IMG/VR virus record: IMGVR_UViG_2636415851_000001
Location: 1 to 64,000 of that record
Source of the DNA: a virus
Lineage: Duplodnaviria; Caudoviricetes
Strand: one strand, 5' to 3'
DNA length: 64,000 bases
The notes beneath the pieces are model-generated. The model was given only the letters and a program-made list of their open reading frames with translations. It did not search any database and had not been told where the DNA came from. The position numbers and the translations under genes were made by a program. Below, one piece after another: positions 1 to 64,000 of this stretch. The first letter of the stretch is position 1. Every line of letters starts with the position of its first letter.

Positions 1-1368
1 ATGGGACGTCACCGGAAGTCGAAGCACGATCTCGATCGGTATCTGCTGTGCGTCGGCGGCAATTACTACTATCGCCGGCGGGTGCCGACGGAGCTTGCCG
101 ACATCGACGAGCGCGGCCACACCGTCAAGATCTCGCTCAAGACGACGGACCTCGCCCGGGCCCGGACGATTCGCGACCTGTACGAAAAGGCGGACGATGA
201 CCGTTGGGCATCTATGCTCTGCGGCGAGGATCAGGAGGCGGCAAAGAACCGGTACCTGACCGCCATCAAGCGAGCGAAGGCGATGGGCTTCTCCTATCAG
301 CCGTCCGCGGATCTCGCGAATGCTCCCCTCGTGGCGCTGCTCGAAAGGGTGGAGGCCATCCTCTCCCCGTCGACGCCGAAGCCTGTCGTCGAGGCCGTCA
401 TGGGTACGGTGTCAGCTCCGGCCGCTACGGTGTCGGATGCCTTCAAGGTCTACGAGGAAGAGATCACGCCGCACCAGATCTCCGGCAAGAGCGCAGGCCA
501 GAGGGCGAAGTGGCTGTCGGTGAAGAAGGGGTCGAAGGATCACTTCATCTCCGTCATGGGTGACATGGCGATGGACGAGATCACCCGCGACGATGCCCGC
601 CGCTACTACAACCATTGGCTCGAGCGGATCGCGCCGAAGGAAGGCAGGCCCACGCACACGCCCGACATCGGCAACCGCCGCCTGGGGGATATGCGCGTGC
701 TGTACCGGGAGTATTATTCCCACATGAAGCAGGAGGACCGCGTCAACCCGTTCGAGGGGCTGCGGTTCAAGGACAAGGCGAAGCGCCGGCGCAAGCGGCA
801 TCCCTTCACGACCGAATGGATCACGGACAAGATCCTGAAGCCCGGCGCTCTGGCCGGCCTGAATGACGAGGCGCGAGCGATTCTGCTCATCATGATGAAT
901 GTCGGCGCCCGACCCAGCGAGATCTGCAACCTGACCGCAGACCGCATCCAACTCCAGAGCAACATCCCCTACATCAAGATTGAACCTGACGACGACCCCG
1001 AGGATCCGCGCGAGGTGAAAACCGAAACGTCGATCCGTGTGGTGCCGGTGACCGGCATCGCGCTCGAGGCGCTGAGGAGATTTCCGAAGGGCTTCCCGCG
1101 GTACCGGGACAAGGAGGGCAACTTCTCCGCTGCCATCAACAAGTACATGGTGGAGAACCACCTGAGGCAATCGGTCAAGACGACCGTCTATTCCTTCCGC
1201 CATTCGTTCGAGGACCGCATGAAGAACGTGAAGGTCGACGACGAGGTGAGGAGGATCCTCATGGGCCATGCGATCGACAGGCCCGAATACGGCGAGGGCG
1301 GTTCGCTCGCGCTCAAGCTCGAGGCGATGGCAGCGGTCGCCCTGCCTTGCGACCCTTCGATCCTCTGA
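1..1368 (+). CDS. int: Tyrosine integrase with N-terminal arm-binding (DUF6538-like) domain
   Basis: N-terminal YYYRRRVP...ISLKT motif; catalytic-type motifs GARPSE, VKT, YSFRH, LMGH, EYG. Confidence 0.93.
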   Translation: MGRHRKSKHDLDRYLLCVGGNYYYRRRVPTELADIDERGHTVKISLKTTDLARARTIRDLYEKADDDRWASMLCGEDQEAAKNRYLTAIKRAKAMGFSYQPSADLANAPLVALLERVEAILSPSTPKPVVEAVMGTVSAPAATVSDAFKVYEEEITPHQISGKSAGQRAKWLSVKKGSKDHFISVMGDMAMDEITRDDARRYYNHWLERIAPKEGRPTHTPDIGNRRLGDMRVLYREYYSHMKQEDRVNPFEGLRFKDKAKRRRKRHPFTTEWITDKILKPGALAGLNDEARAILLIMMNVGARPSEICNLTADRIQLQSNIPYIKIEPDDDPEDPREVKTETSIRVVPVTGIALEALRRFPKGFPRYRDKEGNFSAAINKYMVENHLRQSVKTTVYSFRHSFEDRMKNVKVDDEVRRILMGHAIDRPEYGEGGSLALKLEAMAAVALPCDPSIL

Positions 1369-1540
1369 CGCGCTGCATGACTGAGGCCATGGTGTTCTCG
1401 GCCGCGCGCATGGCCTTCAGCTCGGCCTCGAGTCTTTCGTAGATCGGCAGGCACTTCTGCCCGTCCTTCAGGTCCACGATGATCTCGGCAACCCTGTCCA
1501 GGGCTCGCTCTATCCGTTCGGGGGTGATCTGCTGGTTCAT
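1313..1540 (-). CDS. Small hypothetical protein (MNQQITPERIERALD...), last gene of the PL operon, overlapping the integrase 3' end
   Basis: ATG at 1540 inside the longer ORF; helical 75 aa product. Confidence 0.55.
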   Translation of the reverse strand: MNQQITPERIERALDRVAEIIVDLKDGQKCLPIYERLEAELKAMRAAENTMASVMQRVRGSKGRKAGRPLPSPRA

Positions 1541-1572
1541 CTCTCTGGTTCCATACTTGGAGGGGGTAGGCG

Positions 1573-1854
1573 TTAGGCGTTGCCGAGGGTCGGGCACTTC
1601 AAGACTTCGAGGACGGAAAACTCCTCGACCAGGCTCTTCGCCGTGTCGATGTCGCCGACGCAGCCAAGGCGCCGCAGCTGCGTCAGTGCGTAGTATGGTC
1701 CCTCTGGCTGGTACCAGCACACGCAGCCCATGGCAGCCTTGCCGACCACGTAGCGCGAGCGGTACCCAGGGAATATGTCGGAGTCCTCACCACCGTAGAG
1801 GTGGACAGGCTCCGGCTCCGTCCACGTTGGCTCGCCCCATGCGGTTTGCGTCAT
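1573..1854 (-). CDS. Hypothetical phage protein
   Basis: 93 aa ORF; ATGA coupling to the upstream ORF. Confidence 0.6.
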   Translation of the reverse strand: MTQTAWGEPTWTEPEPVHLYGGEDSDIFPGYRSRYVVGKAAMGCVCWYQPEGPYYALTQLRRLGCVGDIDTAKSLVEEFSVLEVLKCPTLGNA

Positions 1855-2030
1855 GTCGGTTGTGCCTCCGGGTTTTTCTTTAGAGCGTTACCGCTGGTGA
1901 CCATGGTGTATCCGTCAGCGAACCTCACCAGCCGGGTGTTCATGACGTTGGTGCGGATCAGCACTTCGCAGGGCTGGCCCTTCCTCCCCTGCCTGTTCCA
2001 GCGGAAGATGTAGGGGAGGGGCTGAGTCAT
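1851..2030 (-). CDS. Small hypothetical protein (MTQPLPYIFRWNRQGRKGQPCEVL...), 59 aa, absent from the ORF track
   Basis: Translated by hand; ATGA overlaps on both sides. Confidence 0.6.
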   Translation of the reverse strand: MTQPLPYIFRWNRQGRKGQPCEVLIRTNVMNTRLVRFADGYTMVTSGNALKKNPEAQPT

Positions 2031-2284
2031 GGGGCCGCCCCCAGGTCGACAGCCTCCTGGATCGCAAGGCGGAACGCCTCGCGGATCTCGGTGTGATGGC
2101 CTCGAGCCTGAACCATCGTCCCGGACTTTCGCTCGAACCGGATCTGGACGTACTGGCCTTGGGAGAGACTGTGATCGACGGTCACCCTGCCGAGTGCCGC
2201 CGCCCTATCCCAAAGCTCGTCGAGCGTGATGGGGTTGCCGTAGGTGGTCGGCCCCGTCTTGCGGAAGTCGAGTAGGCTTTTCAT
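2027..2284 (-). CDS. Hypothetical phage protein
   Basis: MKSLLDF start with GGGAG RBS; coupled to neighbours. Confidence 0.6.
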   Translation of the reverse strand: MKSLLDFRKTGPTTYGNPITLDELWDRAAALGRVTVDHSLSQGQYVQIRFERKSGTMVQARGHHTEIREAFRLAIQEAVDLGAAP

Positions 2285-2739
2285 TGTGCGCTCCCTGTTA
2301 GCGGTGCAGCCACGCTGATGACGGGGATGTACCAGTTGATCTTGATGCTGGGCCCCTTGCCATCGTCGTCCGGGTCGTACTCTCCGATCAGCCAGAAGGG
2401 GTTTTCGCAATCAGGATCGTAGGCCCCGTCATGCCGGCGCCACCGCTTCCCTGGGGTGGTTCCTGTGGGGAGGGTGGCGCTGTACTCGTCAAGCGCTTCG
2501 AACTCAGCGCGCGTTAGGTGGAGACCTGGCAGGCCACCGTATGGGTTGGCCTTCACCTTGCACTCCTCGACGTCGGGGCACGATGCCTTCATGTCAGAAG
2601 CCTCTTGGTTGTCGCCGTAGTCTGAGTCTTTGCAGACGGGGCAGGTGTAGACGGGGAGTGAACAGGTGGCGTCGGGGTGACATCCGCAGTTGCGCCCGCC
2701 AATGAACTCCATGGGGTGGCCGTTGGCGCAGGTGGTCAT
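2281..2739 (-). CDS. Cys-rich hypothetical protein (putative Zn-binding)
   Basis: MTTCANGH start after AAGGAG; CxC and CxxC motifs. Confidence 0.6.
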   Translation of the reverse strand: MTTCANGHPMEFIGGRNCGCHPDATCSLPVYTCPVCKDSDYGDNQEASDMKASCPDVEECKVKANPYGGLPGLHLTRAEFEALDEYSATLPTGTTPGKRWRRHDGAYDPDCENPFWLIGEYDPDDDGKGPSIKINWYIPVISVAAPLTGSAQ

Positions 2740-3101
2740 GACTGCTCCTTTTCTTGCTGGGCCTTCAGTGCTTCGTGATAGGAGGCAGTCCCGAGAGTTG
2801 GAGCGTAATTCAGGGCGGAATAGGCGAACTGTTGAGCGTGTTCGCCCTTGCAGAAGAACCTGTCTCGATAGGTGACCCCGTCCCAAAGGCCGACTTCTGA
2901 TACATACCGGCCTCTCTCATCTTCTCCGTAGCGGAGAGAAACGATCACCTCGTTGAAAAGCCGCTGCGCCTCCTCCTTTGAGGAGGGGCGGTCAGGGCGG
3001 CTGATACCACCCCTCCACTTCGGCTGCCGGGAGTTAAGAGCCACCGTGACAACGCTCTTCCTCAGTGGTTTGCCGCAATACCGGCACAGCGGCTGAATCA
3101 T
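2736..3101 (-). CDS. Hypothetical protein with CxxC...FCxxxH motif
   Basis: MIQPLCRYCGK start after AGGAGG. Confidence 0.6.
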   Translation of the reverse strand: MIQPLCRYCGKPLRKSVVTVALNSRQPKWRGGISRPDRPSSKEEAQRLFNEVIVSLRYGEDERGRYVSEVGLWDGVTYRDRFFCKGEHAQQFAYSALNYAPTLGTASYHEALKAQQEKEQS

Positions 3102-3355
3102 CGGATCGACACCCTCCTGACCTCTGCCTTCAGGCTGCGCCGTGTCGGCCGTGCAAGGATCTTCTCCTGCAGCCGGTGGATGCCGTGGCGAAACTCCACC
3201 TGGTCGTCGCCGTGCTCCATCGGCAATTCGCAGAAGGCGTTCCAAGCACCGACGAGCATGTCGATGACCATGCGCTCCTGGTTGGTGATGCCGGTGGACT
3301 CCGGTTCCATGGGCTTGACCGGCATGATGCCGGCGTGGGTGAATTGCTGGGTCAC
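3098..3355 (-). CDS. Hypothetical phage protein
   Basis: 85 aa ORF coupled to the methylase stop. Confidence 0.6.
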   Translation of the reverse strand: MTQQFTHAGIMPVKPMEPESTGITNQERMVIDMLVGAWNAFCELPMEHGDDQVEFRHGIHRLQEKILARPTRRSLKAEVRRVSIR

Positions 3356-5112
3356 TCTGCTGCCTCCTTGAACTCTGCTGGTTGCGCAGCGCGCGGCGGT
3401 ACCGCGTCTGCCATGATGGCGCCGACGCAGGCCTTCATCTTCGCGACAGAGACGGCATTGCCGATCTGCTTGATGACCTGCGTCTTGGTGCCGGCGAACT
3501 CGTAGGTGGACTCCTCGTCATTGAAGCCCATCGCTGCCGCCAGCTCGTGCGGCTCGAGCATCCGGAAGAGGATGTCGTACTGGAGCTCGCCGTCTGCGGA
3601 CTCGACCAGGGCGAACTCGCCGCCCTTGGCTGTGGTGAGCGTGGGGATTGGATCCGTGTCGACGTCGCGCGCCGACGGCCCGCCGCTGGTGTGGGTGACT
3701 GGCACCACCATCCCGAAGCGCCCCTTCACTGTGACCGTAGGAAGCGGTTCGTTGGCGCTGATGCAGGTCTCGCCGGATCCCGACCCGTAGTAGGGGGAGA
3801 TCAGGGCGTGCGCCCCGCCATTGCCGCCCGTCGTCTGTGTCGGGATGGGGTTGCTTACCCCGCGCGGTGCGCCGCCTGCGGCCTGAGAGAGGATGAACGG
3901 CTCGACCAGCATGGGGCGTGCACAGCCGGGCCGGCCTTCGGATGATGCCCCGCCCGTCGTGATGGTCGGAAGAGGATCCTCCGTGGACCGAGGAGCGCCG
4001 CTATTGTGCTGCGACAGGACGATAGGCTCGGCCGAAAACAGATGCGCCGCGTGGGCGGTCTGTGTAGGCAAGGGCTCGAGCGAGCTGGAGGCCGTGGACT
4101 TCCCCTTCATATTCACGATGACCGGCTCGGCCACGCCAACTTGGCTTCCTCCCGCCGTAAGGGTTGGCAGAGGCTGGGTGACGCCGCGAGGACGTGGACC
4201 GGCCCCTTCCTTGCCGTGGCGCGGAGAGATGACGACAGGCTCGGCGATGCCGATGTGGGTACCCGAAGCGGTGATGGTCGGAAGCGGGACGTCGATGCCC
4301 TGCGCGGCCATGTGATTCCGCAGCACGACGATGAACGGTTCCGGCCACCCGTACTTGACGGCGCCGGCGTGGATCCTGGCCAGCGTCTTGGCGGCGAGCG
4401 GCTTCTTGCGATTGTAGATGGACCGGCCCTTTCGGTTCCAGTCGATGATGTCGGCCGCCGGACGCCACGGCTTTTCATCCGTGAACAGATCCTGCGAAAC
4501 CTCGCTACGCTTCTTGTGGGTGGGCATCGGCCAGCTGACCTTTCGCCCGTCCGAGCGAGCCATGAGGATGAAGCGCTGCCGTGTGGTGGCGTCGCCGTAG
4601 TCGGCCGCGTTCAACTTGCGCCATTCCGGTTCGAACCCCAGGCGCTTGATCGTCTCGATCCATGCGTGGAAGTATTCGCCGCGGCGGGACTTGATCGGCT
4701 TTCCGGTGCGGTGGTCGACCGGTCCCCAATTAATGAACTCCCACACGTTCTCGATGATGATCCGCTTCACCCGGAGCTCGGTCAGCCAGGTGATGATGTG
4801 CCACGGATCCGACCGCTGCTGGTCACTGGTAGGTTTCCCGCCTCGAGCGACGCTGTGGTAGGTGCAGGTTGGTGACGCCATCAGGAGGTCGAGGTATCCC
4901 TCTGGAACGATCAGGTGAGGGCGGACGGTGGCGATGTCCTGCACGTAGTGGCGTGCTTCGGGATGATTCCGCTGGTGCGTGTCGATCGCGACAGGCCAGT
5001 GATTGAGGCAGACGAGCTCCATCTGGAGCCCGAGCTCACGGAAGGCGCGCGCTGCACCTGTAGACGAGCCGCCCGCTCCGCAGAGCAGGTCGGCGACCAG
5101 AAACTTCTTCAT
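3352..5112 (-). CDS. DNA (cytosine-5) methyltransferase with repetitive variable region
   Basis: Motif I DLLCGAGG, IV SPTC, VI ENV, VIII RQRF, X IGNAV; start MKKFLVAD at 5112. Confidence 0.92.
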   Translation of the reverse strand: MKKFLVADLLCGAGGSSTGAARAFRELGLQMELVCLNHWPVAIDTHQRNHPEARHYVQDIATVRPHLIVPEGYLDLLMASPTCTYHSVARGGKPTSDQQRSDPWHIITWLTELRVKRIIIENVWEFINWGPVDHRTGKPIKSRRGEYFHAWIETIKRLGFEPEWRKLNAADYGDATTRQRFILMARSDGRKVSWPMPTHKKRSEVSQDLFTDEKPWRPAADIIDWNRKGRSIYNRKKPLAAKTLARIHAGAVKYGWPEPFIVVLRNHMAAQGIDVPLPTITASGTHIGIAEPVVISPRHGKEGAGPRPRGVTQPLPTLTAGGSQVGVAEPVIVNMKGKSTASSSLEPLPTQTAHAAHLFSAEPIVLSQHNSGAPRSTEDPLPTITTGGASSEGRPGCARPMLVEPFILSQAAGGAPRGVSNPIPTQTTGGNGGAHALISPYYGSGSGETCISANEPLPTVTVKGRFGMVVPVTHTSGGPSARDVDTDPIPTLTTAKGGEFALVESADGELQYDILFRMLEPHELAAAMGFNDEESTYEFAGTKTQVIKQIGNAVSVAKMKACVGAIMADAVPPRAAQPAEFKEAAE

Positions 5113-5510
5113 TGAATGTCGCTCTCCGCGGGAATGTTCGGGTGGTTGACGCCGTCGGTGACCCAGCCAGTCTTGATGACAACCCCCTCCCGGAGCCGAC
5201 GGGCATGGGCAGGGGGCAGGCCTTCGATAACGGCAGTGAGGAGGTCGACCTGGCGCTCCACGGGCACGCCGCTGACGAAGTAGGAGGCCATCCGGATGGC
5301 CAGTTCGCCGAAGTAGAGCTCGTCGACTGGCGCGCACTCGTTGATGATGACCTCGATGCAGGAGCGCAGCGCGTTCTGCGAGGCGATGATGTTCGGCATC
5401 TGCTCGACGGATGGCTGGCCGCGCTGCCGAATAATCCGGTCCGTCTCCTCCTTGGTCTTGCGGAAGATCTTGCGGATGGCGGCGCGGTCCTGATTGGTGA
5501 TCGCTCCCAT
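5109..5510 (-). CDS. Hypothetical phage protein
   Basis: 133 aa ORF with GGAGG RBS; coupled to the methylase. Confidence 0.65.
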   Translation of the reverse strand: MGAITNQDRAAIRKIFRKTKEETDRIIRQRGQPSVEQMPNIIASQNALRSCIEVIINECAPVDELYFGELAIRMASYFVSGVPVERQVDLLTAVIEGLPPAHARRLREGVVIKTGWVTDGVNHPNIPAESDIQ

Positions 5511-5513
5511 GGG

Positions 5514-5822
5514 TCAGCCCTCCATCATCTGAGTGATCGGGATGTCCTTGAGCAGCGCGCAGTTGGAGCAGAGCAGCTTGCGCACGCTCGGCATGCGTTG
5601 GGCCACATTGGTCGAAGGCGCGAAGGCAGCTGCAATCGTAGGATTGCCCATCATCGTCTCGAGTCCGTGCTGCTGACGGATACTGCGGACGTCGGCGATG
5701 CACTGCGTGATCTCCACCTCGTAGAAGTGGATGTCGCCGGTGTGCAGGACGCCCTTTCCGCAGCCACAGCAGGGCTCGAGCTCCTTGCGGCCGAAGGGCT
5801 TGGCTTGGAGATTGTCGCTCAT
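5514..5822 (-). CDS. Hypothetical Zn-finger-like protein
   Basis: CCGCGK...CSNC motifs. Confidence 0.6.
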   Translation of the reverse strand: MSDNLQAKPFGRKELEPCCGCGKGVLHTGDIHFYEVEITQCIADVRSIRQQHGLETMMGNPTIAAAFAPSTNVAQRMPSVRKLLCSNCALLKDIPITQMMEG

Positions 5823-6307
5823 TGGAAGACGCCCTTCAGGATTGGGATGGAGAGGCAGGCGAGGCCAACGGCGATCGCGAAGACCGTCCATGCGATCCTC
5901 TTGCGCTTTCGTGAGCGAGCCGCACGTTGCAAGGCAGCCTGGGCGTCCTTCTCGGCGCGCTTCTCCCTCTCATCCGCCAGGTGGCGTAGGCCGGAGATGG
6001 CATAGTCGACATCATCTGGAGAAAGGTGCTGAACCATCCGGAGATCCCTGGCGCTGATCAGGATTTTCCTGTCGACCGAGTGCATTGCGAGTTCAGTCAG
6101 GTCATGGCAGCGGTCGATCTTGTGCCGGAGCTCGTCGCCGGAGAGGCTGCCGAGAAACGTCGGTGCGCTAGCGCGGTAGCGGGCGAGCTCCTCGTTGTAT
6201 TCTTTCTTCCTCACCTTGAAGTGGTGGAGGAATGGCCCTGTCTTCTCGAGAATCGTGCTGGCCCCAACGACGGTCATTGGGGGCACGTCGGTCGTCTTGT
6301 GCGTCAT
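5819..6307 (-). CDS. Hypothetical protein with C-terminal transmembrane helix
   Basis: MTHKTTD start; hydrophobic C-terminus after a basic patch. Confidence 0.6.
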   Translation of the reverse strand: MTHKTTDVPPMTVVGASTILEKTGPFLHHFKVRKKEYNEELARYRASAPTFLGSLSGDELRHKIDRCHDLTELAMHSVDRKILISARDLRMVQHLSPDDVDYAISGLRHLADEREKRAEKDAQAALQRAARSRKRKRIAWTVFAIAVGLACLSIPILKGVFQ

Positions 6308-6726
6308 GGTGAAACCTCGTCGCAGAGTTGAAGGAAGCGGTAACGCAGGGCAAACCAGTCGAAGCCTGGTGCACTGGAACCGGGCAGGGTGCCGGCGCGT
6401 GCGAATGCCTGGAGGCTGATGCACAGCTCCTCCTCGGCAAGGATCTCTACGGACGGCGCGTACTTGCCGTGAGCACAGCCCCAAACAACTCGAGAGGGGC
6501 CGCGATAGACCACCTCGCCGATCAGGGCGTGGGCGATCTCATGCTCGTGGGCATAGCGGAGGACATCGCCGCCATAGCCGCAGCGCTGCGCAAGAGCGAC
6601 GTACTCTGCCGTCATCTGAGGCTCTGCGCCGTAGCTTGTGCCGTCGGGGAAGTGGGTGGCTATCCAATCCGAACCGATGTCGATCCGGCAGAACAGCATC
6701 TGGATTGAACGGAGAGGCTTGGTCAC
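6304..6726 (-). CDS. Hypothetical protein with HExxH motif (possible metallopeptidase)
   Basis: GTG start after GGAGG; YAHEHEIAH motif. Confidence 0.55.
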   Translation of the reverse strand: MTKPLRSIQMLFCRIDIGSDWIATHFPDGTSYGAEPQMTAEYVALAQRCGYGGDVLRYAHEHEIAHALIGEVVYRGPSRVVWGCAHGKYAPSVEILAEEELCISLQAFARAGTLPGSSAPGFDWFALRYRFLQLCDEVSP

Positions 6727-6884
6727 AGCGCGCCTCCGAAATGTGCTGCGGCCACCATGACCACGAGTCCGACGAGCGCGAGGAAGAGCCCCTGGTTTCG
6801 CGCCCACCGGAGTTGCTGGACATCAAATTGATAAATGCCGATAGACGCTGCGATGAGCCCGACGACGAAGAGGATCCAGATCAT
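6723..6884 (-). CDS. Small two-TM membrane protein
   Basis: MIWILFVVGLIAASIG...; coupled starts and stops. Confidence 0.55.
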   Translation of the reverse strand: MIWILFVVGLIAASIGIYQFDVQQLRWARNQGLFLALVGLVVMVAAAHFGGAL

Positions 6885-7054
6885 TGCTCTGCCCCCTCCT
6901 TCAGCCGCTTCACCTTGGTGATGCCGACCTTCGGGTAGCGAGCCTTGAAGATCTCGCGCGCCTGGTTCGGGTTGCATGCGTCGATGTCCATGTATCCGCC
7001 GTTCGCCGCGCGGACTCGGAACGTGACCGTCTCTGTCTTTTCATTCGCCCCCAT
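6881..7054 (-). CDS. Small hypothetical protein (MGANEKTETVTFRVRAANGG...)
   Basis: Translated by hand, 57 aa; fills the gap with an RBS. Confidence 0.5.
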   Translation of the reverse strand: MGANEKTETVTFRVRAANGGYMDIDACNPNQAREIFKARYPKVGITKVKRLKEGAEQ

Positions 7055-7057
7055 GCT

Positions 7058-7468
7058 TCAGGTTCCTTTCTTCTGCCGCTTTGGGAATGGCCTCTTCGGC
7101 CACTTGCTTTTCGTGCACTCGGGCTTCTCGCCCTGGTCCTTCGCCAGCATCCGGCGACGGGCCTCTTCCTGCTGCTGCGTCAGGCGGCGGACCTTGGCGA
7201 TGTTGCCGATGTCGCTGCCTGCCGTGGTGACCACCTTCTCGCCGCTCTTGCCGTAGGTTTTCTTCTGGTGCTCCGTGATCATCAGAAGCTCGATGTGGTC
7301 CGGATCATTGGCCGGCGGGATCGTGTCCCCTGTCAGGGGGTTGATCGGGCGGAGCGCGAGAGCAGGGTTGTGGTCGAACTGGACCTGCTCGATCGTGAGC
7401 CCCATGCGCTTGAGCGCCGCTATGAGCTTCACTTTGTCGGGGATCTTCTTGCGCACCGCCCGGGTCAT
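7058..7468 (-). CDS. Degenerate HNH-like protein
   Basis: QFDHNPAL...NDPDHIELL...EHQKKT resembles the phage HNH fold. Confidence 0.55.
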   Translation of the reverse strand: MTRAVRKKIPDKVKLIAALKRMGLTIEQVQFDHNPALALRPINPLTGDTIPPANDPDHIELLMITEHQKKTYGKSGEKVVTTAGSDIGNIAKVRRLTQQQEEARRRMLAKDQGEKPECTKSKWPKRPFPKRQKKGT

Positions 7469-7478
7469 CGCCGCCTCC

Positions 7479-7676
7479 TCAGATAGTGCCGCCGGCGCGA
7501 CTGTAGTTGGTGAGGAGCCGTGCGATCGTGTCGGCCGCATCGGGCGACAGGCAGAGGCAGACGACACCGTCATCATCCCCGGCCTTGATCTGCTCCTCGG
7601 TGACCCTGTCCTCGGCGACGTAGTATTGGTTCTCGTCGCCGAGCTCTCTCGTGATGGTCTTGTAGGTGGTGCTCAC
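7479..7676 (-). CDS. Hypothetical protein
   Basis: 65 aa ORF with GGAGG RBS. Confidence 0.55.
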   Translation of the reverse strand: MSTTYKTITRELGDENQYYVAEDRVTEEQIKAGDDDGVVCLCLSPDAADTIARLLTNYSRAGGTI

Positions 7677-7678
7677 GG

Positions 7679-8017
7679 TTATTCCTCCGTTCCGTGTTTT
7701 TCTTCGATGCGCTGAAGATCGATGGCGAAGACGACGTTCGTCTTCCCGGCGGGGGTCTTGATCCAGACGAGATCCTCGCTGGTGGCGAGGACGGTCACCT
7801 CGATCTTGGGGTAGTGCTCAGGAGAATCGGCGGGCCCTTCGTAGACGGCCTTGTCGTCCTTCACCCAAAAGGGCCGCACCATGGACACCTGGCCCTGGTC
7901 GATGGTGACGGTCTGGTATCCGTGGAATGAAAGGGTGACGTTGCCCATGCTGTCGGAGCCGTATTTCAACTCGGCCTGCACTGAGACGATGTCCCCCTTC
8001 TTGAAGTCTTGCCGCAT
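7679..8017 (-). CDS. Hypothetical protein (tandem SH3/KOW-like beta domains)
   Basis: FKKGDIVSV...; AGGAG RBS. Confidence 0.6.
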   Translation of the reverse strand: MRQDFKKGDIVSVQAELKYGSDSMGNVTLSFHGYQTVTIDQGQVSMVRPFWVKDDKAVYEGPADSPEHYPKIEVTVLATSEDLVWIKTPAGKTNVVFAIDLQRIEEKHGTEE

Positions 8018-8029
8018 TTTCAGGTCTCC

Positions 8030-8764
8030 TTATGCGAAGGGTGTGCCGGACAATCCGCTCTGCTTGTTCAGCCAGTGGCGGGCGGTCCTCCTGGTTTCCT
8101 CGTCGAAGTTCTTGCCGGGTGAGAGCACCCATTCGAGGAAGCCGCGATCCATGTCGGCCCACAGCTGACCGCGGTGCTTCTCACCGAACATCACGCGCTT
8201 CTGCAGGACCGGAGTGTTCGTCAGCTGGAGGAGGGACGAGGGGTGATGAGTGCTGATCATCCGGGAGAGGATGTGCGCCGTGACGTAGGAGTCCGGACCG
8301 GCACGATGCGGAGGCATCGCGATGGTCGGCCATTGCATGTCCCGATCTATGTCCAGCCAGTAACGGAGGGCCTGGTTGGAATAGGACGGCGCTTCCTCCC
8401 ACAGGTGCTTTGCGCAGATCATCGTGCAGATCCACGCATGCACGCCGCCGGCGAAGAAGGTCCGCTCGAAGGCGGCATTGTGGGCGCAGAACAGGTCACC
8501 CGGTTCCATGTGCGCCATCAAAAGCCGGTAGGCCTCGTCCGGTGGCAGCCCGTCCTTCACCATGTCGTCGCTGATGTGGTGGACGGCGCGCGCCTGTGGC
8601 GGGATCGGAATGCCGGAATTGACCAGGTACGATTCGGTGGGACTCACCTCTCCGGTGATGCCGTCGACATCGGTAAAGCCGATCTCCACGATACCAACCG
8701 TCTTGCCCTTGGCTTTCTCGTCGGCCTGGTCGGTGGTTTCGAAATCGAGGACGCGGATCTTCAT
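8030..8764 (-). CDS. DEDDh 3'-5' exonuclease (exodeoxyribonuclease X-like)
   Basis: LDFETT, AHNAAFE, HRAGPD motifs; C-terminal FGEKHRG...FLEW. Confidence 0.88.
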   Translation of the reverse strand: MKIRVLDFETTDQADEKAKGKTVGIVEIGFTDVDGITGEVSPTESYLVNSGIPIPPQARAVHHISDDMVKDGLPPDEAYRLLMAHMEPGDLFCAHNAAFERTFFAGGVHAWICTMICAKHLWEEAPSYSNQALRYWLDIDRDMQWPTIAMPPHRAGPDSYVTAHILSRMISTHHPSSLLQLTNTPVLQKRVMFGEKHRGQLWADMDRGFLEWVLSPGKNFDEETRRTARHWLNKQSGLSGTPFA

Positions 8765-9069
8765 GCCGCTACCTTCGGGGCTGCTGCGACCGGCTGAGGG
8801 TTTGTGTAGCAGCACAAGGCGTCTCGCGAGGCGTTGACCTCATCCATCGAGAACCGAAGAAAACCCTTGAGCAGGAGCTCGGCCGGGATGTTGCGCGCTG
8901 CGATCGCTTCGATCGCGGCCTTCACCTCTGGGTCAGGATGATCGACGCTGAGAGAGAGCCTGTGGACCCCGCCCTCCTTGATGAAACGCTGCACGAGCTC
9001 GTGCTTGCGCTCTGCCGACTGGAGCTCCGCCAACAGCGACATGGCTCCTTCTGAAAATGCACTGGTCAT
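8761..9069 (-). CDS. Hypothetical protein
   Basis: 102 aa ORF with RBS. Confidence 0.55.
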   Translation of the reverse strand: MTSAFSEGAMSLLAELQSAERKHELVQRFIKEGGVHRLSLSVDHPDPEVKAAIEAIAARNIPAELLLKGFLRFSMDEVNASRDALCCYTNPQPVAAAPKVAA

Positions 9070-9144
9070 GTTCGTTCCTCGTTTGTACTTGTCGATAATG
9101 AGGGGTGCGGGCGCCCCGGGGATGAGCGCCGCGCAGATTTTTTT

Positions 9145-10419
9145 TCAGGACGGGTATTTGCCGATGTTCAGCTTCTCGACCTCGAGGAGCGTCTTCACCT
9201 TGTGGACGAAGACCGCGTGGTCGGCCGACCAGGGCTCGCCGGCGGCATCCTTCTTGATCGCCCAATCGGTGGCATCGACGCAGGCCCTCACCAGTGGGTG
9301 CAGGTACTCCGGCGTCTGCTCCTTCCACGAAGGGGCGGCTGACTTCAGGACTCCGCGACGGGCGGGGGCGTCGAGCTCGGCATTGAGGGCGATGGCAAGG
9401 ATCTTCTCGACTGCCTCGAGCGCCTTGGCCTCGTCTCCCTTGGCAATCATCAAGTCGGGAACCTCAGGAAGAGTGTCCGGCTTGGTTTCGGGCGGCTTCT
9501 CGTCCTGCTTCTTGTCTGCCTGCTTCGGCTCAGAGCTGCCCTGAGGCGAGCGTTCTGGCTGCCGGCGGTCCTTGCCACCGTCTCGACTGTCGTTCCGCTG
9601 CTGGCGGGGCTCCTGTACTCGGTCCCCGTCGTTCTGGAGGTTCATCCCCATCTGCTGTCGATGCTCGAGGGCCGGTGTGGCGCTGGCGTCGATGACCTCG
9701 CCCGTGAAAGGATTGACCCGCTCGGTCATCCTTGGCTGGGTGAAGTCGAAGAGCTCGTCCTGGCGCTCCAGGAGTGCGCGGATCTTGTCGTTGTTGACCG
9801 CGATGTACTTGGCGCCGCGACGGAGCACGGCTTTCCGGTACATCTCGTTGGTCCAGTCTCGCCATGCCGGGCTGTTGGGGGCCTTGGATGCCTTGCGCAC
9901 CCGCTCGAAGTCCTCCAGCGACATCGTCTCGAGGTGCATGACGTTGCCAGCCTCGTCGCGGAATACCGCATAGCCACCCACGACCGGGCCGCGCTCCTCT
10001 GCGGAGGCGAATGGGTTGGACTTGTGCGACAGCGAGTTCGGATCGGCCTCGTCGAGCACAAACTCGTCGTTCTTGTAGACGAGCTTGCAGTCGATCCTGA
10101 AAACACCGCCGAGCTCCTTCACCCGCTTGATGATGCCGAGCACCATCGGCTGGTACTGCAGCTCCCCCTTGTAGGGGATCATGGCGGCTTCCTTGTTGTC
10201 GGGGACAAGGCCGTCGGCCGCGCACTTGCGGATCTCGCGCCGGATGGAGTCCTCTGAGCACAAGAGGATGTCCGGGTTCTGCTGCACCGCCGTCATGAAG
10301 ACGGTCCGCAGGCGGTCGAAGCTCTGGCCGGCTTCCTGCAGAAGGGGCGCGAGATCCGCACGAAGCCCCTCCAGCAGAGGGGCGGGGTTCACGGGGCTAA
10401 CGGTGATTTGGTTGCTCAT
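9145..10419 (-). CDS. recT: RecT-family single-strand annealing protein
   Basis: GLVPDNKEAAMIPY...YQPMVLG; W...EMYRKAVLRR motif. Confidence 0.88.
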   Translation of the reverse strand: MSNQITVSPVNPAPLLEGLRADLAPLLQEAGQSFDRLRTVFMTAVQQNPDILLCSEDSIRREIRKCAADGLVPDNKEAAMIPYKGELQYQPMVLGIIKRVKELGGVFRIDCKLVYKNDEFVLDEADPNSLSHKSNPFASAEERGPVVGGYAVFRDEAGNVMHLETMSLEDFERVRKASKAPNSPAWRDWTNEMYRKAVLRRGAKYIAVNNDKIRALLERQDELFDFTQPRMTERVNPFTGEVIDASATPALEHRQQMGMNLQNDGDRVQEPRQQRNDSRDGGKDRRQPERSPQGSSEPKQADKKQDEKPPETKPDTLPEVPDLMIAKGDEAKALEAVEKILAIALNAELDAPARRGVLKSAAPSWKEQTPEYLHPLVRACVDATDWAIKKDAAGEPWSADHAVFVHKVKTLLEVEKLNIGKYPS

Positions 10420-11530
10420 ACTGGATCCCTCGGTTGTAGGTGGGCATGACTGTGTGGTTGAGCCGCAGCGGCATTTTTGGCGGCGGCGTCCAGAGCTGGT
10501 CCGGGCCGAAGAGGGCCATGTACGTGCGGTAGGTTTCGAGGGCGTCCGCCACTACGCGCTTGGCGTGGTCGAACATCTTGTCCTCGGTGTCGATCGACAG
10601 CGTGATCGGGATCATGGCGTTGTCCCGGCGCATCATGACCCACACCCAATCCACACCCTCCGAATGGAAGAAGTTCTTGAGGTAGTCCCCGGGAGGGGGG
10701 TCGCCGAAGACCATGCCCTGCTCCAGGAGCGAGCGGGCGGCGAAGTAGCCGTCCATGTAGGTGCCAACCTGCAGGTCGTAGGCCATGTCATAGACCTTGC
10801 GGATGGCTGCTTCCTCGTCGCTGCCGCCCTTGAAGGTGGTGAAGGACTTGAGGTCGACGATCAGCGACTTCACCCTGTTGCCCATGGGGGCGAGCGAGTA
10901 GTCGAAGCGGGCCTTGCGGCGGATGCCGTTCTCGTCCACCCAAATGATGGACATCTCGGCCGCGCCGTTGATCAGAGAGCCGGCCACCATGACGGAAGTA
11001 AGCACCGGATCCCGCTGCATGTTCGCAACGGCGTCCTCTATCTCCTGCACCTGGCGCTCGGTGAGCTCGACGTAGTCCGGGTGCTCGTAATGCCAGCGCG
11101 CAAGGATCTCGTCGAAGAAGGGCGGGCAGTCATCGACCTCCTTGGCGCGCGCCATCAGGTCCGGCTTGTTGCCCGTGACCTTCTGGCCGTGCATGCGAAG
11201 GAACTCCTTGATGTCGTCGACCGTGTTGAGCGCGTCCGGATAATCCTTCGGGCTCGGCGGCTTGGCGTAGCGCTCCTCGAATGCCGCCTTGCCCTCGAGC
11301 ACGCGGCAGTGCCAGGCATGGCCCCATTTCAGGTGCTCGGGCTCCACCTCCTTGACCGGACGCAGCCGGTCGTACTGCCACTTGCATGGCTTGCTCGCGA
11401 GATCCTTGATGGAGGTGGACCCAAGCGCCGTGTCGGCGTGGTAGATGTGCTCGGGTAGATCGAAGTAGATCCCGGGCGGGAGGGTGTAGGTGCCGTCTTC
11501 GTTGGCCTTGAAGTCGAGATAAGTCTTCAC
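10397..11530 (-). CDS. RecE/Exo VIII-like PD-(D/E)XK exonuclease (DUF3799-like)
   Basis: YHADTALGSTSIK, GHAWH, KARFD, IVDLKS, YDLQ motifs; adjacent to recT. Confidence 0.85.
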   Translation of the reverse strand: MKTYLDFKANEDGTYTLPPGIYFDLPEHIYHADTALGSTSIKDLASKPCKWQYDRLRPVKEVEPEHLKWGHAWHCRVLEGKAAFEERYAKPPSPKDYPDALNTVDDIKEFLRMHGQKVTGNKPDLMARAKEVDDCPPFFDEILARWHYEHPDYVELTERQVQEIEDAVANMQRDPVLTSVMVAGSLINGAAEMSIIWVDENGIRRKARFDYSLAPMGNRVKSLIVDLKSFTTFKGGSDEEAAIRKVYDMAYDLQVGTYMDGYFAARSLLEQGMVFGDPPPGDYLKNFFHSEGVDWVWVMMRRDNAMIPITLSIDTEDKMFDHAKRVVADALETYRTYMALFGPDQLWTPPPKMPLRLNHTVMPTYNRGIQYEQPNHR

Positions 11531-12807
11531 TCCGCCGCCTCCTTGAACGAGGCAACCATGCCGTCCTCAATGACGACGGCGCTCTCGCGGCCGGAGGAGA
11601 CCGTCTCCACCCACACCTGAAGGTCACGCTCGTCGGCATATTCCTTCAGCGCGGCCATGGAGTCGGCATCGAGAAGCGAACCGTCGCGAACGCGAATGAC
11701 GCGCAGCTTCGGGTTCATAGCGCCGGCGACAGCGATCGACACGCGCAGCTGCTCTGCATCGCTCGCCTGATTGAAGGGCTGGCCGTTGAGAAGGACGGCG
11801 TCCTCGGTGAGCTCGAGGCCAGGGACGGGGAGATCCGCATCGCGAACGGCCTTGGCAGCTTCCGCCTTGCGCTTCTCCATCGCCTTGGTGAGCGCGTCGC
11901 TCTTCTCCTCGGCGGCCTTCAGCTCGGCCTGCAGGGCTTCCTTCTGCTGTCGGCGATCGACGCGGCGGTTGATCTCCTCGGACTCGGTGATGCGCAGGCG
12001 GATAGGCTCGAGATCGATCTTCTCGCCGGTCACGACCGCGCCGTCCACCTCGTCGCGGAGCTCTTCGATGTCCTGCTCGAGGGAAACGATTTCACGCTCC
12101 AGGGTCTTGATCGTCTCCCGCTTCGACGAGACGGCCTCCTCGAGTCGCGCGATGCGCTCTTCGAGATTGACGCGGTTACGCGCTGCCGTGTCGATCTTGG
12201 CGTTGTGGTCCATCGCCTGCTGGAGCTCGGCCATCAGCTCGTCAGCGCGGATCCGCTCGGCCGGGGTATCGTCAGGCACGACGATGCTCTCGATACGTGG
12301 CTTCAGATCCCGGATGGTGCGGTTGACGTCGGTGCGCGCATCGAAGTCCGTCTGGTTGGCCTTGTCCGCCGCTGCGAAGTCGTAGCCGGGGACCAGAGCG
12401 CGCAGGGCAACGACCTGTTCGCGTGGCTTCATGCGGGAAAAGGCGAGGGGGTCGAAGGTGAGATCGCCGATGAAGCTGTTCAGCAGCTCCTGCGGGCTAC
12501 CGAACTTGGCGCCGTCCTTGTTCTGCACCGTCAGCGTGATGGTGTGGTCGCCGTCATCCTTCACCTTGAATTTCTTGGTGACGATGTACTCGCCGAGATC
12601 CAGCTTGATGTAGCCGCTCTCTGCGCCTTCGCGCACCGGCTTCTTCTGGACCACCTTGTTGATGTCCAGCGCCCACCAGATGGCGTCGAGGATGGAGGTC
12701 TTGCCCTGGCCGTTCTTGCCGGTGATCTCCACCAGGTTGCCGTCGGGGGTAATGTCGACGGCGACCAGCCGCTTAATGTTCTCAGCCGTCAGCTGAACGA
12801 TTTTCAT
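11527..12807 (-). CDS. SMC/Rad50-like ABC ATPase with coiled coil
   Basis: ENIKRL, Walker A GKNGQGKT, coiled coil, ASDAEQ signature, DGSLLD. Confidence 0.85.
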   Translation of the reverse strand: MKIVQLTAENIKRLVAVDITPDGNLVEITGKNGQGKTSILDAIWWALDINKVVQKKPVREGAESGYIKLDLGEYIVTKKFKVKDDGDHTITLTVQNKDGAKFGSPQELLNSFIGDLTFDPLAFSRMKPREQVVALRALVPGYDFAAADKANQTDFDARTDVNRTIRDLKPRIESIVVPDDTPAERIRADELMAELQQAMDHNAKIDTAARNRVNLEERIARLEEAVSSKRETIKTLEREIVSLEQDIEELRDEVDGAVVTGEKIDLEPIRLRITESEEINRRVDRRQQKEALQAELKAAEEKSDALTKAMEKRKAEAAKAVRDADLPVPGLELTEDAVLLNGQPFNQASDAEQLRVSIAVAGAMNPKLRVIRVRDGSLLDADSMAALKEYADERDLQVWVETVSSGRESAVVIEDGMVASFKEAAE

Positions 12808-13031
12808 TGTGTTGCCTCGTAAGCTCGGATTGCTGCTCTGCCTTCCGCGATGAACTGCTCGCGGGTCTTCTCCGGCAGGCGCCGCCAACGACGGACGCAT
12901 GCCTCCTCCGGTGTTTCCGGGATGGGTTTGCCGCTCACGTCGTTGCCCTTGGGCATCAGGTTCCCGAAGCTGTGGCGGATGAATTGCTTGTAGATCGCGA
13001 AGCCGGCGGCCTCTTCCTGCTCCGGGGTCAC
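12804..13031 (-). CDS. Hypothetical protein
   Basis: 75 aa ORF coupled to neighbours. Confidence 0.55.
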   Translation of the reverse strand: MTPEQEEAAGFAIYKQFIRHSFGNLMPKGNDVSGKPIPETPEEACVRRWRRLPEKTREQFIAEGRAAIRAYEATQ

Positions 13032-13198
13032 AGCTGTGCCCCAAGCGCTCTCGCCAGCGTCTGCTGGCCAGCCTGGTGGATCAGGTTGGCCTGTCTTTCG
13101 GTCAGTGATTCGCCGCGGTGCCAGCTACGGATCGCATCGGCCGTCTCTTCCGTGAGGACGACGATCTTGCTCCGGTCGATCTGCTCTTGAGTTTTCAT
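13028..13198 (-). CDS. First PL-operon gene, hypothetical
   Basis: MKTQEQID start with GAGG RBS just downstream of PL. Confidence 0.55.
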   Translation of the reverse strand: MKTQEQIDRSKIVVLTEETADAIRSWHRGESLTERQANLIHQAGQQTLARALGAQL

Positions 13199-13226
13199 GA
13201 TGCCCTCGAAAGTGCGAAAATTCACG

Positions 13227-13268
13227 CCGTATTGAAGTAAATGATACGGAATGAATAGATCGTGTCAA
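13227..13268 (-). promoter_or_regulatory. PL promoter overlapped by a putative repressor operator
   Basis: Minus strand TTGACA (13263-13268)-N16-TATCAT (13241-13246); palindrome CCGTAT-N11-ATACGG at 13227-13249. Confidence 0.75.
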
Positions 13269-13878
13269 TACGGGCATGAAAAAATACATGACGCATTGAC
13301 AGAGGGCGGGTGCGGGGAGCAGAAATGAAGAAGCCCCGCACCTCTTGGAAGGAGGTCGGGGCTTAGACTGGATGAATGGTTTCGCGGCCTGATCCAGTGC
13401 GTGGGAACATACTACATCCACGTACTTTTTCAAGCGAAGCGTATCAATTCGATCAGTCTGCAGCATGGATATGACGCGGACCGGTTCGCCCATGCTGTAG
13501 GTTCAGAGCAAGAACGGGATTCGATCTGGCTCAAAGGGTCTCTGGCGGCGAAAGCTGGCAGCCTGCCCTGATCGACGGGGACGTCCCCGAAAAAGAGGCT
13601 GATGTGGTGAGGCGGACGTGGACGCCGTCACCTGTGGGATAAGCGGTGGTCGGCTCGGTCGGGCAAGATACCCCTTCCACTCCAGGAAGCTCGCCTTTCG
13701 TCAAGGCGGGGTTCTTGGTTTGTGGGCATCACGATGATCTCTCCATCAAGCAAAACAGAAAAATCTTGGGGCTGAAGAGGTAGAGGGAGGAGAGGCAATG
13801 ATGCTGAAATCCTTGCTCATACCCCTCATGGTTGAGGTAGACAGGGGCCCGGAAAAAAATCGCGCGCCCCTGCCAAGA

Positions 13879-14577
13879 TCAGACAAGCATTGAGACTTTT
13901 GCTTTTATCCGCCCGACGATACCGGCCTCGTGGGTCTCGCACTCGTGAGTTGCGTACCGCGGATTGCGGCTGCTGAGGCGGAGCTTCGGCGGCTTGGAGT
14001 GCGGGATTGTTTCGACGATGCGGATAACGACCCCGATGCCATCATGGACAGCAAAGACACCAGGCGGTGTCGGGAGTACGTCGTCCAGGTCGACGATCGC
14101 CCGGTCGCCCGGGTACATGGACCCAGGCGCCGTAGGATTGTTCGGGTCGTACATCGAATCCCCGAGTACTTCTAGGACGCGGGCACGCTGCTCCCCTATC
14201 CTCAGTCTGTCCTTGATGAAAACGTCCGGCATCTCCCAAAACTCCTCCAACTCAAACACATCCAATGAAGCCAGAAAGGCCTTCTTCCCGGCGGAGGACA
14301 CGGTAGGTTCTTCTTTGTGGAGATTTACTGAAGAGGGAGAGCGCTCTGCTTCCCCATTTTGAGACGAATCAGCCTCTCCGTAGAGAAGCCACGAAGGTGA
14401 TACTCCGAACGCATTGGCATAATCTCTCGCCCTGTCGGCATCGAATGCCCGGCCGCCATTTTCATGCGCTGTGTATGAAACAGGGTTAAACCCAAGCATC
14501 CGTGCGGCCACGGAAGCTGACTTATACCCTGCATTCTTGCGGGCTTCGCGCAGCCGCTTTCCAGGTTCCGACTTCAT
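13879..14577 (-). CDS. cI: CI-like repressor (XRE HTH + S24 peptidase domain)
   Basis: RLREARKNAG...HENGGR HTH; VLGDSM...PGD, LSSRNPRY, IVGRI S24 features. Confidence 0.9.
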   Translation of the reverse strand: MKSEPGKRLREARKNAGYKSASVAARMLGFNPVSYTAHENGGRAFDADRARDYANAFGVSPSWLLYGEADSSQNGEAERSPSSVNLHKEEPTVSSAGKKAFLASLDVFELEEFWEMPDVFIKDRLRIGEQRARVLEVLGDSMYDPNNPTAPGSMYPGDRAIVDLDDVLPTPPGVFAVHDGIGVVIRIVETIPHSKPPKLRLSSRNPRYATHECETHEAGIVGRIKAKVSMLV

Positions 14578-14613
14578 ATCGTACTACTCCTCACAAAATC
14601 GATACGTTGCGTA

Positions 14614-14663
14614 TTGACATCGATTGCCTTCGCTCCGTATAAATTACATCAAAACGGAGCGAA
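14614..14663 (+). promoter_or_regulatory. PR promoter and putative operator
   Basis: TTGACA at 14614 and TATAAA at 14638; inverted repeat TTCGCTCCGTAT-N11-AAACGGAGCGAA. Confidence 0.75.
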
Positions 14664-14668
14664 TTTAA

Positions 14669-14941
14669 ATGACGTGCAGTGAACCAGTCAATGATGGATT
14701 TCAGGTTAAGCTCACCGGCGATCAGGTGAAATTCATCCGGAACGTGTTGGGTGAGAGCCAGGCGAAGTTCGCCAAGCGGTTTGCGATCTCTTCCGCCACC
14801 ATGTGGCGTATCGAGGACAAGGGTCCGGAGGAGTGCACTGGTCCGGAGATCATCCTTATCGACCAGCTGGCGAAGCGTTACTCAATGCCCGTCCCTGATG
14901 TCCTGATGAGGCGCCCCGACCCTGCAGAAGCCGCTGAATAA
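14669..14941 (+). CDS. cro: Cro-like HTH regulator
   Basis: Divergent from cI; IRNVLGESQAKFAKRFAISSATMWRIE HTH. Confidence 0.8.
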   Translation: MTCSEPVNDGFQVKLTGDQVKFIRNVLGESQAKFAKRFAISSATMWRIEDKGPEECTGPEIILIDQLAKRYSMPVPDVLMRRPDPAEAAE

Positions 14942-14955
14942 GGCGGTGGCAGGGG

Positions 14956-15294
14956 ATGGTTAGGGGGAAGCCATTCGAGTGGGACAGGGAGAGCGACAAG
15001 GCTCTCCTGGCGATGGTGAAATCGGGCATGTCGCACCGCTCGATCGCCAAGGAGATGGGCATCAACCATCCCCAGGTATCGCGGCGACTGGCCAAGCTGC
15101 GGGAGCAGGAGGCGGAGAAGTCCGCCACTAACCAGCTCGTCATCGGCAAACATCTCCCATCCTACAAGGCGGCGCGTCGGGGCTTCCACGTCCCGGCTCA
15201 TCTGGAGCCGCAATACTTCGAACTCCTGAAGAGCGGAGTCCCGATCGCCGAGGCGTGCCGGCGGCTGGGCATCAACAAGCACGATCCAGTCTGA
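14956..15294 (+). CDS. HTH protein (GcrA/CII-like position)
   Basis: WDRESDKALL..SGMSHRSIAKEMGINHPQVSRRL; second short HTH-like C-terminus. Confidence 0.7.
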   Translation: MVRGKPFEWDRESDKALLAMVKSGMSHRSIAKEMGINHPQVSRRLAKLREQEAEKSATNQLVIGKHLPSYKAARRGFHVPAHLEPQYFELLKSGVPIAEACRRLGINKHDPV

Positions 15295-15304
15295 AGAGGT
15301 TGAG

Positions 15305-15781
15305 ATGATGAGCAGGGACCATAACGAGAAGACGGAGCAGGAGCTCTACGAGGACCAGCAGTTCATGAAGGGGTTCGCAGACCTCAAGAAACTGCAGTCG
15401 ACCATGGCCGGGACCAAGGGCGACATGGGTGCAATCTACAAGCGGCTGAAGGATCTCGGCTTCTCCAAGAAGGATGTCGAGTTTGCCTTCACGCTCGAGG
15501 ACAAGGACGTCGGCCAGGTGATCGCCGACTTCGAGAACAAGATCCGCATCGCAAAACTGTTCGGCCACCAGCTCGGCCGCCAGATGAGCCTGCTCGACCA
15601 GGACCGCACGCCGCAGGAAGACCGCGCCTACGAAGAAGGCAAGGCCGCCGGCATGCTGCGCAAGAGCGGGAGCAACCCGTACCAGCCCGGCAGCCCCGAG
15701 TTCCAGTCGTGGCAGAAGGGCATGAACGACGGCCACGCCTTCATCAACAAAGACCTCGCCGCCGCAGTCAGCCCGAACTGA
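15305..15781 (+). CDS. GapR-like N-terminus fused to an RMF-like C-terminal motif
   Basis: DMGAIYKRLKDLGFSKKDV resembles GapR/DUF2312; AYEEGKAAG..NPY....FQSWQKG resembles RMF. Confidence 0.55.
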   Translation: MMSRDHNEKTEQELYEDQQFMKGFADLKKLQSTMAGTKGDMGAIYKRLKDLGFSKKDVEFAFTLEDKDVGQVIADFENKIRIAKLFGHQLGRQMSLLDQDRTPQEDRAYEEGKAAGMLRKSGSNPYQPGSPEFQSWQKGMNDGHAFINKDLAAAVSPN

Positions 15782-15834
15782 CCCGGCCAACAGGCAGTCA
15801 CCCCGGCGAGAATGCCACCACAAGGAGAAGTGTA

Positions 15835-16083
15835 ATGCACGACAGTATCGGCAAAACCTACAGGGACAAGATCACTGGATTTCAGGGCGTGGCGACAGGC
15901 CACGTCGATTACATCACCGGCTGCAACCAGACACTGCTGCAGCCGAAGAGCGCTGATCCTGCCAAGCGCGCAGAGGCGGAGTGGTTCGACGACCAGCGCC
16001 TTGAGGAAGTCCCGAACGTCAACCGGATCATCCTCAATAACGGGCAGACCCCGGGTTTTGATCGAGAGGCGCCGAAGCGCTGA
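15835..16083 (+). CDS. Conserved-looking phage hypothetical protein (SH3-like)
   Basis: GKTYRDKITGFQGVATG...TGCNQ...WFDDQRL; AAGGAG RBS. Confidence 0.7.
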   Translation: MHDSIGKTYRDKITGFQGVATGHVDYITGCNQTLLQPKSADPAKRAEAEWFDDQRLEEVPNVNRIILNNGQTPGFDREAPKR

Positions 16084-16095
16084 TGGCCATGTGTC

Positions 16096-16479
16096 ATGAG
16101 GCACGGGCGGGCCACCCAATACCAGCAGCGGAAGCTGGAAGCCGCCTTCGCGAAAGCTGATCGCGAGGCGGCGCTGAGGAAGCAGGACGGGCGGTGCAAA
16201 TACTGCCTCGTCCGCCTCACCTACAAGAACGTCACCCGGGACCACGTCATAGCCCGAGCGACTGGTGGCCTCGACCACCGCAACAACATCGTCGCCGCCT
16301 GCGAGCGCTGCAACAAGGCCAAGGGGATGATGTCGGTCAAGCTGTTCATGCGTCTGATCACATTCCCACGGCCGGGCGAGGACATCCGCTACCGGATGAT
16401 CTGGTTCGACCTCCGCATCAACAGGGCGCTGATGGAAATGGAAAAGAACGTGTTCAAAGCCGTGGGGATTAAGAGTTGA
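16096..16479 (+). CDS. HNH endonuclease
   Basis: CKYC...TRDHVIARATGG...NIVAACERCNKAK. Confidence 0.88.
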   Translation: MRHGRATQYQQRKLEAAFAKADREAALRKQDGRCKYCLVRLTYKNVTRDHVIARATGGLDHRNNIVAACERCNKAKGMMSVKLFMRLITFPRPGEDIRYRMIWFDLRINRALMEMEKNVFKAVGIKS

Positions 16480-17048
16480 GCGCCTGGTTTTTCGACCCTC
16501 TGCTACCTCTGCACTATGAGATGCTCGTGATCGACCCGCCGTGGGGGTTCGACCTTTACAGCGATGAGGGCATCGAAAAGTCGGCCCAAGCTCACTACGA
16601 CCTGATGACCGATGAGCAGATCCTCGGCCTGCCGGTCGGGCAGCTCGCGTCAATGAACTGCCTCTTATACCTTTGGGCCACGGCCCCGAAGCTCCCCTTC
16701 GCTATCGACTGCGTCAAGGCATGGGGGTTTGAGTACAAGTCCTACATGGTCTGGCGGAAGACCACCGTTAGAGGGAAGGTCCGCGTCGGGACCGGGTACC
16801 GCGTGCGCTCGACGGGCGAAATGGTCGTCGTTGGGACACTCGGAAATCCCAAGCAGTCCTACGTGCCTCACACAGTTTTCGACGGGGTTGCTCGTCAGCA
16901 CAGCCGCAAGCCTGACGAGTTCTATACGCTCTGTGACAGGGTAATGCCGCACGCGCGACGTGCAGACGTCTTCACCCGAGAGAGCCGCCCTGGCTGGCAC
17001 GGCTTCGGCAATGAGGCGACCAAGTTCGACGCCGAGGTGGCAGCATGA
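16476..17048 (+). CDS. MT-A70 family adenine methyltransferase
   Basis: DPPW, LYLWAT, WGFEYKS, HSRKPDEFY motifs. Confidence 0.9.
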   Translation: MSAWFFDPLLPLHYEMLVIDPPWGFDLYSDEGIEKSAQAHYDLMTDEQILGLPVGQLASMNCLLYLWATAPKLPFAIDCVKAWGFEYKSYMVWRKTTVRGKVRVGTGYRVRSTGEMVVVGTLGNPKQSYVPHTVFDGVARQHSRKPDEFYTLCDRVMPHARRADVFTRESRPGWHGFGNEATKFDAEVAA

Positions 17049-17632
17049 GCACAGCGCCCGGCAGCTACTTCGTGTTCGACCCTGGCAGGACTATGGGTTT
17101 TGCCTATTGCCTCGCCGGCGGAGAGAAGATCCGGCACGGCACCTGGCGTTTCAACCAGAAATCTCCGGGCGCCGCCTATGCCGAGTTCATCACCTACCTG
17201 AAGCGTACCCTCACAGGACTCCCTGATCCTCTGGTCGGGATCGAGCTGATGACCATCGTCGACCACGGCCAGAACGGCAAATCGGCGATCGACGCGCAGC
17301 AGGTGATGTTCTCGTCTGGCTGGCCCACCCATGCGCAAACGCTCTGCCACACTATGGGGCTGCGCGAGCCGGAGCTCATGGCGATCTCGACGTGGCGTTC
17401 AAAGACCCACGGCAAAATGCGGGTGCCGGATAACATGAAGGCGCTGAAGCAGGCCGAGAAGAGCAAGTGGCTGAAGCTCCAGGCCAAGCTCTACTGCGAT
17501 AAGAACGGCTGGTCCTACAACACGGAGGACGAAGCCGAAGCGCTCTGCATGCTGGACGCGCTGCGCATCATCCACGAGCCCGACTATGCCTTCGATAAGG
17601 GCCGGTCGTTCCAGCAGGAGAGTTTTCTGTGA
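17045..17632 (+). CDS. RuvC-like Holliday junction resolvase
   Basis: FDPGRTMGFA, IE, DEAEAL RNase H-like acidic motifs. Confidence 0.65.
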   Translation: MSTAPGSYFVFDPGRTMGFAYCLAGGEKIRHGTWRFNQKSPGAAYAEFITYLKRTLTGLPDPLVGIELMTIVDHGQNGKSAIDAQQVMFSSGWPTHAQTLCHTMGLREPELMAISTWRSKTHGKMRVPDNMKALKQAEKSKWLKLQAKLYCDKNGWSYNTEDEAEALCMLDALRIIHEPDYAFDKGRSFQQESFL

Positions 17633-17955
17633 GCGGGCGGACCCCTTGCATCAACCCGAAGTGCCGACGCACGGCCGATGCGGCGAAGTTTCCCGACGAG
17701 ATGATCTGCGGCAAGTGCTTCAAGGCTCTGCCTCAGCAGCTGCGCGAAGATTTCAAGTTTGCGTGGAGGCAGTACCGCAAGTGGGACCGCCGCCGGATGA
17801 AAACGACCGACGAGCTCAAGCTCCAGAAGGTCCACTCGGTCATGGGTATGTGGGGGCGCCGCATCGACGCCACCTGGGTGGAGATCAAGAAGCACCTGAC
17901 GGCTGACGAGAAGCCCGAAGGCCTCGACGCCTTCCTCGAGGAGATGGGGCTTTAG
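17629..17955 (+). CDS. Hypothetical Zn-binding protein
   Basis: PCINPKCRRT...ICGKCF. Confidence 0.65.
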   Translation: MSGRTPCINPKCRRTADAAKFPDEMICGKCFKALPQQLREDFKFAWRQYRKWDRRRMKTTDELKLQKVHSVMGMWGRRIDATWVEIKKHLTADEKPEGLDAFLEEMGL

Positions 17956-17956
17956 C

Positions 17957-19060
17957 ATGCGGTTCTCAGACCAGTTCATCAACGACCTGCGGGACAGGAT
18001 CTCGATCTCGGACGTGGTGGGCACCCGTGTAACCTGGGACCGGGCGAAGACCAGACCTCAGAAGGGTGATTATTGGGGCTGCTGCCCCTTTCATGGCGAG
18101 AGCCGCCCGTCCTTCCACTGCGAGGACCGCAAGGGGCGGTACCATTGCTTCGGCTGCGGCCAGTCGGGCGACCACTTCAGGTTCTTCATGGATCTTGATG
18201 GCGTCTCGTTCCCCCGGGCAATCGAGATGGTGGCGTCGCTCGCTGGCGTCGGCCTGCCGGACCGTGAGGAATCGCCCACCGAAAAGCGCGAGCGCATGAA
18301 GCGCGAGGCTGACCGACAGAGGCGCGACCAGCAGCGCGAGCGTCAGAACCAGCGGGAGCAGGAGCGCAAGGCGGAGACCGTGCGGTCCATCTGGCAGGGC
18401 GCGGTGCCGATCGCCGGCACGCTGGCGGAGGAATACCTGCGGTCCCGTTCGATCGAGATCACGGATTTCCCGGAAGGCACCGAGTGGATGCCGAGCCTTC
18501 GGTTTCACCCAGGCCTGAAGCTAGGGGACGAGCGGTACCCGGCCCTGATCGGCGGGGTGCAGTCCAGGAATCGGAAGCTCACCGCCGTGTGGCGGATCTT
18601 CCTGCGTCAGGACGGCACGGTCCTGAAGGACGCGGACGGCAAGAAGGTGAAGCTCGGGCTGGGCCCTGCCGTTGGCGGGGCGGTGAGGCTCGGGCCGGTC
18701 GGCGAGACCCTGAGGCTCACCGAAGGCATCGAGACAGGACTTGGCGTTGCGCTGCTGACCAGCAGCAAGGCGTCGGTGTGGGCCACCCTGTCCACCTCAG
18801 GAATGATCAACTTCGAAATCCCGGAAGGCGTGAAGCGCCTCGAGATCTACGCGGATGGCGATCGCCACCGCCTCAACAAGCGAACCGGCGACCTGATGGA
18901 TCCGCCGGGCATTGCAGCGGCGAAGCAACTCCAGGAGCGGGCGAGAAAAGAGGGGGTGGAGGCTGTCCTCTTCCCATCCCCGGAGCCCGACGACTGGCTA
19001 GACGTATGGGTACAGAGAAAGAAAGATGAGCAACGATTCCGCACAGTCCAATATCGGTAA
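17957..19060 (+). CDS. DNA primase (CHC2 zinc finger + Toprim)
   Basis: CCPFHGESRPSF, HCFGC, TEGIETG, YADGD, DDWLD. Confidence 0.9.
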   Translation: MRFSDQFINDLRDRISISDVVGTRVTWDRAKTRPQKGDYWGCCPFHGESRPSFHCEDRKGRYHCFGCGQSGDHFRFFMDLDGVSFPRAIEMVASLAGVGLPDREESPTEKRERMKREADRQRRDQQRERQNQREQERKAETVRSIWQGAVPIAGTLAEEYLRSRSIEITDFPEGTEWMPSLRFHPGLKLGDERYPALIGGVQSRNRKLTAVWRIFLRQDGTVLKDADGKKVKLGLGPAVGGAVRLGPVGETLRLTEGIETGLGVALLTSSKASVWATLSTSGMINFEIPEGVKRLEIYADGDRHRLNKRTGDLMDPPGIAAAKQLQERARKEGVEAVLFPSPEPDDWLDVWVQRKKDEQRFRTVQYR

Positions 19061-20438
19061 CAACAAGATCGAGCAGCTGGTGCTCGGCTGCATCCTCCTC
19101 AATGAGGAGAACTACTGGCACGTCAGCGACATCCTCACCATGGATCTCTTCGGATCCGAGGACCACCAGAAGATCTTCGCCATCATCCATGAGCTCGCCT
19201 GTGATGGGCGGGCCATCCGCGTCCCGATCGTCGCCGGCCGCATCGGCAGCCTCAGCGGGGGCAACGACCCGGAGGCATACACATCCATGCTCCTGCATGT
19301 GGCCTCCCGCGAGGAGGGAGGGATCCCGCTGCGCGACTACGCCTTCGAGCTCCGGGCGTCCGCCACGCGCCGAAAGGTGATCGCGCTGGCTGAGAACATG
19401 ATCAAGTCGGCGGGCAATCTCGCCTACGATCCAGACCAGATCGTCGACCGTGCCGCCGAGCGTCTGGCTGACATCTCACGGTCGGCCGCAATCGAATACG
19501 AGTCGACCGTCGCTGGCACAATCCGGCAGATCTACGAGTCGGCGTCGGCCCCAGGCTCGGGCATGGCGCTGCGTCCATGCCTCATCGGGCTGGAGAAGAT
19601 GGTCGGCTGCTTCCCGCAAGGCTCGCTGATCCTGTGGGGCGGGGCGCCGGGATCCGGCAAGACGGCGATGGCCATGCAGCAGATGCTGTTCTCCAGCACT
19701 GTGCACCCGACCTCGCTGTTCGAGCTGGAGATGGACAACAAGTCGCTGGTAGCACGCTCGATCGCCGGGCAGACGGGCGTCTCCATGCGCGACATCCTCC
19801 GGGGCTTGGACGAGCAGCAGATCGACGCGATGGTGGCGGCGCAGAAGCACTTCGCCGACCGCAAGCTGACCATCGTCTCGCCGTCGAAGATGACCATCCA
19901 GCAGGTGCGCAGCCGGGCCTATGCCCACAAGCGCAAGTTCGGCCTCGATCTCCTCTGCGTTGACCACCTGAAGCTGGTCGAGCGGCAGACCAAGACGCGC
20001 ATGGACCCGGTGGAGAGGGCCTATGAAAACGCGCGTGACCTGAAGGCGCTGGCCAAGGATCTCGACTGCACCGTCATCGGGCTCTGCCAGTTCACCAAGG
20101 CGGCACGCCAGAAGGAGCAACCGGAACCGGAGATGGAGGATTTCTACGGCGGGTCGCTGGAAGAACACGCCGACATCATGCTCGCCAACTTCAACCGCAA
20201 CGACTGGCTGAAGCGCAACCCGCCCATGACCAACAAGGGGAAGGCGGCCGAGGATTATCAGGCAAAGCTCAGAACGAGCGAAGGCAAGATCGAGGTCTAT
20301 AAACTGAAGGATCGCTTCGGCTCGCCGCGCGACCGGCACATCTTCGATTGGGACGGCAAGCTCACCCTCTTCAAGGACCAGATGGCGACGCAGACGTCGT
20401 TCCTGCCCGACGAAGAATTTGACCCTGCAGATCTGTGA
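19026..20438 (+). CDS. DnaB-like replicative helicase
   Basis: EQLVLGCILL N-terminal domain; GAPGSGKT, LEM, VDHL, GSLEEHAD, KDRFG. Confidence 0.9.
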   Translation: MSNDSAQSNIGNNKIEQLVLGCILLNEENYWHVSDILTMDLFGSEDHQKIFAIIHELACDGRAIRVPIVAGRIGSLSGGNDPEAYTSMLLHVASREEGGIPLRDYAFELRASATRRKVIALAENMIKSAGNLAYDPDQIVDRAAERLADISRSAAIEYESTVAGTIRQIYESASAPGSGMALRPCLIGLEKMVGCFPQGSLILWGGAPGSGKTAMAMQQMLFSSTVHPTSLFELEMDNKSLVARSIAGQTGVSMRDILRGLDEQQIDAMVAAQKHFADRKLTIVSPSKMTIQQVRSRAYAHKRKFGLDLLCVDHLKLVERQTKTRMDPVERAYENARDLKALAKDLDCTVIGLCQFTKAARQKEQPEPEMEDFYGGSLEEHADIMLANFNRNDWLKRNPPMTNKGKAAEDYQAKLRTSEGKIEVYKLKDRFGSPRDRHIFDWDGKLTLFKDQMATQTSFLPDEEFDPADL

Positions 20439-20448
20439 GGAGGGGACC

Positions 20449-20829
20449 ATGAACCAGTTCGATTTCGATACGGAGCAGCTCAGATCCGGCGGCTATATCG
20501 CAAAGCTGAGAACCGCCGGCGACGGCGACCTGAAGCCCATCCTGCAGGAAGGGGGGAGACCGATCATCTTCGGCAACGAGGTTGAGGCGCTGCGCTCCCT
20601 GCTTACCCACCTCTGCCGCTACGTTAATGGGCACCTGGTGCGGGACGGCGAGGTGGCAGGGGAAACGAGGAGCGAGGCGGAGGGAATCTTCAAGCCGGTG
20701 CTGAGGCAGAAGGGAAAGTCCAGGGTGATCACCGTGGCATACAAGGGGCAGAGACAGAGATGCGGACCAAGGAAACCAAGCGAGCAGCGAGACGAGTCAC
20801 CAAACACGCTGACGGAACCGTCTACGTAG
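20449..20829 (+). CDS. Hypothetical protein
   Basis: MNQFDF start after GAGGAGG. Confidence 0.6.
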   Translation: MNQFDFDTEQLRSGGYIAKLRTAGDGDLKPILQEGGRPIIFGNEVEALRSLLTHLCRYVNGHLVRDGEVAGETRSEAEGIFKPVLRQKGKSRVITVAYKGQRQRCGPRKPSEQRDESPNTLTEPST

Positions 20830-21128
20830 CATGGGTGCTGTGGCTGATCGGCATGTCCGAGCCGAAGATTGCGGCAGTGCTGCTGAAGCGGCCGAAGCAG
20901 ATCTCGGGTATAGTCACCCGGTCACCCTTCGCCAATCGCTCGGCCATGACGGACGGGCAGAGGCAAGCGGCACTGGACGAGCTGGCTTCGGTCAGGTTCG
21001 GGGAGGACGGCAAGCCGATCGACGGCGGGATCCTCGACAAGGTGCCGATGAAGATCATCCCGCTGCAGGGCAAGCAGCGCAAGGCAAGGAGTAGCAACGG
21101 TGGCAACCGGACAGGGCATTCTCGATAG
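20760..21128 (+). CDS. Hypothetical HTH-like protein
   Basis: GMSEPKIAAVLLKRPKQISGIV. Confidence 0.6.
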   Translation: MRTKETKRAARRVTKHADGTVYVAWVLWLIGMSEPKIAAVLLKRPKQISGIVTRSPFANRSAMTDGQRQAALDELASVRFGEDGKPIDGGILDKVPMKIIPLQGKQRKARSSNGGNRTGHSR

Positions 21129-21915
21129 GCTGAAACGCGCCAAGGCCAGTGCCGATGAGGCGCCGCGGGGCGTCCTGCCGCTCGTGGCCTTCTACGGCAG
21201 GGACGAGGAGAGGGAGGATATGCGGACCCGGATGTATCAGTCCGTCAGCCGGGTCATGAACGCGCTCGACGTGGGCGACGCGCCGAAGCCGCGGGGCGAG
21301 AACAGCCACCACCTGATGCTCGACATGAACGACGCCGTCACCTTCCTCAATGCAAGCTCGAGTCCTGTTGAGTATCTGGTGTCGCGCGGCGAGCTCGAGC
21401 TTGAGGGTGACGACGCCGGCATGGGTGGCATGCGCTTCCACACGGCGCTGCGCTTCCGCGATCTCGTCAATGGTGCGCAGGTAAAGGGACTGAAGTCTCC
21501 CTCGCTGGAGGGGACGGGCGGCGGTGGCGGTGTGGCGACCGACATAAGGGGCTACCAGCTGGACTGCATCAACCTGATCGGCAAGATCCGCAAGGGAATG
21601 CCGGAGCCGTGGATCTACCCGATGATGGAGGCGGTAGTGTTCATGGATGAATGGCTCGATCTCGGGCCGGAGAGGGAGTCCCGCGCCGTGAAGCGCGAGA
21701 CCCTGGCAAAGCGAAGGCTGAAGACCCTGCATGCTTTGCATTACGCGCTTGACCGGACGGGGGTCGTGCTCGGCTACATGGCCGAAGACGATTTCATGCA
21801 GCGGTGGCCGGACGGGGTTCCTGCTTTCCCGCCATCAGTTCGTCGTCGTAGTCAGGAGTCCAAGGCTGCAAACCAGCTCGCACTGCTGACATTGCCAGCC
21901 TCTCGGCGAGCGTAA
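21100..21915 (+). CDS. Hypothetical protein at the end of the PR operon (candidate late regulator by position only)
   Basis: 271 aa ORF with AAGGAG RBS. Confidence 0.55.
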   Translation: MATGQGILDRLKRAKASADEAPRGVLPLVAFYGRDEEREDMRTRMYQSVSRVMNALDVGDAPKPRGENSHHLMLDMNDAVTFLNASSSPVEYLVSRGELELEGDDAGMGGMRFHTALRFRDLVNGAQVKGLKSPSLEGTGGGGGVATDIRGYQLDCINLIGKIRKGMPEPWIYPMMEAVVFMDEWLDLGPERESRAVKRETLAKRRLKTLHALHYALDRTGVVLGYMAEDDFMQRWPDGVPAFPPSVRRRSQESKAANQLALLTLPASRRA

Positions 21916-22048
21916 GCTCACGGCGGCCGGTGAAAGTTTGGCTGGCGGTGGTGGCGCTGTCGATGCCGATCTCGCCGGCCGCCTTGCTGACCTGCTTCTG
22001 GTTAAAGCCCATGCGGGCCACCCAAATGCGGAAGTGGTTGGTGCTCAT
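21794..22048 (-). CDS. Small HTH regulator
   Basis: FRIWVARMGFNQKQVSKAAGEIG...LAMSAV; AGGAG RBS. Confidence 0.65.
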   Translation of the reverse strand: MSTNHFRIWVARMGFNQKQVSKAAGEIGIDSATTASQTFTGRRELTLAERLAMSAVRAGLQPWTPDYDDELMAGKQEPRPATAA

Positions 22049-22494
22049 GTCTTCTCCTGGCATTGTTCGGTGATGGTCTCGGCGATGCGGAAGTTCTCCT
22101 CGCTGTGAGCGATGAGCCTGGCGGTTACGTGGACGGAGTGCGGGATGTCCTGCTCTCCGTCCAACCATTTCATAACCCGGGCCTGAGGCACCCCCACGAT
22201 CTCCGCAAAATAGGTGGGTGTGATGTTGATCTCGTCCAGCAAAACTGCGAGCTCGGCGCCGGTGAGGCGGACGTAGCCACCAGCCTTGCGGGTGTCGACC
22301 GTGCGGCTGTCGAAGAGGCGGATGACCGCGTCCTTGGCAGCGGACTCGGCTGCCGCCTCAGTCGGGAAGAGCTTCACCCCGCCACTATCCCGGACGAGAT
22401 CCGGGACGAGGCCAGGCAAGGCGAATTGTGCGGCGAAGCGATCGCCGCGGGGGAGTGCCTTGGCGATAAGGCGGGATGCGGGTTTGTTGCTCAT
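22045..22494 (-). CDS. Two-domain protein with C-terminal XRE HTH
   Basis: LTGAELAVLLDEINITPTYFAEIVGVPQARVMKWLDGEQDIP. Confidence 0.75.
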   Translation of the reverse strand: MSNKPASRLIAKALPRGDRFAAQFALPGLVPDLVRDSGGVKLFPTEAAAESAAKDAVIRLFDSRTVDTRKAGGYVRLTGAELAVLLDEINITPTYFAEIVGVPQARVMKWLDGEQDIPHSVHVTARLIAHSEENFRIAETITEQCQEKT

Positions 22495-22520
22495 GACTTT
22501 CCTTGCTTCACTCAACGGGG

Positions 22521-24077
22521 TTACCACCGCATGCTGTTCTGCTTGCGGCCATCCTTCCAGACTCTGATCATCAGCGTGTTAACGTAAGTGCCGACCTCGG
22601 CAAAGGAGCCGGTCGGGAGGTCTTGCCATTCCGCCTTCATCTTGGCCATCAGCTCGCGGAAGGCGATCGACTTCTTCGTCTCCCGAAACTCCGTGCCCGC
22701 CGACATGATGGCGACGAGGCAACCGTCGGGCTTCAGGAAGTCGAGCGCGTGGACGACATGGTCGATGTCACGCTCCCGGTCGAAGGGCGGGTTCATGACG
22801 ATGCGGTCATAGAGCCGGGCCGGATCCGGCTGCACCTTGAGGAAGTCAGCGCAGGTCACCCGCCCGTAGATGCCGGCCGCTTGAAGTTCGTGTGCCAGGT
22901 GCGGCTGGACCTCGATACAATCGACGAGATTGTCGAAGCGGTACTCGTTCATGTAGCGATCGCGGCCACCCGACCAGTTGTCGAAGGCGGCAGGGGTGGT
23001 GATGCAGCGACGGGCGAGGTTGCCGGTGCCGGCCGACGGCTCGAGGATGCGCAGCTGCGGCTCCTCCTTCTTCCGAAGGAGAGAGATCTTGCTGATCAGA
23101 TTGTCGGCTGCGGAGTCAGGCGTCGGGTAGAAGCCGAAGTAGCGGGCCGGCGTCGTCTTGACGTTCTTGAGGGGATCCTCTTCCTTCGTCATGCCGTCGC
23201 CGATCACCTCGCCATAGTGCTCGGCCAGGATCTTGTTGATCTTCTCGACGAGATCCTTGCGGGTGAACCACAGGTGGGCATTGCCGTTCTTGAAGATGCG
23301 GATCCGGAAATAGTCTCCCTCATGCTCGCTCTGGTGCGGCGTGAAGCGGCTCGTTCTTTCCCTGTCGATCTTGGCAACGATGCTGGCATACTTCGCCTTT
23401 GCAGGCTTGCCGTCGAGGACCAGGAATGTGCGCTCAACGTCGTAGAGAAGATCGACCTTGCCGCCGAAGCTCCTGAACCAGCCATCACGATCCACGATGT
23501 AATCGAGGATCATGCGAGAGCCGACCTTGAACCCGTCATGTGAGCGGAACCTTCGGTCCAGCTTCGTGAAGACGTTGACGATGCCGCGGCGGAAGATCAT
23601 CTCGGCGTCGCCCTGGAAGCGGTCGAGCGTAGCGTAGATGTTCTCCGGGGTGACAGGCGGCAGCATCCGGTCGATCTCGTCCTGATTGATGATCTCACCG
23701 TCCCGACCTCTGCGTTCGGGAACATACTTCATCTGCGACCGCAGCTCTTTCTTCGCTTGCGCGTCCATCAGCTGCTCGATGCCGGCCATGTCTATGACGT
23801 GGGTCCAGACAGTGACGTCGATCAAGCGGCGAGCAGTGCGTAGGTAGCGATCGCGGTCAGGAAGATTGACCGCGTTGTGGAAATGGCTGATCTCTTCACG
23901 GCTGTCCGACCAGTCGCCGGGCTTGCCAGGTGCAGCGGCTTCCCAAAGCGCGCTGGCTTGGGCGACGGCCTTGGCAGCCTCCTCAATCTTCTCGAAGGCG
24001 AGCTCGTAGTGGCGTATGGCCTCGTCGCGGAAGGCGCAGACCTGTTCGACGGTGTGGGTGGGGACCAGTGCGTTCAT
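22521..24077 (-). CDS. DUF4942-type N6-adenine DNA methyltransferase
   Basis: YFRIRIFKNGNAHLWF, FYPTP, ILEPSAGTG, IVMNPPF. Confidence 0.88.
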   Translation of the reverse strand: MNALVPTHTVEQVCAFRDEAIRHYELAFEKIEEAAKAVAQASALWEAAAPGKPGDWSDSREEISHFHNAVNLPDRDRYLRTARRLIDVTVWTHVIDMAGIEQLMDAQAKKELRSQMKYVPERRGRDGEIINQDEIDRMLPPVTPENIYATLDRFQGDAEMIFRRGIVNVFTKLDRRFRSHDGFKVGSRMILDYIVDRDGWFRSFGGKVDLLYDVERTFLVLDGKPAKAKYASIVAKIDRERTSRFTPHQSEHEGDYFRIRIFKNGNAHLWFTRKDLVEKINKILAEHYGEVIGDGMTKEEDPLKNVKTTPARYFGFYPTPDSAADNLISKISLLRKKEEPQLRILEPSAGTGNLARRCITTPAAFDNWSGGRDRYMNEYRFDNLVDCIEVQPHLAHELQAAGIYGRVTCADFLKVQPDPARLYDRIVMNPPFDRERDIDHVVHALDFLKPDGCLVAIMSAGTEFRETKKSIAFRELMAKMKAEWQDLPTGSFAEVGTYVNTLMIRVWKDGRKQNSMRW

Positions 24078-24109
24078 GATGTTCTCCTTGGTGCCATGGG
24101 CGGCGGGTT

Positions 24110-25171
24110 TCAGGCGGCTTCCTTGCGGGCCTTCTCGTCGAGTAGCCCCGCATAGCGCTCGTGGATGCTGTCGACAGTGAGGTGGTGAGACGTGAAGCCG
24201 TAGATCTCGGTGACTTGATTTCGGACGGAGGCGAGGATCTCTGCCTCATCATTCGTCAACATGCGGGTGGGCCAGCCCTTGACGTAGAGCATGGGCTTGG
24301 TGATCTGCCCTTCGATCTCCTTGCGCAGCGTGGCTCGATGCTTAGCCAGTTGCAGCGCCTCCCGTTCGTCGGAAGTCAGGAGGTGAGGAGCGACGTCGCC
24401 CAGCCAGCGTGACCCCTGAAATGCAAAGCCACTCTCGGACTCGAGGCGGACCATGCGGCGATAGAGCTCGTGGCTTTCCGGTACTGCCGTGGCAGCCGTG
24501 AGGTCGGCGATGTTCGACATGATGCAGAAGCGGCAGGACACCCGCGTCATTCCGTGGACGCGGTACGCCGGGTGTGGAGTGAGGCCGGAGCGATCGATCA
24601 TCCCGAAGACATCGTCGGTGGTGAGCTCGATGATCGGGCGCCACGTCCAGACCTGGCCGCCGGCATCGCTGTCGGCCACCGACATGCGGGCCCTGGCCGC
24701 GCTCTCTTCTCGGCGGACGCCGATCACATTGAGGATCTTCTGTCCTTTGAACCTCGATTTCAGATCCGCCATGATGACGTGCGTCTTCAGTTCGGAGGTG
24801 CAGAATCGCATGGCCGGTGTGGACCAGCAGGGGACGAGGGTGACGGTGCTCAACGTCTCGTAGCGCGTCTTGCTCGACAGCCACCGGCTTTCCCAGCGCT
24901 CCATCAGGCCACCTGCCTTACGTCGGACGACAACGAGATCGCATTCGAGGTGGTCGGCCAGCTCTTGGCAGACGCGCAAGCTATCGTCCCACTCGACGGT
25001 GCCGAGATCCGCATGGACCAGGATGCGCGGCCCCTTATGATCGAGGGCATTCAGGTAGTGGAAGGTGGCGATCGCTGCCGCCTGGCTGTCCTTACCGCCC
25101 GACACACCGATGGCGACCGGTGCGTTCGAGGCAACGAGGGATACGATGTCGTCGGTGACCGAGACAGTCAT
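24110..25171 (-). CDS. PAPS reductase/DndC-like PP-loop protein
   Basis: VSGGKDS, RFCTSELK, GVRREES..R, RVSCRFC. Confidence 0.88.
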   Translation of the reverse strand: MTVSVTDDIVSLVASNAPVAIGVSGGKDSQAAAIATFHYLNALDHKGPRILVHADLGTVEWDDSLRVCQELADHLECDLVVVRRKAGGLMERWESRWLSSKTRYETLSTVTLVPCWSTPAMRFCTSELKTHVIMADLKSRFKGQKILNVIGVRREESAARARMSVADSDAGGQVWTWRPIIELTTDDVFGMIDRSGLTPHPAYRVHGMTRVSCRFCIMSNIADLTAATAVPESHELYRRMVRLESESGFAFQGSRWLGDVAPHLLTSDEREALQLAKHRATLRKEIEGQITKPMLYVKGWPTRMLTNDEAEILASVRNQVTEIYGFTSHHLTVDSIHERYAGLLDEKARKEAA

Positions 25172-25227
25172 GGTGTTCTCCGTGTGCTCATAATTGAGGG
25201 GGTGGGGGAGGCGCTTTTGCGCCGCCC

Positions 25228-26442
25228 TTATTCTTCCTTCAGCTTTGCGACGACAGCGCGCATCTCTTCCATCGCGGCAATCCGCTCCGGGGTATAGGCG
25301 AGGGAGGTGACGACCTTCTCTGCTGCTTCGAGGAGGGCTACGTCACCTGCCTCGATCATGTCGGCCGCTTCCTCAATGTCGGTCGGGAAGTAGTGGCCGG
25401 CGGCATCGATCAGGCTGTGGCGAAGTATCCTCGCGTAGTGACGCAGGCAGTCGACGACGAAGGGGATCTTCACGCCATAGGCCTCGCGGGCAATGCCGGT
25501 AGGCGGACCACCCTCCCTCGATAGGGGTGATGGGTGGCACTGGCACCCGCTGACCGTGCCGGTTGAGCAGGCATCGCAGATGTAAGGCAGATCCACATTC
25601 GGCACGGGAGCGCTGGCGATTGCAGCCACCTTTGCAGCGCAATCGGCGCAGTAAACGGACCCAACGCCACCTGCTTCGAAGCGCTCGGTTGCGGGCTTCT
25701 CGCAGCCATCGCTCGCACACATATGTGGAACGGGAGGTGGAGTGACGAGCGGCTTGATCGCCTCGATGATTGCGGCGATCGCTTCATGGTCGAGGTGCAG
25801 TCTCCCCTTGCCGGCCCACCACAGATAGACGCCCTCATGGGGGGCGGTATGTTGCGTGGCCTGCTCCAGTTCGGCGACGAGCTGGCGGACCCAGCCCCGG
25901 CTCAAGGAGGATAATCCAGACCGGAATGATTGGGTTGCTGGGAGAGATGCTTCCAGGACGGCCCTGGCCTCATCGCGGAAGCGCGGCCTGTCATGGACGC
26001 TGCTCCATTCATCGCCGGCCAGCGCAATGGCGCCGGCTTCCACCGCCGCATCCGTGATGGTCGACCCCGACCCGGGGTGAGGGATGTTCGTGGTGACGAG
26101 ACCGCCGTCCTTCGATGCGCCGTGAGTGACGACGCGAGCCGGATGGTAGCCGGTGCTGCTCCCGCCTCTCGCAGTGGAAGAAACGTCGTCCTCTTCAGCG
26201 TGAGGTTCCACCCGCACCCCGACGGCAGGGTTGGGTGCGTTGCCGGACACCACTCGCTCGTGAGGGGTATTGGCATAGACTTCCACGGGCCCGGTGATGG
26301 GGATGAGGGGCACGCGAGAGGCAGCCATCTCGCAGTCCTGAAGGTACCGCTTATGGATCTGATCGTACCAGTACACCGAGGGCTCCTGGCCGTAGGCCTC
26401 GACCAGCGACATGAAGGTGCGCTGACGTGTATCGTCTGTCAT
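25228..26442 (-). CDS. Mosaic hypothetical protein with Cys clusters
   Basis: 404 aa ORF with AAGGAG RBS; CxxxxC and CxxC motifs. Confidence 0.6.
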   Translation of the reverse strand: MTDDTRQRTFMSLVEAYGQEPSVYWYDQIHKRYLQDCEMAASRVPLIPITGPVEVYANTPHERVVSGNAPNPAVGVRVEPHAEEDDVSSTARGGSSTGYHPARVVTHGASKDGGLVTTNIPHPGSGSTITDAAVEAGAIALAGDEWSSVHDRPRFRDEARAVLEASLPATQSFRSGLSSLSRGWVRQLVAELEQATQHTAPHEGVYLWWAGKGRLHLDHEAIAAIIEAIKPLVTPPPVPHMCASDGCEKPATERFEAGGVGSVYCADCAAKVAAIASAPVPNVDLPYICDACSTGTVSGCQCHPSPLSREGGPPTGIAREAYGVKIPFVVDCLRHYARILRHSLIDAAGHYFPTDIEEAADMIEAGDVALLEAAEKVVTSLAYTPERIAAMEEMRAVVAKLKEE

Positions 26443-26482
26443 TTCAGTGTTCTCCTTGGTTCATGATTGAGGGTGGGGTGGG

Positions 26483-26737
26483 TCAACTTTCGGCGACACC
26501 GTCCAGCTTGCGAAAGACGCTGCGGATGTCGCTTTCGAGATCGCCGTGCGGATCGTACCACTTGCCGTCGAGGCGGTCGCGGATCCGCTGCAGTGCTTCT
26601 GCCGCCTTGTTGACCGGGATGCCGTAGTGGATGCCGCACTCATGGCACTGCACTGCCACGACGAGGCCACGCGCCCCTCCCGTTGGGGAGCGGCGACGTT
26701 CGGCGCACGCATGGCACTTCGGTTGATGTGTCATCAC
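26483..26737 (-). CDS. Small Zn-ribbon protein
   Basis: CHAC...CHECG. Confidence 0.55.
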   Translation of the reverse strand: MMTHQPKCHACAERRRSPTGGARGLVVAVQCHECGIHYGIPVNKAAEALQRIRDRLDGKWYDPHGDLESDIRSVFRKLDGVAES

Positions 26738-26788
26738 CCGTCTCCTTTGTTGAACATTGCAGGAATGGAAAGGGGCGCCGCAGCGCCC

Positions 26789-27103
26789 CTAGAACAGTAG
26801 TTTGTAGAAGCCGTACCATGCGGCCAAGCAAAAGAGCCCGGCCCCCACCAGCATCTTGAGGCGTGTGGTAGGGCGCCATGGCCCGCGATGCTTCTTGTCC
26901 ATAGGCATGTCGTGTCTCCGAGTTGGGTTGGGCTGCGAAGCGCTGCGCCACCCACCCTGCTCGAAGCCGCACGAGCGGCAAGTCACCTTGTCGACGGACA
27001 CCCTCCAGCCGATGATGGAGAGCCCGTTCATGACGACGTCCGAGGACGAGCACTCAGGGCAGCGCACCTCTATCTTAAAGTTGGTTGCGTTAATTATGTC
27101 CAT
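26789..27103 (-). CDS. Zn-ribbon protein with C-terminal TM helix (possibly two genes)
   Basis: CPEC...CRSCG; internal RBS and ATG near 26908. Confidence 0.5.
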   Translation of the reverse strand: MDIINATNFKIEVRCPECSSSDVVMNGLSIIGWRVSVDKVTCRSCGFEQGGWRSASQPNPTRRHDMPMDKKHRGPWRPTTRLKMLVGAGLFCLAAWYGFYKLLF

Positions 27104-27108
27104 ACCAG

Positions 27109-27600
27109 CTACCCCTGCGGGATCGGGGTCGGCGTCTTCTGCCGGCTGACCGGCTTGAAGCGCCCCCTGTTCCGGTAGATGCCATCCGACAGGTTGTCGA
27201 GGACGTACCAGCCAGACGTAGTGAACACGATGAGGACCATGTGCTTCTGGCCGAGCGCTTTCCCGCGGCCGAGCCTCATCGAGGTGACGGGGATACCGGC
27301 TTTCACCAGGCGGTCCAGCTTGGTGACCGCGAAGTCGTCGCAGTCACCCTGCCGTCCGCCGATGGTCCAGGTGTCCAGCTTCCCATCCGCCACCCACACC
27401 ATGGAGCCGTTCACAGACTTGTTCACCTCCTCCAGCTTGGCGAGGTTGATGTCGGCCTCATGGAGAGGCGCCGTGTAGACTGACGTGTAGTACCAGGCAC
27501 GCGGTCCAGCGACGGCGCTGCCGCCGAACGCAAGCCAGGCTGCGATGCCTATCGCTGCGCACCGAACGATGGCGGCGCGTCCATATCTCATGCTGTTCAT
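27109..27600 (-). CDS. Secreted transglutaminase-like cysteine peptidase (BTLCP/LapG family)
   Basis: Signal peptide; GDCDDFAVTK, HMVL, VLDN Cys-His-Asp triad. Confidence 0.85.
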   Translation of the reverse strand: MNSMRYGRAAIVRCAAIGIAAWLAFGGSAVAGPRAWYYTSVYTAPLHEADINLAKLEEVNKSVNGSMVWVADGKLDTWTIGGRQGDCDDFAVTKLDRLVKAGIPVTSMRLGRGKALGQKHMVLIVFTTSGWYVLDNLSDGIYRNRGRFKPVSRQKTPTPIPQG

Positions 27601-27629
27601 GGCGGGTCTCCGAAAGGTTGGACACCCCC

Positions 27630-27713
27630 TCAAGGAGAGGGCGCGAGGTAGACAATTATGGCGACCACTGCGATCGCCAGCAATCCCATCCAGAAGTGAC
27701 GGTCCGGGTTCAT
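27630..27713 (-). CDS. 27 aa single-TM microprotein (MNPDRHFWMGLLAIAVVAIIVYLAPSP)
   Basis: Translated by hand; directly follows the beta-clamp stop. Confidence 0.5.
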   Translation of the reverse strand: MNPDRHFWMGLLAIAVVAIIVYLAPSP

Positions 27714-27715
27714 GG

Positions 27716-28882
27716 TCACACCCTCATCGGCATCAGCACATAGGTGATGCCCTCGAGCGCGCCGTCCTTGATGACCCCGGGTGAGCCGGCATCCTCGAGC
27801 TCCATCATTGTGCCGCCGTCCATCTGCCCGAGGATGTCGAGCAGGTAACCGGCATTGAATCCTACCTCGAGCTCGAAGTCGCAGGAGACGGGGATCTCCG
27901 TTGACGCGGTCCCGAACTCTGGATCGCGGCAGGTGAGCATGAGGTGGCCGGGTCGGAAGGTGAGCTTCACCGCCTTGCCGCGCTCCGTCATGACGGCCGA
28001 TGCCTGCTTCAGGGCGTCGATGAAGGGCGCCGTGTGGATGGACGGGCGGTTCTTGTTCGCCGTCGGCATGACCCGGCGGTAGTCGGGGAAGGTGCCGTCG
28101 ATCTGCTTGGACTCGAGCAGTTCGTCCTCGCCGATCGCAAACGAGATGGCGCTGTCCGTCACCCGGATGAGCGTGTCCTCCGGGCAGCCCTTCCGCTTCA
28201 GCATGCGCAGCACCTCACCGACCGTCTTTCGGGGGATGAGGACGCCCTTGCCCGGCATGGCGCCGGCCCCTGCGGGGACGTCCATCTCGTAGCAGCCGAG
28301 ACGATGGCCGTCGGTGGTGACGAAGGTCAGCTTGTCGCGGATCTCGTTGATGTGCATGAAGACGCCGTTCAGGTAGTAGCGGGTCTCCTCCGTCGAGATG
28401 GCGAACTCGATCTTGGCGAGGATGGTGGCGAGCGTTGCCGACGGCAGCACGAAGGCGCAGTTCGACTGCTTCAGCTTCGCGCTGAAGCCGAGCTCGCTGA
28501 CGAAGTTCTCCTCCTGGTGCGTCTGCTGCAGGGTGAGGTTGAGCTTGCCGATCGACGCGACAAGGCGGTCACCGTCCAGCACGAAGTTGATGTCGGCCGC
28601 ATCCTTCACCTTGTCCATCACCGCCTTCAGCTTGTGGGCATCGACGAGGGCAACGAAGTCGGACTCGACCTTGCCAGGCACGAAGGTGGTGGTGATCATG
28701 TCGCAGTCGGTGCCGGTGACCAGCGCCCCGTTGCGGGTCGCCTTGATCAGCATGGTCGACAGGATCGGGATCGTGTTGCGCTTGTCGATCACCTTGGTGG
28801 CGTTCAGCACGGCCTTCTTGAAAACCGAATAATCCAGTGATGCCGTCGATACGGTGGCGGCGATGTTCGCAATGGCGTTCAT
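27716..28882 (-). CDS. dnaN: DNA polymerase III beta sliding clamp homolog
   Basis: RNTIPIL, FAISTEETRYYLNGVF, TDGHRL, DGTFPDYRRV, GFNAGYLLDIL, YVLMPMRV. Confidence 0.93.
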   Translation of the reverse strand: MNAIANIAATVSTASLDYSVFKKAVLNATKVIDKRNTIPILSTMLIKATRNGALVTGTDCDMITTTFVPGKVESDFVALVDAHKLKAVMDKVKDAADINFVLDGDRLVASIGKLNLTLQQTHQEENFVSELGFSAKLKQSNCAFVLPSATLATILAKIEFAISTEETRYYLNGVFMHINEIRDKLTFVTTDGHRLGCYEMDVPAGAGAMPGKGVLIPRKTVGEVLRMLKRKGCPEDTLIRVTDSAISFAIGEDELLESKQIDGTFPDYRRVMPTANKNRPSIHTAPFIDALKQASAVMTERGKAVKLTFRPGHLMLTCRDPEFGTASTEIPVSCDFELEVGFNAGYLLDILGQMDGGTMMELEDAGSPGVIKDGALEGITYVLMPMRV

Positions 28883-28925
28883 GGGTCTCATCTCCTTGGG
28901 TCGCATGATTGCGGGGGTGGTCATG

Positions 28926-28951
28926 AAAAAAAGCCGGGCGCTTGGCCCGGC
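28926..28951 (-). terminator. Intrinsic terminator inside the leftward accessory operon
   Basis: GCCGGG-loop-CCCGGC followed by 7 T on the minus strand. Confidence 0.75.
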
Positions 28952-28958
28952 CTTTGGT

Positions 28959-29294
28959 TTAGGGGCGGACCCCTAAGTTTCGGAGGCGGTGCTTGTTGGC
29001 TGCCTCCATATCGGTGGCCTGCCGGCAGTAGCCGGAAGGGTTGGACTTGTGCCTCGCCACCTGGTGGAGCCGGCGCCCCTCCATCTCGCGGATGGTTTCC
29101 TGCCGTGACCAGCCGAGCCGCTTGCCTTCCGCCATGATGGCGTCGTTGATGGCGATCGGGTCGGCGGGGTAGCCGGGACATTCCATCGCCGTCACCCTCT
29201 GCTGGACGAGGAAGGCGAAGTCGGCGGTGTCGGCATAGGCTGAAGCCGGCATGGCTGCAGACAGGGCAAGCAGGGCAAGTCCAACGGTACGCAT
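28959..29294 (-). CDS. Secreted hypothetical protein
   Basis: Signal peptide ending ASAYA; two Cys. Confidence 0.65.
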   Translation of the reverse strand: MRTVGLALLALSAAMPASAYADTADFAFLVQQRVTAMECPGYPADPIAINDAIMAEGKRLGWSRQETIREMEGRRLHQVARHKSNPSGYCRQATDMEAANKHRLRNLGVRP

Positions 29295-29303
29295 GGAGGT
29301 CTC

Positions 29304-29483
29304 CTATGGCGGTGAATGTTCAGCCGGATAGGAGAATGCCTCAACCTTCCCGAATTTCAACAGGGCGGAGTTGTGGTCCTTTAGGTGGCGGACGAACTCA
29401 TCGGCCACTGCCGTGGTTGCGAGGCCGGGGTTGTCCGCCTGGATGGTCAGCTTGAGCTTGACCTCGACGATGTAGGTACGCAT
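29304..29483 (-). CDS. Small hypothetical protein
   Basis: MRTYIVEVKL start coupled to the upstream stop. Confidence 0.5.
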   Translation of the reverse strand: MRTYIVEVKLKLTIQADNPGLATTAVADEFVRHLKDHNSALLKFGKVEAFSYPAEHSPP

Positions 29484-30196
29484 CACGCAGCCCAATCGGA
29501 CCGGGGCGTGAGGTTGTACTTCTCGCCGAGCCACTTGACGAACTCGGCGGGATCCTCGTCCTGCTCCATGGCCTGCGTCACCCGCTCGGCATGGTCCGTG
29601 ACCAGGTCGCCATAGCCCCACTGCTTTTCGGCTTCGGCACGGCATGCGGCAATGTAGTCGTCGGGACCGGGGCCCACCTTTTTGAAGTTGCGGCGCATGG
29701 GGTCGCTGTTGCGGGACCGATCGGCAGCGATCATGGCGACAATGAAGGGTTTCAGGTCCGGGTCATACCGCCCTTTATCGAATTGGTTGTCATTGCAGAG
29801 GGCATCCCAATCCAGCTTGGCACAGATGCTCGGCACGAACTCGAAGTCGTAGGCGCCAATGAAGTCAAAGCCCATGGCCTCCATCAGCTTCCATGCGCGG
29901 TCGCAGATGTCGCCAGCCTGGATGGAAATCATCCGCATGCCGGGGCTGCCGACCCCGTCAAACCAGTCGTCGATGTCCTTGTTGGTAGCCCTCGAGTCCA
30001 GCATCCACTCGTAGACGCAGAGCGCTCCTTCAACCTGGGCGTAGGTGTAGGTGCGGCGGTTGGCGAAGCGCTCGGGCTCCGGCTTGGTCAGGATTACCTC
30101 GGCAAAATGCACCAGGGTGTCGTCGTCGTAGCCAGACTCGTGCTCGGCAACGATCTTCTGGACAAGGTTCAGGAGGGTTTCACGATCGATGGTCAT
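29483..30196 (-). CDS. Acidic hypothetical protein
   Basis: 237 aa ORF preceded by the start-associated motif and RBS. Confidence 0.7.
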   Translation of the reverse strand: MTIDRETLLNLVQKIVAEHESGYDDDTLVHFAEVILTKPEPERFANRRTYTYAQVEGALCVYEWMLDSRATNKDIDDWFDGVGSPGMRMISIQAGDICDRAWKLMEAMGFDFIGAYDFEFVPSICAKLDWDALCNDNQFDKGRYDPDLKPFIVAMIAADRSRNSDPMRRNFKKVGPGPDDYIAACRAEAEKQWGYGDLVTDHAERVTQAMEQDEDPAEFVKWLGEKYNLTPRSDWAA

Positions 30197-30238
30197 GTCT
30201 CTTCCTTTCGCATGGGTGCGGGGTGTTTCAGGGGGCGC

Positions 30239-30499
30239 TTACGGGCGCCCCTTGATGATGCTGTAGGCAGTGGCCTCCGCTACGGCGCGCGGGTCGATGC
30301 GGTCGGGCGAGAACGGCGTCCAGTAATCTTGCGATGCCGGGCGACTCATGGGGTGAACCTCATGCCGGAAGAACAACCGCTTGAGCGGGTCGAATGAAAC
30401 ATAGATCCCCGCGGGGCGGACGTTTGGCCTGAGAACGAGCTGCCCGTCCTTCCTGACATTCCAATAGTTCAAGTCGAGCTCCAAGGTTGGGTCAGCCAT
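30239..30499 (-). CDS. Small protein, paralog family member 6 (VSFDPLKRLF...IDPRAVAEATAYSII)
   Basis: MADPTLEL start; shares motifs with the AAA+/VWA-linked paralogs. Confidence 0.65.
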   Translation of the reverse strand: MADPTLELDLNYWNVRKDGQLVLRPNVRPAGIYVSFDPLKRLFFRHEVHPMSRPASQDYWTPFSPDRIDPRAVAEATAYSIIKGRP

Positions 30500-30797
30500 C
30501 GGGTGGTAACCGAAGATCGCCGTGTTCCGCGAAGTGCTGCAGGTATGGGAGGAGATCCTTAACCATGTCCTGCGTGAGGTGCATCCGCGTGTTGAATACC
30601 GTGCCAGGCAGGAAGGGGTGCTGTGTCCAGCCTCGGTCGGGCAGAAGGATCTTCGGGTCGGCGTCGTCGCAGCCAAGCCAAAGAGACGCCTCGTTGGCGA
30701 GTGAGGACTCCTGCAGGCTACAGGACACGCCGGAGCGATCGACGAACTCAGCGACCACGAAGCCCCGTTGGGTGGTTTTCATCGCGAGAGGCATCAC
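30492..30797 (-). CDS. Phage hypothetical protein
   Basis: TQRGF..EFVDRSGVSCSLQESSLA...WLG...RMHL. Confidence 0.7.
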   Translation of the reverse strand: MMPLAMKTTQRGFVVAEFVDRSGVSCSLQESSLANEASLWLGCDDADPKILLPDRGWTQHPFLPGTVFNTRMHLTQDMVKDLLPYLQHFAEHGDLRLPPDG

Positions 30798-31273
30798 TGA
30801 GTCTCCAGCTTGGTGCGCAGATCGAGAAGAGAGCTGCCGACTGAAGCCAGCCAGGCTGTCTGCTCCTCCTCAGTGTACCGGTACCAGTCTGCGCCCTCGT
30901 CATGCTCCTCGCATTCCTCGCCGTCCGGCCCGAGCCAGCGCCCTTCATCAATGCAGCCGGGGAGGATCTCCTCGATGACGGAAAGGACCATGGCCTTCTC
31001 CGCGCGCAGCCGTTCAAGCTCTGCCTTCGATCCCGTCGGCAGCAGCTCGGAATCGTCGGCCAGACCGTAGAGGGTGATGGCAGAGGAGATGAAGTCTTCA
31101 CCTTCGAGCGGGATGTCCACGCCGTCCAGCATGTCGAGGGTGTCCGGTTTCTCAAGAGACCCCGCGTAGTCCGTAGAGACAGCAAGAGCTGCCTCCTCCT
31201 CGGTGTTGGCAGGGGTGTAGATGGTCATGCAGACCCATACCTCGGTGCCAATCAGTTCGCGTTCGTCATCCAT
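30794..31273 (-). CDS. Highly acidic hypothetical protein
   Basis: MDDERELI start after the motif and AGGAG; D/E-rich. Confidence 0.65.
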   Translation of the reverse strand: MDDERELIGTEVWVCMTIYTPANTEEEAALAVSTDYAGSLEKPDTLDMLDGVDIPLEGEDFISSAITLYGLADDSELLPTGSKAELERLRAEKAMVLSVIEEILPGCIDEGRWLGPDGEECEEHDEGADWYRYTEEEQTAWLASVGSSLLDLRTKLETQ

Positions 31274-31308
31274 GATTGTTCTCCTGCGTGCCATGGTTGG
31301 CTGGTGTT

Positions 31309-31626
31309 TTACGAGAGAGGGAGGCAGCCCCGCGGGGCGGCCGCCATGATGTAGCGGTACTCGTCCGGACTGTTGCGTTTGAGCCAGTCCAAAGCCTCAG
31401 CTTCCAGGCCGCCCGGGTTCTTGTCCGCCTCGTAGCAAACGTGGTCCCAAACAGCGTCGTCGTCGGGAAAGATGCGCGCCTCGTCGTCCTTCTGGAGCTG
31501 GTACTCAGCGTTTACGGAGCCGTCGCAGTGGAAGATAGCCCAGCCGAGAGGCATAGAGCGCTCGTTGATCCTGTCCCGAAGCCTTTCCTGTGCATCTGCT
31601 AGAACGAGGTCTCCGATGGAGGGCAT
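31309..31626 (-). CDS. Hypothetical protein
   Basis: MPSIGDL start after GGAGG. Confidence 0.6.
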   Translation of the reverse strand: MPSIGDLVLADAQERLRDRINERSMPLGWAIFHCDGSVNAEYQLQKDDEARIFPDDDAVWDHVCYEADKNPGGLEAEALDWLKRNSPDEYRYIMAAAPRGCLPLS

Positions 31627-31627
31627 G

Positions 31628-31864
31628 TCACTCCTCCACCTTGGTGAGCTGATCGAAGGTCCATTCCTCGCCGTCCTCGTCGAGGAAGACGAAGCTGCCG
31701 CCGCGCTTGACCGGCTTCTGCTCGTCCCAAATGACGTCGCTGCCGTTGCCGTCGTACTCAACCTCCGTCCCGTCCTCCGATATGGACTCGAGGCCGACGA
31801 TGCAGGGCACCTTCTCCAGAATGCAGGTGATCGGCATGCCGTTGGGTGCTTTGAACTTGGGCAT
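31628..31864 (-). CDS. Small acidic hypothetical protein
   Basis: 78 aa ORF with GGAGG RBS. Confidence 0.65.
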   Translation of the reverse strand: MPKFKAPNGMPITCILEKVPCIVGLESISEDGTEVEYDGNGSDVIWDEQKPVKRGGSFVFLDEDGEEWTFDQLTKVEE

Positions 31865-31865
31865 G

Positions 31866-32084
31866 TCACGCGCCCTCCGCTTCGCTATTGTTGCCGTAGA
31901 TCGAAGCCTCCTCCTCGATCTCGAGAACGTCGCCTCGTTGTGTGGTCATGAAGCCGTGGCCTTGGCCGCCAGCCTCAATGAAATTCTCGAGCGAGGTGAG
32001 CAGGTTCTCTGCGATCTTCCGACTGTCTGCATCGGCACTTGCTTCACCCTTAAACCGGAGGGTGATCCAGACTTCCTGGTCCAT
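31866..32084 (-). CDS. Small acidic hypothetical protein
   Basis: MDQEVWIT start after the motif and AAGGAG. Confidence 0.6.
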   Translation of the reverse strand: MDQEVWITLRFKGEASADADSRKIAENLLTSLENFIEAGGQGHGFMTTQRGDVLEIEEEASIYGNNSEAEGA

Positions 32085-32115
32085 GTTGCGTCTCCTTCTT
32101 GCCATAGGTGGCGGG

Positions 32116-33288
32116 TTAGATGCTGATGTTGATGCACTCGCCGAACGGCGGCGATAGCGTGGCGACGTCCTTCGACGAGCGGCCATAGACACCCCACAGC
32201 ACCGGCATGGGTGGCTCATCGCCGAAGTCATAGACTCCCATATCGGTGAGGTAGATGCAGGCTCGAGCGTCTGGGAACTGGTCGGTGATCTTCTCGAAGG
32301 TATCCGAGAAGGCCGTGCCTCCACCGCCGGCGGGGTTGATGGTGAGCTCGTCGCCGTTCTCGAACTGGTCGATGCGGGCAACGGAGGCGTCGGCATAGAT
32401 CACGGTCAGCTTGTCGACCGCGCCTTCCTGATAGGCACCGTTCACCTCTGCGGCGAAGTCCTTCAGGATGTCGTTGTCGATCGAGCCGGATGTGTCGACG
32501 GCAATCACGATGTGGCTGACGCCGTCCGAGATCAGGCCCGGGGTGATGATGCCGTGCGGAATCATCCGACGGTTAGGCTTGTGCCAGGCAAAGTCCCTCG
32601 TCATGGACTCGTCGATGAAGCGCCGCAGCACCGCACGCCAGTCCACCTTGGGAGCAAGCAGCTCGTCTATCAGGCGGGAGAGGGAAGCCGGGAGCTTGCC
32701 GGCTTGCGCTGCCTTGGCAACCATGGCTGCCTGCCGGATCTTCGTCTGCATCTCGGCCTGCAGTTCTGCCTTGGCTGCCTCGTCGTTCTGCGGGCAGCCG
32801 TCAACCGTGGTGCCGCAGCCGCCCCTGTCGCCCTGTCCTTCGCTCGAGTCATCGCCATCGTTCTCGTCGTCGAGCAGACGGTAGATCTCTTCGGCAGACA
32901 GGCCGGTGTAGCGCGGGTCGATCAGGCCGATCTTCGGCATCTTGCCGACGCCGCAGGCAACGAGCTCGCCGTTGATGGCGTAGTCGCATGCGTCGTTGAA
33001 GCGGCCGGGCTTGCGGTGGCCGCGACGGATGTGGTGCTCGAGCGCATTGTGCATGACCTCGTGGGCACGGACGAAGACGACCTCGGGTACCGTCAGATCC
33101 TCGACGAACTTCGGGTTCCACCACAGGCGGCGGCCATCGGTTGCCATCGTGTCGATCTGCGGGTGGTCGGGCTCGACCTCGATCATCTCCAGCTGCGCAT
33201 TGAGCACGCCGAAGAATGGGTGGTCCCACAGAAGCGAGGTCTGCGCGGCGAGCATCTTGTCGGCCGGCGACAGTTTGGGCTGTGCCAT
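32116..33288 (-). CDS. HExxH metallopeptidase + VWA domain protein (DUF2201-like)
   Basis: TMATDG, AHEVMH, NDACDYAIN, VDWR..LRRF, MIDAS DTSGS, GGGGTAF, LTD. Confidence 0.9.
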   Translation of the reverse strand: MAQPKLSPADKMLAAQTSLLWDHPFFGVLNAQLEMIEVEPDHPQIDTMATDGRRLWWNPKFVEDLTVPEVVFVRAHEVMHNALEHHIRRGHRKPGRFNDACDYAINGELVACGVGKMPKIGLIDPRYTGLSAEEIYRLLDDENDGDDSSEGQGDRGGCGTTVDGCPQNDEAAKAELQAEMQTKIRQAAMVAKAAQAGKLPASLSRLIDELLAPKVDWRAVLRRFIDESMTRDFAWHKPNRRMIPHGIITPGLISDGVSHIVIAVDTSGSIDNDILKDFAAEVNGAYQEGAVDKLTVIYADASVARIDQFENGDELTINPAGGGGTAFSDTFEKITDQFPDARACIYLTDMGVYDFGDEPPMPVLWGVYGRSSKDVATLSPPFGECINISI

Positions 33289-33334
33289 TGCGGTTCTCCT
33301 TGATTGGGGTGGGGTGATGGGGCAGGCCGTCACG

Positions 33335-33670
33335 TTATCGGTAAAGGAAGTCGCCGAAAGGTGAGGCGACCGCCGTCGCGGGTGCCGGATCCGGTAGGGA
33401 AGAGCGACTATCAGCCAGCGATGCGGCGATGCAGCGCGCCACCTCCTCCGGGCCGATAGCACGCTTGGCCAGCTCGATCTGCGCGGGGGTGACCGGCTTC
33501 TCCTTCTGCCAGGGGCTGACCTTGGTGTAGCGGCGCTTGGCCGTGCCGCTGAAGGCACGCTTCCTCGGGTCGTAGGTGATGTCGATCACCTGCAGCGCCG
33601 ACTTCTTGCGGCGGTCGGTGACCTCCCATCGGTATTCGCCGCGCTTGCGGACATTGAAGCCGGTGGTCAT
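33335..33670 (-). CDS. Small protein, paralog family member 5 (ITYDPRKRAF...IGPEEVARCIAASL)
   Basis: MTTGFNV start with ATGA coupling. Confidence 0.7.
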   Translation of the reverse strand: MTTGFNVRKRGEYRWEVTDRRKKSALQVIDITYDPRKRAFSGTAKRRYTKVSPWQKEKPVTPAQIELAKRAIGPEEVARCIAASLADSRSSLPDPAPATAVASPFGDFLYR

Positions 33671-34056
33671 GAGGCTTTGATCCTTAATGCCAAGGCCATC
33701 GCCTTTGCGATGTCCTCCGGTGAGAGTTTCGATTTCAGGATGCTGGAGATCGTCCCTTCCATGACGGGGGAGTCGTCGAGCCATGCGTCGGGGTGAACGT
33801 CCTCGTTCTTCACCTCCCGCGGGATGCCGAGTTGGGCGAGACCGGATCGGTTGCGCTTTCCGTCGAGCTCGCCGATGGGGATGTTGCTGGCCGACCACTT
33901 GCGCTTGCGAGGGTCGAAGACCAGCACCCAATGGGCAGTCGTCTTGTCGCCGCGGATGCCGTTGAAGTACCAGCGGAGATCCGTGGTGGATGGAGAGCGC
34001 GGGGCTGTCTGCTCCGGATGGAACGGGCCAAACACCTTGCGGATGATAGGCATCAT
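33667..34056 (-). CDS. Small protein, paralog family member 4 (LVFDPRKRKW...LSPEDIAKAMALAL)
   Basis: 129 aa ORF; GGAGG RBS; coupled. Confidence 0.75.
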   Translation of the reverse strand: MMPIIRKVFGPFHPEQTAPRSPSTTDLRWYFNGIRGDKTTAHWVLVFDPRKRKWSASNIPIGELDGKRNRSGLAQLGIPREVKNEDVHPDAWLDDSPVMEGTISSILKSKLSPEDIAKAMALALRIKAS

Positions 34057-34400
34057 TTCCTCCCGTGGGTGAGGGACAGGGCGACGCAGCGCGCCACCTG
34101 TTCCGGGGTGAGTTGGGACTTGAGCAAGTCCCTCAGCTTGCCGCTGCCGTTGACCTCACGGCCAAGCCCGAAGAGATCGCCGGGCTGCTGGAGCTTTCTC
34201 CATTGGCCCTCGTTCGGCGCCGCCCCGTTGGAGGCGCCGAACAGTCTCGTATGGGCGTGGTAGATGAGGCTCAACTTGCGAACCTCACCTCCCGTCGTGC
34301 GGCCGGCGAAGGTGAAGACGATCTTGTCGTCTTTCGCCTTCACCTTGATGGGACCGAGCAGCCACACGATCGACGCGGCTGTCTCCCGTTCCTCAGCCAA
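34053..34400 (-). CDS. Small protein, paralog family member 3 (LIYHAHTRLF...LTPEQVARCVALSL)
   Basis: TTG start overlapping the ATPase stop. Confidence 0.7.
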   Translation of the reverse strand: MAEERETAASIVWLLGPIKVKAKDDKIVFTFAGRTTGGEVRKLSLIYHAHTRLFGASNGAAPNEGQWRKLQQPGDLFGLGREVNGSGKLRDLLKSQLTPEQVARCVALSLTHGRK

Positions 34401-35424
34401 TGATCACGTCCTGATTTTCGGCAGACCAGTTGATGAAGGCCTGCGTGTGGGACAGGCCCGGGTCACGGCGCACCGCATCGACCATGAACATGATGCGGAA
34501 GTCGCGCGCCGGCAGCCGCTTCATGTAGGCGTCGGCATTGGCCAGCGTCCGCTGGTCGACCTTGCGTGCCAGACCTGCGGCGATGGCGAAGCGGGCCGAG
34601 ACATCCTCCGGCAGCGGTGCGCTGTTCGGGTTGGCGAGCACCAGGTCGAGCGACGGCAGCCCCTGATAGACACGGACGAAGCCCTCGAACTCTGCCGCTG
34701 CACCATCGCCGACGATTCCGCTGACCAGAGAATAGCGGCGGCTGGTCTTCCTCTCCTTGTCTGCCTGCTCGCTCGGCTTGATGTACTTGAATGCCTCCTC
34801 CCATGCCCGGGGCGTCGGGAAGGCGCGCTGGTCTGGCGTGTCCGGCATCTTGTGGATCAGCTCCGGACGGAAGCGCAGGAAGGCGATGCCGATCGGGTCG
34901 ACGCCCTTCTTGCTGAAGTGCATGAGGTGGACGTTGTCGTGGTTCGGGCTGAGGTCCGGATCCACATCGATGTGAGCGAAGCGGTTGGCGAGCGCCGTCG
35001 GCATGCGCTGTGCTGCGGCACGGTCCGACTGGCGGTTACCGGCTGCCACCACACGCCAGCCAGGCGGCAGGGTATAGTCGCCAACCTTGCGATCGAGAAC
35101 CAGGCCGAACATGGCGGCCATCATCGAGGGAGGCGCGGCGTTCAACTCGTCGAGGAAGAGGATGCCTTCCTCGCCATCGCGCTCCACCTGCGGGAACTCG
35201 TCCGGCACCTTCCACTTAGTAGTGTCGCCGTGCAGATCCGGCAGACCCATGAGGGCGACCGAGTCACGGGTGGATGCGCGGAAGTCAACCAGTCCCCACT
35301 TGCGTTCCTTGGTAATCTGCGCCGTGGCCTGGGACTTGCCGATGCCGGGCGGTCCCCACAGGAAAGCCGGTGTGTTGCCGTCGAGATAATCCTGAAGGTT
35401 CAGAACAGCTGTGCCGATGTGCAT
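34393..35424 (-). CDS. MoxR-like AAA+ ATPase
   Basis: Walker A GPPGIGKS, Walker B ILFLDE, AAGNR, ALANRF, TPRAW. Confidence 0.92.
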   Translation of the reverse strand: MHIGTAVLNLQDYLDGNTPAFLWGPPGIGKSQATAQITKERKWGLVDFRASTRDSVALMGLPDLHGDTTKWKVPDEFPQVERDGEEGILFLDELNAAPPSMMAAMFGLVLDRKVGDYTLPPGWRVVAAGNRQSDRAAAQRMPTALANRFAHIDVDPDLSPNHDNVHLMHFSKKGVDPIGIAFLRFRPELIHKMPDTPDQRAFPTPRAWEEAFKYIKPSEQADKERKTSRRYSLVSGIVGDGAAAEFEGFVRVYQGLPSLDLVLANPNSAPLPEDVSARFAIAAGLARKVDQRTLANADAYMKRLPARDFRIMFMVDAVRRDPGLSHTQAFINWSAENQDVIIG

Positions 35425-35807
35425 GTCTTGTCTCCTTGGTGTGCCATGCGTGGCGGGGTTGGTAGCTGGCCGAGTAGCCGCACCCTTGTGAGGTCGGCGA
35501 AGTCGGCAGGGGAAAGCAACGTCTGCGCTGCAAGAGCGAGCTTGTCCCGGGGGAAGCGGGGAAAAGCGAGGTTCGGATATTCGTCGAAATTGGACGGTAT
35601 CAGGTAGTCGTTGAAGTTGCTGGAGTGGGTGGGCACCCGACCGGGATAGACCGGACGGTGACGTGCCTTGACCCGCTTCTCGAAAGTGTCGACGTGCACC
35701 TCGTAGCGGTGGGTGAGGCCGGTCTCTTCCTCGTCAAAGGCGAACCAGAACTTCAGCTTGGTGCCGGTGATCTGCCGGGCGTAGGGACCGTAGAGCGCGC
35801 CCTTCAT
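35400..35807 (-). CDS. Small protein, paralog family member 2 (most divergent; LSPADFADLTRVRLL)
   Basis: 135 aa ORF; ALYGPY N-terminal motif. Confidence 0.65.
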   Translation of the reverse strand: MKGALYGPYARQITGTKLKFWFAFDEEETGLTHRYEVHVDTFEKRVKARHRPVYPGRVPTHSSNFNDYLIPSNFDEYPNLAFPRFPRDKLALAAQTLLSPADFADLTRVRLLGQLPTPPRMAHQGDKTCTSAQLF

Positions 35808-35810
35808 GGG

Positions 35811-36176
35811 TCACGTCCAGACGATGCGGTCAGGGAAGAGAACGACCGGGCCGGAGATGGCCGGGATGGACTCAGGATCAAGCCCGGGCTCGCGGGTCAG
35901 CGCATTGTTGCGGTAGATCGCGGTGCCCCTGATGTTGCGGATGTGTCGACCGTTGATGCTCGACGTCTCGCCGACGAACATATCCCTACGGTTGCCCTCA
36001 AAGAGCACGGCCACATGCTCGAAAGGCTCGTCGAAAACTCCGGCCATCGCGCGCTTCAGCGCCTCGTAATTGGAGGACTTGCCGGCGATGGTGACGAGCC
36101 GTTCCTCGGTTGCGCCGAGCACCGGGATGATGAGCATTCGAGTTTGCGGAGGAGGCGGCTGTGTCAGCTTGCCCAT
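35811..36176 (-). CDS. DUF3846-like hypothetical protein
   Basis: FEHV...DMFVGE...N..GT...ISGPVVLF pattern. Confidence 0.6.
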   Translation of the reverse strand: MGKLTQPPPPQTRMLIIPVLGATEERLVTIAGKSSNYEALKRAMAGVFDEPFEHVAVLFEGNRRDMFVGETSSINGRHIRNIRGTAIYRNNALTREPGLDPESIPAISGPVVLFPDRIVWT

Positions 36177-36214
36177 TTCATTCTCCTGTCGTGCATGATT
36201 GCTGGGGTGAAAGT

Positions 36215-36613
36215 TTAGGGGATGGCGAGGTAGCCGGGGCCGTAGCACTGGCGGCATTCCAGCCTATCGAAATCGTAGCCGCGAGCAGCTGCACGATAGA
36301 GCATCATCAGCTGGCCCTCTCGCTGCCTAGTGCGGCGTAGCCGGCTGTTGATGGTCGGCTTGGCGTCTAGCTCATCGAGCGCGAACGTGCGGCCGCAAGC
36401 GTCGCAGCAAGCAGTCTCGACTATCTCGCACCCGCAAGTGATGCAGCGGTCGCCTCCGTCCATGGCAGTCTCGCCACAGTTTTCGCAGGACCACTCATCC
36501 TCGTCATCTTCATCGCCAAGGATGGGGTGCTCGTCACACTTGGGGTCTTGGACGAACTCGCGACCACGGAAAAAACATCCGCAACTGAGTGTCACGATGG
36601 AGGGGGAGGGCAT
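36215..36613 (-). CDS. Multi-Zn-ribbon hypothetical protein
   Basis: Several CxxC pairs; preceded by the motif and AGGAG. Confidence 0.6.
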   Translation of the reverse strand: MPSPSIVTLSCGCFFRGREFVQDPKCDEHPILGDEDDEDEWSCENCGETAMDGGDRCITCGCEIVETACCDACGRTFALDELDAKPTINSRLRRTRQREGQLMMLYRAAARGYDFDRLECRQCYGPGYLAIP

Positions 36614-36782
36614 GTCGTTCTCCTGTGGTGCATGATTGCGAGAGAAAGGGGACGCCACCTGGATGATGAGCGCCCCCCTCGTGTGTGCGGCGGAATAAGG
36701 GATTACTTCATGTCGACCTCCGTTCGCTGTTGGTCCTCAGGGTGAAACCCTGCCCGGCAGTGCGGGCCAGGCAGGATTGGGA

Positions 36783-37691
36783 TCAGGCGAGGAAGCCGGA
36801 GACGGTGTCGAGGATCGACTGTGCCTCGGCGGCCACGTCGCGGCGCTTGCCCTCGTCTTCGCGAAGGACGGACGCATCGTATTCGGCCAGCGGTTTCAGC
36901 TGCTCGGCCATGGCGGCGAGCTTCGGGTCGCCGGTGATGTTGAGGGCGGGCAGGATCTTGATCAGGTCGCGGACGTTCTCGACCAGCGAGTCCCGGAAGA
37001 TGCCCTCGGCCTTGTCGCCCTTGCCCTTGGCGGGCTTGTAGGCATTCAGCCGTTCGACCATGCGGCCGGCGACGTCGGCGACGCGCTTGTAGACGTCCTG
37101 CACGGCGGCGGTGGTCGCCTTGGTCAGCTGCTCCTCGATGTCGGCGCGGATGATGGATGCTTGCGCCTCGCTCATGTCGACGCGGAAGTCGGAGGAGGAG
37201 GGGACCGGCATCACCTTGCAGTCGAGCGAGAACTTGGCGCGCAGCGTGTCGACGTCCGGGTAATCCTCGTCCTTGAACATGCCATTGAGGCGGACTCGAG
37301 CATCATTCACATAGCCCGGATACTTGGCGAGGAAGTCGTTGACCGCGTCATCGAACTTCACCTTCTGCTGGCGGATCCAGCCCATGTGGGCGAGGTAGGC
37401 CTCGGCTGCCATGATGCGGCTGCCGTTGTCCATCCACGGCAGGGTGCGCGTGAGGAAGTCGGTGCGCGTGGCGCTGACGATCTTGACGATCGGCTCGAGC
37501 GCTTCCTTGGGCAGGAGCAGCTTATTGTAGCGTCCGGCGTCGGCCGCGGCGTTGTGCTGCTGGTTCACCTCGTCGGTGATCTCGCGGTCGAGGCGGCGGC
37601 CGGACCATTGCGAGATGGACAGGCTCACCAGCATTGCCCGGGTGGACAGGGAAGCGGTGGCGGCGGGTGCAATGGGAGTCATAGCGTTCAT
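36783..37691 (-). CDS. DUF3150-like helical protein typically linked to MoxR/VWA pairs
   Basis: AMLVSLSISQWSGRRLD, TLPW, LNGMF...DYP, IFRDSLVEN, LNITGDP motifs. Confidence 0.75.
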   Translation of the reverse strand: MNAMTPIAPAATASLSTRAMLVSLSISQWSGRRLDREITDEVNQQHNAAADAGRYNKLLLPKEALEPIVKIVSATRTDFLTRTLPWMDNGSRIMAAEAYLAHMGWIRQQKVKFDDAVNDFLAKYPGYVNDARVRLNGMFKDEDYPDVDTLRAKFSLDCKVMPVPSSSDFRVDMSEAQASIIRADIEEQLTKATTAAVQDVYKRVADVAGRMVERLNAYKPAKGKGDKAEGIFRDSLVENVRDLIKILPALNITGDPKLAAMAEQLKPLAEYDASVLREDEGKRRDVAAEAQSILDTVSGFLA

Positions 37692-37738
37692 GTCAGTCTC
37701 CGTTGGGTGCCATGATTGGCGGGGTGAAGTCGGTAGAG

Positions 37739-37885
37739 TCAGGCGGGGCGTAGCAGCTCCGCAATCAGGACGGTGATGGCCGCGCCGATGAGGAGGTCGA
37801 CGTACTCGAGTCCCATGCGGCGAAGCGCGAGAGCTGCGACACATTCCGCAAGCGCGATGAACAGGATCAGGGGTCTCAGCTTCAT
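37739..37885 (-). CDS. Small two-TM membrane protein
   Basis: MKLRPLILFIALAECVAAL... Confidence 0.5.
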   Translation of the reverse strand: MKLRPLILFIALAECVAALALRRMGLEYVDLLIGAAITVLIAELLRPA

Positions 37886-37941
37886 AGGGTTTCCTTCTGG
37901 ATGCGAGGGCGATCCTACACGCACGGATGCGTGGGGAGAAG

Positions 37942-38238
37942 TCAGGCAACAAGCGAGGCGCGGGTTGCCCTTGCGATCTCCTCCGGCGGGAGGAGGGATA
38001 CGAGGAAGTCTACCAGCTTGTGCGGAAGCGGAACCTCGTGGTCGAAGGACGCCTCGTTATCGTCCGCGCGATAGAGCGTGGCGTAGAAAGTCCGGTGCTG
38101 GACGTCGTAGGAAAGCCGCCACCAACGGCGCATGCCCTTGGGCTTGGAGTCGTAGACGGTCCAGTCGATGTAGGCGTCAGGAGCGAGGTTGTCCGGGGTG
38201 ATATTGCCAAACAGGTGGCGGAGGCGGTCCGGGTTCAT
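37942..38238 (-). CDS. Small protein, paralog family member 1 (LSYDVQHRTF...LPPEEIARATRASL)
   Basis: 98 aa ORF; ATGA-coupled. Confidence 0.75.
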   Translation of the reverse strand: MNPDRLRHLFGNITPDNLAPDAYIDWTVYDSKPKGMRRWWRLSYDVQHRTFYATLYRADDNEASFDHEVPLPHKLVDFLVSLLPPEEIARATRASLVA

Positions 38239-39047
38239 CCGACGATCTCCCCTTCCTCGTCGAAGGTGTAGTCGGCGAGGGCTTCGTCGACCGCCTCATT
38301 GGACATGAGGTATTCGTCCTCCTGCCGGAGCTGCTCATAGATCCAGTCCATGAAGGCGCGGAGGGTGGCCTTGACCTCGGATTCAAACTCAAGGCGGAGG
38401 AGGCGGTGCTTTACGAGCATAGCTCTCCATACCATGGCCTGCAGTCCGCTAAAGTCGCGGTCATCGTCGTCGCGATAGACCTCGATGCGAGTGCAGCCTG
38501 AGTGGTAGTAGCTGCCGGAGTGCTCGACGTGCACGGATAGATCCGGGATGAGCCCCAGGCATCGCTCGGAGAAGTCGGCCAGGTCCAGCGCGATCTCGTG
38601 CAATTTCGTGTCGAGCGGGGCGTGCTCCATGACGGCGGTCAGGGAGCCGATAGGATCCTTGACCGGGTACCAGTTGCCCTCGAAGCACGCGCCATCCCCT
38701 TGGCAGGAAAAGCCGGAGAACCAGATCTGCGGACCGCTGATGATGGCACCGCTGGCAAGCGTGTGGTGCTTGCGCTTGATCTGGATGCCCATCATGGCGG
38801 CGATGGTGTCGGCGTCTTCATAGATCGAGTCCCACCAGTCGTAGTCGATGCCCGTGGCGCGATAGTCGTCGCGCGCCTTTTCCTTGGCGCGGTCGGACAG
38901 TCCGTCGAAGGAAAACTCGGTCTGCTCGTCCTCGACGTCGCCCATCTCGGGCACAAGCGCGAGGGCAGGCTGGTTGACGTAGACGGGGGCACCTCCCGCA
39001 ATGGCGCGGTTGACGGCGCGGGTGAGTGCTGCGCGTGCGGCGTTCAT
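38235..39047 (-). CDS. Acidic phage early protein (IWFSGFSCQGDGACF family)
   Basis: FDGLSDRAKEKAR...DWWDSIYED...FSGFSCQGDGACF...YEQL..EDEYL motifs. Confidence 0.7.
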   Translation of the reverse strand: MNAARAALTRAVNRAIAGGAPVYVNQPALALVPEMGDVEDEQTEFSFDGLSDRAKEKARDDYRATGIDYDWWDSIYEDADTIAAMMGIQIKRKHHTLASGAIISGPQIWFSGFSCQGDGACFEGNWYPVKDPIGSLTAVMEHAPLDTKLHEIALDLADFSERCLGLIPDLSVHVEHSGSYYHSGCTRIEVYRDDDDRDFSGLQAMVWRAMLVKHRLLRLEFESEVKATLRAFMDWIYEQLRQEDEYLMSNEAVDEALADYTFDEEGEIVG

Positions 39048-39048
39048 G

Positions 39049-39306
39049 TCAGTCTCCCTGAATTGCGAGGGCTTCGTCGCCGAGCTGGTTGTAGAGGGCG
39101 TCGATGATGGCGAAGCGGCTGCGATAGACGGCCAGGTCGCGCTGGTATGCGTCAGGCTCGCCGATGTAGTCGCGGCCATTGGGTGCCGTCTCGCCGAGCG
39201 AGGTCATGACGGAGCGAAGATCCTGCCGGACGGCAATGCGCGCCTCCACGAGGGCGTCGCGGCTGGTGCCGTTGAGGTTGACGATCGGGCGCATGAGGTC
39301 AGCCAT
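39049..39306 (-). CDS. Hypothetical protein (PIVNLNGTS family)
   Basis: PxVNLNGTS...PNGRDY; GGAGG RBS. Confidence 0.65.
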   Translation of the reverse strand: MADLMRPIVNLNGTSRDALVEARIAVRQDLRSVMTSLGETAPNGRDYIGEPDAYQRDLAVYRSRFAIIDALYNQLGDEALAIQGD

Positions 39307-39445
39307 TGCGTGCCTCCCTGAGGATGCGGAATACCTCGTCGCGAGCTTCAGCGCTGGTGGGCTCGCGGCCAAGGCGTGCGGCCAGCTTGTTCCAGATCGT
39401 GTCCGGGTTGTCGTTGCGGACGGTGACGGTGACAGTGACGGCCAT
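39299..39445 (-). CDS. Small hypothetical protein (LAARLGREPT)
   Basis: Coupled ORF with GGAGG RBS. Confidence 0.55.
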   Translation of the reverse strand: MAVTVTVTVRNDNPDTIWNKLAARLGREPTSAEARDEVFRILREARNG

Positions 39446-39603
39446 CAGCCCATCCTCCGGTTGAGTTCCTCGCGGGCAACCGCGGCGTACTCGTCGCGTC
39501 CGGCAATGGTTTCGCGGCGGATGATCTCGGAAAGCTGCGCGGTGGTCGCGTTGCGGCAGAAAGCGGCGAAGTCGTCGCGGTCTGATTTCGAGGGCGTGGT
39601 CAT
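39445..39603 (-). CDS. Small hypothetical protein (MTTPSKSDRDDFAAFCRN...)
   Basis: Translated by hand, 52 aa; preceded by the motif and AAGGAG. Confidence 0.6.
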   Translation of the reverse strand: MTTPSKSDRDDFAAFCRNATTAQLSEIIRRETIAGRDEYAAVAREELNRRMG

Positions 39604-39764
39604 GGTCTCTCCTTGTGCATGATTGCGGGAAGGGGTTGCGCGTCCGGGTGCGAGGGCTGGAACGGATCGCGCTATAGGTCCAGCCGGTGGTATTGGTGCG
39701 GGGCTTTAGGTTCCCCGCGCATGGCGGATCTCCGTGCGAGGTGGATCGGGGCGGTGGATTACGG

Positions 39765-39944
39765 CTAGACCCGCGCGGCGGCTTCGAGGACGCGCAGATA
39801 TTCCGCCCAACGATAGGCGGCCACCCACATGGCGAGGATGAGCGCGACGATTGCGACGCTCCAGACGAAGCCGGAGTCAAGCAGGTCGGACATGCGCGGC
39901 CTCACGATGGGCTCGACGCGGATGGTGCGGCGGCGCGGCTTCAC
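39765..39944 (-). CDS. Small single-TM protein
   Basis: GFVWSVAIVALILAMWVAAY; GTG start coupled to the upstream stop. Confidence 0.5.
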   Translation of the reverse strand: MKPRRRTIRVEPIVRPRMSDLLDSGFVWSVAIVALILAMWVAAYRWAEYLRVLEAAARV

Positions 39945-40132
39945 GGGCGCACCTCGACATGGCCGCCGCCATAGGCGAGCAGCTTTGCGGTCGAGATGGC
40001 GCGCTTGCGGCTGGCGAATGTGTCCAGCGTCGAGGCAAGGCCGCCGGGCAGCATCACCGCCAAGCACCAGCGATTGCCGGTGCGGCGGCGACGGCGCGCG
40101 ACCACGTAGGTGTAGGGGATGGGCTTTTTCAC
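39941..40132 (-). CDS. Small basic protein
   Basis: GTG start after the motif and GAGGAG. Confidence 0.55.
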   Translation of the reverse strand: MKKPIPYTYVVARRRRRTGNRWCLAVMLPGGLASTLDTFASRKRAISTAKLLAYGGGHVEVRP

Positions 40133-40174
40133 GGGGATCTCCTCAGGTTCGCATGATTGCGGGGGTGGTGACGG

Positions 40175-40588
40175 CTACTCGTGCCACGGGCGGCCGGTGC
40201 AAGCCTCGATGTTGCCATCGGTGGGCAGCAGGTCCGCAAGCGGGCAAGCGGGGACGAGGTCGACGTCGATCGGGGCGATAGCCTGGCACTGCGGGAACTC
40301 GTCCTCGTGCAGGCGGTAGATCTCGCCTTGCTGGCCTTGGCAGCCGATGCCGATCAGGACGGTGTCCGGATAGGCGAGCGCGGGAGAGGGCAGCAGGAGC
40401 GCAAGCGCTCCCGCATACTGCACGAAGCGGATGGCAGCGCCCGGCACGGTGCGGTGGATCTGGCGAACCGGGCGCTGCCCGACCGGCCGATAGCTCGACG
40501 ATACGCAGAACGAGAACGTCAGGCGGCCGATTTTCAGGAAGCGGATGCCGCCCACCCTCATGGTGGACACGTTGAGGAACCGGATCAA
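40175..40588 (-). CDS. Hypothetical protein, possibly exported
   Basis: 137 aa ORF with an internal signal-like segment. Confidence 0.5.
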   Translation of the reverse strand: MIRFLNVSTMRVGGIRFLKIGRLTFSFCVSSSYRPVGQRPVRQIHRTVPGAAIRFVQYAGALALLLPSPALAYPDTVLIGIGCQGQQGEIYRLHEDEFPQCQAIAPIDVDLVPACPLADLLPTDGNIEACTGRPWHE

Positions 40589-40773
40589 TGGACTGCCTCC
40601 AGAATGCGAGCGCGGGATAGGCGAGCGCGGAAGGCGTCGTCACGAAGGATCATAGCCCCCACCTCGTCGCGGAAAGCATCGGCCTGTTCGTCGCGATGCG
40701 TCGCGAAATACGGATGGCGGAACGGTGGTGGTGCGTCCGGGCGAAGGACGGACTCCGGCCTTTGCGGTCTCAT
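40585..40773 (-). CDS. Small hypothetical protein
   Basis: Preceded by the motif and AAGGAG. Confidence 0.55.
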   Translation of the reverse strand: MRPQRPESVLRPDAPPPFRHPYFATHRDEQADAFRDEVGAMILRDDAFRARLSRARILEAVH

Positions 40774-40915
40774 TGCAGGTCTCCTTGTGTCGCATAGTTG
40801 CGGGTTCCGGCGCGTTGCCGCGTCAAGGCCAGTGCCTGGCCCTCACGTAGGAACGCGCAAAGGTGGGGAACCATGTCCCCACCTCCGGCGGTCATCTTAT
40901 GAGCCGCAGATGCTT

Positions 40916-41449
40916 TCAGGCGGCCTTCTGGATCTCCTCCGTCTTGGCGGCCGGTGCGGCCTTCGGAGCCTTGGCAGGTGCAGCGACGATCGGAGTCTTC
41001 GCCAGCGTCAAGGCGCCCTTGACAGCCTGCAGAACGCGCGGCGAACCGCCATTCTCCTCCAGTTTCTTGACGACGGACTCGAGGTACTTGACCTCGTCGA
41101 ATGCAGCCGCTGGCTTGCCCTTCGTGGCCTTTTCGTAGTTCGCCGGTGCGATTTCCATCGCTTGCGCCATGTCGGATTTCTTGCCCTTGGCAAACTCGAA
41201 AACGCGCGCCTTGTCGTCAAACTTGACCTTGCCGAAAGCGGTCGACCACGAAACCAGTCCGCGGCGATAGTTCGCCGGAGTGACAGCGTAAAGCGCGTTC
41301 AGGTACTTCGGATCATTGTGCAGCTCGACATGGTTCAATGCCGAATAGGCCAGCTGGTGCTCCTTTTCCGTGAACGTCGCGGCGGCCTTCACAAAGCCCT
41401 TGATTGCGTTGTTGAGCTTGGAACCGGTGAGAACAACAAACTTGGTCAT
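40916..41449 (-). CDS. First gene of the accessory operon; Lys/Ala-rich phage early protein
   Basis: MTKFVVLTG start after the motif and GGAG; C-terminal APAKAPKAAPAAK tail. Confidence 0.75.
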   Translation of the reverse strand: MTKFVVLTGSKLNNAIKGFVKAAATFTEKEHQLAYSALNHVELHNDPKYLNALYAVTPANYRRGLVSWSTAFGKVKFDDKARVFEFAKGKKSDMAQAMEIAPANYEKATKGKPAAAFDEVKYLESVVKKLEENGGSPRVLQAVKGALTLAKTPIVAAPAKAPKAAPAAKTEEIQKAA

Positions 41450-41535
41450 GATCTTAATCTCCATCGTTGGCATGATTGCCGGGTTAGTGCCGTTTGCACC
41501 TGAAAAGCCAAAAGAGGCTTTGCAGCTGGAAACGT

Positions 41536-41567
41536 GAAAAGGCCACCAGAGGGAGTCCGGTGGCCTT
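41536..41567 (-). terminator. Intrinsic terminator between the leader and the first gene
   Basis: AAGGCCACC-loop-GGTGGCCTT then T-tract on the minus strand; second small hairpin at 41504-41521. Confidence 0.65.
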
Positions 41568-41569
41568 AG

Positions 41570-42120
41570 AAACTTGTCGAATTTTTCGGTTTTCAATCGC
41601 TTGGATTGACCATGCCTGTATCGGTTGAGGTTTGCAGCACTGAAGCCAATGAGGCTTTGCCGAGTATCTTTCCGCCACCTACGGCATTTTCGCCGCTGTC
41701 GTGCTTCTGGCTATTCCTATGAAGCAAGTCCGTTGCTCCCTCAGTGCATGGTTACATGCTTTGCCAGTTCTCCCACCAACGATTGCCCAACACACTCAAC
41801 TTTGCAGTCTCGCATTGGATCGCTTTAGCCGGAACCTTCCCCGATACAGGTGATTTGTTGTCCGCTCCCTGTCGCGCGTCCTTCCCTATGTGCTGCAATC
41901 CGGCTTTGTCATGCCGAATCACCTCACGGTTGCCCTCTTCGTAACCGCGCTTTCCGTTGCTCCCTTTGCCTCTTCAATCCCTTGTCTCCACACTTGCAAA
42001 GCAAGTCACGAAACCAGTGCACCTAGAAGGCTAGGGCGGAAAACCGTCATCTTGTTTTCAAAGAACCGACGAAACCGACGAAGCCGGAACCGTCCAAAGC
42101 CCGAAACATTCGCGTTTCGT
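41570..42120 (-). ncRNA. Candidate large structured non-coding RNA or leader
   Basis: No credible ORF; nested long-range helices; flanked by a promoter and a terminator. Confidence 0.55.
42054..42066 (-). promoter_or_regulatory. boxA-like antitermination element
   Basis: GTTCTTTGAAAAC, preceded by hairpin CGAAAC-N6-GTTTCG (42102-42119). Confidence 0.6.
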
Positions 42121-42155
42121 TGTGAGCAAGATAATACGATACGAATTGAAAACAA
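42117..42155 (-). promoter_or_regulatory. Putative promoter of the accessory operon with a third operator-like site
   Basis: TTGTTT-N16-TATCTT; TCGTTG-N11-ATACGA matches the PL/PR palindrome spacing. Confidence 0.55.
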
Positions 42156-42820
42156 CCGGAAAAATACAGAAAATACCGTTTGGCCCGTTATCGCATTGAA
42201 ATTGCAGCAAATAAAAAATTCAAATCGTATCGCCTTTGCGTCGTCTCAGCTCATTACAGCTGGCCAAAAACAGGCCAGAAAATCGGGCAAATCGGATAGC
42301 CTAATTCGCTGAAAACAAACGATAAAAGGCGTTTGCTTTTGCCTCTGAGCTTGTCCCCGGCTTAGTGCCTGGCTCAATGCCTGGCTAACTCCCTGCCATG
42401 CTGGCCAAACTGGCCACCCATTGCCGGAGAAAACCGGTGGCGATTCTCCAGTGCACTCGCCCCAGAACAACCGCCACCAATCCCCGCAAAGGGAGAGAGG
42501 GAGAGGAGAGGAGAGAGGGGAAGGCGTGACAGCTGGCTATTGCGTGGAACAACGGAACGAGTCACACAGCATTCCAGAACGTCGGATTGCGCCTAGACGC
42601 CGCGACGCTTCATCCCCTCACCTGCTCACCTGAAGGCGTGCCGCTTGCGACTGGCCATCCCCGGCTAGACCTTTCGCCACGCCTTGCCGCTGGCCAGCTG
42701 GCTACCTGATGGCCATTGCCACCCATGCCGGACCATGCCGGACAAGGCGTTCCAGCGTCATTCAAAGCGAAAGAGCGTGAAAAGCCTTGCAAATCAAGGC
42801 GTTGAGAGGCCCCACGGGTA

Positions 42821-43010
42821 GGTTCTTCCGGAAGGGGGGCGGCCCACCGCGGGTCGGCGGCAGCGCAGTATTTGAGCGGTTCCGGGCTTTTCATTTCGAG
42901 GGTTCGGATTCGCGAAAAATTCCTGGCGAAGGTGGCGATGCGCGGGGAATGAATTTGCTGAAACCGCGCAACGAAATGGGGTGATCCCACGGGGCGGATA
43001 GAAATGATCT
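42821..43010 (+). other. Putative cos packaging site
   Basis: GGTTCTTCC (cosQ-like) then GGGCGGCCCACCGCGGGT, resembling lambda GGGCGGCGACCTCGCGGGT; GAAAT-type repeats downstream; upstream of a Nu1/GpA terminase. Confidence 0.6.
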
Positions 43011-43065
43011 TGCGCAGATCCCATCGCGCAGGGGCGAACTGTAGAATAATGCTTTCGTTTGAGGG

Positions 43066-43776
43066 GTGGCGAATACGATGCGTATCGTGAAGCGCGGCAC
43101 CAACCTGTTCCTGGTCCTGAGGATGAGGGACATGGCAAGGCACCTCAGCAACGATCGCGGGCGCACTGAGCTGCACCGTGGTGTGATCGACGCCGGTCGC
43201 CGGATGAAGACGATCAACCAGAAGACGGTCCAGCGGCAGATGGCGCTGAAGCCAGGCAACTACGGCAGCTATGTCGTCGCCGGCACGAGGGGCATCCCCC
43301 GCAAGAAGACACTCAGCTACGAGATCTTCGGCGTCAAAGGCGGCGCGAAGATCGAGCAGTATAAGGGGCTCATGTCGGTGAAGAGCAGCGGTCGTGCTGC
43401 CCGCCGCATGAACGCCGGCCGCGTAACTTCTGACCGAGGGACAGTGAGGTCGGGAGTGTGGAACAACCCGCGCGTCTTCAAACGGTCGTTCGCGACCGGG
43501 ACCGGGTTTTTCGCGATGCGGCCACCGAGCGCCGGGACGTCAAGTCGCGCTCCGAAAGCGCTGTGGACTTATGGCTCGAAGCCTGGGCAGCCCCGAGGGG
43601 CAGACGGGCGCTTCGCTCCTTCGGGAACGAGGTACGGCAAAGTCCGCCGGCTGTTCGGTCCTTCCCTGATGAAGGAGATCCCGAAGGATGATTCCTTGGA
43701 TGTCTTCCTGAGACACGGCCCGGCGTTGCTCGAGCGGCACGTCGGCAAAAGGCTCACCAAGCTGATGAGGTTCTGA
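43066..43776 (+). CDS. Basic protein, lambda gpZ-like minor tail/completion protein
   Basis: Highly basic; F.A......FF.R...RRLFGPSL pattern. Confidence 0.55.
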   Translation: MANTMRIVKRGTNLFLVLRMRDMARHLSNDRGRTELHRGVIDAGRRMKTINQKTVQRQMALKPGNYGSYVVAGTRGIPRKKTLSYEIFGVKGGAKIEQYKGLMSVKSSGRAARRMNAGRVTSDRGTVRSGVWNNPRVFKRSFATGTGFFAMRPPSAGTSSRAPKALWTYGSKPGQPRGADGRFAPSGTRYGKVRRLFGPSLMKEIPKDDSLDVFLRHGPALLERHVGKRLTKLMRF

Positions 43777-43777
43777 C

Positions 43778-44383
43778 ATGGCACCCCGGACGGAAAAGAC
43801 GGCGCCGCCGAAAAAGTCGTCCACCCGCAAGCCGGCACCGAAGAAGCCGGTGGCCGAAAAGAAGCCGAAGGCTGAGAAGCCCCGCGACGATCTCGCTGGC
43901 GTGGTGATGTCGACGCAGGGCATGGCCGCCGTTCTCGGGGTCACCCCGCGATGGCTTCAATCGCTCGTGAAAGACGGAACCATCCCATCGCTGGGCAGAG
44001 GGCGGTTCGATCCGACCGCTGTGTTCCAGGCCTATGCCGCCTTCCTCAAGGAGGGCGTCACGAAGAAGACGGGCAACGAAAGCCTGGACGAGCTCCGCAA
44101 GGAAAAGGCCCTGACCGAGCGCCTCAACCGCGAGCGGAAGGACCGAACGCTGATCGAGCTCGACGAGGCTCTAGGCGTCATCGACGAGGTGACCGGTATG
44201 TTCGTTGCGTCCCTCAACGGACTTCCGGCGCAGATCACGGGAGTGCCGCGGGAGCGGCAAAGGTTGAATGACATCTTCGATAGTGAGAGGCTCCGGCTCG
44301 CGGATCGTTTCGCCAAAAAGCGGGAAGCTCTTCGCTCGGGTAGAGAAGATCCTGACGCCGAGGCCGAGGACGACGCCGATTGA
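43778..44383 (+). CDS. Terminase small subunit (Nu1-like)
   Basis: wHTH MAAVLGVTPRWLQSLVKDG..GRFD plus coiled coil; upstream of GpA. Confidence 0.85.
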   Translation: MAPRTEKTAPPKKSSTRKPAPKKPVAEKKPKAEKPRDDLAGVVMSTQGMAAVLGVTPRWLQSLVKDGTIPSLGRGRFDPTAVFQAYAAFLKEGVTKKTGNESLDELRKEKALTERLNRERKDRTLIELDEALGVIDEVTGMFVASLNGLPAQITGVPRERQRLNDIFDSERLRLADRFAKKREALRSGREDPDAEAEDDAD

Positions 44384-46337
44384 GTGGGCGAAAGCCGAGC
44401 GAGTTTATCCCGAAACAGCTGGCCATCCTGGTCCGCGCAACCCCTACAAGACGCCGTACATGGTGCCCTTCACGATGGCCGTGCATGGGCGCACCCACAA
44501 GCGCGTCGTCATGGTGGTGTCCGCGCAGTCAGGGAAATCGGAGTCCTTCCTCGACATCATCGGGGAACGGCTCGACACCGCACCGGTACCGACGCTCTAT
44601 GTCGGGCCGTCGAAGCGGTTCATCACCGAGCAATGGGAGCCTCGCATCGACGAGCTCCTGACGACGACTGTCCTCGCCGATCGCATGGCCGCCAAGAGCC
44701 GGCAGACAAAGACGCGCAAGCTGGTCAACGGCGTGCCGCTTCGTCTGGCGCACGGCGGCTCCACCGGTGCCATGAAATCGGATCCGTTCGGCCTCGCGCT
44801 GACGGACGAGGCGGACGAGCTCATGAAGGAGCTGAAGGGCCAGGGTAACCCGGTCGGCCTGATCGACGCCCGCGGCGATACCTACGCGGATTTCGTGCAC
44901 GCCATCACGTCAACGCCAAGTGAGGGGGCGACTGAGGTGGAGACGGATCCAGAGAGCGGCCTTGAGTTTTGGGCCGACAGCGACCCGGACGAGATCAAGT
45001 CGACCATCTGGCGGCTCTGGCTCACCGGCACCAGGTACCATTGGGCATGGCCGTGCCCACATTGCGGGACGTTCTTCATCCCGCGGTTTGCCTGCCTTGG
45101 GTGGGACAAGCCGAAAGACGGCAAGGGGAGGGAGCTGCCATCCACCCCGATCATGGCAAAGAACACTGCGCACCTCATCTGTCCTGAAGGGTGCATCATC
45201 TACGAGCACGAAGCATCGCCCGACGGCGAGACGCTGACGAAGGAGTGGATGAACAACCGCGGCGTCTACGTCGCTCCCGGCCAGTCGATCGACCCCGATG
45301 GGACGGTCAACGGTCCTCCGCCTGAAGCAACCACCCTCAGCTATTGGGTGTCCGGCCTGTGCTCACCCTTCGTTTCGTGGGGTGAGAGAGCGCAGCGCTA
45401 CGTCGAAGCTGTCCGGTCCGGCAACCCCGGTGACATCCAGACGGTGAAGAACCAGGGCTTCGGCGAGCTCTACACTCCCGGCGGCGGCAACGCTCCGGAC
45501 TGGACGGAAGTCGAGAAGTGCGCAGACGACTACCAGATGGGCGATGTCCCTGAAGGTGCTCGTATCCTGACGCTCACCTGTGACGTCCAGAAGGACAGGC
45601 TGGTCTACACCATCCGCGGGTGGGGCGCCGGCGGCACCTCTTGGCTTGTCGAAGCGGCCGAGATCTACGGACCGACCGAGGAGCAGGAGGTGTGGGATAC
45701 GCTCGCCAACGTGGTGACGGATACCTACGACGGCATCCCGATCCGCCTAGCGCTGATCGACTCCGGCTTCCGCCCTGGCAAGAAGTTCGTGGTTCCGGAG
45801 CACCGGGTCTATGCCTTCGCGCGCCGGTTCCCGAACCTAGTCCGGGCGACCAAGGGCGCGTCAACCAGCATGCGCAAGCCGATCGTGGCCAACATGATCG
45901 ACGTGCTCATCAACGGCAAGACGTACAAGAAGGGCCTCGAGCTGCTGCGGCTCGACACGGACTATTTCAAGTCGTGGGTGCAGCAGAAGATCCGGTGGGA
46001 GAAGGACGCCCCCGGCGCATGGTTCGTGCCGGAAGACGTTACCGAGGACTACTGCAAGCAGGTCGTTTCCGAAGTCCGGATCAAGTCGCCCGGCGGCAAG
46101 GTCAAGTGGGTAGCCAAGTCCAAGCTCAACCACTTCCTCGACTGTGAGGCCATGCAGGCTGCCGCTGCGATGATCCTCAACCTGGCAAAGCTGCGAGACG
46201 GTCCACCGGCAACGCGCCGGGCGGCCAGACCTGAAACCCCGCAACAGACCGATCCAGAGACGCCGCCGCGCCAGCCACCTCCAAAGAGGGGCGAACGCTC
46301 CGGCCTGTGGGGCGGTAAGAGAGAGAGCATCTGGTAA
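44268..46337 (+). CDS. Terminase large subunit (lambda GpA family)
   Basis: SAQSGKSE, LTDEAD, STP, WPCPHC, TCDVQ, IDSG, NHFLDCE. Confidence 0.93.
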   Translation: MTSSIVRGSGSRIVSPKSGKLFARVEKILTPRPRTTPIEWAKAERVYPETAGHPGPRNPYKTPYMVPFTMAVHGRTHKRVVMVVSAQSGKSESFLDIIGERLDTAPVPTLYVGPSKRFITEQWEPRIDELLTTTVLADRMAAKSRQTKTRKLVNGVPLRLAHGGSTGAMKSDPFGLALTDEADELMKELKGQGNPVGLIDARGDTYADFVHAITSTPSEGATEVETDPESGLEFWADSDPDEIKSTIWRLWLTGTRYHWAWPCPHCGTFFIPRFACLGWDKPKDGKGRELPSTPIMAKNTAHLICPEGCIIYEHEASPDGETLTKEWMNNRGVYVAPGQSIDPDGTVNGPPPEATTLSYWVSGLCSPFVSWGERAQRYVEAVRSGNPGDIQTVKNQGFGELYTPGGGNAPDWTEVEKCADDYQMGDVPEGARILTLTCDVQKDRLVYTIRGWGAGGTSWLVEAAEIYGPTEEQEVWDTLANVVTDTYDGIPIRLALIDSGFRPGKKFVVPEHRVYAFARRFPNLVRATKGASTSMRKPIVANMIDVLINGKTYKKGLELLRLDTDYFKSWVQQKIRWEKDAPGAWFVPEDVTEDYCKQVVSEVRIKSPGGKVKWVAKSKLNHFLDCEAMQAAAAMILNLAKLRDGPPATRRAARPETPQQTDPETPPRQPPPKRGERSGLWGGKRESIW

Positions 46338-46567
46338 TGGCCGAGATCGTCATCGAAACGCTGACCCTTGAGGAGAAGGTATCGCTCCTCAAGGACTTGA
46401 AGGAGGCCTACTTCTCAGGCGCGTCTCGTGTCCGGTTCCGGGAACGGGACGTCACCTACCGCTCTGCCGTCGAGATGAAGAAGATCATCGACCAGCTGGA
46501 GGGCAGCATTGTCATCCGGCCGAAAAGGCGGGTCATCCTTACGACGTTCGGTGGGGGGTACCGCTGA
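46337..46567 (+). CDS. gpW-like head-tail joining protein
   Basis: AYFSGASRVRFRERDVTYRS. Confidence 0.85.
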   Translation: MAEIVIETLTLEEKVSLLKDLKEAYFSGASRVRFRERDVTYRSAVEMKKIIDQLEGSIVIRPKRRVILTTFGGGYR

Positions 46568-48153
46568 TGGCAAATCTTATCGACAGGGCCGTCGGTTACT
46601 TCAGCCCGAAGCGTGGCGCAGAGCGCGCCGCGCATCGTCGCCGGATGGAGATCCTACAAGGAGGGACACGCGGGTATGAAGGTGCATCGGTCGGCCGGCT
46701 TGCTGCGAACTGGTACTCTCAGGCGACTAGCGCGGACGCTGAAATCGGCCGTAGCGGCAAGACCCTTCGGAACCGATCGCGCGATGCTGTCCGCAATAAT
46801 CCGCTCGCGAAGAAGATCGTAAATGTCCACGCCAACCACATGGTCGGCTTCGGCATCACGCCTCGAGCCAAAGTCACTGGAGACAATGCTGACGGTGACA
46901 AGGCAAAGAAAGTCAATGATCTCTTTGATGAATGGATCAAGGTCGCCTTCGTAGGCATGCAGACCGACTTCTATGGCGGCTGTAAGATCATGGCGAAGAT
47001 GATGGTGCAGGACGGCGAGGTCTACGCCAGAAAGCGCCTTCGTCGACCTGAGGACGGGCTGCCGGTACCCCTCCAGATCGAGCTCCTCAATGCGGATCAA
47101 TGCGATTGGGGGAAGGTCGGTGCAGTCGGGACCAACCCCGGCAACAAGGTCATCCAGGGCGTCGAGTTCGATGCGATCGGGCGTCGTCGCGGTTATTGGA
47201 TGTTCCCCTACAACCCGTCGTCAAGCGTGTTCATGGTGGGTCCCTATGGCAGCAAGTTCGTGCCGGCCGAAGAAATCATTCACCTGTACGAGGCGGACGA
47301 GAACCAAGTGCACGGTGTGCCTTGGATGCACTCAGTCCTCACCGACCTCAAGGATCTGAAAGACTACATTCTGGCGGAGAACATCCGAAAGAAAGTCGAG
47401 TCCTGCATGGTGGGAATGGTGATTCCCGGTGAGGACGAGAACCCCCTCGAGGATCCGAACGTCGGGCTGGAGGAGCCATCTCTACCGGTAGGCGAACGAA
47501 ACCCTAAAGGCGCGTTGGTCACCGACGTCTATGGCTATCCGTTCGAGAGGATGGAGCCTGGGATGTTCGGCGTCCTGCACGGCGGCAAGGACATCAAGTT
47601 CAACACTCCGGCGATCTCGGCGGGGATAGAGGCCTACATCCGGACACGCCACCGCGACATCGCGGCCGGCGCGCTTCTGCCCTACGAGTTGCTGACAGGT
47701 GACTACAGCCAGGCGAATTTCGCCTCCGGCAAGCTGGGGCTTCTGGAGTACAAGGGCTTCGTCGAGGGGATGCAGTGGCACACGCTGATCCCGAACTTCA
47801 ATGTGATCTACTCCTGGTTTGTCGATACGGCAAAGGACGCCGGCAAGATCCCCCGCGATTGGGAGGTCAAGGCCGAGTGGACCCCGCCGGAGTTCGAGAG
47901 CATCACCCGCCTCGACGACGCTCGCGCCGACCTTCTGGAAATGCGGATGGGCAAACGCACGCCGCAGGAAGTCATCGCGAGGACGGGCCGAAACCCGAGA
48001 ACGGTTCTGGCCGAGTTCGACGAGTGGTTCACCGAAGTCGACAAGACGAAAAGCAAACTGATCTTCGACAGCGATCCCCGAAAGGTGTCCATCAACGGAC
48101 AGCTGCAGGGCCCCTCTGCCGAAGGGAAGGAAAACGGAGAGGGCAATGCCTGA
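46567..48153 (+). CDS. Portal protein, lambda family
   Basis: YEGAS.GR, LRNRSRDAVRNN, DGEV, GVEFD..GR. Confidence 0.93.
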   Translation: MANLIDRAVGYFSPKRGAERAAHRRRMEILQGGTRGYEGASVGRLAANWYSQATSADAEIGRSGKTLRNRSRDAVRNNPLAKKIVNVHANHMVGFGITPRAKVTGDNADGDKAKKVNDLFDEWIKVAFVGMQTDFYGGCKIMAKMMVQDGEVYARKRLRRPEDGLPVPLQIELLNADQCDWGKVGAVGTNPGNKVIQGVEFDAIGRRRGYWMFPYNPSSSVFMVGPYGSKFVPAEEIIHLYEADENQVHGVPWMHSVLTDLKDLKDYILAENIRKKVESCMVGMVIPGEDENPLEDPNVGLEEPSLPVGERNPKGALVTDVYGYPFERMEPGMFGVLHGGKDIKFNTPAISAGIEAYIRTRHRDIAAGALLPYELLTGDYSQANFASGKLGLLEYKGFVEGMQWHTLIPNFNVIYSWFVDTAKDAGKIPRDWEVKAEWTPPEFESITRLDDARADLLEMRMGKRTPQEVIARTGRNPRTVLAEFDEWFTEVDKTKSKLIFDSDPRKVSINGQLQGPSAEGKENGEGNA

Positions 48154-50359
48154 GGCTATCCGAAAGGCTCTTGAGAAAGAGATCCGGATCCCGATGACGC
48201 TGAGAAGCGAGGTCGAGGTGCGGGCCGGTACTCTGGACGAGGACGACCGCTCGGTCGAAGTCTGCTGGACGACCGGCGCAGCAGTGAAGCGGTACTCCTA
48301 TGATGAGGGGTACTACATGGAAGAGCTCGTCGTGGACAAGAAGGCGATCCGCACGGACCGCTTCAACGCCATGTCTCTCCTCGACACCCATGAACGCTGG
48401 TCCATGGACTCGAGGTTGGGCACCGTTGTGCCAGGCACTCTCCGCATCGAAGGGGGGAAGGGGTACGCCCGCATCCGCTTTTCAAAGAAGCAGCGAGCCG
48501 AGGAGATCCTGCAGGATCTGAGGGACGGGCACCCGCTCCCGATCTCGGTTGGCTACAAGATCCACCGGTACGAGAAAACCGAAGGGGCGGACGGAAAGCT
48601 GCCGACCCTGAGGGCAGTCGATTGGGAACCCATGGAGTTTTCCGCGGTCCCGATACCGGCAGATTCCGGAGCAACGTCACGGTCCGAGCCCAAGGGCGAC
48701 GACATTCAAACCGTCCTGGTCCGGCAGGAAGCACCCAACGCAGCCGCGGCTGCAACAGACGAGGAACGACCGATGAATAAGCGCGATGCCGCGAAGACGT
48801 ACAAGGGTGAACAGCTCGACGCTCTGGCCCTTGGTGTAGGCCTCTCCCGCAATGCGAACGAGACGGACGAAGCTCTGAGCAAGCGTCTTCTGGCTTTGTT
48901 CGATCAGCAGGACGAGCAGGCCCGCAAGGACGAGGAAGATGCGAAGAAGCGTGCCGATGCTGAGGACGCCGCTCGCCGCGCAGCTGACGACGAAGAAGCC
49001 CGGACCCGCGCGGCCGGCAACGGCTCGCAGCAGCAGGCCGCAGGCCTCAATGAGGCTGACGCGGCTCGCATCGCCCGTGCAGCCGTTGAAGCAGACCGGA
49101 AGCGTCAGAACGAGATCAAGGAATTGGCCCGTTCGGCTGGGATCAAGGACGATGACGAGACGGTCCGCAGGGCGATTGACGACAACATGAGCGTCGAAGA
49201 CTTCCGGCGTGCGGCCTTCGACATCATGATCGCCCGCCAGAACCAGTCGCCGACCTTCCCGCATGTGGAGACTCGCGGAATGCAGGACGCCCAGGAAACC
49301 ACCCGCAACATGGTGGCCAATGCAATCCTGCATCGCTCCGGCATCGTCGACAATCTAGAAGACGGCGCGCGTGAATGGCGTTCGATGGGCACCATGGACA
49401 TTGTCAAGGAACTCCTGCGCATGCGCGGCGAGAGCACCCGTGGCAACATCCATGACGTGGCATCCCGCGCTCTGCACAGCACCAGTGACTTCCCGATCAT
49501 TCTCGGGGACATCACCCGCCAGACCCTGCTGAATGCCTACGGTCGGTACGAGAACACGTTCCAGCTCTTCGCGACCCAGCAGCTCCTGTCGGACTTCCGT
49601 GAAACGAAGGTGCTCGACATCGGTTCGGCTCCGGACCTGAAGCTGAAGAACGAGCACGGCGAGTTCGTTGCCGGCACCGTTCGCGAGTCGGAAGAGGGCA
49701 TGAAGCTCCAGTCGTATGGTCGCAAGATCGGGTTTACCCGTGAGATGCTGATCAACGACCAGCTGAACGCCTTCATGCAGATCGTCGCGAATTGGGGTCT
49801 GAAAGCAGCGAAGCTCGAAGGCGACGTCGTATGGGGCGCCATCATCGACAACGCCAAGCTGAAGGACGGCAAGGGCCTGTTCCATGCCGACCACAAGAAC
49901 CTCGCCGCCGCCGGCTCTACGCTCGACATGGACGCCCTCAAGGCAGCTCGCCTTGCGTTCCGTCAGCAGAAGGATCTCGATGGCGAGTCCATCAATGTCA
50001 CGCCGAAGTATCTCTTCACCGGCGCTGACCTTGAGATCGCGGCTCAGACGCTGATCACCGGCATCACCGTGCCGACACAGATCGGCGATGTCGTGCCGCA
50101 GGCGATCCGCTCCCTGGTCCCGGTCTACGAGCATCGCCTCGACAAGATCACGCTTGCAGCGTGGTTCCTGTTCGCAGACGCCGCATCGACCATGGGCCGC
50201 GGCATCCACTACCTGCACCTGCTCGGCGCGGAAACCCCGCGGACTAACGAGCGCATCGGCTTCGACGTCGAAGGTGTCGAGTACACGATCGCCCATGATT
50301 TCGGCGTCGGCCTGACTGACTACCGGTTCGCCTACAAGAACCCGGGCATCGCCAAGTAA
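48146..50359 (+). CDS. Prohead protease / scaffold / major capsid fusion protein
   Basis: LLDTH, ISVGY, WEPMEFSAVPIPAD protease; HSTSDFP, YGRKIGFTREMLIND, LFHADHKN capsid. Confidence 0.92.
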   Translation: MPEAIRKALEKEIRIPMTLRSEVEVRAGTLDEDDRSVEVCWTTGAAVKRYSYDEGYYMEELVVDKKAIRTDRFNAMSLLDTHERWSMDSRLGTVVPGTLRIEGGKGYARIRFSKKQRAEEILQDLRDGHPLPISVGYKIHRYEKTEGADGKLPTLRAVDWEPMEFSAVPIPADSGATSRSEPKGDDIQTVLVRQEAPNAAAAATDEERPMNKRDAAKTYKGEQLDALALGVGLSRNANETDEALSKRLLALFDQQDEQARKDEEDAKKRADAEDAARRAADDEEARTRAAGNGSQQQAAGLNEADAARIARAAVEADRKRQNEIKELARSAGIKDDDETVRRAIDDNMSVEDFRRAAFDIMIARQNQSPTFPHVETRGMQDAQETTRNMVANAILHRSGIVDNLEDGAREWRSMGTMDIVKELLRMRGESTRGNIHDVASRALHSTSDFPIILGDITRQTLLNAYGRYENTFQLFATQQLLSDFRETKVLDIGSAPDLKLKNEHGEFVAGTVRESEEGMKLQSYGRKIGFTREMLINDQLNAFMQIVANWGLKAAKLEGDVVWGAIIDNAKLKDGKGLFHADHKNLAAAGSTLDMDALKAARLAFRQQKDLDGESINVTPKYLFTGADLEIAAQTLITGITVPTQIGDVVPQAIRSLVPVYEHRLDKITLAAWFLFADAASTMGRGIHYLHLLGAETPRTNERIGFDVEGVEYTIAHDFGVGLTDYRFAYKNPGIAK

Positions 50360-50385
50360 GCCCAGGCTGAAGGCCCAACCCCACC

Positions 50386-50412
50386 AAGCGCCGGCTAACC
50401 ACCGGCGCTTTT
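50386..50412 (+). terminator. Intrinsic terminator after the capsid gene
   Basis: AAGCGCCGG-loop-CCGGCGCTTTT. Confidence 0.65.
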
Positions 50413-50439
50413 CAATTCGCGAAAAACGGGAGATCCCCA

Positions 50440-50769
50440 ATGCGCAATTTCATTCAGCCGGGCAAGGTTCTGACCGCGGTCGCCCCCTCCGGCGGCGTTG
50501 TCAGTGGCCAGCTCGTACAGGTTGGCCTCATCATCGGCGTGGCCGCCACGAGCGCTGCCGAAGGCGAGCAGTATGAGCTCGCGCTCGGCGAGGTCTACGA
50601 ACTGCCGAAGGTCTCGGCTCAGGCGTGGACGATGGGTGCCGCCATCTACATGGATGCGACCGGCATCGCCACAACTGTTGCAACGGACAATACCAAGATC
50701 GGCGTCGCCGCTGCAGCCGCAGCCAACCCGTCGGGCTCTGGCCTGGTCCGTCTCAACGACAACTTCTAA
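50440..50769 (+). CDS. DUF2190 capsid cement/decoration protein
   Basis: MRNFIQPG...GGVVSG...GEVYELPK. Confidence 0.85.
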   Translation: MRNFIQPGKVLTAVAPSGGVVSGQLVQVGLIIGVAATSAAEGEQYELALGEVYELPKVSAQAWTMGAAIYMDATGIATTVATDNTKIGVAAAAAANPSGSGLVRLNDNF

Positions 50770-50824
50770 CCGACTGTCGGCGGCCTGAAACACGGCTGCC
50801 GCAATCCCACAAGGAACCACGCCA

Positions 50825-51058
50825 ATGACGACCAAGTACCGCGCCAAGATCGACACCATGATCGACGGCAAGCCGGTCCGTGAAGGCGCCGAGGTCAATG
50901 GCCTCTCCGAGGACAAGGCGAAGGGCTACCTGAAGGCCGGCCTGATCGAGGAAGACAAGCCTGCCGCCAAGGACAAGGACACCGAGAAGACCGACAAGGT
51001 TTTCGAGGACGCCGCCAAGCGCATCGACACAACGTCGGACAAGCGAACCGAGAAGTAA
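50825..51058 (+). CDS. Small head-associated hypothetical protein
   Basis: 77 aa ORF with RBS. Confidence 0.6.
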   Translation: MTTKYRAKIDTMIDGKPVREGAEVNGLSEDKAKGYLKAGLIEEDKPAAKDKDTEKTDKVFEDAAKRIDTTSDKRTEK

Positions 51059-51070
51059 GGGTTCAATCCT

Positions 51071-51535
51071 ATGGCAATTTTCGACCGCCTTGACCGTCTG
51101 ACGAGCAGGGCGGTCGATACCGTCAACGCGATCCCGTTCACGTTCACCCCGATGAAGGGGACGCCGAACGGACGACCCGGGCCGGATCCTGACAGGGTGG
51201 CGCTGCCGCTTACAGTCGTGGTTGGCGGCGCTGAGGTTCCCGGCCCGATGCCGAGAGGGATCTTTGACTATGTCTCCACCGAGTACGGTATCCAGCTGGG
51301 TGTCCGAAAGTCCTACCGTGAAGCGAACGACCTCCGTGCGCTCCAGATTGGACGAGACCCGCAGCTGTCGATCGACCGGAAATACTGGCCGAGTGCAGAT
51401 TGGGAGCCGAAGCAGGGCGACCTGATCTCCTTCCCGCTCAATCCCGACCTCCCTGAGTTTCAGGTGAGCTCGTCTCAACGCGATGGGCTGTCCCGGATGG
51501 TCCTGATGCTGATCACCATAGGAGCGCAGGCATGA
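51071..51535 (+). CDS. Putative head closure (FII-like) protein
   Basis: Position; PKQGDLI...RDGLSRMVL. Confidence 0.6.
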   Translation: MAIFDRLDRLTSRAVDTVNAIPFTFTPMKGTPNGRPGPDPDRVALPLTVVVGGAEVPGPMPRGIFDYVSTEYGIQLGVRKSYREANDLRALQIGRDPQLSIDRKYWPSADWEPKQGDLISFPLNPDLPEFQVSSSQRDGLSRMVLMLITIGAQA

Positions 51536-52290
51536 GCTTGTACCGCCTCGTTTCGCGGCTCGCTGTCGTGTCCGCTCTCAACAATTACATGGCGGCGCCA
51601 TGGCCCACGCTGGCCGGGCCCAACATCTTCGACTCCAAGATCGAGCCGGTCGAGGACATGGCGAAGGACCGGGCGTTCCCGTGCTGCGTCGTCTACACCG
51701 ACTACGACAAGGACCACTGGAGCAAGGCGCCCGCCGGCCACAAGTCGCGGATGATGACCGTGACGCTCGAGCTCCTGATCGTGCAGACGGCGCAGGACCA
51801 GTCCACCGCGGATCCCTACAAGCTGGAATGCCCCTTCACCGACAGCGAGATCGAGACGTCGCTCGACATCTTCGAGACGCAGATCTTCCGCGCGCTGGGC
51901 GAGGGGACAGAGGCCTCCGACGCCTTCAACTACATCTGCCCGGGTGTCGAGAACGTCATCAGCCGGCGCGGCGCATCGATCGAAGGCGGCCAGCGGCTGG
52001 CTGCGCGCCAGATCACGCTGGAAATGAAGACGATACGGGAGAACATCCAAGGCACCATCCCGCCGCAGATCGCCGCTTTCCTCGACAGGGCCGAGCAGCA
52101 TCCGGACTATGCCGACCGGATCATCGACATCCGGGCAGCAATGACCTCACCGGCCACCAAGACGCCGAACGAGCGCTACATGCAGGCCTTCGGCTACAGC
52201 CGCGATACATCGGCGAGGCTCGGGCGCCCGGTAGGGCCGCAGGTGATGCTGCCGGCAAACCTGACGTTCACGCTCAACACGGGAGGGTGA
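51532..52290 (+). CDS. Putative tail terminator protein
   Basis: TLAGPNIFDS...PCCVVYTD pattern; position. Confidence 0.55.
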   Translation: MSLYRLVSRLAVVSALNNYMAAPWPTLAGPNIFDSKIEPVEDMAKDRAFPCCVVYTDYDKDHWSKAPAGHKSRMMTVTLELLIVQTAQDQSTADPYKLECPFTDSEIETSLDIFETQIFRALGEGTEASDAFNYICPGVENVISRRGASIEGGQRLAARQITLEMKTIRENIQGTIPPQIAAFLDRAEQHPDYADRIIDIRAAMTSPATKTPNERYMQAFGYSRDTSARLGRPVGPQVMLPANLTFTLNTGG

Positions 52291-52291
52291 C

Positions 52292-52885
52292 ATGACCTCC
52301 CGTGCAATGGCCGCATTCAATCGGCTGATCGAGCGGATACGGCGACTCGAGCAGGTGGTGTCCCGCCAGCAGACGCGGCTCAACAACGTCTTCCGCGAAG
52401 GGAGCGTCGTCGAGGTCGACCACGAGACCGGCCGCGCGATCGTCAACGCCCACGGTGTTCTGTCTCCCCTGGTGCCGTCCCTGCAGCAGGCGGGCGAGGT
52501 CAACCGGTGGACGCCGCTGTCGGTTGGCCAGCGAGTGGTGCTGTGTTGCCCGGGCGGCGACATCAGCCGCTCGTTCATCATGCCAGGCGGCTACACGGAC
52601 GACGTCAAGCAGCCGCACGACAAGGGTGCCGAGGAGCGCACGTCGATCGGTGAAGCCGTGATCACTCACACGGGTGAAGGCTTCTTCTTCTCGGTCGGCG
52701 GGGCCACCCTGAAATTCACTAAAGAGGGTCTCTTCGTGGACGTCGACGGCGTCTCCTACAAGGTGACCGGCAACGGCGTCGAGCAGTTCGGCGGCGTGAA
52801 GGAACATGACGGCCTCAACGTGGGAAGCACCCACGTCCATGGCGGCGTGGTCCCGGGGGGGGCAGACACCGTCGGGCCGCACTAG
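52292..52885 (+). CDS. Baseplate spike (P2 gpV-like)
   Basis: WTPLSVGQRVVLCCPGGD; C-terminal THVHGGV. Confidence 0.88.
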   Translation: MTSRAMAAFNRLIERIRRLEQVVSRQQTRLNNVFREGSVVEVDHETGRAIVNAHGVLSPLVPSLQQAGEVNRWTPLSVGQRVVLCCPGGDISRSFIMPGGYTDDVKQPHDKGAEERTSIGEAVITHTGEGFFFSVGGATLKFTKEGLFVDVDGVSYKVTGNGVEQFGGVKEHDGLNVGSTHVHGGVVPGGADTVGPH

Positions 52886-52897
52886 AGGTAAATCGAA

Positions 52898-53248
52898 ATG
52901 GCAGATCTCTCCCGCAAACTGCGGAGACCGACGACGAACCACCTGATGTTCTGGTGCCCCGGTTGTGACGGCGCGCACCAGATACGGGTGGGGGAAGGCG
53001 ATGGCCCCGGATGGTCCTGGAACGGAGACCCTGAAAGGCCGACCTTCCGACCTTCGATACTGGTGCAGGGCCACGAACCCCTGACCGACGAGGAACACGA
53101 AGCGATCATGAGCGGGAAGGTCAACGGCGTGCAAACCCGCCGGATCGTCTGCCACTCGTTCGTCACCGACGGGAAGATCCAGTTCCTCAACGACTGCACC
53201 CACGAGCTCGCCGGCCAGACCGTGGATCTGCCGGACTTCGAGTCCTGA
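52898..53248 (+). CDS. DUF6527-like Cys/His metal-binding protein
   Basis: FWCPGC...H, WSWNGD..RPTF.PSIL, CHSFVTDG.IQFL.DCTH. Confidence 0.7.
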   Translation: MADLSRKLRRPTTNHLMFWCPGCDGAHQIRVGEGDGPGWSWNGDPERPTFRPSILVQGHEPLTDEEHEAIMSGKVNGVQTRRIVCHSFVTDGKIQFLNDCTHELAGQTVDLPDFES

Positions 53249-53268
53249 AGCCACGAAAGGAAACCACC

Positions 53269-53499
53269 ATGAAGAAGTCTTACGTCGCCAATGTCACCGG
53301 CTGGATCAACGGGGCCCACCGCATCAAGGGCCGGTCAGTCGGCGAGCTGACCGACGACGAGGCCAAGTACCTCGTTCAGTCCGGGCAGATCATCGAGAAG
53401 GAGGCCGCCGAGAAGGCGAAGGCCGAACGGAAGGCGGAGCCTGACCCGGCAACGCTCGACATGAAGACCGGCAACGGGAAGGTGGAAAGGACTCGCTGA
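53269..53499 (+). CDS. Small hypothetical protein
   Basis: ELTDDEAKYL; RBS. Confidence 0.6.
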   Translation: MKKSYVANVTGWINGAHRIKGRSVGELTDDEAKYLVQSGQIIEKEAAEKAKAERKAEPDPATLDMKTGNGKVERTR

Positions 53500-53921
53500 T
53501 GACGAGGGTAGGCCTAGACAAGCAGACAGGCCGCCCTCTTCTCGGATGGGCGCACTGCGTCCAGAGCATTTCCACCATCATCTCCACCGAGCTCAATGAG
53601 CGCGTCCAGCGCCGTGGGTTCGGTGGGCGCCTCATGCGCCTGATCGACAGGCCGCAGAACGAAGAGACCATCATCGACATCTACGTCAGCGTGGCCGAGG
53701 CGCTTGAGCCGCGGAAGGTGGAAGGCCGCGAGTACGGCGAGCCCGGCTTCGTTCTCCTGAGGACCAGCCTCGACGCTGGTACGCCAGGTCGCCTCCTCCT
53801 TCTGGTCAGCGGGGTGTTCTTCGAGAACGGCCACCTGGGCGACTACAGCAACCCGAAGCTGACGGAGGTCGCCTTCGCTATCACGGAGAATGATGGGCAG
53901 ATCGCTCTCGCTCCAACATAA
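53499..53921 (+). CDS. Baseplate wedge gpW/gp25-like
   Basis: GLDKQTGR..HCVQSI..I.ST...RVQRRGFG. Confidence 0.88.
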   Translation: MTRVGLDKQTGRPLLGWAHCVQSISTIISTELNERVQRRGFGGRLMRLIDRPQNEETIIDIYVSVAEALEPRKVEGREYGEPGFVLLRTSLDAGTPGRLLLLVSGVFFENGHLGDYSNPKLTEVAFAITENDGQIALAPT

Positions 53922-53939
53922 CCCTGAAAGGAACGAGCG

Positions 53940-54827
53940 TTGGCAAACTCAACCATCGACCTCTCGACGCTCCCCCCGCCAAGGTCGATCGAGGAGCTCG
54001 ACTATGAGGTTTACGTCGCCAGGGCGACGGTCGAGTTCAAGGCGGTATGGGCGGCGGTCAAGCTGGCCAACCCTGAAATAGATCTGCCGGACTACAATCT
54101 CGAGCTCCTCGAGACTGACCCGTTCATGATCATCAACGAGAGTGAGAGCGCGCGCGAAACAAAGCTGCGCGCCCGCATCAATGAAGCGCTGAGGGCGACG
54201 CTTCTCGCCTTCGCCACGGGCGCAGATCTCGACAATCTCGGCGCCTTCTATGACGTCCTGAGGTTGGTGGGCGAAAGGGACGACAGGTTCGTCGCCAGAA
54301 TCATCCTCGCAATTCAGGGGCGCTCAACCGGCGGTACCGAGCCTCGCTACAAGTACGTGGCCATGACGGCTGATACGAGGGTGAAGGACGCGATCGTCTA
54401 CACCGTCGGTCGCAGCCCGCTGATCCATGTCGCAATCTTCTCGACGGACCCGGGCGGCGTGGCGTCGCCGGAGCTCGTGTCGATTGTGGACGCGGCCCTG
54501 CAGGATCCGGCGGTGAAGATGGTGAACGACACCATCGTTGTGGCGTCGGCCGTGCAGACGACAGTCAACCTTGAGGCGGACATCTGGCTCCTCCCTGACG
54601 CATCGGACGCAGTCAGGAATGCAGCGGCGGAGAACCTACGGGCTCAGTGGGCGCTGCATCAGTCGCTAGGCAAGGATCTCACGCAAAGCTGGTGGACGTC
54701 CAAGCTGATGATCGGAGGCGTCCACAAGGTCGTGCCGATCTCGCCCGTCGGTGACGTCGTGGCGCCGCCATCCGAGGCAATCGCGATCGGCACGATAACA
54801 CTCAACAACAGAGGACGGGCTTTCTGA
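53940..54827 (+). CDS. Baseplate J-like protein
   Basis: IDLSTLPPP..IEELDYE, AFATGADLDNLGA. Confidence 0.9.
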   Translation: MANSTIDLSTLPPPRSIEELDYEVYVARATVEFKAVWAAVKLANPEIDLPDYNLELLETDPFMIINESESARETKLRARINEALRATLLAFATGADLDNLGAFYDVLRLVGERDDRFVARIILAIQGRSTGGTEPRYKYVAMTADTRVKDAIVYTVGRSPLIHVAIFSTDPGGVASPELVSIVDAALQDPAVKMVNDTIVVASAVQTTVNLEADIWLLPDASDAVRNAAAENLRAQWALHQSLGKDLTQSWWTSKLMIGGVHKVVPISPVGDVVAPPSEAIAIGTITLNNRGRAF

Positions 54828-56101
54828 TGGCATCGCTGCTTCCGGCCAACGCAGGCCTTTTCGAGAAATCGTCGGAAGCAGCATTTTCGGTGCGTTGGGA
54901 TGCTCTCTCTGCCGGCGCTGACGCAGTCAGGACGGCGAAGGTAAACCCGCCGCCCTCCGTCCTTCCGTATCTCGTTTACGAGTACGGCCTTGGGGAACTG
55001 ACGCCATACATCCCGAACGCCTATGAGCTCGTGGTGGGGAGGCGCGGGATAGACTGGCAGCGCATCCGCGGGACGCCGGCTTCAGTCTACCAGGGCCTTG
55101 GGTGGCTTGGGTACACGGCCACCCTCGAGGACGCATGGCACGGGCGGGCCTACTGGAACAGCACCCAGCTTCGGTTCGGCAGCCTGCCACTTAACGACTT
55201 CCCGGACCTCGAGCGGATTGAGGGCGTCACTCGGCTGTCTCTCCCTAAGAGATCTCAGCTTCGCCGGGGCGTCTACCAGTACGATGTGACTGCAGCAGAG
55301 GCCGATAGCACGAGGCTGGATGAGTGCATGCTCGATTTCGAGAGCGGCATCTCAGTCACGCCGGCCGGGACGCTGTGGTCCTTCGGCCGCGTTACTGAGA
55401 TCGAGCATGCACTATCGCAGATCGAAGGGACCGCCATCGGGAACTGGATCGACGAGCCGGAGGAGGAAGGCCTCAAGTGGGTGCTGATGCAGTATCCGTG
55501 GCTGACAGCCACCTTCCCATGGGCGGACACCCCGACCAATCAGCGGCGCATCCTGATGGCGGCATGGTTCGTCAACCGGACCCTCTACGTGACGTTCCGT
55601 GATGAGGACGGGGAGGTTATCGGCCACCGCCGATGCCGCGCAGTCCGCCCGGTGAACAAGCGGGCTTTGGGCAGGTACTCGGTGGGCGACCAGAACTACG
55701 ACGCCGTTACCGACGGTCGCATGGTCTATATCGACGCCATGACAGATTTCGGCGACGCGGAAGACGTCGTGGCGGCGTCTGTCGAGATCACGGTAGGGGC
55801 GAGCCGGGCACCTGGTGTCAAGCCGGGCAAGCTCTGGCTCGAACCTGACGAGCTCGTTGGCGGCCACGCCATAGCGCTAAAAGAAGTGGAGATCCCTCTG
55901 CGGCGCACCGTCAGGGACCACATCAAGTTCGTCCTCGACTTCGACTCGAAGAACCTTCCGACACTCAGCTTCCACCGGACGCAGAACAGCCAGTACCTGC
56001 CGCTCCTCGCGGAGGTCATGGAGCTGGTCCCGACGCCGAAGCTGTCCTTCAACACGGTGGCGAACATACAGCTGCTGCCTCTTCTAGGAGACGACTCCTG
56101 A
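54827..56101 (+). CDS. Tail/baseplate protein I-like
   Basis: SLLPANA..FEK, LPYL, RIRGTPAS. Confidence 0.8.
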   Translation: MASLLPANAGLFEKSSEAAFSVRWDALSAGADAVRTAKVNPPPSVLPYLVYEYGLGELTPYIPNAYELVVGRRGIDWQRIRGTPASVYQGLGWLGYTATLEDAWHGRAYWNSTQLRFGSLPLNDFPDLERIEGVTRLSLPKRSQLRRGVYQYDVTAAEADSTRLDECMLDFESGISVTPAGTLWSFGRVTEIEHALSQIEGTAIGNWIDEPEEEGLKWVLMQYPWLTATFPWADTPTNQRRILMAAWFVNRTLYVTFRDEDGEVIGHRRCRAVRPVNKRALGRYSVGDQNYDAVTDGRMVYIDAMTDFGDAEDVVAASVEITVGASRAPGVKPGKLWLEPDELVGGHAIALKEVEIPLRRTVRDHIKFVLDFDSKNLPTLSFHRTQNSQYLPLLAEVMELVPTPKLSFNTVANIQLLPLLGDDS

Positions 56102-56511
56102 TGCCTACCTTTCAGATCTTGGACGCTGATCTTGTAAAGCAGCCATTCACCCCCAACCCGGACCCCGCCAAGGGTGAAAAGCAGGACTTGGCCAACGAGC
56201 TCCTCGCCGATGTTCTTGAGGCCTTGCTGAAGAAGGTTGGCACCCGCGCATACGGCGCTGCATCAAGCATGCCCGTGAGCGACACCACCGTTCTCAGCTC
56301 GCCCATCATCGCCGGCGAGGTTCTGCTTCACGCATCTGAGAAGATGTACGTCGCAGCGGTGGCCGAGACGGGCACGCCGACGATCACGGACGAGACGGGG
56401 ATCCCGCTCGAGGCCGGCGAGAAATTCCACATGCAGATCACCACCGGCCAGCGGATCGCAGCGATCCGTGACCTTGTCGACGGCGTGCTGCACATCGCTC
56501 CAGTCCTCTAA
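56101..56511 (+). CDS. Hypothetical tail-associated protein
   Basis: 136 aa ORF coupled to gene I. Confidence 0.65.
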   Translation: MPTFQILDADLVKQPFTPNPDPAKGEKQDLANELLADVLEALLKKVGTRAYGAASSMPVSDTTVLSSPIIAGEVLLHASEKMYVAAVAETGTPTITDETGIPLEAGEKFHMQITTGQRIAAIRDLVDGVLHIAPVL

Positions 56512-56523
56512 CCGGAGGCACCC

Positions 56524-56664
56524 ATGCTTGGAATTGGAATTACCGGGGCGGTCGGCCGGATAGGCAGCACCGTCAAGACGGCAGGCGTGCCTGCTTTTCT
56601 CACCAAGGCCGACGGCTCGCCGATCACCAAGGCCGACAATAGCTACATCCTGAAGGGAGCCTGA
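56524..56664 (+). CDS. 46 aa peptide preceding the tailspike (MLGIGITG...)
   Basis: Translated by hand; GGAGG RBS; TKAD repeated twice. Confidence 0.55.
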   Translation: MLGIGITGAVGRIGSTVKTAGVPAFLTKADGSPITKADNSYILKGA

Positions 56665-56665
56665 C

Positions 56666-58582
56666 ATGGCCGCAAATCACGGACCACTGGCTGCCTACCT
56701 CGAAGACATGATGGCCGGCAACGAGACGGTCACAGGGGAAGCGCACGCCGTCCTTTCCGCCTTGAGGCGGTCCGTCGGCATTCTTGCCTCGCCGTCCTTC
56801 GCCAACCTGGGTGTGCTGTTTTCCTATGGCGTCGCCCCTGGGCGGCTGCCCGTCGGCCCCGGCGATGTGGTGGAAGTCCCGCGCCTTGGCGCATCCTACG
56901 ACGTGGTCGCCCCTGATGCGACGGAGTTCGACCTGGACTTCACCAGCTCCGGCGGCGTGAAGCTCAATGTCCGGCGGCGCGATGGCGCCTACTATGCCGT
57001 CGACTTCGGGGCAGCCGGCGACCTGTCGGCGGACGATCTGATCCCCGTTCAGAAGGCCGTTTACAAGGGCGGGCTGGTCCGCCTGCATCAGCACTACCTA
57101 TCGGGAGGTGTGAAGTACCGGACCAAGACCACGATCGAAGGGTACGGGTACGACAACAGTTTCCTGAGTCTCGACCCGGCCGTCAACGACGACGTCCTCT
57201 CTTCCGAGGGCACGGGGCTGGAGGATGTCACACTCCGCCGCTTCGGCATCACCGGAAACTATGTGAATGACGAGCCGATCAAGGGCCACCATGGCCTGAT
57301 CGCCCATGACATTGCCGGCCTCACGATCGAGGGGATCGGCATCAAGGACACCAAGGAGTTCGCGGCACTCATTTGGGGCTGCCGGGACTTCATGATCACC
57401 GAGAACCGGGTCAGAACAGAGGGCATCAACAGAGACGGCTTCAAGCTGCTCTCATCCCGCGGCGGCACCTTCACCGGGAACGACATCGAGTCCGGCGATG
57501 ACTGCGTCTCGGTGTCCGGTGAGGCTGATTTCGCCGGCAACGTCGTCATCGGCATGAACCGCCTTCGGAGCACTTACGCCCGGTGCGTCTACGTCAACAC
57601 AACGCAGGCGGTGCCTGGCCCTGTCGGCAAGACGACCGTCATCGGCAACATCTGTGACCATTCCGATACGACCGCAATCGTCGTCGAGATCTACGACGGT
57701 CCCGAGAGGATCGGCGAGGTCATGGTCACGAAGAACCAGATTTCCGGCTTCGGCAAGAGGGTAAACAACCCCAACGGCCGGCTGGAAGCTGTCCGCGTGA
57801 CCGGCAAGGTCGGCCACCTGATCAAGAAGGTCATGGTGGACGAGAACATGATCACGCTGGACGGCGCTCCGACCGACCAGGTCGCCAAGCTGGTCAATGT
57901 GACCCTCGCCGAAGATGTTTCAGTCTGCCGGAATACGATCGAGCTCGACCAGGAAGTGCTGCCCGAAAGCGCAGGCATCCAGATCGGCAGCGAAAACGAG
58001 CCGGTTTACGACTTCGCGGCGGACGGCAACCGGATCAACATGAAGGGGCATGGCTCCTACGGGATGAACATCTCCCGCGCCAGCGACGGAACGACCAACG
58101 ACAACAAGATCAAGGGCGCGCCGATCGCCATCCGCGGCATTGGCGACGCCACCAACCCGTGCACGGATGTATCGGCTCGCCGGAACAAGATCACCGACCC
58201 GTATGGCGTGATGCAGAAGGCCATCGCAACGCTGAATAACTCCAGCGATTGGACGGCAGAAGGCAACGACATCAAGAACGCCGCCATCGCGAAGAACATC
58301 GACTTGGTCGGCACGGGCAACAGGATCCGAGGCAACAAGGGCTTTGCCACGTCGAACAGGGGGACGTTCGTCATCCCCGCTGCGGCGAACGTGCAGACCA
58401 TCTCGCACTTCCTGCAGATCACCCCGCCGGTCGGCAGCATCAAGATCACGCCGATCACGAGTCTCGGGGCCGCCTCCAAGTGGCGGATCCCCCGCGCCGA
58501 GGTGACCGGCGGCACATTCAAGGTCTACCTCGACGTCAACCCTGGCGTCGATGTCAGCTTTGAGTGGGAGATCACGGACTGA
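56666..58582 (+). CDS. Tailspike / polysaccharide depolymerase (right-handed beta-helix)
   Basis: VDFGAAGD..ADD...QKA start; DGF, GDDCVSV; many N-x-I beta-helix repeats. Confidence 0.8.
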   Translation: MAANHGPLAAYLEDMMAGNETVTGEAHAVLSALRRSVGILASPSFANLGVLFSYGVAPGRLPVGPGDVVEVPRLGASYDVVAPDATEFDLDFTSSGGVKLNVRRRDGAYYAVDFGAAGDLSADDLIPVQKAVYKGGLVRLHQHYLSGGVKYRTKTTIEGYGYDNSFLSLDPAVNDDVLSSEGTGLEDVTLRRFGITGNYVNDEPIKGHHGLIAHDIAGLTIEGIGIKDTKEFAALIWGCRDFMITENRVRTEGINRDGFKLLSSRGGTFTGNDIESGDDCVSVSGEADFAGNVVIGMNRLRSTYARCVYVNTTQAVPGPVGKTTVIGNICDHSDTTAIVVEIYDGPERIGEVMVTKNQISGFGKRVNNPNGRLEAVRVTGKVGHLIKKVMVDENMITLDGAPTDQVAKLVNVTLAEDVSVCRNTIELDQEVLPESAGIQIGSENEPVYDFAADGNRINMKGHGSYGMNISRASDGTTNDNKIKGAPIAIRGIGDATNPCTDVSARRNKITDPYGVMQKAIATLNNSSDWTAEGNDIKNAAIAKNIDLVGTGNRIRGNKGFATSNRGTFVIPAAANVQTISHFLQITPPVGSIKITPITSLGAASKWRIPRAEVTGGTFKVYLDVNPGVDVSFEWEITD

Positions 58583-58636
58583 AATCACAGCGTCGCCTGA
58601 CCCGGGGCGGCGCTCATCCCATCCTGAGAGGTTCTC

Positions 58637-61600
58637 ATGTACGAGCACGAAAGCGGCTTGCCACTCGCCTATGACCGCGCCACCGGCAAACAGGAACTGC
58701 AGGGCGTCGTCTTCCATGGCGAGCGCCGCTTCATCCAAGGGGCGGAGCTCAACGACCTCCAGACAATCCAGCGGGAACGCTCGGCCCGGGTGGGGCGCCT
58801 GATCGCCAGCGACGGCGACAGGATCGAACGAGCCGATGGCTTTGTAGACGTTGCCGCCGGTACGGTCACGCTGACCTCCGGCAAGATCTACGTCAACGGC
58901 GACGTCTTCCCTGTCGAGGAAGCGGTCCTTTCGTCGGTCCCGATGGTCGGCCGCGTCGAGATCGGCGTTCGGCTCACCAAAAGCTACGTCACTCACGAAG
59001 ACGATCCGTCTCTTCTCGGCCTGGTGCAGGGCTCTCTCGCTGAGGGGGAGCCGGGCGCGGCGCGGGAAGTGGGCTCGATCGCATGGGCCCTCGAAGGGGA
59101 TGAGGGCGAAGGCCAGTTCTATGCGGTGTATGTCCTTCAGGACGGCACCATCCTCGACCAGACCGGACCGTCAATGCTCGAGCCGGTCATGCAGCAGCTG
59201 GCAATCTACGACCGACCGAACGGCAACTACATCGTGACCGGCAACAGGGTGACCGCCCTGGGGGCGAACGGTGGAAAGCAGCTGTTCGCGATCGAGGAGG
59301 GCGAGGCCAACATCAACGGTTTCAAGCGCACCCGGTACGCAGCGCTCCGGTACGAAGAGGAAGAGGTGTGGGAAGAGGGGGCAATCCCCGGAGAGACCCA
59401 TGTCTATCCCGGCGGGGCGAGCTACACCTTCAGCGTCGACTTCGCCCCCATCGGCGTCATCAACTCGATCCTCCTGACGAAGGAGAAGACGGTCACGGTG
59501 ACTCGAGGAGCGATCGCGCACGGCGCTGATGCTCTCCCGGACACAAGCGTTATTGCGATTCTGTCGGTTACGCAGGGGGCTACGACTTTCGACGCGGTGA
59601 CCAGCTGGAACCGGGTCAATAACTCGGTTGATTGGGCACCGGGTGGCCCGGAGCCGGTCAGCGGTTCGACGTACACGGTTACCTACCGGTACCGGGACGC
59701 GGTTGCCCCGACGTCGGCCACGGACTCTGAGATCACCGTCGCGAATGGGGCGACAGGCGGAGACATCATCGTCTCCTATACGCAGAAGCTGCCCCGGATC
59801 GACCGCATCGGCCTTCGGCAGGATGGCGCCCCGATCTACATCAAGGGCATACCTGCGCGGTCGAACCCGAAAGAGCCAACGGTACCGGCTGATGTTCTGG
59901 CGCTGTGCCAGGTCATCAATAACTGGATGTCGACCCCGATCGTCATCAATGACGGCGTGCGGTCCCTGCCGTATGCGGAGATGTGGCGGTACTTCAACCG
60001 CATCATCGACATCGACAGGCTCGTGCAGCTCGAGCGGCTGAAAAGCGGCATCGACGCCAAGGAGCCTGTCGCCAAGAAGGGGATGTTCGTCGACCCGTTC
60101 ATAGACGACACCTATCGGGATCAGGGGCAGATGCAGTCCGGCGCCATCGGCAATGGCATGCTTCAGCTTTCGATCACGCCGACCTTCTACATGGCGCCGC
60201 TTGCGGATCCGGTCATGCTCGACTGGACGGAAGAGGTCATCGTCAGCCAGGAGCTGAAGACCGCGTGTGAGAAGATCAATCCGTATGCGAACTTCATCCC
60301 CTTGCCGGGGACCATGAAGCTCTCGCCTGCGGCAGACTTCTGGACGGAGAGCCGCACCGATTGGACATCGGCGCAAACGCTCGAGTTCAACCGAGGCACC
60401 CGCACCGACGGCGGCCCGCTGCAGACGTCGACGACGGAGACGCAGCTGGTCGATCAAAGGTCGGAACTCCTCCAGTTCCTGCGGCAGATCGAAGTGGACT
60501 TCACCATCTCCGGTTTTGGAGCGGGTGAGATCCTCGAGACGCTGACGTTCGACGGGATCGACGTGAAGCCGGCAGGGACGCAGACAGCCGATGCGAACGG
60601 CGTCATCGCCGGGACGTTCACGATCCCTGAGAACGTCACTGCGGGGAGCAAGGTCGTTCGTGCCATCGGCGAAGGGGAGACAGAGGCGACAGCCATGTTC
60701 ACCGGACAGGGGACGATCGCCATCGACGTCATGCGTCGTGTCACGACGATCAACAACTGGACGGCGCCGCGCGTCGAGCGCTTCGTCGAGCAGTGGGGCA
60801 ACAACAACAACCAGTCTGACGGTGTCGGCGGGAACTCCGATCCGCAGGCTCAGATGTTCGCCGTTCCCGAGATGCGCCAGGTCGTGGGGGTTGACTTCCA
60901 CATCTGCCACGTCGGCGATGAAGGGAACCACTTGCTGGTCGACCAAGTGTCCATCAGCAACGGTTACCCGACGCTGGAGATCTTCGCTGAAGCTCTGGTT
61001 CCTATGGCTGGCGTCGCGGCCGGTACGTGGTTGGAAGCCCGGTACACTCTGCCGGTAACTTCCGCCCCGGACCGCAGGCACGCCTTCGTCATCAAGACCG
61101 ACGACAGCGACCACTCGGTATCGCTCGCGGCGCTGGGTGGTTTCGACGCCGACCAGCAGAAGAGGGTGACGTCGCATCCCTATGTGACCGGCCCGCGCTT
61201 CTCCTCAGTCAATGCGGAGACGTGGACGGCGCACCAGGATGAGGCGCTTGCCTTCCGGATCGTTGCGGCACGCTATCCCGTCACCACCAAGACCGTCGAT
61301 CTCGGCACCTACGATCTCGTCGACTGCTCTGACCTTCAGGTCCGCGCGGCTGTCGAATTGCCGGGTGCCGGCTGCAGCGTCGTCTTCGAGGTCGAGAGGC
61401 CGAACGGGACGATCTATCGTCTGCTTCCGTTCCAGATCCTCCAGTTGACGGAGTACCTGACGGAGACGGTGGAGCTGCGGGCAGTCCTGACGGGCACCTC
61501 GAAGCTCTCTCCCATCCTCTACGCTCCTGTAGAGTTGGTGGCCGGGGAGATATCGACGGGCCTTACCTACATCACCCGGGCCTTCAGCCTGGGGACGGCG

Positions 61601-61852
61601 GTGAGGATTGCGGCCTACTACAAGGCGTACCTGCCGGGCGGCGCCACGGTGACCATGGACTACTCGATCGACGATGGTCCGTGGGTGACGTTGCCTCTCG
61701 ATGAAACAGAAGCGCTTGCGTTCCCCCTTTGGGTGGAGCGGAAGCATGAAGAGACGGGCCTTACCGGCACCACCGCTCGCTTGAGGATCACAGGCACCGG
61801 GGGACCGGCTGCCCGGCTGATCGTCGGCGATCTCGGCGCCGGTATTTTCTAA
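58637..61852 (+). CDS. Large baseplate/tail protein (DUF4815-like)
   Basis: IQGAELNDLQ, YIVTG, G.ANINGF, LPRIDRI, GMFVDPF.DD..RD.G. Confidence 0.75.
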   Translation: MYEHESGLPLAYDRATGKQELQGVVFHGERRFIQGAELNDLQTIQRERSARVGRLIASDGDRIERADGFVDVAAGTVTLTSGKIYVNGDVFPVEEAVLSSVPMVGRVEIGVRLTKSYVTHEDDPSLLGLVQGSLAEGEPGAAREVGSIAWALEGDEGEGQFYAVYVLQDGTILDQTGPSMLEPVMQQLAIYDRPNGNYIVTGNRVTALGANGGKQLFAIEEGEANINGFKRTRYAALRYEEEEVWEEGAIPGETHVYPGGASYTFSVDFAPIGVINSILLTKEKTVTVTRGAIAHGADALPDTSVIAILSVTQGATTFDAVTSWNRVNNSVDWAPGGPEPVSGSTYTVTYRYRDAVAPTSATDSEITVANGATGGDIIVSYTQKLPRIDRIGLRQDGAPIYIKGIPARSNPKEPTVPADVLALCQVINNWMSTPIVINDGVRSLPYAEMWRYFNRIIDIDRLVQLERLKSGIDAKEPVAKKGMFVDPFIDDTYRDQGQMQSGAIGNGMLQLSITPTFYMAPLADPVMLDWTEEVIVSQELKTACEKINPYANFIPLPGTMKLSPAADFWTESRTDWTSAQTLEFNRGTRTDGGPLQTSTTETQLVDQRSELLQFLRQIEVDFTISGFGAGEILETLTFDGIDVKPAGTQTADANGVIAGTFTIPENVTAGSKVVRAIGEGETEATAMFTGQGTIAIDVMRRVTTINNWTAPRVERFVEQWGNNNNQSDGVGGNSDPQAQMFAVPEMRQVVGVDFHICHVGDEGNHLLVDQVSISNGYPTLEIFAEALVPMAGVAAGTWLEARYTLPVTSAPDRRHAFVIKTDDSDHSVSLAALGGFDADQQKRVTSHPYVTGPRFSSVNAETWTAHQDEALAFRIVAARYPVTTKTVDLGTYDLVDCSDLQVRAAVELPGAGCSVVFEVERPNGTIYRLLPFQILQLTEYLTETVELRAVLTGTSKLSPILYAPVELVAGEISTGLTYITRAFSLGTAVRIAAYYKAYLPGGATVTMDYSIDDGPWVTLPLDETEALAFPLWVERKHEETGLTGTTARLRITGTGGPAARLIVGDLGAGIF

Positions 61853-61861
61853 GGTAGGAAG

Positions 61862-62827
61862 ATGGCGAACACCCAGCATTTCAACATTCCGAAGCCGGAC
61901 ACCTCGGCTGATGTGGACGATGAGTTCTACCGGCTCATGGACGCATTGGATGTGGTCGACGCCATCCTCTTCACCCTCCAAACAGCCCTGGGTGGGAAAG
62001 CTAGTTCCACCCACGGGCATGGCATCCCGGACATCACTGGCCTCGAGCAGGCCTTGGCAGACAAGATGCCGAAGGACAAGCCGTTCTCGCTCGACGACCT
62101 TCAGGACGTGGAGGGGGCTGGAGACGCGGCCCTGAACTACGTCCTGGTCAAAGGGGTGGATGGCCGGTGGAGGCCGTCGTCAGCGGCGGCTGCTATCGGC
62201 AACCACCAGCATGGCGTAGGTGACATAACCGGGCTGGCGGCCCAGCTCAGTTCGATCGTCTCGAGCCTGAGGGACGGCGTTGGCTCGTCGCTCGACACGC
62301 TGAAGAAGATAGCGGCGGCGATCAACAACGACCCGAACTTCGCCGCAACGAACACAGCGGCCATGAATGGGAAGGTGTCGAAAGCTGGCGACGAGATGAC
62401 GGGGAACCTGCTCATCTCCAAAGTCAACCCGATGGTCCGCCTCCATCATCCCAACGTCAAGGTGGGTGAGCTGTACGTCGATGCTAATGGCCGCCTGATC
62501 TACCGGGACCAGGGCGGGCAGGTGCACTTCTACATCGACACAGGCGGCGGGATATGGACCCAGCAGTTGGGTCACCTGAGTGACCGGATCGAGAACCGTG
62601 CGCTCGCGTGGGCAAACGACCGGGTTGCGAACTTGGCTTTCCGAAAGACGGGTCATTTCAGCGTCACCCTTGGCAGCGGCACGCATGTATATCGCTACAG
62701 CGGGATTGTTATGGACGGGGTTACGACCGCTGGCGGGACAGCCAACCCATGGGAGCTTAGCCACATCCACTGTGCGTACCTTCAGGCCTATGACCCGGTT
62801 CGGGGCTGGGTTGCATTTAGCGGATGA
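61862..62827 (+). CDS. Tail fiber protein
   Basis: HGHGIPDITGL and HQHGVGDITGL repeats; LDTLKKIAAAINNDPNFA; KAGDEMTGNL. Confidence 0.85.
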   Translation: MANTQHFNIPKPDTSADVDDEFYRLMDALDVVDAILFTLQTALGGKASSTHGHGIPDITGLEQALADKMPKDKPFSLDDLQDVEGAGDAALNYVLVKGVDGRWRPSSAAAAIGNHQHGVGDITGLAAQLSSIVSSLRDGVGSSLDTLKKIAAAINNDPNFAATNTAAMNGKVSKAGDEMTGNLLISKVNPMVRLHHPNVKVGELYVDANGRLIYRDQGGQVHFYIDTGGGIWTQQLGHLSDRIENRALAWANDRVANLAFRKTGHFSVTLGSGTHVYRYSGIVMDGVTTAGGTANPWELSHIHCAYLQAYDPVRGWVAFSG

Positions 62828-63411
62828 TGGGGATTGCGATGAAGATCAAAAGTTACGGACATTTCACGCCCTATCAGGGCGACGTCGCGGCCTACGCATT
62901 CTTCAGGAATGAGCACGGCCATGACTGGTACGATCTGCAAAGGGGAAAGGTAGCCGGCATCGGCAAGCTGGTGGAGCTAGGGCCAAAGGGGGCCTTTGTT
63001 AAGTCGCCTCATGCGGTCTGGCTCGTGGTCGACCCGGAGGGCAGAGTTATCAATGTCGAAGTTGATCCCTCTAGGATCGTTCCTCGCGATAAGACCGTGC
63101 TCGGCATCGATGGGGCCTCACCGGGCGACTTCTCTGCCGGCATGATCTTCCAGGGCGGACAAATCCTACCTGCTCCTCCTGCTCCTCCGGCTCCCTATTA
63201 CATCAACAAGGAAACTCCTTGGATGAGGATGACGGACGAGGAAGCGGAAGCGGTCGACGTGGCATACAACGCGGCCAGCGTCAGGTTCCGCCAGTCCTAC
63301 AACTCAGCAGTCTCACTCAGGCCGGACACGGCGCTGTGGGATGAATGGAGGACGATCCTCGTCGGCGTCCTTGGGGAGCCGCGAACCGACCAGCTGCTCG
63401 AGAGAGAGTAA
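62824..63411 (+). CDS. Tail fiber assembly/chaperone protein
   Basis: FFRNEHGHDWY motif; follows the fiber gene. Confidence 0.7.
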   Translation: MMGIAMKIKSYGHFTPYQGDVAAYAFFRNEHGHDWYDLQRGKVAGIGKLVELGPKGAFVKSPHAVWLVVDPEGRVINVEVDPSRIVPRDKTVLGIDGASPGDFSAGMIFQGGQILPAPPAPPAPYYINKETPWMRMTDEEAEAVDVAYNAASVRFRQSYNSAVSLRPDTALWDEWRTILVGVLGEPRTDQLLERE

Positions 63412-63422
63412 CCCGAACACAG

Positions 63423-63448
63423 AACCCGCCCACTGAGGCGGGTTTTTT
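63423..63448 (+). terminator. Intrinsic terminator
   Basis: AACCCGCC-loop-GGCGGGTT then T-tract. Confidence 0.85.
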
Positions 63449-63509
63449 CATGCCCGCCGCAAGCGGTTTTCAACACCCCGCGTCTGCGGGCTCAAGAGAG
63501 GAACTGAAC

Positions 63510-64000
63510 ATGGCCGACATCTTTCTGCACGGCGTGGAGACCATCGAGCGCAACAACGGACCCCGCCCGGTGGAGACGATCGACACGGGCATCATCGCCC
63601 TCATCGGCACGGCGCCGGACGCCAGCGACACGCTCTGGCCGATTAACCAGGTTGTTCCGGTGTATGGCAGCAACGGCCCGGTGACCGGGCTTGGCGAGAC
63701 TGGCACGCTGCTCGATGCGATCGAAGGGATCTTCGACCAGGCGGGCCGTGTCTCTCAGACCGTGCTCGTCGTCCGCGTCGAGGAAGGCGAGGACATTTGG
63801 GAAACCATCAGCAACATCGTCGGCAACTCGGCCACCCTGACCGGCATGCACGCGCTGCGCGCCGCCAAGGCTGACCACGGCCTGACGCCGAAGCTGATCG
63901 TCGCGCCTGGCTTTACCTCGCAGCGGCCGGCGGACGGCGTCGCGTCCATCGCAGTCGGTGGGTCTGGAGGCGACGGCTACACCAGCGTCCCGACGGTGAC
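63510..64000 (+). CDS. Contractile tail sheath protein (partial, runs off the window)
   Basis: MADIFLHGVETIE...IIALIGTAPDA...GTLLDAIEGIFDQ...PKLIVAPGF. Confidence 0.9.
   Translation, partial: MADIFLHGVETIERNNGPRPVETIDTGIIALIGTAPDASDTLWPINQVVPVYGSNGPVTGLGETGTLLDAIEGIFDQAGRVSQTVLVVRVEEGEDIWETISNIVGNSATLTGMHALRAAKADHGLTPKLIVAPGFTSQRPADGVASIAVGGSGGDGYTSVPTV

What the first reader, a model, noticed from the sequence alone, without database searches (positions are those of the whole stretch)
30239..38238. Six divergent small paralogs with a shared C-terminal tag, interleaved with a MoxR AAA+ / VWA-metallopeptidase / DUF3150-like module: a candidate adaptor-programmed phage proteolysis or remodelling system
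Seen in sequence: six 86-135 aa ORFs share motifs despite low overall identity. C-terminal helix: LPPEEIARATRASL (37942-38238), LSPADFADLTRVRLL (35400-35807), LTPEQVARCVALSL (34053-34400), LSPEDIAKAMALAL (33667-34056), IGPEEVARCIAASL (33335-33670), IDPRAVAEATAYSII (30239-30499). Central strand-turn: LSYDVQHRTF, VHVDTFEKRV, LIYHAHTRLF, LVFDPRKRKW, ITYDPRKRAF, VSFDPLKRLF. Four also have an N-terminal hydrophobic-G-P/N motif (LFGN, LYGP, LLGP, VFGP). Three form a translationally coupled chain between the ATPase and the VWA-peptidase, one overlaps the ATPase start, and one lies close upstream of the DUF3150-like gene. Established: MoxR ATPases work with VWA partners as chaperones or remodellers, and this VWA protein carries a HExxH peptidase domain. 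Inference: the conserved helix docks on the machine while the variable body picks different host targets such as defence proteins, like interchangeable substrate adaptors. The proteins could instead be tagged cargo. I know of no description of such an array.
Basis: partly seen in the sequence, partly recalled or inferred. Interest (0 to 1): 0.92.

Follow-up and report, generated by a model that had tools for sequence, protein, structure and literature searches.

The report
Small-protein family around phage MoxR-VWA
A prophage carries six old, fast-changing copies of an undescribed small protein packed around an ATP-driven remodelling enzyme and its protease partner; related prophages share the layout, so the small proteins probably work with that machine, but their job is untested.

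Summary
All six minus-strand ORFs belong to one protein superfamily. Four (p1 37942, p3 34053, p4 33667, p5 33335) are each recovered by leave-one-out HMMs as the top hit among 64,476 genome ORFs. The other two (p2 35400, p6 30239) join by profile-profile comparison: scores 54 and 35, against maxima of 22 and 17 in 100 column shuffles each.

The family matches nothing in Pfam, PHROGs, NCBIfam or PADLOC, and two confident models find no convincing solved fold. It is rare: 65 small representatives among 1.84 billion proteins.

In 15 of 15 related prophage elements, 2-6 members fill the slot between an N4 gp24-type MoxR ATPase and a gp25-type zincin-VWA protein. Start and stop codons mostly overlap.

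The paralogues are old (70 of 71 have their best hit in another element). They change 5-10 times faster than the core genes and are gained and lost as whole genes.

The "C-terminal tag" reading is not supported: the helix is part of the folded core, and the variable part is an internal insert.

This scan has noted the same kind of array before on other genomes.

The parts
37942..38238 (-). p1, 98 aa, acidic member (pI 6.0). Its start overlaps the stop of the upstream gene by 4 nt. It ends 250 nt upstream of the DUF3150-like gene.
   Evidence: Leave-one-out HMM E 6e-6 / 8e-7. Orthologues lie in the same position in L009 and L010. pI.
35400..35807 (-). p2, 135 aa, divergent subfamily. Overlaps the MoxR start by 25 nt.
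   Evidence: hhalign of a 14-sequence alignment against the family: probability 95.4%, P 1.6e-8, 0 of 100 shuffles reach the score. AF2 model pLDDT 87.8 with the same element order as p4. A p2-type gene lies directly upstream of MoxR in 8 of 15 elements.
34053..34400 (-). p3, 115 aa, TTG start overlapping the MoxR stop by 8 nt. First gene of the array between MoxR and the zincin-VWA gene.
   Evidence: Leave-one-out E 1.5e-6. In the soil relative its central part is under 85% identical while both ends align.
33667..34056 (-). p4, 129 aa, the best-conserved subfamily (48-62% identical orthologues). ATGA overlap with p3.
   Evidence: AF2 model pLDDT 85.8, pTM 0.75. Absent together with p5 from a 94-99% identical soil relative.
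33335..33670 (-). p5, 111 aa, lacks the N-terminal G-P strand. ATGA overlap with p4. Ends 46 nt before the zincin-VWA start.
   Evidence: Leave-one-out E 1e-5 / 1e-7. Orthologues in L009, L011 and L012.
30239..30499 (-). p6, 86 aa, short divergent member lacking the first strand. About 1.6 kb downstream of the zincin-VWA gene.
   Evidence: hhalign of a 3-sequence alignment: probability 83.4%, P 8.5e-6, 0 of 100 shuffles reach the score. Orthologues in L009 (53%) and L012 (59%). No relative in the 5.8-billion-protein word search.
34393..35424 (-). MoxR-type AAA+ ATPase, 343 aa, N4 gp24 type.
   Evidence: Pfam AAA_5 27.6 bits (cut-off 22). PHROG 1297 E 6e-81. Walker A and Walker B strings can be read in the translation. 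tblastn hits are annotated 'N4 gp24-like'.
32116..33288 (-). Zincin-VWA protein, 390 aa, N4 gp25 type.
   Evidence: DUF2201_N E 3e-48 and DUF2201 E 1e-22. PHROG 1314 E 8e-97. The HExxH..H and MIDAS (DxSxS, GGGGT, TD) residues are invariant in 14-16 orthologues.
36783..37691 (-). DUF3150-like protein, 302 aa.
   Evidence: Pfam DUF3150 E 2e-4, 21.1 bits, below the 24.9 cut-off. 53-77% identical orthologues in all 14 related elements (13 of them were given start coordinates).
35811..36257 (-). Conserved small basic protein (pI 9.8) of no family, between the DUF3150-like gene and p2/MoxR. Not a member of the paralogue family.
   Evidence: BLASTP orthologues in 11 of 14 related elements. No Pfam or PHROG match. 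pI.

Best explanation
The six genes encode members of an undescribed family of small (86-135 aa), mostly basic proteins. Each has a four-stranded beta-meander, an internal insert of very variable length and sequence, and two C-terminal helices.

I read them as dedicated partner proteins of the phage's N4 gp24/gp25-type machine, a MoxR AAA+ ATPase plus a zincin-VWA protein. I put about 0.7 on their working with the machine in some role.

The single role I favour, at about 0.3, is interchangeable specificity subunits. In this reading the conserved scaffold (beta-sheet plus C-terminal helices) binds the VWA/MIDAS or ATPase part. The variable insert recognises different target proteins or nucleic acids. 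The ATPase then remodels these targets and the zincin may cut them.

Shown: family membership; fixed position and coupling inside the module; old paralogy; fast divergence with purifying selection; whole-gene gain and loss.

Inferred: any physical contact, the direction of action, and the targets.
For: 1. One family, six copies, found nowhere else in the genome.

2. In 15 of 15 related elements, 2-6 detected members sit between the MoxR stop and the zincin-VWA start. They cover 86% of the 21,157 nt of that slot. The remaining gaps of about 300 nt hold ORFs with weak colinear matches to the family HMM (E 0.006-6.4). Nothing but this family was recognised in the slot.

3. The array genes have stop/start overlaps of 4-8 nt with each other and with MoxR, and p2 overlaps the MoxR start by 25 nt. 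The three core genes instead carry their own strong GGAGA ribosome-binding sites.

4. 70 of 71 members have their best BLAST hit in another element, so the subfamilies are old and maintained.

5. L021 against L022: core genes dN 0.03-0.07, small genes dN 0.20-0.41, dN/dS 0.19-0.33. These are real proteins under selection that change 5-10 times faster than the core. L009 against L028: MoxR 93% identical, small proteins 22-73%.

6. Conservation is concentrated in the scaffold. p4 residues 60-100 vary greatly in length and sequence. In a soil relative that is 94-99% identical in the core genes, the middles of p1 and p3 fall below 85% while their ends still align.

7. The MIDAS and HExxH residues of the partner protein are invariant. 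In characterised MoxR-VWA pairs the VWA protein is the part that holds the target (established knowledge, recalled: CbbQ-CbbO, RavA-ViaA, NorQ-NorD, Rea1).
Against: All 15 elements are one phage lineage from Rhizobium-type hosts, and L006/L007/L008 are near-duplicates. Shared synteny is therefore partly shared descent rather than independent evidence.

The machine exists without these proteins: Verrucomicrobia loci, Rhizobium phage RHph_N38 and cyanophage S-TIM66 have the two core genes abutting.

A near-identical soil relative lacks p4 and p5 cleanly, so single members are dispensable.

p1 and p6 lie away from the ATPase-VWA slot.

No fused form of a small protein with a machine component was found among the 68 profile hits.
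Confidence: 0.3

Rival explanations
1. The small proteins are clients or cargo. They are the substrates that the MoxR/zincin-VWA machine matures, cuts, unfolds or loads. Examples would be small basic DNA- or RNA-binding proteins, or proteins packed into the virion. The conserved scaffold is then the recognition element for the machine.
For: The position and coupling evidence is the same as for the best explanation. In characterised MoxR-VWA systems the client is usually encoded next to the pair (recalled knowledge). The family is basic: median pI 9.9, and 59 of 67 members are above 9. Iyer et al. 2021 proposed that the MoxR / peptidase-vWA pair of jumbo phages processes structural proteins (PMC7824862, passages read).
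Against: No cleavage motif or removable tag is visible. The most conserved segment is a core helix at pLDDT about 96. The operon holds replication and recombination genes and lies on the strand opposite to the head and tail genes. A client set that varies from 2 to 8 and is absent from other carriers of the machine implies that the machine has other work.
Confidence: 0.25
2. The proteins are independent small effectors, such as nucleic-acid binders or anti-defence proteins. They have accumulated in a permissive, well-expressed slot of the early operon and have no physical link to the machine.
For: Fast divergence, whole-gene gain and loss, and raised dS (0.7-1.4 against 0.36-0.53 in the core) all fit accessory genes exchanged by recombination. 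p1 and p6 sit outside the slot. The members are basic. Both models have SpoVG as best structural neighbour (Z 5.2 with 74 of 87 residues aligned; Z 4.7 with 81 of 87), with Pur-alpha near Z 4. These are nucleic-acid binders, but the scores are within the tool's stated noise.
Against: A general hot spot should collect unrelated genes, but here only one superfamily was recognised in the slot in 15 of 15 elements. The stop/start overlaps tie expression to MoxR. Insertion between two genes that overlap in other phages is an unusual site for unrelated cargo.
Confidence: 0.2
3. The proteins are regulators or structural subunits of the machine. They could be stoichiometric inhibitors that keep the zincin or ATPase idle until needed, or assembly factors for the hexamer, rather than target selectors.
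For: Tight coupling to MoxR. The scaffold is conserved, with near-invariant R52 and a frequently acidic pair at 114/115 that could occupy the MIDAS or active site (inference). p4-type and p2-type members are the most widely kept.
Against: A regulator need not exist in 2-8 diverged copies with a hypervariable insert. The machine works without them in other lineages.
Confidence: 0.15
4. The resemblance is due to chance or base composition, and the ORFs are not related genes.
For: Overall identity is only 24-34%. p2 and p6 fail the leave-one-out test.
Against: Leave-one-out E-values of 1e-7 to 5e-4 against 64,476 ORFs. 0 of 100 shuffles reach the observed profile scores. 65 full-length small relatives exist in other samples. 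dN/dS is 0.19-0.33. Two confident models share the same topology.
Confidence: 0.01

Closest known systems
Coliphage N4 gp24 / gp25 pair (PHROG 1297 ATPase + PHROG 1314; Pfam AAA_5 + DUF2201_N/DUF2201)
   Same: The two core proteins match these families strongly. gp24 and gp25 (vWFA) are 2 of the 14 core genes of N4-like phages and are middle transcripts (PMC4193335, passages read). Their function is unknown there too.
   Different: In the N4-like Rhizobium phage RHph_N38 the two genes overlap with nothing between them. Here 3 paralogous small genes are inserted between them and 3 more lie around them. A DUF3150-like gene and a sliding-clamp gene also belong to the conserved neighbourhood.
MoxR / peptidase-vWA 'chaperone-cochaperone' pair of group 2.2 jumbo phages (Iyer et al., Viruses 2021, PMC7824862)
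   Same: The domain pair is the same: a MoxR ATPase plus a vWA protein with an N-terminal metallopeptidase. The authors proposed that it acts as a chaperone with peptidolytic processing (passages read).
   Different: That paper proposes a role in virion assembly. The two passages I read mention no associated family of small paralogues, and I did not read the rest of the paper. Here the pair lies in an early, replication-type operon of a temperate phage.
Cellular MoxR-VWA remodelling pairs (RavA-ViaA, CbbQ-CbbO, NorQ-NorD) and Rea1-MIDAS with its UBL-domain ligands
   Same: An AAA_5-type ATPase works with a MIDAS-bearing VWA protein that holds the target. The MIDAS residues are intact here. The abstracts of PMC3893208, PMC10585395 and PMC4660213 were seen in a search listing. 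The Rea1 comparison is recalled.
   Different: Those systems have one fixed client and no peptidase. None is described with an array of diversifying small partners.
T4-type internal proteins (a hypervariable locus of small basic proteins that share a short capsid-targeting sequence cut by the prohead protease); recalled, not checked in a paper here
   Same: Several divergent small basic phage proteins share a conserved element, are encoded next to each other, vary between related phages, and there is a protease in the picture.
   Different: In T4 only a short N-terminal tag is shared and it is removed. Here the whole fold is shared, the conserved helix is C-terminal and structural, and the genes are not in the head module.

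Membership tests
MoxR-type AAA+ ATPase (Pfam AAA_5; PHROG 1297) | Profile match above the curated cut-off | tested here: met
   AAA_5 27.6 bits against a cut-off of 22. PHROG 1297 E 6.2e-81 over residues 9-341.
MoxR-type AAA+ ATPase (Pfam AAA_5; PHROG 1297) | Walker A (GxxGxGKS/T) and Walker B (hhhhDE) | tested here: met
   GPPGIGKS and ILFLDE can be read in the translation of 34393-35424.
Zincin-VWA protein (Pfam DUF2201_N + DUF2201; PHROG 1314) | Both domains above the curated cut-off, in N-to-C order | tested here: met
   DUF2201_N 165 bits (cut-off 23.2) and DUF2201 80.6 bits (cut-off 26.4).
Zincin-VWA protein (Pfam DUF2201_N + DUF2201; PHROG 1314) | HExxH metal site and MIDAS residues (DxSxS, T, D) present | tested here: met
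   H76, E77, H80, H85 and D265, S267, S269, T325, D349 are invariant in 14 orthologues. The same columns are invariant when two Verrucomicrobia sequences are added.
DUF3150 (Pfam PF11348) | Profile match above the gathering score | tested here: not met
   21.1 bits against a cut-off of 24.9, E 2.1e-4, covering profile positions 5-227 of 257. It is therefore called 'DUF3150-like'.
Any filed family for the six small proteins (Pfam, PHROGs, NCBIfam, PADLOC) | Profile match at E <= 0.01-0.1 | tested here: not met
   0 families for each of the six in all four libraries. Among 67 family members scanned against Pfam at E <= 5, no family is matched by more than 2 members.
SpoVG / PUR-like nucleic-acid-binding fold | Structural match clearly above background | tested here: inconclusive
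   SpoVG 2i9z_A is the top VIA hit for both models (Z 5.2, rmsd 3.8, 74 aligned; Z 4.7, rmsd 4.7, 81 aligned). Pur-alpha gives Z 3.8-4.0. The tool states that Z under 8 is common for unrelated chains. Foldseek finds nothing at E <= 1e-3.
Small copies derived from the DUF3150 protein (as an earlier scan note reported for a marine phage) | Profile-profile similarity of the small family to the DUF3150-like protein | tested here: not met
   hhalign of A3 against the 13-sequence DUF3150-like alignment A9: probability 0.2%, 17 columns.
Physical partner of the MoxR/VWA machine (adaptor, client or regulator) | Direct binding to the ATPase, the VWA-zincin or the DUF3150-like protein | not testable with these tools

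The most novel reading that the evidence does not exclude
The small proteins are a diversifying set of plug-in specificity subunits. They would turn the widespread but uncharacterised N4 gp24/gp25-type MoxR / zincin-VWA machine into a programmable remodeller or protease. Each variable insert would recognise a different host protein, for example a defence or replication factor. Phages would swap or drop cassettes as hosts change.
Probability: 0.15. Interest if true: 0.85.

Novelty: new variant of a known kind. Interest (0 to 1): 0.62.

Why it matters
The MoxR / zincin-VWA pair is a core gene pair of N4-like phages, and tblastn with this ATPase finds relatives in 844 phage records and 143 plasmid records. 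Despite this spread, none of the papers I read assigns the pair a function; they list the genes as unknown or offer a proposal.

A lineage in which the pair has acquired a conserved yet fast-diversifying set of small partner proteins offers a handle. The small proteins are natural candidates for what the machine touches. They can be expressed one at a time, and natural variants with and without particular members exist.

If they prove to be target selectors, this would be a new way for phages to diversify one enzymatic machine. If they prove to be clients, they would name the first substrates of this machine.

Tried and rejected
Searches that found nothing or led nowhere:
- A viral-contig scan with p1 alone found no relative.
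- The 67-sequence alignment A3 was too diverse for the search for related loci.
- A metagenome-contig scan with A5 matched 152 stretches but no relative.
- tblastn of p4 found no match in 50,697 phage records or 72,556 plasmid records.
- megablast of the 9.2 kb region found no match in either collection.
- The family profile found 0 matches in 300 other genomes of the same order.
- The ESM Atlas gave no usable feature hit and only TM scores up to 0.43.
- Foldseek against the PDB (two models) and against BFVD gave nothing at E <= 1e-3.
- A PDB sequence-profile search gave a best E of 0.054.
- No RNA holder was listed for the region.

Ideas considered and rejected:
- Derivation from the DUF3150 protein, a lead from an earlier scan note: rejected.
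- The three long profile hits (P0033, P0038, P0052): these are repeat proteins, not fusions.
- A helix-turn-helix reading of the C-terminus: rejected by inspection, because the protein ends about 10 residues after the helix, leaving no recognition helix.
- The four-stranded units assembling into a hetero-oligomeric propeller (blade-like VIA hits): not favoured because copy number varies from 2 to 8, but untested.
- An acidic Cys-containing loop specific to the array-bearing VWA clade as a docking site: only an observation.

I took no other route to a complex prediction.

Supplementary files were not asked for.

Full report
SETTING

The window is bases 1,345,989-1,409,988 of the largest contig of a 4.58 Mb, three-contig genome. 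It holds a prophage:
- A lambda-type large terminase, a lambda-family portal and a capsid protein lie on the plus strand from about 43 kb.
- RecT, a PDDEXK-type nuclease, a DnaB-type helicase and a C5 methylase lie to the left.

The finding lies in a minus-strand operon that runs from about 41.6 kb to 27.7 kb and ends with a DnaN-type sliding-clamp gene.

All six ORFs are present as described. A MAFFT alignment shows 24-34% identity to p1.

Pairwise BLASTP (database size set to 100,000) gives:
- p1-p5: 8e-6
- p1-p3: 2e-3
- p3-p5: 2e-3
- p3-p4: 3e-3
- p4-p5: 0.14
- nothing significant for p2 or p6.

As a stricter test I built HMMs that left one protein out and searched all 64,476 six-frame ORFs of at least 40 aa in the genome. 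p1, p3, p4 and p5 each came back as the best non-training hit (E 6e-6, 1.5e-6, 5e-4 and 1e-5 with three training sequences; better with five). p2 and p6 did not come back.

A profile of the four core members against 1.84 billion representative proteins found 68 hits at E <= 1e-3, 14 of them at E <= 1e-10. 65 of the 68 are proteins of 96-144 aa matched end to end, among them the window's own p1 and p3. The three long hits are repeat proteins and not relatives.

With the enlarged family (A3, 67 sequences), the two doubtful ORFs join at profile level:
- The p2 subfamily (14 sequences) aligns over 94 columns at probability 95.4%, P 1.6e-8, score 54.1.
- The p6 subfamily (3 sequences, two taken from related loci) aligns over 61 columns at probability 83.4%, P 8.5e-6, score 35.2.
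- In 100 column shuffles of each query the best null scores were 22.4 and 16.9.

A superfamily HMM finds exactly these six ORFs in the genome, and the next ORF has E 0.25. So all six are related. p2 and p6 are divergent branches, and the resemblance is far beyond chance.

WHAT THE PROTEINS LOOK LIKE

AlphaFold2 with the 67-sequence alignment models p4 at mean pLDDT 85.8 and pTM 0.75. The elements, in order, are:
- four antiparallel strands (residues 5-16, 27-35, 40-48, 53-59);
- a poorly defined stretch (60-100, block means 60-87);
- two C-terminal helices (103-109 and 113-128, pLDDT about 96).

p2, modelled from its own 13-sequence alignment, reaches pLDDT 87.8 and pTM 0.80. It has the same order: four strands, a loop region, two helices and a disordered tail.

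In 114 non-identical family sequences the conserved positions are mostly core residues: W29, F31, L45, F54, L107, L111, A117 and A121. Also conserved are G10-P11 (90% and 95%), the near-invariant R52 (94%), and P113/E114 (about 65%). Positions 60-100 vary greatly in length and composition.

The variable element is an internal insert.

The family is basic: median pI 9.9, with 59 of 67 members above 9. The p1 type is acidic, with p1 itself at pI 6.0.

Neither model has a convincing structural neighbour:
- Foldseek finds nothing at E <= 1e-3 in the PDB or BFVD.
- The exhaustive aligner puts SpoVG first for both models (Z 5.2 and 4.7), followed by Pur-alpha and single propeller blades near Z 4. 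The tool itself calls this range background.

No Pfam, PHROG, NCBIfam or PADLOC model matches any of the six. No Pfam family recurs among the 67 members.

THE NEIGHBOURS

- 34393-35424 is a MoxR-type AAA+ ATPase (AAA_5; PHROG 1297).
- 32116-33288 is a zincin-VWA protein (DUF2201_N + DUF2201; PHROG 1314). Its HExxH..H and MIDAS residues are invariant in its orthologues. Its start is at 33288.
- 36783-37691 matches DUF3150 only below Pfam's cut-off.

tblastn with the ATPase finds 844 phage records and 143 plasmid records, all below 60% identity. They include records annotated 'N4 gp24-like'.

In the papers I read:
- gp24 (unknown) and gp25 (vWFA) are 2 of the 14 core genes of N4-like phages and are middle transcripts (PMC4193335, passages).
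- Iyer et al. noted a MoxR / metallopeptidase-vWA pair in jumbo phages and proposed a role in virion assembly (PMC7824862, passages).

Full-text searches for DUF3150/DUF2201, for MoxR + phage + von Willebrand + metallopeptidase, and for N4-like + vWFA listed no title or abstract about an associated small-protein family. I read passages of only two of the listed papers.

DOES THE FAMILY TRAVEL WITH THE MODULE?

Scans with a p4-type alignment and with the ATPase brought in 14 distinct related elements:
- IMG/VR prophage contigs;
- genome contigs titled Ensifer, Rhizobium, Ancylobacter and Peteryoungia.

Their ATPases are 61-77% identical to the window's.

All 14, like the window, show the same gene order: first operon gene, DUF3150-like, (basic 148-aa protein), (p2 type), MoxR, array, zincin-VWA, and, in 11 of the 14, the clamp gene.

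Detected members per element range from 2 to 8. Those between the MoxR stop and the zincin-VWA start range from 2 to 6.

Detected members cover 86% of the 21,157 nt of that slot. Each remaining gap of about 300 nt holds an ORF with a weak colinear match to the family HMM (E 0.006-6.4; not counted as members).

A p2-type gene lies directly upstream of MoxR in 8 of 15 elements, upstream of the DUF3150-like gene in 3, and was not found in 4.

More distant versions of the pair have no such genes, and there the two core genes abut or overlap:
- three Verrucomicrobia loci (ATPase 37-38% identical);
- Rhizobium phage RHph_N38;
- cyanophage S-TIM66.

Caveats:
- The 15 elements are one lineage, and L006, L007 and L008 are near-duplicates.
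- All 65 small representatives have BLAST similarity to members seen in these loci, but 46 of the 67 sequences compared (65 representatives plus p4 and p5) match at under 50% identity.

HOW THE FAMILY EVOLVES

70 of 71 members have their best BLAST hit in another element rather than in their own (L006 and L008 were left out as near-duplicates). The paralogues are therefore old and the subfamilies are maintained.

They change much faster than the core:
- L021 against L022: MoxR, zincin-VWA and DUF3150-like have dN 0.03-0.07 and dS 0.36-0.53. The five array genes have dN 0.20-0.41, dS 0.7-1.4 where it could be calculated, and dN/dS 0.19-0.33.
- L009 against L028: the ATPases are 93% identical, and the small proteins' best matches are 22-73%.

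The low dN/dS shows real, constrained proteins. The raised dS suggests exchange by recombination as well as fast change.

Contigs of three soil runs from one study are colinear with the window over 11 kb, and record 3 of run X2 shows the following:
- Differences from the window: 5.5% in the zincin-VWA gene, 6.4% across MoxR, p2 and part of the 148-aa protein gene, and 1.2% in the DUF3150-like gene.
- The contigs join 33309 to 34052 with three other letters between. p4 and p5 are therefore cleanly absent and only a p3-type gene remains.
- The middles of p3 (34130-34296) and p1 (38015-38149) fall below 85% identity, while the stretches that encode their C-terminal helices still align.
- The Cys-rich gene at 36215-36658 is mostly absent.
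- In a fourth run, from another study, contigs cover the core genes but do not bridge the slot.

These are contigs of a metagenome, so the joints are credible (sides of 49-79 letters, three runs) but not independent of one another.

WHAT IT MOST LIKELY IS

The evidence for a shared pathway with the MoxR / zincin-VWA machine is:
- one superfamily fills a fixed slot inside a two-gene unit that is contiguous elsewhere;
- the array genes have overlapping stops and starts, while the core genes have their own strong ribosome-binding sites;
- the position is retained despite high turnover of the occupants.

I put about 0.7 on the small proteins working with the machine in some role. A conserved scaffold with a hypervariable insert, several diverged copies and cassette-like gain and loss is what one expects of interchangeable recognition subunits, and I favour that role (0.3). 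In known MoxR-VWA pairs the VWA/MIDAS protein holds the target. The frequent acidic pair at 114/115 and the invariant R52 are candidates for such a contact, but this is inference only.

The rival readings are:
- clients or cargo of the machine (0.25);
- independent small binders or anti-defence proteins collected in a permissive slot (0.2);
- regulators or subunits of the machine (0.15).

Nothing here shows binding, proteolysis or a host target.

COMPARISON WITH EARLIER NOTES OF THIS SCAN

Three earlier notes describe the same kind of array on other genomes:
- ten copies, in two notes on one stretch;
- five copies in a Rhizobiales prophage.

Their follow-up verdicts were similar to mine. I did not see their sequences.

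A fourth note reports a marine phage in which the small copies derive from the DUF3150 protein. I tested that idea for this family and it fails (probability 0.2%).

Notes on this window mention a start-associated motif. I saw a shared string upstream of the three core genes but did not pursue it.

VERDICT

Noticed in passing
window 33289-34052 and 36174-36610, compared with soil-run contigs: A relative that is 94-99% identical in the core genes lacks p4 + p5 (joint 33309 | 3 letters | 34052). It also lacks most of the Cys-rich gene 36215-36658 (joint 36173 to 36611). The region 30801-31633 is not alignable either.
   Followed up: partly
window 33289-33333, 35425-35469, 37692-37736 (upstream of the three core genes): The DUF3150-like and MoxR genes share an upstream string of the type CATGGCAC.C.AA.GGAGAC just before the ATG, and the zincin-VWA gene has a similar GGAGA site. 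The small genes lack this and depend on stop/start overlaps. This is probably the 'start-associated motif' of earlier notes on this window.
   Followed up: partly
window 27109-27633 (-): A 174-aa protein with a hydrophobic N-terminus matches Peptidase_C93, the bacterial transglutaminase-like cysteine proteinase (E 1e-19). It lies just downstream of the phage clamp gene.
   Followed up: no
window 32116-33288 (-), protein residues about 140-170: The zincin-VWA proteins of the array-bearing lineage carry an acidic loop with conserved Cys (..GGCG..D[GA]C..). The loop is absent from the Verrucomicrobia, RHph_N38 and S-TIM66 orthologues.
   Followed up: no
L013:6100-6431: The first array member of the Ensifer contig is split over two reading frames (6100-6243 and 6120-6431). 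This may be a frameshift or an assembly error.
   Followed up: no
window 35811-36257 (-): A second small basic protein (148 aa, pI 9.8) of no known family is conserved between the DUF3150-like gene and MoxR in 11 of 14 related elements. It is not a member of the paralogue family.
   Followed up: partly
window 38235-39179 (-): A 314-aa acidic protein (pI 4.6) matches PHROG 5162 (unknown function, E 2e-26). It is conserved upstream of p1 or of the DUF3150-like gene in several relatives.
   Followed up: no

What the first reader, a model, noticed from the sequence alone, without database searches (positions are those of the whole stretch)
41570..42120. Candidate large (~0.55 kb) structured non-coding RNA heading the accessory operon
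There is no credible ORF here, but nested perfect long-range complements are visible: CGGTTTTC/GAAAACCG (41587-94 with 42039-46, closing ~460 nt), CCTGTATCGG/CCGATACAGG (41615-24 with 41841-50), GTTGAG/CTCAAC (41624-29 with 41795-800) and GCACTGA/TCAGTGC (41637-43 with 41741-47). Local hairpins include AAGCC/GGCTT, GCTTC/GAAGC, GCATG/CATGC, CTTGC/GCAAG and CCTAG/CTAGG. The minus strand is purine- and GGA-rich and carries a 13-nt direct repeat, AGGGAGCAACGGA (41729-41741, 41953-41965). The region is bounded by a promoter and an intrinsic terminator. Inference: a multi-junction RNA acting as a cis antiterminator (put-like), a protein sponge, or a new large phage ncRNA class.
Basis: partly seen in the sequence, partly recalled or inferred. 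Interest (0 to 1): 0.82.

Follow-up and report, generated by a model that had tools for sequence, protein, structure and literature searches.

The report
Folded prophage leader RNA with boxA
A Rhizobium prophage starts its long early operon with a roughly 585-base non-coding, heavily folded RNA that opens with the host's ribosomal-RNA anti-termination signal (boxA), so it probably helps RNA polymerase run through stop signals, though this is untested.

Summary
The stretch is more self-complementary and folds better than shuffles.

With 11 syntenic relatives from Rhizobium, Ensifer, Pseudochrobactrum, Brucella and uncultured viral contigs, the region proves to be a conserved structured RNA read from the MINUS strand, about 42121 to 41535. 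It has no conserved ORF and no Rfam match.

His four long-range helices do no better than shuffles on pairs that change on both sides. A long hairpin just 3' of a conserved word is strongly supported: 89.4% of cells paired against 74.2% shuffled, and 24 of 40 pairs with changes on both sides.

That word, GGTTCTTTGAAAAC, matches the rrn-leader boxA of Rhizobiales, 14 of 14 with one relative's own rrn leader.

The order is operator-bearing early promoter, 5' hairpins, boxA, about 450 nt of folded RNA, terminator hairpin(s), then a co-oriented early gene block of at least 19 kb.

Best reading (0.55): a Nus/boxA-type processive antitermination leader. A stand-alone ncRNA is the main rival.

This scan already noted the same kind of boxA leader in other rhizobial prophages. 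I found no description in print.

The parts
42128..42156 (-). Candidate early (leftward) promoter: -35 GTTGTT (42156->42151), a 17-nt spacer holding an operator-like repeat or palindrome, and -10 TATCTT (42133->42128). The inferred start is about 42121.
   Evidence: Ten relatives were lined up on the invariant A.CGAA start. All show a TTG-type -35 (CTTGCG, TTGCCA, TTGTCA), a spacer of about 17 nt with an AATACG..CGTATT-type inverted repeat, and a TAnnnT-like -10 at the same distance. I read this by eye. The consensus scan did not flag it.
42102..42119 (-). 5'-terminal hairpin CGAAAC-GCGAAU-GUUUCG, upstream of boxA (boxB-like position, rrn order).
   Evidence: Sequence. Relatives have different hairpins at the same place, such as CCGAATG..CATTCGG, CGAAGC/GCTTCG and TATCG..CGATA (alignment).
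42068..42092 (-). Second small hairpin, directly before boxA.
   Evidence: RNAalifold helices 1 and 2 of A5. Pair 32-53 is CG:4, GC:4, AU:1, GU:1. Coordinates mapped.
42054..42067 (-). boxA-like word GGTTCTTTGAAAAC.
   Evidence: Nearly invariant in the 12 aligned relatives. A strict form occurs on the sense strand 487-845 nt upstream of the first gene in 14 of 18 loci, with one-letter variants in 3 more, against a background of 0.08 per kb per strand. The own rrn leaders have GTTTTTTGACAAT 191 nt before the 16S gene in 3 of 3 operons. The rrn leader of G775 has GGTTCTTTGAAAAC, 14 of 14. The gamma-proteobacterial consensus is GYTCTTTAANA (PMC5725501, passages), which it matches 10 of 11 by my own reading.
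41942..42049 (-). D1: a long irregular hairpin starting 4 nt after boxA. It has conserved internal-loop words (AGGUG.AC / GGGAUUGAA) and an apical hairpin at 42006-41992.
   Evidence: A5, 12 sequences, 40 pairs: 89.4% paired against 74.2% shuffled (0 of 500). 24 pairs change on both sides against 16.2 (0 of 500). Slid partners give 33.6-48.7%. Read as plus-strand RNA only 77.1% pair, and there are 63 G.U cells. Apical loops read UUCG or GCAA only on the minus strand (by eye). Single-sequence folds give a hairpin of like build in the distant loci L049 and L056, and a long extended hairpin directly after boxA in L052 and L057. Coordinates.
41899..41918 (-). P2: a hairpin with the conserved loop AUGACAAA and a covarying stem.
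   Evidence: Single-sequence folds of 8 relatives. 7 of the 8 show different stems (UCGGC/GCCGA, AUCGC/GCGGU, CCGGCC/GGCCGG, CCGC/GCGG, CCGG/CCGG) around the same loop. CF080 has a different loop.
41860..41881 (-). P3: hairpin GGACGCGCG..CGGAC within the highly conserved word GGGGAAGGACGYGCGGCAAGGUGCGGA.
   Evidence: A6 helix 2: 93.8% paired, and pair 52-63 is CG:5, UA:3. The window itself has one non-pair in this helix.
41828..41857 (-). Highly conserved strand AAAUCACCUGUAUCGGGGAAGGUUCCGGC, the 5' side of the junction helices.
   Evidence: Alignments. Helices 3-5 of A6 pair in 81-93% of cells, with few changes on both sides.
41680..41827 (-). Variable insert (expansion segment).
   Evidence: Gaps in 7-11 of 12 rows. 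In soil-metagenome contigs otherwise about 96-97% alike (by mismatch counts), 41719-41820 is replaced by 89 other letters. L015 and L027 have a short hairpin of their own there.
41610..41679 (-). D3: the conserved block GGUGGCGGAAAGAUA..GGCAAAG-hairpin-CUUCAGUGCUGCAACCUCAACCGAUACAGGCA.
   Evidence: Alignments. Helices 6-8 of A6.
41530..41567 (-). T1: a terminator-like hairpin (stem 41567->41539, about -19.9 kcal/mol) followed by UUUUCACGUUU.
   Evidence: Inverted repeat I15. My ad hoc scan finds such a hairpin plus U-tract on the sense strand in 10 of 15 loci. The other 5 (L027, L019, L049, L052, L056) fail it. I saw a GC-rich hairpin with a poor or absent U-tract at the same place in L027, L049, L052 and L056, by eye. 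I did not look in L019.
41504..41521 (-). Weak second hairpin AAAGCC-UCUUUU-GGCUUU after T1.
   Evidence: Sequence. The strict scan lists a second hairpin plus U-tract 29-38 nt after T1 in 7 of 15 loci (L012, L015, L017, L021, L025, L028, L040).
40916..41449 (-). First gene after the RNA: 177 aa, PHROG 1448, function unknown.
   Evidence: phrog_1448, E = 5.4e-17. No Pfam match. Distant relatives lie near genome ends of Pseudomonas and Rhizobium phages; I take these phages to be T7-like from memory.
42146..42174 (+). Candidate rightward promoter, TTGAAA-17-GAAAAT, back to back with the leftward one.
   Evidence: Consensus scan. Relatives keep TTGAAC/TTAAAC plus 17 nt plus an A/T-rich hexamer at the same place (by eye).

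Best explanation
The region is the roughly 585-nt untranslated, highly structured 5' leader of the prophage's leftward early operon. It is transcribed from the minus strand, starting at a repressor-controlled promoter at about 42121.

Its 5' end copies the layout of a rhizobial rRNA-operon leader: small hairpins, then boxA. The inferred mechanism is as follows.
1. boxA in the nascent RNA recruits host NusB and S10, and with them the Nus antitermination complex, to RNA polymerase.
2. The modified polymerase resists Rho on about 600 nt of untranslated RNA.
3. It then reads through the terminator hairpin(s) at 41567-41504 into a block of at least 19 kb of co-oriented early genes.

The about 450 nt of conserved folded RNA behind boxA (a long hairpin D1, then a multi-helix domain with a variable expansion segment) is the phage-specific part of the signal. 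It stands where lambda has boxB/N and HK022 has put. It would stabilise or extend the complex without an N protein.

Shown here: conservation, the strand, covarying helices, boxA identity with rrn leaders, and the gene layout. Inferred: Nus recruitment, read-through, and any role for the large fold.
For: Real RNA on the minus strand:
- 11 syntenic relatives keep the region at about 67-75% identity over most conserved blocks, like the flanking genes.
- D1 covaries: 89.4% of cells paired against 74.2% shuffled, 24 of 40 pairs changed on both sides, 0 of 500 shuffles reach these, and slid partners give 33.6-48.7%.
- The 3' domains covary: 85.5% against 77.0%, and 14 pairs against 5.5, 0 of 500.
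- The same D1 pairs read on the plus strand pair in only 77.1% of cells.
- UUCG and GNRA loops, and the U-tract after T1, fit the minus strand only.
- No conserved open frame.

boxA:
- GGTTCTTTGAAAAC is nearly invariant.
- A strict form is found upstream of the first gene in 14 of 18 loci, plus 3 one-letter variants.
- It equals the rrn-leader word of G775 (14 of 14) and resembles that of the own host in the same hairpin-then-boxA context.
- The host encodes NusB and Rho.

Leader position:
- A promoter-like -35/-10 with an operator-type repeat sits at a fixed distance from the invariant 5' A.CGAA in 10 of 10 relatives (by eye).
- The consensus scan found no promoter-like site on the minus strand between T1 and the first gene.
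- The genes to the left, down to at least 22521, are co-oriented. They include phage ATPase, DnaN-like, PAPS-reductase-like and methyltransferase families.

Literature:
- boxA is essential for, and sufficient to prompt, the rrn antitermination complex. That complex blocks Rho and interferes with intrinsic termination. boxA also precedes suhB and CRISPR operons (PMC13753749, passages).
- Large antiterminator RNAs head long operons of conjugative elements (PMC8191782, abstract).
Against: - There is no expression data. No RNA run holds the stretch. The laid 'metatranscriptomic' runs give contigs of 5-47 kb that run through the region beside short ones, so they look like DNA.
- No transcript start, end or read-through has been observed.
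- The promoter is read by eye and fails the E. coli-type consensus scan.
- In E. coli, as I recall, the rrn complex works mainly against Rho and poorly against strong intrinsic terminators. One or two terminator hairpins right after the RNA fit a separately terminated ncRNA equally well.
- The own host's rrn boxA (GTTTTTTGACAAT) differs from the phage word at 3 of 13 positions.
- The local alignment of the phage leader to the own rrn leader scores 31, against 19.5 +/- 2.6 for shuffles, but the best shuffle also reached 31.
- The large fold has no demonstrated link to antitermination.
- The sample is small (12 aligned sequences, several of them close kin), and the structure was derived from the same alignment on which it was counted.
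Confidence: 0.55

Rival explanations
1. It is a stand-alone ncRNA of about 585 nt that ends at T1/T2 and acts in trans, for example as a protein decoy or sponge, an anti-defence RNA, or a regulator of phage or host mRNAs. In this reading boxA only protects this long untranslated transcript from Rho, as reported for CRISPR arrays.
For: - A terminator-like hairpin with a U-tract follows the RNA in 10 of 15 loci. The strict scan lists a second one 29-38 nt later in 7 of 15.
- The strongly conserved primary-sequence blocks and conserved loops, such as AUGACAAA, look like binding sites.
- The modular variable insert suggests fast evolution.
- boxA upstream of CRISPR operons is in print (PMC13753749, passage).
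Against: - No promoter-like site for the downstream genes was found after T1. Only 85-95 nt separate T1 from the first start codon in the window and in G033.
- In 5 of 15 loci the hairpin at this place lacks a good U-tract, so the RNA would run on into the mRNA.
- No target or partner has been identified.
- The 13-nt repeat and GGA-richness that suggested a sponge are not conserved.
Confidence: 0.27
2. It is a put-like, factor-independent antiterminator. The folded RNA itself binds RNA polymerase in cis and makes it terminator-resistant, and the boxA resemblance is incidental.
For: - The position is the same as put: just after an early promoter and before terminators.
- The RNA is conserved and structured.
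- putRNA alone performs anti-pausing and antitermination on E. coli RNA polymerase (PMC9378689, abstract).
Against: - No sequence or model similarity to any Rfam family.
- The size is far above the two stem-loops of about 70 nt that I recall for put.
- The most conserved word across the widest set of relatives is the boxA word, which is shared with rrn leaders. That is hard to call incidental.
Confidence: 0.1
3. It is a DNA-level element (origin, packaging site or a field of regulator binding sites) or a decayed gene, not an RNA.
For: - It lies in a 1.6-kb ORF-poor, lower-G+C gap between divergent gene blocks next to the terminase genes.
- Operator-like palindromes lie at its right edge.
Against: - Compensatory changes occur in many helices, and G.U pairs and tetraloops fit one strand only. 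DNA sites do not require this.
- Indels are not in threes and no frame is kept open.
Confidence: 0.05

Closest known systems
rrn operon leader antitermination signal (boxB hairpin, boxA, boxC; NusA/B/E/G, SuhB, S4)
   Same: - Hairpin(s) then boxA just after the promoter.
- The boxA word is identical (14 of 14) to the rrn-leader word of a related Rhizobiaceae genome and close to the own host's.
- It is followed by a long untranslated structured RNA.
- An HMM of six rrn leaders also weakly matches the 3' arm of D1 in two relatives (E = 0.002 and 0.0099).
   Different: - It heads protein-coding phage genes, not rRNA.
- The downstream fold is unrelated to rRNA (no Rfam match).
- It is followed by terminator hairpins.
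- The rrn-leader block AAGAAAGAGAAACGTGG is not clearly kept.
Lambdoid nut sites (boxA plus boxB, with N protein and host Nus factors)
   Same: A boxA followed a few bases later by a hairpin, placed after a repressor-controlled early promoter and before terminators. NusB:NusE binding to boxA is the key step (PMC2800207, abstract).
   Different: - The hairpin is about 108 nt, against the 15 nt I recall for boxB.
- Another 350 nt of conserved folds follow it.
- No N-like gene was recognised: the first gene is PHROG 1448.
- The host is an alpha-proteobacterium.
HK022 put antiterminator RNA
   Same: A cis-acting structured RNA at the head of a phage early operon that suppresses termination (PMC9378689, abstract).
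   Different: By that abstract, put acts alone on RNA polymerase; its small size and lack of boxA are my recollection. This element is about 585 nt and has a boxA. No similarity was detected.
conAn bipartite antitermination system of Gram-positive conjugative plasmids
   Same: A large RNA element at the start of a very long operon of a mobile element that exerts antitermination (PMC8191782, abstract).
   Different: conAn needs its own protein, ConAn1, as a processivity factor, and occurs in Gram-positive plasmids. No boxA is described in the abstract. No sequence relation was tested.
boxA upstream of CRISPR arrays and suhB
   Same: boxA placed ahead of long untranslated or leader RNA outside rRNA operons (PMC13753749, passage; PMC5725501, passages).
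   Different: As I recall, those are bare boxA words without a large conserved fold. They are described in gamma-proteobacterial chromosomes, not in phages of alpha-proteobacteria.

Membership tests
boxA (NusB/S10 binding word of antitermination leaders) | Sequence match to the boxA consensus and to the host clade's own rrn-leader boxA. | tested here: met
   GTTCTTTGAAA against GYTCTTTAANA (PMC5725501): 10 of 11 by my own reading. 14 of 14 with the rrn leader of G775, and 10 of 13 with the own host's GTTTTTTGACAAT.
boxA (NusB/S10 binding word of antitermination leaders) | Lies in the transcript shortly after a promoter, on the sense strand. | tested here: inconclusive
   A promoter-like -35/-10 about 55 nt upstream is conserved in position in 10 of 10 relatives, by eye. 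The consensus scan does not flag it, and no transcript data exist.
boxA (NusB/S10 binding word of antitermination leaders) | Binds NusB-S10 and confers resistance to termination. | not testable with these tools
   This needs binding and read-through assays. The host does encode NusB and Rho.
rrn-type leader (boxB-boxA-boxC) | Hairpin upstream of boxA. | tested here: met
   Hairpins at 42119-42102 and 42092-42068. Relatives have different sequences that still pair.
rrn-type leader (boxB-boxA-boxC) | The conserved block downstream of boxA that rhizobial rrn leaders share (AAGAAAGAGAAACGTGG). | tested here: inconclusive
   The HMM of six rrn leaders hits the D1 3' arm in L012 (E = 0.002) and L015 (E = 0.0099) only. 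In the window it hits just boxA (E = 0.011).
Lambda-type nut site | boxA followed by a short boxB hairpin bound by a phage N protein. | tested here: not met
   The hairpin after boxA is about 108 nt. No N-like protein was recognised among the neighbours scanned: PHROG and Pfam on 8 proteins, and PHROG on 10 more.
HK022 put RNA | Two adjacent stem-loops of about 70 nt in all, acting without boxA or Nus factors (size recalled; factor independence from the abstract). | tested here: not met
   The element is about 585 nt with more than 8 helices and a boxA. Factor independence is not testable here.
Any Rfam 15 family | Match at the family's gathering score. | tested here: not met
   0 matches in the window and in 12 homologous loci. 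At E <= 10, only 3 chance-level matches in 41000-43200.

The most novel reading that the evidence does not exclude
This is a third route to phage antitermination, distinct from N/nut and from put. A phage-encoded mimic of a pre-rRNA leader (hairpins, boxA, and a long helix whose 3' arm resembles rrn-leader sequence) assembles the host's complete rRNA antitermination and RNA-chaperone complex on polymerase at the early promoter. The 450-nt fold stays tethered to the polymerase, so that the complex also overrides intrinsic terminators across a 19-kb operon, with no phage protein involved. A bolder variant is that the released RNA also titrates Nus factors or S4/S10 away from host rRNA synthesis.
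Probability: 0.2. Interest if true: 0.8.

Novelty: new variant of a known kind. Interest (0 to 1): 0.6.

Why it matters
Processive antitermination in phages is understood almost wholly from E. coli lambdoids: N/nut, Q/qut and put.

Here a well-supported large RNA family, not in Rfam, sits at the head of the early operon of temperate phages of Rhizobium, Ensifer, Pseudochrobactrum and Brucella/Ochrobactrum. It carries the hosts' own rRNA boxA.

If it works as proposed, it would show that phages of alpha-proteobacteria borrow the rRNA antitermination machinery through an RNA alone. It would also give a tractable case for asking what a large RNA fold adds to a boxA.

It also bears on annotation. 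A 1.6-kb 'empty' gap in these prophages is a functional RNA gene or leader plus divergent promoters.

Tried and rejected
**Expression.** The look-up of sequencing runs listed no RNA holder. Four runs labelled metatranscriptomic gave contigs of 5-47 kb that run through the region, beside short ones, with flat per-contig depth. They look like DNA and say nothing on expression.

**More relatives.**
- The DNA search of the phage collection found nothing.
- The protein-pattern scan of metagenome contigs found no relative.
- The boxA-pattern scan of metagenome contigs gave 9 loci. All matched only the pattern or little more, and none encodes a relative of any of the five flanking proteins searched. 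L035 scored 29.1 bits with model R2 but lies inside a 745-aa ORF.
- L024, from the viral scan, lies inside an 815-aa ORF.
- G661, G666 and G711, from the family-wide DNA search, show no similarity outside the short match, no flanking-gene relatives, and sequence that I read as coding by eye.
- L052, L054 and L055 have the first gene, but the D1 model finds no match in them at E <= 1. By single-sequence fold L052 still has boxA and a hairpin.

**Coding.** No frame is kept open across relatives. The loop AUG of P2 has an SD-like word only in the window (by eye), so I dropped a leader-peptide reading.

**Antiterminator/terminator switch.** I looked by eye for an upstream segment able to pair with the 5' arm of T1. 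GGUGGC fits in the window only, so I rejected it.

**13-nt repeat as an RNA-immunity pair of the P4 CI or P1 c4 kind.** The repeat is not conserved, so I rejected it.

**Second boxA for the rightward operon.** None was found in the window.

**Similarity of the whole leader to the own rrn leader.** Only the boxA context aligns. The score is 31, and the best shuffle also reached 31.

**Literature.** Searches (terms: boxA, prophage, Rhizobium, Sinorhizobium, antitermination, leader RNA, HK022, put RNA) turned up no description of this RNA. Supplements were not opened.
Full report
**What is at the coordinates.** The window is a Rhizobium chromosome segment carrying a prophage; the genus name comes from relatives' record titles. 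The finding lies in an ORF-poor gap.
- On its left is a minus-strand gene at 40916-41449: 177 aa, PHROG 1448, function unknown.
- On its right are a plus-strand 236-aa ORF, the small terminase (PHROG 57) and a 689-aa ORF that I read as the large terminase.
- G+C drops from about 0.60-0.70 to 0.42-0.55 across the gap, and the plus strand is C/T-rich.

The stretch has more inverted-repeat words than 300 dinucleotide shuffles: 8-mers 10 against 2.36 (1 of 300), and 6-mers 74 against 37.9 (0 of 300). The single 10-mer is unremarkable (29 of 300). Both strands fold better than shuffles, with z = -3.62 on the minus strand and -3.99 on the plus strand. Rfam 15 has nothing at gathering score in the window, and only chance-level matches at E <= 10.

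**Relatives.**
- The stretch is single-copy in its genome.
- In the genus, 2 of 83 other genomes have it at E <= 1e-5.
- A family-wide DNA search of 400 other genomes added one true relative, G775, and three chance hits.
- Scans of viral and genome contig collections, using the neighbouring protein or conserved words, added loci from Rhizobium sp. CF080, Ensifer, Pseudochrobactrum, Brucella tritici and uncultured viral contigs.
- Metagenome scans added none.
- Wherever enough flank was fetched, the true relatives keep the order first gene, gap, 236-aa ORF, terminase.
- Inside the gap, most conserved blocks at 41536-42090 are about 67-75% identical, like the flanking genes. The rest of the gap is conserved only in islands at 42558-42596 and 42790-42915.

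**Which strand, and is it RNA?** I aligned twelve sequences in the minus orientation.
- Directly after a nearly invariant word, RNAalifold finds a long irregular hairpin, D1 (window 42049-42002 with 41996-41942).
  - Of its 40 pairs, 24 show changes on both sides.
  - 89.4% of cells pair, against 74.2% in shuffles (0 of 500 reach it) and 33.6-48.7% when partners are slid by one to three columns.
  - The alignment was made by MAFFT and not fitted to a structure, although the structure was derived from that same alignment.
- Read as plus-strand RNA, the same pairs hold in only 77.1% of cells, because 63 cells are G.U.
- The apical hairpin (42006-41992) has a different stem in nearly every relative. 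Its G.U pairs and its UUCG or GCAA loops make sense only on the minus strand (by eye).
- The 3' half is supported more modestly on 8 sequences: 85.5% against 77.0%, and 14 pairs with double changes against 5.5, 0 of 500.
- A further hairpin, P2 (41918-41899), keeps the loop AUGACAAA over different stems in 7 of 8 folded relatives.
- No reading frame stays open across relatives.
- None of 12 homologous loci matches Rfam.

I conclude that this is a genuine structured RNA family read from the minus strand.

On the same 12-sequence alignment his four long-range helices pair in 68.3% of cells against 64.5% shuffled. Five pairs show double changes against 5.1, and 353 of 500 shuffles reach that. His cell count (15 against 8.1, 2 of 500) and covariation score (0.158 against 0.122, 1 of 500) do stand above the shuffles, but far less than for D1.
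- The partners of helices 3 and 4 lie in a segment (41680-41827) that most relatives lack or replace. In near-identical soil-metagenome contigs, 41719-41820 is swapped for 89 other letters.
- Helix 1 uses the strand that D1 pairs elsewhere with covariation.
- The 10-bp helix 2 joins two very conserved words. It cannot be judged, and most relatives carry a mismatch in it.
- The 13-nt repeat is specific to this window.

**The conserved word is boxA.**
- The own genome's three rrn operons carry GTTTTTTGACAAT 191 nt before the 16S gene. It follows a hairpin, in the context cgtcgGTTTTTTGACAA. The phage has cgtcgGTTCTTTGAAAA.
- An alignment of rrn leaders from six Rhizobiales genomes shows this word as part of the most conserved leader block. 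In G775 it reads GGTTCTTTGAAAAC, identical to the phage word over 14 bases.
- The published gamma-proteobacterial consensus is GYTCTTTAANA (PMC5725501, passages).
- Across 18 distinct loci that encode the first gene, a strict form of the word lies on the sense strand 487-845 nt upstream in 14. One-letter variants occur in 3 more. L055, with only 631 nt of upstream sequence, has none. Background is 0.08 per kb per strand.
- In the distant loci L049 and L056, single-sequence folds give a hairpin of like build with the same internal-loop words after boxA, although the rest differs. L052 and L057 fold into a long extended hairpin there without those words.
- A covariance model of boxA plus D1 finds one site in the own genome.
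- An HMM of the rrn leaders also weakly matches the 3' arm of D1 in two relatives (E = 0.002 and 0.0099). This hints, no more, that the phage leader descends from or mimics an rrn leader.

**Layout.** Lined up on the invariant 5' A.CGAA (42121-42116), ten relatives show three features at fixed distance. These are a TTG-type -35, a spacer of about 17 nt holding an inverted or direct repeat of the AATACG..CGTATT kind (operator-like), and a TAnnnT-like -10. In the window these are GTTGTT at 42156->42151 and TATCTT at 42133->42128. I read this by eye, and the E. coli-type scan did not flag it.

A rightward promoter-like site (42146-42174) sits back to back with it. The RNA then runs as follows:
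1. A hairpin at 42119-42102.
2. A hairpin at 42092-42068.
3. boxA at 42067-42054.
4. D1, P2 and P3.
5. A junction with the variable insert.
6. D3.
7. A terminator-like hairpin T1 (41567-41539, about -19.9 kcal/mol, then UUUUCACGUUU).
8. A weak second hairpin.

T1-like hairpins with a U-tract occur in 10 of 15 loci by my ad hoc criteria. Of the five that fail, four keep a GC-rich hairpin with a poor U-tract by eye; I did not check L019. No promoter-like site was found between T1 and the first start codon.

To the left, co-oriented genes continue to at least 22521. They include PHROG families for an ATPase, a DnaN-like clamp, a PAPS-reductase-like enzyme and a DNA methyltransferase. Distant relatives of the first gene lie near genome ends in Pseudomonas and Rhizobium phages; I take these phages to be T7-like from memory.

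**Mechanism.** The layout is repressor-type promoter, hairpins, boxA, large fold, terminator(s), long operon. That is the layout of an antitermination leader. The literature statements I rely on are these.
- boxA is essential for, and sufficient to prompt, formation of the rrn antitermination complex. That complex blocks Rho and interferes with intrinsic termination. boxA also precedes suhB and CRISPR operons (PMC13753749, passages).
- NusB:NusE binding to boxA is the key step in lambda N antitermination as well (PMC2800207, abstract in the listing).

The host encodes NusB and Rho. I therefore favour a Nus/boxA-dependent processive antitermination leader (0.55). The about 450 nt of fold would be the phage-specific component, standing where lambda uses boxB/N and HK022 uses put (PMC9378689, abstract). 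It is comparable in concept to the large antiterminator RNA of conAn systems (PMC8191782, abstract).

What is shown is conservation, the strand, the helices, boxA identity and gene order. Nus recruitment, read-through and the role of the fold are inferred.

The main rival (0.27) is a separately terminated ncRNA that carries boxA only to escape Rho. The terminator hairpins fit it, while the missing downstream promoter and the weak U-tracts in distant relatives count against it. A factor-independent put-like RNA (0.10) and a DNA-level element (0.05) are less likely.

**Novelty.** I found no description in Rfam or in three full-text searches. This scan has already reported what looks like the same kind, probably the same family, of boxA-bearing leader RNA in other rhizobial prophages: e1-5874234, e1-5842514, e1-5897222 and e1-5897233. 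Those are unchecked AI notes and I do not count them as support. I class the finding as a new variant of a known kind, boxA-based antitermination leaders, built on a new RNA family.

Noticed in passing
window 41904-41913 (-) and 41441-41450 (-): The conserved P2 loop CAUGACAAAG resembles the start of the first gene, CAUGACCAAG (M-T-K), which is CAUGGCAAAG (M-A-K) in relatives. With one mismatch the window has 4 matches against 2.7 expected (31 of 100 shuffles reach 4), so this may be chance. It could also be a shared protein or ribosome binding word.
   Followed up: partly
window 41455-41485 (-): A small hairpin GCCA-AUCA-UGGC sits just before the Shine-Dalgarno sequence of the first gene and is conserved in relatives. 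Earlier notes of this scan report about 15 such hairpin-SD motifs along the early operon.
   Followed up: no
window 42134-42150 and homologous places in L011, L012, L027, L040, L049: Operator-like inverted repeats (ATACG-AAA-CGTAT, AATACG-N7-CGTATT, TCGTAC-N5-GTACGA) lie in the spacer of the candidate early promoter and overlap the -35 of the divergent rightward promoter. The repressor that would bind them was not identified.
   Followed up: partly
window 42558-42596 and 42790-42915 (+): Two further conserved non-coding islands (80-92% identity in relatives) lie between the divergent promoters and the 236-aa ORF and terminase genes. They could be a late-operon leader or a packaging (cos/pac) site.
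   Followed up: no
window 42490-42525 (+); also L049 2116-2170 and L056 2001-2070 (opposite sense): A long polypurine (GGAGA-type) tract recurs at a similar place upstream of the early promoter in distant relatives.
   Followed up: no
L012 2235-2553, L015 3700-4000, L021 3680-4000: Some relatives carry about 270 extra bases between the terminator hairpins and the first gene. These hold a small ORF, beginning M-D-F-E-T-A-M-E in L021, which the window lacks.
   Followed up: no
L058 463-486 (own rrn leader): The host rrn leader has a second boxA-like word, TCTTTGAAGAAGACAAGTGACGG, about 70 nt after the first. It resembles the phage TCTTTGAAAACAAGATGACGG, but it is not conserved in the six-genome rrn alignment.
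   Followed up: partly
window 40916-41449 (-): The PHROG 1448 protein accompanies the RNA in every locus found. Its distant relatives lie near genome ends of Pseudomonas and Rhizobium phages that I take to be T7-like. That suggests a host-takeover or anti-defence role, which is untested.
   Followed up: partly
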